A DNA stretch of 24,639 nucleotides from a virus. Its lineage: Duplodnaviria > Caudoviricetes. The DNA lies in IMG/VR virus record IMGVR_UViG_3300028326_000159, positions 1-24,639 of that record; one strand, given 5' to 3'. Under the pieces are notes generated by a model. The model did no database searches and was not told the DNA's origin. It saw only the letters and a program-made list of their open reading frames with translations. This document shows, in pieces, positions 1-24,639 of this stretch. A program made the position numbers and the translations under genes. Positions within the stretch are counted from its first letter, which is position 1, and each line of letters opens with the position of its first letter.

Positions 1-34
1 CCATCTTCTGAGTGCTCCATATGACTCTGCTTGT

Positions 35-63
35 ATGATAGCACTCAAAAGGGAACGCTTCAA
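35..63 (-). promoter_or_regulatory. Sigma70-type promoter firing leftward out of the window
   Basis: Minus strand TTGAAG (63-58), 17 nt spacer, TATCAT (40-35) with extended -10 TG; GGAG (18-15) then ATG at 4-2. Confidence 0.6.
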
Positions 64-95
64 TCAGTTATTTAATGTATTTATGCAATTAAACA

Positions 96-554
96 CTAGA
101 ATTCTTTTGACCACTGCATCTGCAAATGGACCTCTATTGCCGTCATTGTCCTGCTGGCGCTGACCTGCGGGAAATAATCCATGTCCGTCACCATCAGGCC
201 TTCAATGTATCCGCTTAATGTCTGATTGCTTCTCAGCATCCTGTATAGCGCCGAGTAATAGCCAAAGACCTTGTGAATCAATGCTGAGCTTCTTGCTCCC
301 TTGCAAAGGATGAACACCGAGGCATTCATGGTAGCGATGTCGCTTGACATGCTCAGCGCCTCGAGGCTCTCATTATCCGGCTGGATATAGAGCATCGAGT
401 TCTTCCTCATGCTGTCAGGGTCTGGGAAGTCAATCTCGATATTGCTTGCATCAATGCTCTCTGGTGCAATATTGCCCTGAGTTTCTATATAGCTATTTAA
501 TTGAGAGACCATCGTTGCCTTGAGCCTCTCAAGCACCTGCATTTCTGTCTTCAT
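96..554 (-). CDS. Putative tail terminator / tail completion protein (152 aa)
   Basis: Position after connector and gp10-like gene, size, ATGA overlap with the upstream gene; no diagnostic motif recognised. Confidence 0.55.
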   Translation of the reverse strand: MKTEMQVLERLKATMVSQLNSYIETQGNIAPESIDASNIEIDFPDPDSMRKNSMLYIQPDNESLEALSMSSDIATMNASVFILCKGARSSALIHKVFGYYSALYRMLRSNQTLSGYIEGLMVTDMDYFPQVSASRTMTAIEVHLQMQWSKEF

Positions 555-1081
555 CTTGCCTTCCCCTTTGCTTTCTTCTCAATCTTCACGACTTCCTTCT
601 CCACCAGCTGGTCAAGCTTCTGCCTGAATGCCGCACTCTGGAGGTATGCCTTCACCGGGGATGAGACGAAGTCCCGCTCGGGCAGTTTCACCGAGTGTAC
701 CTTCACCCATTTGCCATCAGCCTGAAATGTCAGGTATTCTCCCTTCCTGGCAGTAATCAGAGAGCCCTTTGCAAGCGCATAGCCATAGAAGACATTGTCC
801 TTGGACCGTGCCTTGGCCTGTACGATGACTGCCTTACCGTTCCTCAGCACCTTGCGCTCGATGCTCTTGTAAAGCATTCCGGAGCGTTTGCTGAGACCGG
901 CTTCCTTATAGCCTTTCTTTACCGGGCTCTTGGCAGCAGTGCCCACACCTGAGAGGATGTGCCTCATCACCGTGGTCTTCTTCCCGCCAAGCTCGGTGAG
1001 CATCCTGATAGGCTCAGAAATATCTGTCTCTATGGAAAGCTCGTTGGCCTTGCCTGTCTTTTTCCTTGAACCGAGTGCCAT
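551..1081 (-). CDS. HK97 gp10-like neck / tail completion protein (176 aa)
   Basis: Basic protein with RSGMLYKSI and C-terminal LPERDFV motifs resembling the gp10/Mu gpG-like family; follows the connector gene. Confidence 0.65.
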   Translation of the reverse strand: MALGSRKKTGKANELSIETDISEPIRMLTELGGKKTTVMRHILSGVGTAAKSPVKKGYKEAGLSKRSGMLYKSIERKVLRNGKAVIVQAKARSKDNVFYGYALAKGSLITARKGEYLTFQADGKWVKVHSVKLPERDFVSSPVKAYLQSAAFRQKLDQLVEKEVVKIEKKAKGKAR

Positions 1082-1417
1082 CTAGAACCCCACAGTACGG
1101 AGAGGGTCCAAGGGCTGAAGATACTTCCTGTAGTTGCTGTAGTTGATGAATGTCCGGCTGTTGCCGTCAAAGCTCTTGCCAGTAAGCCCTATGTTCCCGC
1201 CTGACTCAGAGAGCATAAGCGTCGCCACCCTGAGGATAGAGAGCCTGACCACCTCCGGAATCTCAGTGGCTTCCCATTTCTCTTCTGCCTCAAAGCCAAG
1301 ATACCCATCGCAGATCTCCTGGGCTGACTTGAGGAACATGGTCTTGATGGTCACGGCATCAACCGAGTCCTCGAAGTTCCCGCTATAGGCATTAAACTGC
1401 GCGATGCTTACAATCAT
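1082..1417 (-). CDS. Head-tail connector (gp6/gp15-like, about 111 aa)
   Basis: AQEICDGYLG and IPEVVRLSILRVATLML helices, C-terminal LDPLR; GGAG RBS favours ATG 1417 over the track start at 1444. Confidence 0.75.
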   Translation of the reverse strand: MIVSIAQFNAYSGNFEDSVDAVTIKTMFLKSAQEICDGYLGFEAEEKWEATEIPEVVRLSILRVATLMLSESGGNIGLTGKSFDGNSRTFINYSNYRKYLQPLDPLRTVGF

Positions 1418-1433
1418 GTTCATCTCCAATTTC

Positions 1434-1467
1434 AAAACCGGCATCTCAGGATTACTCCCAAGATGCC
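1434..1467 (-). terminator. Intrinsic terminator-like hairpin after capsid and head fibre genes
   Basis: Minus strand GGCATCTTGGGA-GTAA-TCCTGAGATGCC (12-bp stem with two G-U pairs, GNRA loop) followed by GGTTTT. Confidence 0.7.
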
Positions 1468-1476
1468 TTGTGTCTG

Positions 1477-1764
1477 TTACTCTGAAAGAATGCCTGCAGT
1501 CCGTAGCTTGGCAAGAAGCGCGTTGAAGTCAGTCAGTAAACCTGCCGCATCAACCGCCACGCTGTCAGCCTGAGAGGCTGCCTTCTTCACACCACCAATC
1601 TTCGTGGTTGTCGCCGTTGGCAAGGTATAGGCAGAAGTCTGCAGTCCTTCGACCGTAGCCCCTGCATCAACCTTGATCTTGCCGCCGGAGAGGATTTCAA
1701 TCTCCCCGCCGATGACCGTCTTCTCCCCGCCCTGGGCGGTGTAGTTCTTTGAGTTATAGCTCAT
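1477..1764 (-). CDS. Head fibre / capsid decoration protein (95 aa)
   Basis: N-terminal YTAQGGEKTVIGG, YTLPTATTTKIGGVK and C-terminal DFNALLAKLRTAGI motifs; GGGAGG RBS; directly after the major capsid gene. Confidence 0.8.
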   Translation of the reverse strand: MSYNSKNYTAQGGEKTVIGGEIEILSGGKIKVDAGATVEGLQTSAYTLPTATTTKIGGVKKAASQADSVAVDAAGLLTDFNALLAKLRTAGILSE

Positions 1765-1777
1765 ACTCTACCTCCCA

Positions 1778-2971
1778 TCAGGCGTGTTGTTGGAGAACCT
1801 TGATGGACTCAGAGAGCGTCAGCTTGCCGTCGACCCTCTGTGACCCAAGGAAACCGACCTGTCCGTTCGGAGCATAAAGCTCGCCTAGGCGCTTGAAGGA
1901 ACGACCCTGACGGTCTGCAATCCAGTAATAGGAATAATCACCAAAGGCGATTGTCTTGGCTCCCGCCACAAGGGTCGGCATGTAGGCCGAGGTCATTACG
2001 GGGCGACTGAGAATGGTATCGGGAGTCCCTGCGGTCAGCGAAGGCTGCCAGAGGTAGTTGCCGTTGCCGTCCTTCAGCTTGCGGATGGCCTTGATGGTGG
2101 AATCATTGAGAATCCATACAGCGTTCTTGCGGTACGGTGTGTTGAGACTGTAGTAGAGATCCATCAGTTCGTCTACGGTGATTGCAGTCGCTCCTGCAGA
2201 GGTCACGCCAACATCAGCACCTCCTGTGGAATTGAGAATCCCGTTGGGCTTGCCTGTTCCGTTACCCGTGAAGAAAGCTTCCTCCTCCTTATTGCCGATG
2301 CGACGTGCAAACTCCTTGGCGATGTATCCCTCGAGGTCGAACACATTGTCGTTCAGCAGTTCCTCGGAAACCTTAATCATGGTCCCAAGCTTGTAAGCCC
2401 CTATGGTCACCTGCCCGAAAGCATCATCGCTCTCAGTGAAAGCGCCTTCCTCGTCAATCCATGAAGCGGTACCCTTGGACGAGACCACCGGAATCTTCCT
2501 GTCGCCACTTGAGGTCTGGATGATGGTCGCCAGCTGACGGAAGATGTTCTCCTCGGTCAATGCCTCGACAAGCTTATGCTCGAACTCGTCAGGAACCAGA
2601 TACCCGCCCTCGCTGTCGGTGCCAATCTGAAGCGCATTCATCACGCTCGGCATTGAAGCCTTGTTGCGCATATGGCTCCAGAATGAAGACCTATACTCGT
2701 CAGCAGCCCTGCCTGATTTCATCGCCATGCCAGCATCCGGCCTGCCGATGATGGGCTTGTTGACGGGCTTGCCAAGCTCTGCATCAAGAGCTTCCTGGCG
2801 CTCCATGCGCGACACTTCCTTGCCAAGGTCGCTGACTTCCTGCTCCATGCGCGAGTAGGTGGCGTCATCCTCTGCGGTAAGCGTGCCCTTATCGGTCCTG
2901 TGTGAATCCAAGAAGCTCTTGCAGGCCTCCCAGGCCTTTGCTCTTTTCTCTCTCATTTCAAGAATAGTCAT
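1778..2971 (-). CDS. Major capsid protein, HK97 family (397 aa)
   Basis: N-terminal coiled-coil delta domain, DSEGGYLVP, GNGTGKPNGI, LKDGNGNYLWQP, FGDYSYY, RVDG. Confidence 0.97.
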   Translation of the reverse strand: MTILEMREKRAKAWEACKSFLDSHRTDKGTLTAEDDATYSRMEQEVSDLGKEVSRMERQEALDAELGKPVNKPIIGRPDAGMAMKSGRAADEYRSSFWSHMRNKASMPSVMNALQIGTDSEGGYLVPDEFEHKLVEALTEENIFRQLATIIQTSSGDRKIPVVSSKGTASWIDEEGAFTESDDAFGQVTIGAYKLGTMIKVSEELLNDNVFDLEGYIAKEFARRIGNKEEEAFFTGNGTGKPNGILNSTGGADVGVTSAGATAITVDELMDLYYSLNTPYRKNAVWILNDSTIKAIRKLKDGNGNYLWQPSLTAGTPDTILSRPVMTSAYMPTLVAGAKTIAFGDYSYYWIADRQGRSFKRLGELYAPNGQVGFLGSQRVDGKLTLSESIKVLQQHA

Positions 2972-2987
2972 TTGCTATCTCTCCTTT

Positions 2988-3695
2988 TCAGTATTTCATG
3001 AGTCTCAGGCGTTCCATGAGGGAATCGACCGAGCGTCCTTCCTTGATTGGCTTCGGCATGATCTTGTTCAGAAGTGCGGCATCCGCCGCCTTGCTGGAAA
3101 ACATCACAGGCTCTGGATCAGCATTCTCGCCAGCGCTTTCCTCGCGCCTGAGGATGTCATCGCAGAACCCCATTTCCTTGGCCTTGTTTGCGTCCATCCA
3201 GGTCTCCGCATCCATGAGATGCGAGAGCTTTGCCCTGGACTGACCTGTCTTTATCTCGTATGCGTTGATGATTGATTCCTTGACGCTGGAAAGCATGTCG
3301 ATTGCCTTCTGCATTTCCTTGGAATCACCCATAGCCATCGTCAGAGGGTTGTGGATCATCATCATCGACACCGGGCTCATCAGCACGCGTGTACCTGCCA
3401 TAGCGATGACCGAGGCGGCGGAAGCCGCCATGCCATCAATCTTGACGGTCACATTGTGCGGATAAGAAATCAGCATGTTGTATATCTGCGCAGCCGCCAC
3501 GCAGTCACCGCCTGGGGAATTGATCCAGATCGTGATGTCACCGCCTCCTGCCTCAAGTTCATCCTTGAACAGCTTTGGGGTGACATCATCGTCAAACCAG
3601 CTTTCCTCGGCGATTGTCCCGTTGAGGAACAGCGTCCTTTCCGCCGGAGCTGTCTCCGTCGCCGCCTTGTTCCTCCACTTCCAGAACCTTTTCAT
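2988..3695 (-). CDS. ClpP-related head maturation protease (about 235 aa)
   Basis: INSPGGD, DGMAASAAS (catalytic Ser), MMIHNP (His), ETWMDA; AGGAGG spacing favours ATG 3695 over 3701. Confidence 0.95.
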   Translation of the reverse strand: MKRFWKWRNKAATETAPAERTLFLNGTIAEESWFDDDVTPKLFKDELEAGGGDITIWINSPGGDCVAAAQIYNMLISYPHNVTVKIDGMAASAASVIAMAGTRVLMSPVSMMMIHNPLTMAMGDSKEMQKAIDMLSSVKESIINAYEIKTGQSRAKLSHLMDAETWMDANKAKEMGFCDDILRREESAGENADPEPVMFSSKAADAALLNKIMPKPIKEGRSVDSLMERLRLMKY

Positions 3696-4944
3696 CGTCA
3701 TCCTCCTGTAATTGGGATTGTTGCCTTATCTGCGAGGCGTTAAGCGGCATCATGTTTCCGTTCACCAGATACAGGTCGCCACCTTTCTCCTCGCTGATGC
3801 GATCCATGTTCTCAAGCTCGCGGATGTCGTTCGCACTCAGCCAGCCGTTCTGCCGTCCGATTGCATAGCCGTTCATTCGCGACCCGTAATCGCCCCGGAG
3901 GAGTCCCTCCAGGTTGAACTTCACGAACATATCCTTCCTCTCGTCCTCGCGCAGGAGCGTCCGCATCATCGACTGCTCCCAGCGAACCACCCAAGGATCC
4001 AGCGTGTATTTCACGAATTCCAAGGATTGCTGCTCTATGTTGGAGAAGCTTGATTTCTCAAGGTCTCCCACCATATGCGGCGGTACCCTGAAGATCCTGG
4101 CTATCTCATCAATCTGGAACTTGCGTGTCTCAAGGAACTGGCTCTGCTCAGGGCTTATGCCTATGGGGGTGTATTTCATTCCCTCTTCAAGCACCGCAAT
4201 CTTGTTGGAATTACCGCTGCCGCCGAATGTCGACTGCCAGCTCTCCCTGATACGTGCCGGGTCCTTGATGATTCCAGGATGCTCCAGCACCCCGCCAGGA
4301 GATGCCCCGTTGGCAAAGAACTTAGCCCCATACTCCTCGCAGGCTATGGCCATGCCGATGGCATTCTTGGCCATCGCGATTGGCGAGTACCCGACAAGAC
4401 CATCGAAACCGAGACCGGGGATGTGAAGCACATCGGTCGGCCTCAGCGTGACGGATGTGCCTTTCACTGTAGGAGCGTCCTCGTTCGAGCGGGTGTATGT
4501 GTAATACAGATGCCCGGTTGCATCACGGTCCACAGCCATCTTGTTCGGCATCAGCGGATACAAGGCGATGATCTCGCCCTTGCCGTTGCGGATAATCTGG
4601 GCATAGGCGTTGCCCCAAAGGAGCAGATGCGTCATCAGGGCTTCCCTGAAGACGAAGCTGGACATTTCCGGATTCGGCTCGTCGTGAAGCAAGCGGTAAA
4701 GGCTGTGGTCTATGGCTTTCTCCTTGCCACCATCAGGCTTGTACCTGTAGAGGTGAAGGGGAAGCCCCGCAATTGCCTCGGATAGTATCCTGACACAGGC
4801 ATAGACTGCGGTCATCTGCATTGCAGAACGCTCATTGACGCTCTTGCCCGCACTTGAGCCGCCCAGGAAAAAGCTGAACGAGCTTCCGGACGTAGCGTTC
4901 CTGGGCTTGTCTCTTGTGCGGAACAAGCCTGATAGTATTCCCAT
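3592..4944 (-). CDS. Portal protein, HK97 family (450 aa)
   Basis: AVYACVRILSEAIAGLP, LLLWGNAY, DVLHIPGLGFDGLVGYSPI, EIARIFRVPPHMVG, SNIEQQS, NDIRELEN. Confidence 0.97.
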   Translation of the reverse strand: MGILSGLFRTRDKPRNATSGSSFSFFLGGSSAGKSVNERSAMQMTAVYACVRILSEAIAGLPLHLYRYKPDGGKEKAIDHSLYRLLHDEPNPEMSSFVFREALMTHLLLWGNAYAQIIRNGKGEIIALYPLMPNKMAVDRDATGHLYYTYTRSNEDAPTVKGTSVTLRPTDVLHIPGLGFDGLVGYSPIAMAKNAIGMAIACEEYGAKFFANGASPGGVLEHPGIIKDPARIRESWQSTFGGSGNSNKIAVLEEGMKYTPIGISPEQSQFLETRKFQIDEIARIFRVPPHMVGDLEKSSFSNIEQQSLEFVKYTLDPWVVRWEQSMMRTLLREDERKDMFVKFNLEGLLRGDYGSRMNGYAIGRQNGWLSANDIRELENMDRISEEKGGDLYLVNGNMMPLNASQIRQQSQLQEDDDEKVLEVEEQGGDGDSSGGKDAVPQRDNRRGKLV

Positions 4945-4955
4945 TGAATTTTCTC

Positions 4956-6971
4956 CTATATCAACAAAAGCCCGCGGCTCTCATAGACAGACTCCGATGT
5001 GTCGTTGCCGCATCTGATGGCTCTGTCCAGCGCCATGATGGTGGCAACCGCACCGTCTATTTTCTCGGTCGATTTCTCCTTGTCTGGCTTGATATTGCCT
5101 GCAGGGTCGGTGCGGATGAAGATGTTGTCCATCATCCAGCGAAGCACCGGGTGCCCGCCATGAGCAATCTTCCTTTCCAGGACAAGCTTCATCAGTTCCT
5201 TGGTCGGAGGACTCATATCCTTGAACCCCTGACCGAAGGGAACCACAGTGAAGCCCATGCCCTCGAGATTCTGCACCATCTGCACAGCTCCCCATCGGTC
5301 GAATGCTATTTCACGGATATTGTATTTCTCGCCCAGTCTCTCTATGAATTTCTCGATGTAGCCGTAGTGGACGACATTACCCTCTGTGGTTTCAAGCTTC
5401 CCTTGGCGGTGCCACAAATCGTAAGGAACGTGATCTCGGTTGACTCGGATGTCCATGTTGTCTTCAGGAATCCAAAAGAAGGGCAGGACATGATATGGCT
5501 CACCCTCATCCTGAGGCGGGAACACCAGTACAAATGCCGTGATGTCCATTGAGGATGAAAGATCCAGTCCGCCGTAGCAGACTCTGCCTTCCAGCGCTTC
5601 CTCATCGACAGGCCTTGCACATAAATCCCATTTCTCCATAGGCATCCAGCGTATGGCCTGCTTGACCCATTGGTTCAGCCTTAGTTGGCGGAAGCTGTTT
5701 TCCTCTGCTGGATTCTGCCTCGCGCTATCACATGCAGCCTGGACTTTATCAATGCCGACTGTGATGCCAAGTGATGGATTGGCCTTCTTCCAGACCTTGG
5801 GGTCTGTCCAGTCATCAGCTTCATCCGCTCCGTAGATTACAGGATAGAACGTCTTGTCCGCCTTCCTGCCTTCCAGGATATCCTTGGCCTTCTGGTGCGT
5901 CTCGTAGCAGATGCTGTGGGTGTCTGTTCCTGCTGTGGTAATCAGGAAGTACAGCGGTTGCATTCTTGCGTCTCCCGAGCCCTTGGTCATTACATCAAAG
6001 AGCTTGCGGTTCGGCTGGGTATGCAACTCGTCAAAGACCACTCCGTGAATGTTGAAGCCATGCTTGCTGTAAGCCTCAGCTGAGAGTACTTGGTAAAAAC
6101 TGTTCGTCGGAAGGTAGATGATGCGCTTGGTGGCTGCCAGTATCTTCACTCTCTTATTCAGAGCAGGGCACATGCGTACCATGTCCGCTGCAACTTCAAA
6201 GACGATTGATGCTTGCTGGCGGTCTGCCGCACAGCCATAAACCTCTGCCCGCTCCTCCTCATCTCCACAGGTAAGAAGCAAGGCAACAGCGGCTGCAAGC
6301 TCACTGTTATGAGTTGGTATCCTCGAGCGTCCAGCAAGATAACAGTGGCTCGTGCTATCGACCTGAATGCACTGCATCTTCACTGGATGATTTACCATAG
6401 TGATATTTTCAAGCTCGAAATGCCCTGCAATATCAATGATGCAGGACAGCCCGTTGGTGAAGCTGTCAAATATCTCCTTGCTCTGGTACACGCCATGCTT
6501 AGTGTTTATGCAGATATCCCATAGATGACGCTCACCTGCGACAATCGGCTCGCAAGACTTGAACTTCAGTTCATAGGCTTGCTCGGTATCGTCAACCTCA
6601 CTTTTCGCCACAACATGACAAATATTACCATTCTCGTCAAAGACACTGTCTCCGATTTGTATTTCTCCCATCGTGGTAAAACCATGAGGAGTGGGAATGA
6701 GGGTATCAAGGGACAGTTGTTTACCCATCTTCTTGGGTATCTCGATATAGGCGGTGTTGAACTGCCGGTACCCGTTGGGCTTGACGACACCAAACAGGTC
6801 TCGAATTATCTGCTCCTGCCAAGGTATCAGCTCGAACTTCTTGCCAGCCCACGTGCCCTTGGTGTGGCTCAGGCAGTTGATGAAGCCCACGGCATAATCT
6901 GCCTTGACTTTATCGTAGACCGAGTCCTTCGCCTTGAAGGGTGTTGTCTTGTAGTTCTTAAGCTGTTTCAC
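4956..6971 (-). CDS. terL: Terminase large subunit, intein-containing precursor (671 aa; 533 aa after splicing)
   Basis: PWQ Q-motif, Walker A IPKKMGK/SE split by an intein, Walker B VVFDELH, ITTAG, nuclease GLDLSS and KIDG; GTG start with GGAGG RBS. Confidence 0.97.
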   Translation of the reverse strand: MKQLKNYKTTPFKAKDSVYDKVKADYAVGFINCLSHTKGTWAGKKFELIPWQEQIIRDLFGVVKPNGYRQFNTAYIEIPKKMGKQLSLDTLIPTPHGFTTMGEIQIGDSVFDENGNICHVVAKSEVDDTEQAYELKFKSCEPIVAGERHLWDICINTKHGVYQSKEIFDSFTNGLSCIIDIAGHFELENITMVNHPVKMQCIQVDSTSHCYLAGRSRIPTHNSELAAAVALLLTCGDEEERAEVYGCAADRQQASIVFEVAADMVRMCPALNKRVKILAATKRIIYLPTNSFYQVLSAEAYSKHGFNIHGVVFDELHTQPNRKLFDVMTKGSGDARMQPLYFLITTAGTDTHSICYETHQKAKDILEGRKADKTFYPVIYGADEADDWTDPKVWKKANPSLGITVGIDKVQAACDSARQNPAEENSFRQLRLNQWVKQAIRWMPMEKWDLCARPVDEEALEGRVCYGGLDLSSSMDITAFVLVFPPQDEGEPYHVLPFFWIPEDNMDIRVNRDHVPYDLWHRQGKLETTEGNVVHYGYIEKFIERLGEKYNIREIAFDRWGAVQMVQNLEGMGFTVVPFGQGFKDMSPPTKELMKLVLERKIAHGGHPVLRWMMDNIFIRTDPAGNIKPDKEKSTEKIDGAVATIMALDRAIRCGNDTSESVYESRGLLLI
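6306..6719 (-). mobile_element. Class 3 mini-intein (138 aa, Gln1 to Asn138) in the TerL Walker A motif
   Basis: QLSLDTLIPTP block A, AGERHLW block B (Trp), MQCIQV block F (Cys), IPTHN/S block G (Thr); removal restores KMGK-SELAA; no endonuclease domain. Confidence 0.93.
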
Positions 6972-6990
6972 AAGCCCTCCTTAAGGCATG

Positions 6991-7013
6991 AAAAAAGGCC
7001 CGTCTCCGAGCCT
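6991..7013 (-). terminator. Intrinsic terminator just upstream of terL
   Basis: Minus strand AGGCTCG-GAGA-CGGGCCT followed by TTTTT. Confidence 0.8.
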
Positions 7014-7046
7014 CAAATAGCAAGTGTATATATGCAAAAGATTTGA

Positions 7047-7220
7047 CTATTCTCCGTACAGAATGAAGTTCCAATATTCGCTCTTGTGTTCCTCTATGAA
7101 GATTACAAGCTCGCAAAAGCCCATCTCATTGGCTATGTTCTGGACACGAAGGACATCCAGCATGTTGACCTGTCCAGACGACCTTATCTGCAATATTTCA
7201 TCTCGGATGATGTTATCCAT
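7047..7220 (-). CDS. DUF5049-like small protein (57 aa; below the ORF-track cutoff)
   Basis: Manual translation MDNIIRDEILQIRSSGQVNMLDVLRVQNIANEMGFCELVIFIEEHKSEYWNFILYGE; GGGGAG RBS; starts 2 nt after the GGCT stop. Confidence 0.85.
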   Translation of the reverse strand: MDNIIRDEILQIRSSGQVNMLDVLRVQNIANEMGFCELVIFIEEHKSEYWNFILYGE

Positions 7221-7221
7221 A

Positions 7222-7659
7222 TCACTCCCCTTGGCTTTCTCTGAGAGCCTTGTTGATTGCGCTATGAGAGAAACGACAATCGTCGTAGCCTCTTTGAATT
7301 GTCTTGAAATACCACTCGCTGGGCATGGCTAGGGGTCTGGGGACCATGATGTAGACCATAGCTGTCACCATCTTGCCATCAAGAAAGATTTGCACATCCT
7401 GTTTGTAATAGTGACTTGGCCAGCCTTCATAGCGGTCAAGCTTTCTCTCGTCTGCTTCGCTTATCTCCCAAAGCAGTACCGGTACCGCTGAGCCTGTGTG
7501 CTCTTCTATGGTTGCGAACGCACACCCTTGTTCGCCTCTGAAACTGAGCTTCCAGCCCAGCAACTTTGTCGTTCCTATAGCCTTTGCATCAGGACACCTG
7601 AATGCCATCTGCTCAAGATTCAGATTGCTTCCGTAAGCAAGGTAGATTTTCTTCTTCAT
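7222..7659 (-). CDS. Gamma-glutamylcyclotransferase (GGCT/AIG2-like) family protein (145 aa)
   Basis: YLAYGSNL and LDRYEG signature motifs, PSEWY; AGGAGG RBS. Confidence 0.92.
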   Translation of the reverse strand: MKKKIYLAYGSNLNLEQMAFRCPDAKAIGTTKLLGWKLSFRGEQGCAFATIEEHTGSAVPVLLWEISEADERKLDRYEGWPSHYYKQDVQIFLDGKMVTAMVYIMVPRPLAMPSEWYFKTIQRGYDDCRFSHSAINKALRESQGE

Positions 7660-7679
7660 AATTGCCTCCTACCACCTAA

Positions 7680-7697
7680 AGGGCGGTTGCCCGCCCT
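7680..7697 (-). other. GC-rich RNA hairpin between amidoligase and GGCT genes
   Basis: Minus strand AGGGCGG-GCAA-CCGCCCT perfect 7-bp stem with GNRA loop and only a short T tail. Confidence 0.55.
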
Positions 7698-7718
7698 CAG
7701 TGTCAGAAATGGCCGCTC

Positions 7719-8633
7719 TCATGCGGCTGTGTGAAAGCGCCATGCGGAGTTGCCGCTAAGCTTCTCGGTCAGGACCTTCCTTGTGTAGGCATATTCCTTG
7801 CCGCCAAGGCCGATCCTTATGAGGAAGCATCGCATCGTGAACTTTTCGTTTTCCTCTGACTTGCTCTTCTTTGCGCTGGCGCATCTCTGGGTCAAGGCCT
7901 GATGGTTCAGGCAAAGGGCCAGAAGTATGTAAGCTCTTATCACCCTGCAATCCGAAAGCGTAGAGTTGAAGAATCTGAGCTCAAGCGAGCCGTTGCCGTG
8001 GAATAGGCAGTGGTAGTTGAGAGCCGAATAGCGTGAGGAGTTGTAGTGGCTTTCCCTGTTGTCGTAGAAGCCATCGTACCAAATGTCCTCAAGTTCCTTC
8101 ATGGTCTTGGGGTTTCGCTTTTGGATCTTCTCAATCAATGTCTTGTCAATCTTCTGGCAGAATCTCATCCTTTGGGAAGGTACATCCAAAGCTTTGTAAA
8201 TAAGGTCGTTCTTGCTTGCCATGATGTTCAGGAAGTTCTTCAGGCTTCTGACCGTGTGGCCTTCGCTTCCAAGGTGGATGTGGATGCCTGTTCCAGTTGA
8301 GCCACCTGCAAAACCTCCTGCTTTTCTCAGTGCTCTGACAAGGTCCAGAAGCGTCTCGATGTCTGCATCGTAGGTAAGGATGGGGCTTACCAGCTCTACG
8401 CTGTAGTCTTTTCCAACCGATACCAGCCTTCCATCCCGCTTGACCTGGCAGTTGATGCTTGAGTCGCTCATGAACTTCCAGACCCTTCCGTCCGCTTGGG
8501 TAACTTCCCAAGTTCCGTAGTATGTGCCAGCGTACCTTTTCTGACCGTTAAGTATGCCCTGTGCAACCTCGGCCGCTCTTTCTCTGGTGATTCCTGTGAA
8601 CTCAATCTCGATTCCAAACTTTGTGCTAAACAT
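7719..8633 (-). CDS. Amidoligase family protein (COOH-NH2 ligase type 2, about 304 aa)
   Basis: FGIEIE, DSSI, ELVSP, GIHIH, RYSALN, ELRFFN motifs; GGAGG RBS favours ATG 8633. Confidence 0.92.
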   Translation of the reverse strand: MFSTKFGIEIEFTGITRERAAEVAQGILNGQKRYAGTYYGTWEVTQADGRVWKFMSDSSINCQVKRDGRLVSVGKDYSVELVSPILTYDADIETLLDLVRALRKAGGFAGGSTGTGIHIHLGSEGHTVRSLKNFLNIMASKNDLIYKALDVPSQRMRFCQKIDKTLIEKIQKRNPKTMKELEDIWYDGFYDNRESHYNSSRYSALNYHCLFHGNGSLELRFFNSTLSDCRVIRAYILLALCLNHQALTQRCASAKKSKSEENEKFTMRCFLIRIGLGGKEYAYTRKVLTEKLSGNSAWRFHTAA

Positions 8634-8666
8634 CTTCTTTTCCTCCAAGTGTGTTTCTTCCCTTTC

Positions 8667-8716
8667 GGTAGTGTATTAATCACTCTTTTCGGACTATATA
8701 GCAAGTCATTATAGCA
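8667..8716 (-). promoter_or_regulatory. Conserved bipartite motif copy 1 plus extended -10 element upstream of the amidoligase gene
   Basis: Minus strand TGcTATAAT (8716-8708) then GACTTGCTAT-N13-AGTGATTAATACACTACC (8707-8667). Confidence 0.7.
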
Positions 8717-8728
8717 CAAAAAATTACA

Positions 8729-8953
8729 TTATTTTTCTATTCTTCTAAGCTCATCTATGCCCCAGACGGCACCAAGCGATGAGCCACCGTTCCATGCCAC
8801 GTGCACGGTGCCGATGTCATCCACCTTTATGACCTTGCCGTGCGTTCCTTCAGGCGGGGCCTGAGCATCGTCCATGAGAATCAATTCAACCTCGCATCCC
8901 GCAGGATACTGTCTGCGCAGGCTTTCCAGCTCGGTCTTACTGATCATTCTCAT
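8729..8953 (-). CDS. DUF4314-like protein (about 74 aa)
   Basis: LRRQYPAGCEVELILMDD, PPEGTHG, VDDIGTVHVAWNGGSSL; GGAGG RBS before ATG 8953. Confidence 0.88.
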   Translation of the reverse strand: MRMISKTELESLRRQYPAGCEVELILMDDAQAPPEGTHGKVIKVDDIGTVHVAWNGGSSLGAVWGIDELRRIEK

Positions 8954-9392
8954 CGCTTTTGCCTCCAGCCTTTGCATCACGAAATGCAGAGCTTCCAGAG
9001 AGCTTGCCTAGGAGAATCTTCCGGTCAGCCTTGCTCTGTGGCCCTATCATCCCGAGACGGATGAGGAAACATCGGAATGCGTATTTCTCGTTCTCCGGTG
9101 TTTTCTCTTCCCTGATGTTCGTACGTTTCAAGGTTCTGGCCAGATTGCACAGCCCTGTGACGAACGCATTATATGCATGTACCGACTCTGGGCTGATTAC
9201 CTCATTGAGGGTGGGGAATTCTATCCCTTGCTCAGTCTCGGCAATCGTGGCATCCTCAGTCCCGAATGCATGGGCGATAAGAACCTTCTTTGACCTTACG
9301 ATTTCCTTGAGCCTTTCAATCTGGTTTTCATCCAGGCTCTCGCGTGGTATCACTACCTTGATTCCGATTGGCTCTTCTTTATGAACTGCCAT
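8937..9392 (-). CDS. Phage protein of the so-called virulence-related type; paralog of the amidoligase C-terminal region (about 151 aa)
   Basis: ENEKYAFRCFLIRLGMIG and RKILLGKLSGSSAFR; AGGAGGT RBS before ATG 9392. Confidence 0.8.
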   Translation of the reverse strand: MAVHKEEPIGIKVVIPRESLDENQIERLKEIVRSKKVLIAHAFGTEDATIAETEQGIEFPTLNEVISPESVHAYNAFVTGLCNLARTLKRTNIREEKTPENEKYAFRCFLIRLGMIGPQSKADRKILLGKLSGSSAFRDAKAGGKSDENDQ

Positions 9393-9407
9393 AAGCACCT
9401 CCTGCTT

Positions 9408-9448
9408 GGTACTGTATCAATTACTTATATGCAAAGTAATAGCAAGTC
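9408..9448 (-). promoter_or_regulatory. Conserved bipartite motif copy 2
   Basis: Minus strand GACTTGCTAT-N13-AGTAATTGATACAGTACC; 10/10 and 15/18 identity to the boxes of copy 1 with the same spacing. Confidence 0.7.
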
Positions 9449-9451
9449 TTT

Positions 9452-9793
9452 TCATAGCTGTTTCAGCACAATATCAAGCTGTCTCTTGTAAAGGTTCAGC
9501 TCATAGCGGAAAAGCGGAATCCTGTTCTCCCCATAGTCCAAGAGCTTATCTGCATCGCTTTCTGTGATGCAGTACAGCCCATCCTTGAAACTCCATGTCA
9601 GCTCCGGCATAGAGGGAATCTCAGGAAGAGAGGGTATCATGGCCTTGAGCACTTCTCGGTAGTCGGGAGCAGGCTCGATTGTCTCAGTGCTGGTGCAGCT
9701 TGTTAAGACGCTCAAGGCGAGAATCAGAATCACCAGGGCTGGGTGCCTCAAGCTGGACGGGCTTTTCTTCGCTCTTTGTTTCCTCGATTTCAT
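9452..9793 (-). CDS. Putative o-spanin (Rz1-like outer-membrane lipoprotein, 113 aa)
   Basis: Basic n-region, hydrophobic ALVILILALSVL, lipobox LTS-C33, Pro-rich mature part; AAGGAGGT RBS 5 nt upstream; overlaps the i-spanin candidate by 110 nt. Confidence 0.75.
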   Translation of the reverse strand: MKSRKQRAKKSPSSLRHPALVILILALSVLTSCTSTETIEPAPDYREVLKAMIPSLPEIPSMPELTWSFKDGLYCITESDADKLLDYGENRIPLFRYELNLYKRQLDIVLKQL

Positions 9794-9956
9794 CCTGCAC
9801 CTCCTTGATGGTTGCTATCTCTTCCTGTCGTTTTTCAGCAGTTGCCTTTGCCTCCTTGACCTCTGTTTTAAGAGTTTTGACCTGCTTGGTCTTATAGGAG
9901 GAAAAACCAAGCAGGCCCAAGACTGCAATCACCAAACCAATTATCAACTCAGTCAT
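9684..9956 (-). CDS. Putative i-spanin (Rz-like, 90 aa)
   Basis: Single N-terminal TM (LIIGLVIAVLGLLGF) followed by a charged coiled-coil; overlapped by a lipoprotein gene. Confidence 0.72.
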   Translation of the reverse strand: MTELIIGLVIAVLGLLGFSSYKTKQVKTLKTEVKEAKATAEKRQEEIATIKEVQDEIEETKSEEKPVQLEAPSPGDSDSRLERLNKLHQH

Positions 9957-10260
9957 CCAGCTTCTTCTCCAGGAGTTTCCTTACAACCGGTTTCCATAAT
10001 GCCATGCAGGCAGGAAGCTGAAGGATGTAAATCACTACCGTAAGAGCTGGAATCAGCCAGTATGAGAATCGAATCTCATCAGGAAGAGCAGAGTCGCTTA
10101 CTACGAAGAAATACACTGTGGCCAGAATGGCAGATAAAGCGAAGGCCACAAGACGGTTCTCTATAGCTCCAGCCTTGTCCTTACGAATGAGCTTCTTATA
10201 GAACTCCATCACAAGCCCTACAAACAGGGCAAATGCCAAAAGCACAAGCAAAAGTATCAT
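9949..10260 (-). CDS. Putative holin, three TM segments (103 aa)
   Basis: Three hydrophobic stretches and a charged C-terminus (VVRKLLEKKLDD); directly upstream of the spanin-like pair. Confidence 0.65.
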   Translation of the reverse strand: MILLLVLLAFALFVGLVMEFYKKLIRKDKAGAIENRLVAFALSAILATVYFFVVSDSALPDEIRFSYWLIPALTVVIYILQLPACMALWKPVVRKLLEKKLDD

Positions 10261-10565
10261 TCTTTCTTTCCTCCATCCTTTCCAAGAAGCGAGATGAAGT
10301 ATTTGTCCATCTTCTTTTCCTGCTCCTCGGACTCTCCGTTTATCTCATGAGTTCGAAGTGCCCTGAATATGACCCTGTCATTCTCCAGAGCCATTACCAG
10401 GCCTTCCTGAACCGTATCAAGCCGTTCATTGATTGCCACAAGTGTCTTGGCGGCATCGTCCTTTCCATCGGACCTCTTGGCATGGCGGTTCAGAATCCAG
10501 ATTCCAATCCCGCCCGAACTGAACAGGCAGACGAGCAGGGATAGTACAAAGGTTGTAAGGTCCAT
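10257..10565 (-). CDS. Single-TM coiled-coil membrane protein, holin/antiholin-like (102 aa)
   Basis: N-terminal TM followed by a helical soluble domain; coupled by TGATG and ATGA overlaps to both neighbours. Confidence 0.55.
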   Translation of the reverse strand: MDLTTFVLSLLVCLFSSGGIGIWILNRHAKRSDGKDDAAKTLVAINERLDTVQEGLVMALENDRVIFRALRTHEINGESEEQEKKMDKYFISLLGKDGGKKE

Positions 10566-11812
10566 CAGCTGGCCTCCTTGGGAAGGGAAGCCAGAAGCTC
10601 CTCGTAGCCATAGGTCAGCCCGTCACGAAGGACAGAGACCTTATCGGAAGAGCCCACCTGCTCGATGTAGCGCTTTACGATTACATCGCAATATTTCTCA
10701 TCCAGCTCAATGGTGTCGCACGACCTGTCGGTCTGCTCGCAGGCAATGAGCGTGCTGCCTGACCCTCCGAAGGGATCAAGGACAAGAGTGTTGCTCATCG
10801 AGGAGTTCATGATGGGATAGGCAAGAAGGGCTATCGGCTTCATGGTGGGATGGTCGCCATTCTTCTTGGGCTTGTCGAACTCCCAGATCGTGGTTTCCTT
10901 CCGACCGGTGTACCATTGGTGAGTGCCTTTCTTCTTCCATCCGAAGAGCACCGGCTCATGCTGCCACTGGTATGGCGAGCGACCAAGCACCAGCGACTGC
11001 TTCTTCCAGATGCATGTCCCGGACAGATAGAAACCTGCCTCGGAGAATGCCTTGCGGAAGTTCAGCCCCTCGGTATCGGCATGGAACACATAGATGGAGG
11101 CGTCGTCTGCCATGAAGCCTTCCATGTTGGAAAAGGCATCAAGCAGGAACTGATGGAATGCATCATCCTTAAGGTTGTCGTTCTTGATCTTGCCGGCCGA
11201 GCCCTTGTAGTCCACGTTGTATGGCGGGTCGGTCACGACCAGGTTTGCCTTGGTCCCGTTCATCAAAAGCTCGAAGGTTTCCTTCTTCGTGCTGTCCCCG
11301 CAGACCAGACGATGCCTGCCTAAGATCCAGAGGTCGCCTTGCCTTGAGATGCATGGGTTCTTGAGTTCGCCCTCCACATCAAAGTCGTCATCCTTGATCT
11401 TGTCCTTGAGCGAATCCTTGAAGAGGTCATCGATCTCTGCAGGCTCGAAGCCTGTCAGCGACACATCAAAGTCAGCACCCTGAAGGTCGGCTATCAGAAG
11501 GGCAAGCTTGTCCTTGTCCCATTCGCCGCTGATCTTGTTCAGCGCCACGTTCAGCGCCTTCTCATGCTCTTCATCCAATTCGACAACTACGCACTCAAGC
11601 TCGGTCTTGCCCAGATCCTTGAGGACCTTTATCCTCTGGTGTCCACCGACAACCCTGCCGGTAGTTCTGTTCCAAATCACGGGCTCGACATAGCCGAACT
11701 GCTCTACGGATTTCTTAAGCTTCTCGTACTCAGGATCCCCTGGCTTCAAGTCCTTGCGCGGGTTGTATTCGGCTGGAATCAGCTCATCGATTTTCTTCGT
11801 CTCAATAGTCAT
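10565..11812 (-). CDS. ParB-like N-terminal domain fused to a beta-class N6A/N4C DNA methyltransferase (about 415 aa)
   Basis: YNPRK, FGYVEPV, GGHQR (ParB/Srx); TDPPYN, HPTMKP, LDPFGGSGST (catalytic motif before SAM-binding motif); ATGA overlap fixes the start at 11812. Confidence 0.93.
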   Translation of the reverse strand: MTIETKKIDELIPAEYNPRKDLKPGDPEYEKLKKSVEQFGYVEPVIWNRTTGRVVGGHQRIKVLKDLGKTELECVVVELDEEHEKALNVALNKISGEWDKDKLALLIADLQGADFDVSLTGFEPAEIDDLFKDSLKDKIKDDDFDVEGELKNPCISRQGDLWILGRHRLVCGDSTKKETFELLMNGTKANLVVTDPPYNVDYKGSAGKIKNDNLKDDAFHQFLLDAFSNMEGFMADDASIYVFHADTEGLNFRKAFSEAGFYLSGTCIWKKQSLVLGRSPYQWQHEPVLFGWKKKGTHQWYTGRKETTIWEFDKPKKNGDHPTMKPIALLAYPIMNSSMSNTLVLDPFGGSGSTLIACEQTDRSCDTIELDEKYCDVIVKRYIEQVGSSDKVSVLRDGLTYGYEELLASLPKEAS

Positions 11813-12594
11813 CTTACCAACCCCCACTGTGCGAACTTCTCGAAGCCGCCGACATCCATGATGAAAGAGCGGGCTATCTCGACAATCTCCGCATAGGGAA
11901 GACCGTCAATCTCGGTATCCCCGATGGCACATGAAAGTTCGACTGGTTTTCCAGTGACCTGAGCCTTGAGCCATGCATAGATGTTCACCGACACATCGGC
12001 CTTGGACAGATCCTTCCCGTGAAGGCCACCGCCAGTAACCGAGTCAGCCATGTCGCTACCAAGCTTGCGGTTGGTGGCACCTGAATCCACATCAAGGCCT
12101 CCTGTCCAATAGCCCAGGGGATTCACCTCCGCCTTGGGGTAAAGCTCGTGCAACTCTTCGTTCGTGGCATGGCTCTGGCAGATGATCAGGCGCTCGCCAT
12201 CGAGGATGTACTTCCCGTCCGTCGGGAAATGCCTGAACAGGTCCTTTGCTATGTGTGTCATCTCAAGCTGCTCTGCGGTTACAGGCATGCCCTTGAAGAT
12301 GCCGTTGTCACCACAGCGAATCGTGTCCGACTGATTCTCTGCCAGGATGCTGTCCTGGGATACCAGATGGTAGTCGACCTTCATCACGCCAGCAATTCTT
12401 CCCACAACCTCGAGCACAGCTTCGGTCTCGATGCTCACAGAGGATTCCACGATGATATGGCATCTTCCGTGGCCCAGGAGAACCTCAACTGCGATTCTCG
12501 GGTTATCGGTTTTCTTATATGCGAGGTCCACGACGGCACCTGCAATCCTGTCAGCCACCTTGTCCGGGTGGCACGGGTTCACTTTCTCAAACAT
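11809..12594 (-). CDS. metK: Shortened phage S-adenosylmethionine synthetase (261 aa)
   Basis: EKVNPCHPDK, GDNG, DGK, VNPLG..GG...DSGATNRK, GGGLHGKDLSKAD match MetK signatures; GAAGGAG RBS before ATG 12594. Confidence 0.88.
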   Translation of the reverse strand: MFEKVNPCHPDKVADRIAGAVVDLAYKKTDNPRIAVEVLLGHGRCHIIVESSVSIETEAVLEVVGRIAGVMKVDYHLVSQDSILAENQSDTIRCGDNGIFKGMPVTAEQLEMTHIAKDLFRHFPTDGKYILDGERLIICQSHATNEELHELYPKAEVNPLGYWTGGLDVDSGATNRKLGSDMADSVTGGGLHGKDLSKADVSVNIYAWLKAQVTGKPVELSCAIGDTEIDGLPYAEIVEIARSFIMDVGGFEKFAQWGLVR

Positions 12595-14203
12595 TGCTTT
12601 CTCCTTCAGAAGAGCATCGGGCAATCCCGGCAAGCACGAACGCCACATTCGGCAGTGCCACGCCGTTGCCCCACATCTTGTATTCGGCTGCATCGGAGTG
12701 TGGGCTCCCCAGCCATTTGCGTATCGCAGAATCGGACTTGGCCTTTGCAGCCTTTCCTGCTATTCGGCCATGCGTCAGGAACACATCCCGCCAGAAGGCA
12801 ATCTCCTCATCCGATGGGTTCTCATTTCCAAGCCCATCGCACCACCAGTCAGGAAAGCCCTGAAGGCGTGCACACTCCGTGGGAGTGAGACGACGCACTA
12901 TGTACCTGAAAGGAGGCTCCACGGCATTGATCACAGGCGGATCCTTGTATTCGCTGGCAACCAGCGTCGGTGAGAGTTCCTTCTCGGCTTTGGTATGAAA
13001 CGAGTTCTTGCTGGTGCAGTACACAACAGCCATCCCTCCCTGGTTGCAGGAAGGATCCCCGCCATTGGCATCAAGCGTCCTGGTGGTCTCAGCTTCATAG
13101 AATCCGCTTTTGGGATTATCGGACTGCATCGCATGGCTGGCCTTCGAGCAGATGCCGAACACCGCAGGGGCGAAGAGCGTCTGGTCGTTGTTGCATGAGA
13201 GCGTGGCAGAGATGTCATCCTGAATGAGCGCACCCTTGCCTCCGCCTTCCTTTCCGCAGCGTATCTTCAGTGTCTTTGGAGTATCCAGGAGCAGTGGCAC
13301 ATTGTTGCCACCAGTTCCCATACGGCTCGTGAGTGTCTGACACACCGAGCTGTCCTCAATTTTGATCCTGCCATCCGTAGGATGGTTCTCAAGGACTATC
13401 GGCGGATAGTTTGCCTGAGCGCGGAGAGTCGAGGTCAGGCCATCGGTGATGTCCATGCGCTGCCCGCCCTGGTCGTTCAGGCAGATTTCGCCTGAGTCTC
13501 CAATGCCATTTGGAGCACAGCCGGGAGCATCTTGCCGCGTTCTGAAGCACGCCGGAGTATGCCAAGGCATGCCTTCCGGCTCAAACAGTACTTTGCCGGC
13601 ACTCCCGCCTGCAAGATCTGCGACAAGGTAGATGCGTTTCCTTCTCTGGGGCACTCCCCAGTACTGGGCATCCAGCACTCGCCAAGCGAGGGAGAAATCA
13701 TCCTCCACGACAAGTCCGGCTCCTGTCCATTTCGAAGGCTGAGGTACTGGCATATTTTGGTATCGGATGCCGATGACCTCCTCGATGACCGACTTGAAGT
13801 CCGCTCCGCCATTGGAGCTGAATGCCCCTGGGACATTCTCCCATACGATGTATCTTGGATATGCTCCATTGGTCTTCTCCCTCATCTCCCTGACGATTCG
13901 TATTGCCTGATGGAAAAGCGATGATTGCTTTCCCTCCAGCCCGGCTCTCTTGCCGGCAAGCGACATGTCGGTGCAGGGTGAACCGAATGTGATGATGTCG
14001 ACTGGCTCTATCTCAGAGCCCTTTATCTGCGAGATGTCCCCCAGGTGCTTCATGAAAGGAAGCCTCTTGGTCGTCACCCTTATCGGGAACGGCTCTATCT
14101 CGGATGCCCACACAGGGACTATCCCGTTCAGGAGCCCTCCCAGAGGAAAGCCTCCCGAGCCGTCGAAGAGGCTCCCGAGCGTTAAATGATCTGTGTTCTT
14201 CAT
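12587..14203 (-). CDS. DNA (cytosine-5) methyltransferase with a long modular variable region (538 aa)
   Basis: SLFDGSGG (I), GSPC (IV), WENV (VI), PQRRKR (VIII), RRLTPTECARLQGFPD (IX), WGNGV (X). Confidence 0.95.
   Translation of the reverse strand: MKNTDHLTLGSLFDGSGGFPLGGLLNGIVPVWASEIEPFPIRVTTKRLPFMKHLGDISQIKGSEIEPVDIITFGSPCTDMSLAGKRAGLEGKQSSLFHQAIRIVREMREKTNGAYPRYIVWENVPGAFSSNGGADFKSVIEEVIGIRYQNMPVPQPSKWTGAGLVVEDDFSLAWRVLDAQYWGVPQRRKRIYLVADLAGGSAGKVLFEPEGMPWHTPACFRTRQDAPGCAPNGIGDSGEICLNDQGGQRMDITDGLTSTLRAQANYPPIVLENHPTDGRIKIEDSSVCQTLTSRMGTGGNNVPLLLDTPKTLKIRCGKEGGGKGALIQDDISATLSCNNDQTLFAPAVFGICSKASHAMQSDNPKSGFYEAETTRTLDANGGDPSCNQGGMAVVYCTSKNSFHTKAEKELSPTLVASEYKDPPVINAVEPPFRYIVRRLTPTECARLQGFPDWWCDGLGNENPSDEEIAFWRDVFLTHGRIAGKAAKAKSDSAIRKWLGSPHSDAAEYKMWGNGVALPNVAFVLAGIARCSSEGESNV
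13477..13869 (-). CDS. Overprinted +1-frame ORF inside the C5 methyltransferase; candidate beta polypeptide (130 aa)
   Basis: Own RBS GAGGGAG 7 nt before ATG; protein-like C-terminus STLSQILQAGVPAKYCLSRKACLGILRRASERGKMLPAVLQMAL; arrangement like the M.EcoHK31I alpha/beta pair. Confidence 0.7.
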   Translation of the reverse strand: MEHIQDTSYGRMSQGHSAPMAERTSSRSSRRSSASDTKICQYLSLRNGQEPDLSWRMISPSLGECWMPSTGECPREGNASTLSQILQAGVPAKYCLSRKACLGILRRASERGKMLPAVLQMALETQAKSA

Positions 14204-14739
14204 CTGCCCCTCCGTGCAGTCAGCAGGCGTTCCATAAGGTCGTCCTGCGGGTTGGCTCCGCCATAGTTGCCGGAGCAGTTGTCCTTGACTATCTGGAATA
14301 TCTGGTACCAGATCTGATTGGTCTGCTTCATGAAGCTCTGGCTCATCGCCACATAGGGAGAGGCAATAGCAGCCCCCGTTGTCGGATGCTTTGCCAAGAA
14401 TCCATACTCAGAAACACATTCCTCGCATTGGATCCAGCGCGACACGCTCATCGCATACTGCTCGATGAGAGTCTGGCTGACCTGCTTCTCGCAGCCACGT
14501 TCCTTCAGCCATTTCCACGTGTTCCTGAAGACTTCCTCGGCACATAGGTCTTTGCCATTTTTCTGAGTGGCTTTCATGAAGTCTTTTATAGGCGGAACGT
14601 CTATGCCATCAAGCTGAGCAGGCTCCGGAAGGACTACAGCCTCGTCGGCCTTGCCTTCCTGTATCTTTTCAAACAATGGTTTGGGCTTACGGCCTGCTCC
14701 GGGCCGTGCTCCGCCCCGGTTAGTTCCATCCCTGGCCAT
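14200..14739 (-). CDS. terS: Terminase small subunit, P27 family (179 aa)
   Basis: RGGARPGAGRKPK N-terminus, KHPTTG..IASPYV, DDLMERLL; located after HNH and the cos-like gap. Confidence 0.9.
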   Translation of the reverse strand: MARDGTNRGGARPGAGRKPKPLFEKIQEGKADEAVVLPEPAQLDGIDVPPIKDFMKATQKNGKDLCAEEVFRNTWKWLKERGCEKQVSQTLIEQYAMSVSRWIQCEECVSEYGFLAKHPTTGAAIASPYVAMSQSFMKQTNQIWYQIFQIVKDNCSGNYGGANPQDDLMERLLTARRGR

Positions 14740-14775
14740 GAGTTATTTCCTTTTTTGATTTCCTTTGATTTCAGA

Positions 14776-14935
14776 GGGGTCAATACCCCGTTTGAATTGG
14801 AATTTTTGCGTGCGAGGGTTTTTGCCCGCAATTAACTTTATTTGCCGTAGAGATTTAGACCGCCTTCGGCATCGCAATCTGTATATTCATGCATTAATTC
14901 TGTACGCTTTCTTGTATGTTTATGCATATTATGCA
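14776..14935. other. Putative cos / packaging initiation region
   Basis: About 200-bp non-coding gap between HNH and terS, the usual cos position in HNH/P27 phages; minus strand GCGGGCAAAAACCCTCGCACGCAAAAA plus short inverted repeats. Confidence 0.55.
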
Positions 14936-14942
14936 CAAGCCT

Positions 14943-15299
14943 TCATTTTCCCCACCGTGAGCCATCGGAAGCATGAAGCCTTGAATGGCAGCTCTTGCAG
15001 AGCGCCATGAGGTTCTCTTCATCGTTGCTGCCACCCTCACGCACCGGCTTGATGTGATGCACCATCGTGGCAACTTTTGCGATGCCGTCCTTTCTGCACA
15101 TCTCGCAGAACGGATGCTCGTCAAGGAACAGCCTTCTGATGTGCCTCCAGTCCTTTCCATAGCGTTCATCGGTATGGGGGTCTCGCTGGTAGCGGTTGTA
15201 CTGCGCCATCGCAAGCCTTGCATGCTCCGGGCAGTATCTTCCCGAAGTGAGTCTCGGGCATCCCGGATAACTGCATGGCTTCTGTGGCTTGTATGGCAC
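14943..15299 (-). CDS. Packaging-associated HNH endonuclease (HK97 gp74-like, 118 aa)
   Basis: PCSYPGC..YCPEH zinc finger, CEMC, VHHIKP..GG...NLMALCKSCH. Confidence 0.93.
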   Translation of the reverse strand: MPYKPQKPCSYPGCPRLTSGRYCPEHARLAMAQYNRYQRDPHTDERYGKDWRHIRRLFLDEHPFCEMCRKDGIAKVATMVHHIKPVREGGSNDEENLMALCKSCHSRLHASDGSRWGK

Positions 15300-15323
15300 T
15301 TGCTATTCCTTTCGTCGCTGGAT

Positions 15324-15356
15324 AAAGAAAAACCTCCAAGGTCTTGCCCTGAAGGT
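15324..15356 (-). terminator. Terminator-like hairpin between the late activator gene and HNH
   Basis: Minus strand ACCTTCAGGG-CAAGA-CCTTGGAGGT followed by TTTTCTTT. Confidence 0.65.
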
Positions 15357-15432
15357 CTCCTGTACTATTTCCTAAGCATATCATCTTCCAACAATCGAAC
15401 TTTCTCAAGTGTGTTTTACTAAGGTTTCAAAA

Positions 15433-15840
15433 TTATTTTTGCCATCTTATCAGGCCAAGCGCATGCCTGTGGACTTCGAAGACATAGTTCGAGCTGTAGC
15501 CGAAGTAGGCTGCAATCTCAGACCAGCCCATGAATGACAGGTAACGCATCTCAAGAAGCGTCTCGTACTCGGGGTTGTTGATGCTCCCTATCACGCCGGC
15601 TATCTCGGAACGTAGCTTCAGGAGCTCCTCAAGTTGCTCCTGAATGGACTGCTCAAGCTCGAGTATCCTGATGACATTGCGCTCCACCACCGACTGGCAA
15701 TCCTGATGGGCTTTGGGCATATCGTCTATCACCGGGGATGCATATCCGCTGTATTTCCTGATGTTCTCCAACTGGCGCTTCTTGCTGGTAATCTTCTTAT
15801 CCAGGATGAATGCCTGGGACAGATACTCTTTCACGGTCAT
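15433..15840 (-). CDS. RinA/ArpU-like late transcription activator (DUF1492-like, about 135 aa)
   Basis: MTVKEYLSQA start, coiled-coil, C-terminal sigma4-like HTH LLEMRYL..MGWSEIA...YS....HRHAL; ATGA overlap at 15837-15840. Confidence 0.85.
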   Translation of the reverse strand: MTVKEYLSQAFILDKKITSKKRQLENIRKYSGYASPVIDDMPKAHQDCQSVVERNVIRILELEQSIQEQLEELLKLRSEIAGVIGSINNPEYETLLEMRYLSFMGWSEIAAYFGYSSNYVFEVHRHALGLIRWQK

Positions 15841-16064
15841 GCTATATCCTCCTTTCTGAATGCATCTGATATATCTGGGTTGATCTGGCAGAGAAAATCG
15901 AACCACTGGCTGTGCGAGAACAGCTCGATATCGAATTTCACCTCATCAGCCTTCAGGTCATTTGGATTCCTCTCCAGAGCCTCGCTTGCCATGCGGTAAT
16001 CCTTCAGCGCCTGCTTTACAACGGCTGTGACCAGTGTTTTCACGCCTTTTTCATTGAATGCCAT
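15837..16064 (-). CDS. Small phage hypothetical protein (about 75 aa)
   Basis: LVTAVVKQALKDYR and FSHSQWF pattern; GGAGG RBS; coupled to the downstream gene. Confidence 0.7.
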   Translation of the reverse strand: MAFNEKGVKTLVTAVVKQALKDYRMASEALERNPNDLKADEVKFDIELFSHSQWFDFLCQINPDISDAFRKEDIA

Positions 16065-17430
16065 CCTCGCCTCCAATCTCTGCCTTCACTGCCTCAAGCA
16101 GTGCATCCTGAGTTTTCTCCTTGCTGTCCAATGCCTTGAGAATCCGCTCATCTATGGTTCCCTTGGAAATGATGCGCTGGATGACAACCGTCCTGTCCTT
16201 CTGTCCTTGTCTCCAAAGTCTGGCATTGGTCTGCTGGTACAGCTCAAGGCTCCAGGTGAGCCCGAACCATATCAACGTGCTGCCACCGGACTGGAGATTC
16301 AGCCCATGCCCTGCTGATGCCGGGTGGATCAGCCCGACAGGCACGTTCCCTCGATTCCACTCACGGATTGAAGCCTCACAGTCCAGGGTCTTGAACGCTA
16401 TGCCCAGCTTGTTGAGTCTAAAGCTTATCCGCTCAAGATCATGCCTGAACCAGTAGGCCACAAGTACATTGCGCCCGTTGGCAGCTTCAATAAGGTCCTC
16501 CAGTGCATCAAGCTTGCGTTCATGAAGTGCAATCACACTGCCGTCATCACCGTATACTGCACCGTTTGCCATTTGGCAGAGCTTTCCAGACAGCGACGCT
16601 GCATTGGCTGCGGTGATTTCGCCATCGGGGAGATCCAGCACCAGGTCGGATTTCATCTTCTCGTAGACCCTGCGCTCGGATTCGGACATCACGGCACAGG
16701 CCTCAGTGCAGATAAGCTCGGGCATTGCGATGTGGTCGCATGAACGCATCGAGATGGTCATGTCGCCGATTCTCCTGTAGATCTCATCCTCTGCACCGGC
16801 TTTCGGCTTGTAGCTGAAGATGACCTGGGCATTGCGTTTGTCAGGGTTGAAGAACTCATCACGATATCCTGTGATGAAGAACCCAAGACGCTTGCCTTGA
16901 TCCAGCAACCTGAACTCAGCCCACAGGTCCAAAAGGCCGTTGCTGGCAGGAGTGCCGGTAAGGCCGACAATCCGCTTCACCATAGGTCTGACCTTCATCA
17001 AGGCTCGGAACCTCTTGGACTGGCGGCTCTTGAAGCTGGACAGCTCGTCGATTATCACCATGTCAAAACTGAACTTCGCATGGCTTTTCTCTATCAGCCA
17101 CTGGACGTTCTCCCTGTTGATGATGGTGATGTCGGCCTTCTTTGCAATCGCTTCAAGTCTCTCAGTCTCAGTGCCGGTGGCAACTGCATACGTCAGGCCA
17201 CTCAGATGGTCCCATTTGGCAATCTCATCCGGCCAGCTCAATCTAGCAACCCTCAGAGGGGCGATGACCAGGACACGGGAGACTGCAAAAGAATCATGCA
17301 GAAGGTTCTCTACAGCACTTAATGTTATGACTGTCTTGCCCATCCCGCAGTCCAGCAATATGGCTGATTCGTCATGGCTCTCAATGAAAGCCTGTGCGAA
17401 TCTCTGATACTCATGAGGTGTGTATTTCAT
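16051..17430 (-). CDS. SNF2-family (SF2) helicase (about 459 aa)
   Basis: PHEYQ, DCGMGKT, IIDELS, LTGTP, GHGLNLQ, QTNARLWRQGQ; GGGAGG RBS before ATG 17430. Confidence 0.94.
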   Translation of the reverse strand: MKYTPHEYQRFAQAFIESHDESAILLDCGMGKTVITLSAVENLLHDSFAVSRVLVIAPLRVARLSWPDEIAKWDHLSGLTYAVATGTETERLEAIAKKADITIINRENVQWLIEKSHAKFSFDMVIIDELSSFKSRQSKRFRALMKVRPMVKRIVGLTGTPASNGLLDLWAEFRLLDQGKRLGFFITGYRDEFFNPDKRNAQVIFSYKPKAGAEDEIYRRIGDMTISMRSCDHIAMPELICTEACAVMSESERRVYEKMKSDLVLDLPDGEITAANAASLSGKLCQMANGAVYGDDGSVIALHERKLDALEDLIEAANGRNVLVAYWFRHDLERISFRLNKLGIAFKTLDCEASIREWNRGNVPVGLIHPASAGHGLNLQSGGSTLIWFGLTWSLELYQQTNARLWRQGQKDRTVVIQRIISKGTIDERILKALDSKEKTQDALLEAVKAEIGGEDGIQ

Positions 17431-17692
17431 CCAGTATCCTCCCGATTTGATCTGTTTTATCCAGGACAAAAGCCCTGAATCCCAATTCCCGAAGCATCCT
17501 CATGCGAGCTTCCTGCAGTGCCCGGGGCTTCTTTCCAGGGGCCTTGACCTCGATGAATCCCATATGCCCGCCTGGCAGAAGCACCAGACGGTCAGGCATT
17601 CCATCTAGGCCAGGGCTTACGAACTTCGGTGCCAAGCCTCCCATGTCCTTCACTGCCCTCACGAGCTTTTGCTCGATTTCACGCTCTCTCAT
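17411..17692 (-). CDS. VRR-NUC domain nuclease (93 aa)
   Basis: EREIE, GMPDR, FIEVKAPG, LQ: PD-(D/E)XK VRR-NUC pattern. Confidence 0.93.
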   Translation of the reverse strand: MREREIEQKLVRAVKDMGGLAPKFVSPGLDGMPDRLVLLPGGHMGFIEVKAPGKKPRALQEARMRMLRELGFRAFVLDKTDQIGRILDEIHTS

Positions 17693-18243
17693 CCAATGAT
17701 CCTCGCTACCGGGTCGACGATCTCAAACGCAGCATGAACAGCAGAAAGGAAGTTCGTGATGGGCTTGCCCTTGTATGACCAGCAGTCGATGCCGTCAGCG
17801 CAGACATGGAATCGATCCCGGTTGCCTTCGCTGCGTTTGATCAATACGGATGTTCCTCGGTACTTGGTGCGGTAACAGCCATGCCAGGACTGCTTCCATT
17901 TTCTCTGAAGGAACCTCTGCTTGCGTCTGGCTCTGTTCTTCATCGCGTTATCACGCTCTTTTGCCGCAAGGATGTCGCCTTCCATGATGCCTGCGCAGAT
18001 GCAGCCGACGCTTACGTCCTCAAAGTAATTCTCATGGCGCATCACGTGAACGAATCGCACCTTCTGGCAGTCGCAAAGCTCGCAGGTGAAGAATTCCGGT
18101 ACCTCAGCATCCTGGTCAGCTACGTCATGGATTTCAACGCATGTCCACCGGTCAAGGGGAGCACCCCAGTCCTTCAATCGCTTAAGACAGCGGCGGACGT
18201 ATGCACTGTCCTGTTCATTTCCTGTCATTTCATCGTGTGCCAT
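17689..18243 (-). CDS. Hypothetical protein with putative zinc-binding domain (about 184 aa)
   Basis: CELC..H..GCICA cluster followed by a basic helix; GGGAGG RBS before ATG 18243; ATGA overlap with VRR-NUC. Confidence 0.75.
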   Translation of the reverse strand: MAHDEMTGNEQDSAYVRRCLKRLKDWGAPLDRWTCVEIHDVADQDAEVPEFFTCELCDCQKVRFVHVMRHENYFEDVSVGCICAGIMEGDILAAKERDNAMKNRARRKQRFLQRKWKQSWHGCYRTKYRGTSVLIKRSEGNRDRFHVCADGIDCWSYKGKPITNFLSAVHAAFEIVDPVARIIG

Positions 18244-18352
18244 TATCTGTTTTCCTCCCTGTTCCCAATTCCTAAAAAACCCATATACGCGCAAATACGT
18301 GATTCACGGCTTTCTTTCTTGTTCATTTTCATGATTTCCTTTTATTGATGAT

Positions 18353-18519
18353 TCTCAGGAACACTGGAACACTCCCTCCTAAGTAGCCTTGTGAAAGGCA
18401 TTTGGAGTGTTCCGGTAATCGTTCCCAAGCCTATTTCCAGGAACTTGGGTTGCAAGTTCCTGTGTCTGACACAGTTCCTGTTCCTGAGATGAAAATCACA
18501 CGGGAACATTTTTGGGAAC
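18353..18519. repeat. GGAAC iteron and nested inverted-repeat cluster; putative replication origin
   Basis: Ten GGAAC/GTTCC pentamers and several inverted repeats at the 3' end of the primase-helicase gene, next to an AT-rich tract. Confidence 0.75.
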
Positions 18520-20856
18520 AAAGACAAACTGTGCACCATAGCACTTTACACGCTCCTTTTGAGGAAGCCTGACCCAGCCAAGCTTTTCCAGTATCGCCGT
18601 CAGTTCATTGGAGTCGGTGCGCTTGATGTTGGCACGGTCTTTGCCAAAAACCTCGCACCAGATTTCCAGATTACAGACCCTGGATCGTTTCACCGTTGCC
18701 TTCTGGCCTGGTGTGGTGAAGCCACTGTCCGTCAGAAAGGCCCGCCTTTCATAGGTGTCCATGCAGTCCCAGTTCTCCGGCAGCGGCGTCTCAAGGAAAT
18801 CCCGTACCAAACCCTCACGTTCGTCAGATTCCAGTGCCTCGCGCTGTTCTCCCTTTGCAGAGGCTTCAAGTTCGGCTGACAGATGCAGTGTCTCTCCGGC
18901 TTTTACGTACTCATAGACCTCTGCCCAGATCTGCTTGATTTCTTCGGAAGTGATATCCCAGGGGTGGACTACCGATCCTCCCGGTGTCTTCACCGGCCAG
19001 AAACGCCGGTTGCCAGTGGTGTCACGAAGGTAACCTGACTCTGCATTTGTAGTACCGAAGAAGATGCACTGGCGCGGATGCGGCGTGGCCCGTTTCCCGA
19101 AGGCAGCCCTGTAGATGTCATTCTGCCGGGAGAGGAAGGAACGCAGGGTTTCGACCTCAGCCTTGCGCAGTCCGGCAAGCTCGCCGATTTCCAATATCCA
19201 GTAGCCCTGAAGCTTCTCGGCGGCAGTCTTGTCCTTTGTATCGCCGAGGTTCAAACTATCTGAGAACCACTCGCCGCCCAGCTTGGAAATCAGGGTGCTC
19301 TTGCCGATGCCCTGCGGGCCGTTGAGCACGAGCATAGTGTCGAACTTGCAGCCGGGATTGAAGATGCGCTTTACAGCGGCGCAAAGCGTCTTCCGTGTCA
19401 CAGCGCGCACATAGGCATTGTCCGTGGCCCCGAGATAACGGATGAGTATGGTGTCCGCCCGCAGGATTCCATCCCAGGCAGGCAGGTGCTCGAAGAACTC
19501 CCGTATCGGGTGATAGGATCGGTCGTCTGCGACCTTTGCGACAGCAATAGCATAATTGCGCTGGGAGAAGGTTCCGTAATGGGAATCGACATAGCTGATA
19601 AGCTGCGCATCATCAGCATCGCGCCAGTACTTCGAGGGGTGCTTCCAGGGAACGTCCCCTTTGATCTCCATGCCGTCAAGTTGCTGGTTGAAAACTATCG
19701 AGCGGAGTTTTTCATCGTTTTCGAGAATAAGGGTGATGTTGTGCAGGTTGTTCAGGAGTACCGTCGAGCGTGTTTCATATTGCAATCGTCTTCGCCATTC
19801 GATATTGCTGTCACCAGTTGCAAAATCATCAGAGGCCTGTGCCTGGCGTTCTTCGACCAGAAGCAGCTTCACGCCTTCATCGCTTGATGCCACCTCAGCC
19901 ATCTGGGAGTATGAGCGCTTGGGATCATCATTGCCAAACCGGTGAATCCTCACGAGGTCGAATGCGTTCAGGAGCATCCCGCAAGCGGGGTCAGTGGCAT
20001 GATGGGAATAAGCCCATTTGTCATCATAGACAACCACACCAGCAGAGCCTTCACCAGGGAGATAGTCGTACCTTCCTTCTACAGCCGATGGTACATATAT
20101 CCCTTTCAGGAACTTCTCCATTACATCCTGCACGGTGTATGTACGGCAGAACGCACCGACTATACCTGCCTTGGTCATAGGGTCAGCCTGATGGGTTGCG
20201 CTGTCATGGAGGACCGCTTCAGATTCCCTTGAGCTTGTCGGCCACTGGGTGATATCGCGCCAGTCTGCATACATGGCAAGATACTCATCTGGGTTCAGAG
20301 CTTCCCCATCACCCTCGAGGAAGGCGAACTGGCCGTCAGACGGGCATGAAGCCCAGTACATCATGCGGTTGGCCTGATAGGTGGAGTCATCAAAAAAGTC
20401 CATGCCTATCTGATGGGCTAGCATCCTCATGACCGCAGGGTATTCATCCTCGGAAACGGTCCGGCTGAACCTGACCACTATGCGATATCTGGGATTGTCC
20501 GGAGCGTTGCTATGCGTGGAGTAGATGAAATATCCATATCGTCCAAGTGCAGACTTGGCCTTGTCCAGGAAATCACTGCCCTCCGGGATGTTATCGGCAT
20601 CCAGCGTTCCGAGGGTCCTGAATGTGACATTGCCGTTCTTGCGGATGCCGCCATTGAGCCACCCGCCAACGAACCCGCCTTGGTCTTTGAGCTTGTCACG
20701 TTCTGGTTTCGGAAGCCTTGGGTATTCCTTCATGGTCTCCGAAGTCCTGATGGGCTCTGAGTTGCGCTTTTTGATATCATCCCACTTCCATTCTTGGTTC
20801 TTGTACTTTTTGTCAGTCTTGTGGTTGCAGACTGAGATCCTGATCTTATCTTCCAC
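18496..20856 (-). CDS. Primase-helicase: N-terminal primase-like domain plus VapE/VirE-like P-loop helicase (786 aa)
   Basis: GGFVGG, LDAD, YSTHS, RYRIV in the N-terminus; GPQGIGKS, EIGEL, GTTN, TGNRRFWPV in the C-terminus. Confidence 0.92.
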   Translation of the reverse strand: MEDKIRISVCNHKTDKKYKNQEWKWDDIKKRNSEPIRTSETMKEYPRLPKPERDKLKDQGGFVGGWLNGGIRKNGNVTFRTLGTLDADNIPEGSDFLDKAKSALGRYGYFIYSTHSNAPDNPRYRIVVRFSRTVSEDEYPAVMRMLAHQIGMDFFDDSTYQANRMMYWASCPSDGQFAFLEGDGEALNPDEYLAMYADWRDITQWPTSSRESEAVLHDSATHQADPMTKAGIVGAFCRTYTVQDVMEKFLKGIYVPSAVEGRYDYLPGEGSAGVVVYDDKWAYSHHATDPACGMLLNAFDLVRIHRFGNDDPKRSYSQMAEVASSDEGVKLLLVEERQAQASDDFATGDSNIEWRRRLQYETRSTVLLNNLHNITLILENDEKLRSIVFNQQLDGMEIKGDVPWKHPSKYWRDADDAQLISYVDSHYGTFSQRNYAIAVAKVADDRSYHPIREFFEHLPAWDGILRADTILIRYLGATDNAYVRAVTRKTLCAAVKRIFNPGCKFDTMLVLNGPQGIGKSTLISKLGGEWFSDSLNLGDTKDKTAAEKLQGYWILEIGELAGLRKAEVETLRSFLSRQNDIYRAAFGKRATPHPRQCIFFGTTNAESGYLRDTTGNRRFWPVKTPGGSVVHPWDITSEEIKQIWAEVYEYVKAGETLHLSAELEASAKGEQREALESDEREGLVRDFLETPLPENWDCMDTYERRAFLTDSGFTTPGQKATVKRSRVCNLEIWCEVFGKDRANIKRTDSNELTAILEKLGWVRLPQKERVKCYGAQFVFVPKNVPV

Positions 20857-21295
20857 TTTCTATCTCCTTGCAGTCGTTGCTGAAATATCTGATCCTGTAT
20901 CCCTTTCGCTTGGCTCGTTCCATTTCGCCAAGCATCCCGTCGCTTATCCGCTCGCCGAAAACCCATAACTCTCGGCATATGCCCATCAGGGCCTTGCCAA
21001 AGAGAAGTCCCAGCTCTCGCTCGGTTCTGACCGAGTCGTTTAAAAAGCGCGTAAACAGCAGATGAGGCGCCAACGGGATAAATCCCTGGTCTGCTGCGAA
21101 CCTGCTGTACCTGCAGGCCGACTCAACATTTGCCACGGTATCCCCGGAATAAGGGGAGCAGATGTACACGAATGGCCGGTACCGTCTGCCTTTGGCCTTC
21201 ACAGCTTTTTCCTTTTCCATCTCGATGCGCATCAGCGCTTGGTATGCCGTAGGATCCTGATACCCCTCGGCGTTTGTCTTGCTTATTTTTTCCAA
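20846..21295 (-). CDS. DUF4406-like / nucleoside 2-deoxyribosyltransferase-fold protein (149 aa)
   Basis: VYICSPYSG, APHLLF, CRELWVFG..ISDGM..E..RA pattern; TTG start with AAGGAGG RBS. Confidence 0.75.
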   Translation of the reverse strand: MEKISKTNAEGYQDPTAYQALMRIEMEKEKAVKAKGRRYRPFVYICSPYSGDTVANVESACRYSRFAADQGFIPLAPHLLFTRFLNDSVRTERELGLLFGKALMGICRELWVFGERISDGMLGEMERAKRKGYRIRYFSNDCKEIESGR

Positions 21296-21307
21296 GGCAT
21301 TCCTCCT

Positions 21308-23299
21308 TCAATCCTTCTGGTAATAAGGGCATTCATAACCATCCGCCCTGAGGACGAGCCCCTCAGCCCAAGGCGGTGTCTTCCCCATGAGGCTGCTGAT
21401 GGCCTCAAGGGTGTCGCTGTCATCGGCCTCGATGACCAGCTCGTCATGGATGTGCATGACTATTTTCTTGTCTCTTAACGATTTCATTGCGTAGCAGAGG
21501 ATGTCGCGGCTTGTGGCCTGGACAATGTTCTCGACCAGCTTAGGCCCATAGGTATCGATGCGTTCCCATCTCTTGGTCGCTCCAATGCCTTCATACGTGA
21601 CGGATTCTCCGTCAAACTTATTGGTACCAATCCGTGGTTTCACATAGGCAAGCCTGCGGCCGGAGGGAAGAGCGATGAACAGCATGCCTTTCATGCAGGA
21701 GAATTGCAGTTGACCAACACGGGTGCTTGTGTGCTTTTTCACCGCTTCCTTGACTGCGGCATCGACTTTCCACCAGAAGCGCACGATATTAGGGTTTGCT
21801 ATTCTCCAGGCGTCCACCAGCGGTTTGAGCTCGTCTTCCATGAGTCCCATCTCAAGGGCACCCATCGCCGTGAGCGCACCGACTCCTCCGCCATAGCCGA
21901 GAGCCAGCTCCGCAATCTTGCCTTTCTGCCTGAGGTGTCCGTTTATGCCATGCTTCTCGACAGGCACCTTGAACATCTTGCTGGCGCTTGCGCAATAGAT
22001 GTCACCGTTGCTCTCAAAGACATCCAGCCGCCATTGCTCGCCTGCCAGATACGAGAGCACCCTCGCTTCGATTGCGGAAAAGTCCGAGACTACGAACTTG
22101 TACCCCGGGCGTGGGACGAAGGCAGTCCTGATGAGCTGGGACAGTGTGTCCGGGACGTCATCGTAGAGGATCTCAAGAGCGGAGTAGTCGCCGCAGAGGA
22201 CAAGATTCCTGGCGGAATCAAGGTCTGGAATGTGGTTCTGCCTGAGATTCTGGAGCTGTATCGCGCGTCCCGACCATCGTCCGGTACGTGCTCCATAAAA
22301 GAAGAACATGCCTCGTGCCCTGCCGTCAGAACAGGCGGTGCGCTCCATTGCCTGATATTTGCTTACAGATGACTTGGCGAGTTTCAGGCGCAAGGCAAGC
22401 ACATCCTGGATCTCTTCCGGTGCTTCCTTTATGAGGGAAGCCACAGCTTTCTTTCCCAGTGTCTGGGCCTCGACCCCATGCATTGAGAGCCAGGTCTTCA
22501 GCTGAGCCACGCTGTTCGGATTCTGCAGGGCGGTCAGGTCCTTGAGGGACGCTGTGAGCTCCTGCTTCGATATCGAGTCGAACCTGATGGCGTTTTGTAC
22601 AAGGTCGCTGTCCAGGGCAATCCCGCGGTCGTTGATCTTCTGGTCCAGATGGTATTCATCCCAGACAAAATCCGGGACAGGGTAGTGGGCAAGTCGCTTC
22701 TGGATGGAAGCCTCGACATCCACGTCACGGATGTTGTAGAGCTTGAAGAGCGACCATTTCTCCGCATCGTGTGAAGGGAGATTTCGTGTTCTTCCTCCAT
22801 TTGCCGCGGTCGGCGTGCATGGCATGCAGAAGTAACGCAGAAGGCGGCTTCCCTCGGCCAGCTTCTGGTCTTCCAGTCTCAGGACCTGGCCGACTCCTTT
22901 CAGGGACAATGGAAGCCCGTTGTATGCGGACCATACCAGAGTGCACCTCCATGAGGAAGGTGAGAGGAATCCTGAAAGGGCGGCGTCGTTTTCCTTGTAG
23001 CCCTGGAATATGTCAGGGTGCCTGCGTTGCATCCAGCGGGAGAGGCAGATGCGCTCAAATGAAGCGTTGAACGCCCACTTGGTCACCGTCTCATCCACAA
23101 TGGCCTCAAGAAGGGTTCTTGGAATCTCCTCTCCTGATGCAATGTCGACCGTCCTTGCCGGTCCTCCGTCTACAGAATAGCCAAAGAGGAGAATCTCAAA
23201 GTTCGGGGACTCGCTGTATCTGTAGACCCCGCACTTCGTGAGGTCCACGTCACTGTATGTCTCCAGGTCTATGGACAGGTTGGTCATTCTTTGTTGCAT
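21308..23299 (-). CDS. Phage family A DNA polymerase with 3'-5' exonuclease (663 aa)
   Basis: Exo motifs IDLET, FNASFER, YNIRDV; polymerase motifs DFSAIEARV, RQKGKIAELALGYG, HIHDEL. Confidence 0.96.
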   Translation of the reverse strand: MQQRMTNLSIDLETYSDVDLTKCGVYRYSESPNFEILLFGYSVDGGPARTVDIASGEEIPRTLLEAIVDETVTKWAFNASFERICLSRWMQRRHPDIFQGYKENDAALSGFLSPSSWRCTLVWSAYNGLPLSLKGVGQVLRLEDQKLAEGSRLLRYFCMPCTPTAANGGRTRNLPSHDAEKWSLFKLYNIRDVDVEASIQKRLAHYPVPDFVWDEYHLDQKINDRGIALDSDLVQNAIRFDSISKQELTASLKDLTALQNPNSVAQLKTWLSMHGVEAQTLGKKAVASLIKEAPEEIQDVLALRLKLAKSSVSKYQAMERTACSDGRARGMFFFYGARTGRWSGRAIQLQNLRQNHIPDLDSARNLVLCGDYSALEILYDDVPDTLSQLIRTAFVPRPGYKFVVSDFSAIEARVLSYLAGEQWRLDVFESNGDIYCASASKMFKVPVEKHGINGHLRQKGKIAELALGYGGGVGALTAMGALEMGLMEDELKPLVDAWRIANPNIVRFWWKVDAAVKEAVKKHTSTRVGQLQFSCMKGMLFIALPSGRRLAYVKPRIGTNKFDGESVTYEGIGATKRWERIDTYGPKLVENIVQATSRDILCYAMKSLRDKKIVMHIHDELVIEADDSDTLEAISSLMGKTPPWAEGLVLRADGYECPYYQKD

Positions 23300-23339
23300 C
23301 TGTATCCTTCTTCTCCTGCCGGGCAGGGAACATCATCGA

Positions 23340-23374
23340 AACGAAACCGGGCGGCAACATGATGTGCCGTCCGG
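23340..23374 (-). terminator. Weak terminator-like hairpin after the SSB gene
   Basis: Minus strand CCGGACGGCA-8 nt-TGCCGCCCGG (one mismatch) followed by TTTCGTTT. Confidence 0.45.
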
Positions 23375-23385
23375 AACTGGAAGAT

Positions 23386-23955
23386 TTAGGCGAGGAAATC
23401 CTCATCGTCATCGGTCTCGAAATCGGACTCGGCGCTTGCCTTGCCACCCAATGGCTCTCCGTCACGGATCTTCATCAGGTTGTTCAGGCCACATGCGATG
23501 CCCTTGTTGCCATTGCTGTTGAAGGCATAGAAGCTGATGGATGCCTTGCCATACACACCGCTGTAGACCTCAGACCTGTCGAGGATCGGCTGGCATGTGG
23601 AGTCGACGATCCCTGGAGCGGTCGCGGAGTTGGCATTAAGGAAATACGCGTTTGTGTATGCCTCGTCATCCGGCCTCTCGGTGTCGCCATCCCTCAATGG
23701 GGTCTTGATGGCAGAGAGCGGGGGTACTGTCTTGCCGTTGCCGCGGAGCTTTCCTGCTCCTTCCTTGTAGGCAGCCTCGATTGCGGCCTTGATCTTCCTG
23801 ACTGTCTTCTCATCGCTTTTCGGGATGATGAGGGACACCGAGAACTTGGGCTCGCCGTTGTTGATGCTCTTGGCTTCCCAGACGTTTGCGTAAGACCAGC
23901 GGGTATCCTTTCCCGTGATCACCTTCATTGGATTTTCAATTCTTGACATGTTCAT
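23386..23955 (-). CDS. DUF2815-family single-stranded DNA-binding protein (189 aa)
   Basis: RWSYANVWE, PLRDGD, VYSGVY, GIACGLNN, DGEPLGG and acidic tail DDDEDFLA; ATGA overlap with the upstream gene. Confidence 0.9.
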   Translation of the reverse strand: MNMSRIENPMKVITGKDTRWSYANVWEAKSINNGEPKFSVSLIIPKSDEKTVRKIKAAIEAAYKEGAGKLRGNGKTVPPLSAIKTPLRDGDTERPDDEAYTNAYFLNANSATAPGIVDSTCQPILDRSEVYSGVYGKASISFYAFNSNGNKGIACGLNNLMKIRDGEPLGGKASAESDFETDDDEDFLA

Positions 23956-24639
23956 TCCTCCGTCTCATTGAATTCGTTGTTTGTCATTTCCGGGCGCTTG
24001 TCGCTCTCCGGAACCAGTGCAGGCTTTCCCTGCGGCTTTATCACCAAGGCCCCCAACAGCTCGTTGAACCTTGTCTTTCCGAGCAGTCCGGTCATGGCCG
24101 TTATGCCTTTGACTTTTCTCTCATACGGGTCATAGCCCGCGGATTCCACTTTCTCGGCCACCTTGGCCTCGTCGCTGTATTTCCGGATTGAGCGCCCCTC
24201 GACCAGCTTGAACCCTGCGATCCTCTTTCCCTTGAGAGCCTCTCCCAGGGCATAGCCCTTGACGTCATCAGCCCAGGCTACAAGTCCATCCAGCTTTGTC
24301 AGGATTTGTGCGACCTCAGCCTCGTCCAACAGTGGCGGTTCCCTGAATTCGTACTGGGCGAGCTCCATGTTCATCCTGGCTCTTTCCCTGCATTGGGCCT
24401 TGACCTTGCAGAACCGGCACCAGTCTCCTGCTGCAAGCTCGCCATCGCCTGTGATTGCCTTCTGGGCGGCAGGCTCAAGGACCTTGTCTGCCCACAGGTA
24501 GAGCGCCTCACCGGATATGTGGCTGGAGCTGATGTTGCCCAGTCGTGGCTGGAAGATGGTCATTCCGATGTCCCCAATCACGTACAAAGGTCCGAAAACC
24601 TCACATGCACCAAGTGCATAGAGCATCATCTGACTGTTG
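23952..24639 (-). CDS. DUF2800-family Cas4-like PD-(D/E)XK nuclease, 5' part outside the window
   Basis: Frame stays open to the window edge; NSQMMLYALG, IFQPR, GDWCRFCKVKAQCRER, KLVEGRS, LVPESDKRP. Confidence 0.88.
   Translation of the reverse strand, partial: NSQMMLYALGACEVFGPLYVIGDIGMTIFQPRLGNISSSHISGEALYLWADKVLEPAAQKAITGDGELAAGDWCRFCKVKAQCRERARMNMELAQYEFREPPLLDEAEVAQILTKLDGLVAWADDVKGYALGEALKGKRIAGFKLVEGRSIRKYSDEAKVAEKVESAGYDPYERKVKGITAMTGLLGKTRFNELLGALVIKPQGKPALVPESDKRPEMTNNEFNETEE

Follow-up and report, generated by a model that had tools for sequence, protein, structure and literature searches.

C5 cytosine methyltransferases with two chains read from two frames are treated as rare exceptions, two of which are named in PMC3404938. 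In M.EcoHK31I (YGGCCR), the entire coding sequence of the beta chain lies within alpha in a different frame; beta carries motif IX, and alpha harbors motifs I–VIII, the TRD, and motif X (PMC2836561 and PMC3404938). The enzyme has no activity without beta and is rescued by beta in trans, and starts within the beta ORF rescued this beta as well (PMC2836561). M.AquI represents a two-gene split, in which motifs I–VIII are on one chain and the rest of the variable region together with motifs IX–X is on the other. M.EcoHK31I belongs to a restriction-modification system. The multispecific phage methyltransferases of the SPR/phi3T type carry tandem, exchangeable target-recognition modules between motifs VIII and IX, and Tn5252, EaeI, and SPR are parallel systems.

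A nested arrangement is also annotated in Streptococcus phage MM1, where orf13 and orf14 of GenBank record DQ113772 are named “C5 methyltransferase alpha subunit” and “beta subunit”. The MM1 beta is nested in the +1 frame, ends just past the segment referred to here as the connector, and has no motif IX, whereas alpha carries both IX and X. The MM1 subunits are known here from their annotation, and we know of no activity test of either. The nested alpha/beta layout is therefore not new.

The locus described here is located in a window of 24,639 nucleotides (the whole stretch of DNA that was analyzed), which is one phage contig of 24.6 kb and includes genes for terminase, portal, Clp protease, capsid, DNA polymerase A, and SNF2 helicase as well as VapE-type genes. 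The C5 gene lies between the small terminase and a MetK-like gene followed by an N6/N4 methyltransferase. The MetK-like gene (PF00438) and the N6/N4 methyltransferase, which is fused to ParB, occupy window positions 10565-12693, between the small and large terminase genes. The closest relatives of alpha are found in prophages of Bacillota. Unlike M.EcoHK31I, the window enzyme is a phage gene with no identified endonuclease partner. The features of the locus are as follows.

12587..14203, minus strand: alpha, a C5 cytosine methyltransferase of 538 aa with motifs I–VIII, a variable array, and motifs IX and X (PF00145, E 9e-41; TIGR00675; M.HhaI fold in the model; motifs)
13477..13869, minus strand: beta ORF of 130 aa with an ATG start, in the +1 frame, nested in alpha codons 112–242 (PHROG 16143, E 2.6e-6; 150 homologues)
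13877..13883, minus strand: Shine–Dalgarno-like GAGG/GGAG for beta, with GGAG 7 nt 5′ of the ATG (sequence)
13634..13648, minus strand: core of alpha motif VIII, QRRKR (motif position)
13579..13629, minus strand: connector, beta aa 81–97 (TLSQIL...KYCLS), on the same bases as the strand ending alpha motif VIII (profiles; in-frame counterparts)
13480..13578, minus strand: beta aa 98–130, two predicted helices (identity across alpha codons 198–241: 0.74 for beta, 0.56 for alpha)
12920..13483, minus strand: variable region of alpha, five TL-containing units from CLNDQ onward, likely target-recognition modules (presence in relatives; low pLDDT)
12659..12895, minus strand: alpha motifs IX (RRLTPTECARLQGF) to X (WGNGV) (motif positions)

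All of the PF00145-type features are present in alpha: motifs I, IV (PC), VI (ENV, aa 122), VIII (QxRxR, here QRRKR, aa 186), IX (aa 437), and X (aa 511), as well as the HhaI-type fold. The placement of motifs IX and X on the main chain agrees with the original prediction, which was made from the sequence of the window. Modeled alone, alpha consists of an HhaI-type catalytic domain and a variable region predicted with low confidence (mean pLDDT 63). TL units 1–5 of this region are found in 61, 39, 52, 74, and 65 of 74 relatives, respectively. Their presence is patchy, with 12 patterns among these relatives; the units may be exchangeable, and this variation plausibly fits multiple methylation targets. 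An insertion of ~45 residues with two predicted helices lies between motifs IX and X (window 12730-12850) and is common to close relatives.

Contigs across the C5 gene occur in three wastewater metatranscriptomes from one study; strand, level, and translation cannot be read from such contigs, and DNA is possibly present. In wastewater RNA runs, other contigs bypass the whole C5 gene (window 12594-14240) between its flanks, suggesting related phages that lack it.

The beta ORF is contained entirely within the alpha ORF at an offset of 334 nt, i.e., in the +1 frame. Because it spans alpha codons 112–242, it covers alpha from motif VI to past motif VIII, and its TGA stop is inside the CLNDQ of alpha (aa 241–245). 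The 130-codon frame over motifs VI–VIII, with its own ribosome-binding site (GGAG) and a stop at CLNDQ, is thus as originally described. A TGA in the +1 frame (13884-13882) sits 15 nt upstream of the beta ATG and corresponds to an invariant +1 stop in relatives. An SD-like 4-mer precedes the beta start in 156/156 relatives compared to 313/2,887 other +1 ATGs, and the arginine of the alpha EMR sequence, whose codon forms GAGG, is AGG in 155/155 cases vs 513/3186 (16%) elsewhere.

The C-terminal part is the best predicted portion of beta. In the model of a natural long-beta protein, confidence is highest for residues 81–130 (a short helix and helices 100–113 and 119–138), and residues 1–76 are mostly of low confidence; the helices have pLDDT values of about 80–96 in this model. 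Internal Met codons of the window beta lie at positions 12, 20, 57, and 67. A motif-pattern search detected no motif IX in beta, and searches of Pfam and NCBIfam returned no family for it. When PDB sequences were searched with beta or its profile, nothing beyond chance hits and no solved structure emerged, while a protein atlas search with beta returned only unnamed clusters, with a recognition value under threshold.

Conservation of the +1 frame was assessed in 160 loci chosen by alpha residues 1–241 alone, namely the best 80 of 599 and the best 80 of 560 confirmed matches; one of these (L001) has the same sequence as the window across the query and is thus not independent. The frame is open in 159 of the 160. 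Past ENV, it extends for 119–136 codons in 157 loci, is cut by the contig end in two, and is stopped in one, and the +2 frame of the same loci closes after 6–85 codons. A complete beta is present in 156 of the 159 open loci (154 with ATG and two with GTG, 129–146 aa); two are cut off and one has no start. Frequent stops among homologs, which would have spoken against the nested gene, are not found. Beta stops occur only in L150 from this set, which is a broken copy of the methyltransferase gene, and in L194 from a set picked by beta, and alpha is truncated in both.

When codons were redrawn with the alpha protein fixed, the window +1 frame was open in 2/300 draws (3.5 stops expected), and the mean probability of an open frame was 0.06 per gene for 75 non-redundant relatives. 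The count of 0 stops in 9,860 codons of these 75 genes is zero by construction, the genes having been chosen with complete beta frames. Among 600 random pairs, identity at four-fold sites of alpha is 0.36 (motifs I–V) and 0.33 (motifs IX–X) outside the overlap but 0.55, 0.64, and 0.82 in its three successive parts, i.e., the reduced synonymous variation by which the original prediction was to be checked. In the last third, beta identity (0.74) exceeds that of alpha (0.56). The four-fold-site constraint and the conservation of beta above alpha therefore reveal selection on the beta protein, chiefly on residues 80–127. The nested +1 gene is real and strongly selected.

The C-terminal half of beta holds the pattern L.[DQ]IL...V..KY.LS, a segment that is found after motif VIII in one-chain enzymes. 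The in-frame segment that the original prediction had named for Bacillus phage enzymes is present in four phages: Bacillus phage Eldridge, Clostridium phage c-st, Staphylococcus phage CUB-EPI_14, and Bacteroides phage BT528P2 all carry it in frame. In these cases, L..IL...V..KY.[LI] is followed by a predicted helix, some 20–70 residues past motif VIII. A similar segment is at the same place after motif VIII in E. coli Dcm, and the E. coli/Shigella Dcm structures (PDB 3lx6, 3me5) share the L..IL...V..KY.L segment and helix. In contrast to the window, the one-chain enzymes have the segment in frame on one polypeptide, and their +1 frame is closed. Profile comparisons of beta give a probability of 91 (E 1e-6) with the BT528P2 segment, 32 with Eldridge, and 3 (E 0.013) with Dcm, the latter two being weak alone. 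A long-beta profile also places the connector on the post-VIII segment of Dcm, below threshold. Judging from Dcm and from the HhaI and HaeIII sequences, the in-frame connector may be the ancestral state.

To locate the connector, two small profiles (one in-frame-only and one from beta, cut-off 12 bits) were applied to the 446 of 506 loci that can be anchored on motifs IV–VI–VIII. The connector is in the +1 frame only in 320 loci, in the main frame only in 108, in neither in 18, and in both in 0. The +1 frame is open in 318/320 of the former and stopped in 106/108 one-chain genes. These counts overstate independence: the set consists of related loci, some of them duplicates, and beta was the basis for choosing 76 of the 320. 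On the 160 alpha-picked loci, the in-frame-only profile yields a median of 17.6 bits for the +1 frame and −2.3 bits for the main frame, consistent with the earlier claim that the main frame lacks the segment; the window connector scores 3.3 bits, the lowest of its group. The connector is not forced by alpha, since the +1 frame of one-chain genes does not spell it. The 18 loci with neither are mostly Staphylococcus-phage-type genes, in which alpha ends after motif VIII and a separate downstream gene starts with the connector and runs to motifs IX–X (4/4 examined). A fifth locus examined from this group, L485, is a frameshifted nested gene.

In relatives, the array and motifs IX–X are found on either chain, which is expected if both chains belong to one enzyme. 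Among the best 120 longer beta homologues, 93 have beta at the start and, according to motif patterns, IX and X at the end; of the remainder, one has IX–X and an extra VIII-like match, three have IX only, and 23 have neither. Motif IV was found in none of the 120. In 80 loci fetched with one long-beta protein, three have no beta, 61 have the window layout, 14 are long-beta, and two are neither. In the 14 long-beta loci, of 77 with beta, alpha ends after motif VIII at 35, 59, 61, 63, 82, or 155 residues past QxRxR (several values recur), and the array, IX, and X are on beta. In a quick tree, which has long branches and does not root the family or the order of events, nine long-beta rows need nine changes, at least five of them forced by well-supported branches. 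Some long-beta forms could be assembly errors; one 573-aa form is found in >20 clusters, and one long-beta case is on a finished plasmid.

Additional layouts occur among the loci collected. L448–L463, of the Staphylococcus-phage type, show the two-gene split after motif VIII, and L448 has a 157-aa HNH-like ORF between the halves. Mycobacteriophage Omega gp127–gp128 (L162:1634-2938) and L347 have three pieces: alpha with motifs I–VIII, a nested beta, and a downstream IX–X gene. In Faecalibacterium phage FP_Toutatis (L172:1671-3082), the methyltransferase is apparently circularly permuted such that gp14 starts near motif III and gp15 ends with motifs I–II after X; roughly ten consecutive G link alpha to the beta frame, reflecting phase variation or sequencing error. 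Runs of G7–G9 or C7–C9 lie within the overlap in 34 loci (L259–L332 region; L171) and are absent from the window; their length variants break or fuse frames (L308, L327, PCA1), a possible repeat switch in that sub-lineage. The Acinetobacter plasmid locus L345:1809-2539 encodes another two-frame methyltransferase, with alpha I–VIII and X and a +1 frame of 238 codons whose end resembles motif IX; this is the EcoHK31I division of motifs, and the beta profile does not match it.

With respect to the known systems, the window locus is, by layout and homology, a member of the MM1-type nested family. The MM1 beta is homologous to that of the window (profile probability 95.7, E 1e-8, 52 columns) but starts further upstream (alpha codon 51), is 141 aa long, and has no last helix pair, and its alpha has 385 aa. 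Compared by layout, M.EcoHK31I shares with the window a beta ORF that is wholly in another frame within alpha; however, its beta supplies motif IX, which in the window is on alpha. By analogy, the two-chain design may work like that of M.EcoHK31I, but it departs from the defining feature of that type, motif IX on beta. The M.AquI division is shared by the long-beta relatives and the Staphylococcus forms, whereas the window splits off only the connector, encoded over motif VIII. A second chain of the M.AquI type, with the distal variable region and IX–X, is absent from the window and present in the 14/77 related loci described above.

Direct searches with the window beta match 159/50,697 phage records, and its profile recovers 4,921 clusters (50% identity) at E up to 0.001. 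Matches extend to 531 plasmid records, with P1-like dmt accounting for most among the matches listed. In 11 of the 12 phage hits examined, beta matches the +1 frame of an annotated methyltransferase (P1 dmt, Omega gp127, CP-T1, Bcep22, BL94, Bambus, phi1207.3, CRP-822, UF_RH7, MA11, and PCA1), FP_Toutatis being the exception. Eleven more records reached via other betas include seven in the +1 frame and four in frame. The P1 dmt +1 ORF over motifs VI–VIII is identical to the window beta at 35/68 residues (51%, E 6e-20). It resembles the window ORF, but the P1 methyltransferase is fused to a Dam domain.

The claim that standard annotation misses beta is accurate for both P1 records, in which the nested ORF is unannotated. 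It does not extend to 150 called proteins, to PHROG 16143, or to MM1 and P0094, both of which have the two ORFs annotated and together define that PHROG (MM1 orf14, E 5e-82). Novelty and invisibility were therefore overstated, as nested subunits called alpha and beta, arranged in the same layout, are already present in the MM1 record. A literature search, limited for subscription papers, returned no description of the family, its breadth, or the nested ORF in P1 dmt. A table listing dmt-B and dmt-A is given in PMC10695390, and the nested ORF is undescribed in the accessible parts of that paper and of PMC12707154, PMC5009743, PMC11855218, and PMC3706429.

On the basis of sequence comparisons, the locus would encode one two-chain DNA cytosine methyltransferase, with beta as a structural subunit supplying the connector and two helices in trans; we assign this reading a probability of about 0.76. 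The principal counterpoint is that alpha looks complete, with all ten motif regions, and that its catalytic domain models well without beta. Together with selection data that reveal a protein and not its role, this would suit a real alpha-binding protein that is a dispensable modulator of stability, level, or inhibition rather than a required part of the fold. Such a role is unlikely, given that the connector never appears in both frames, is missing from both only with a separate or broken gene in the cases examined, and is carried by a beta that is fused to the IX–X half in many relatives; the beta of M.EcoHK31I is, moreover, essential (PMC2836561). That beta has its own function, unrelated to the methyltransferase, is very improbable. 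Fusions to other proteins occur in a few long homologues (integrase-like P0121 and polymerase-like P0130), but these look like isolated assembly or frameshift events, the beta-type match is in or over a C5 methyltransferase gene in 23/23 annotated records opened, and beta stops accompany alpha truncation.

The original prediction had also raised a translational switch, and a related proposal is that ribosomes or slipped repeats change frame in the overlap, turning the enzyme on or off. The G or C runs of 7–9 or more bases in 34 loci, whose length variants fuse alpha with the beta frame or disrupt it (FP_Toutatis, PCA1, L308, L327), lend themselves to this idea, which is nevertheless improbable: the variants may be sequencing errors, an alpha-to-beta fusion would have no motif VIII, and a start codon near the beta stop is absent in 68/156 loci, with the remainder sharing no common frame. 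The switch is unsupported in the window, as there is no conserved start at the beta stop, no slippery run in the overlap, and an independent beta start with a conserved SD sequence behind the invariant +1 stop. It is scarcely credible that the open frame is a by-product of alpha conservation, codon bias, or an RNA or DNA element. The N-terminal half of beta is rich in Ser, and alpha codons dictate the invariant residues within it; however, the resampled genes seldom stay open, conservation tracks the codon positions of beta at sites that vary in alpha, the +1 frame of one-chain genes is interrupted by stops, and an Rfam scan of the window gave no match.

For the two-chain enzyme, it is hypothesized that beta is made by internal initiation on the alpha mRNA, such that one mRNA has two starts. 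The first 75 or so residues of beta would be a loose by-product of overlapping motifs VI–VII, while residues 80–130 would adopt a fold and be packed against the catalytic domain on one side and, on the other, the half containing motif IX and the recognition region, occupying the place of the connector in one-chain enzymes. Alpha alone would then be inactive or weak. With both chains part of one enzyme, the array and motifs IX–X could hang on either. The assembled enzyme may methylate phage DNA and protect it from host restriction, an established role of orphan phage methyltransferases (PMC8637289).

It is about an even chance that the orphan C5 methyltransferases of phages include a large class, with P1 Dmt among its members, that is obligately two-chain, with the segment re-created by overprinting motif VIII codons and with the array and IX–X flipping between chains without loss of function. 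If the two-chain reading is correct, the design would be common among the phages that infect Bacillota, Pseudomonadota, and Actinomycetota, and the classic phage P1 would have an unannotated subunit. The contribution of beta would be redefined as the connector and not motif IX. Recoded or codon-optimized copies of such genes would be expected to lose beta, and an assay could then record them as inactive. The family would also offer a clean and testable example in which one segment of an enzyme is encoded atop another.
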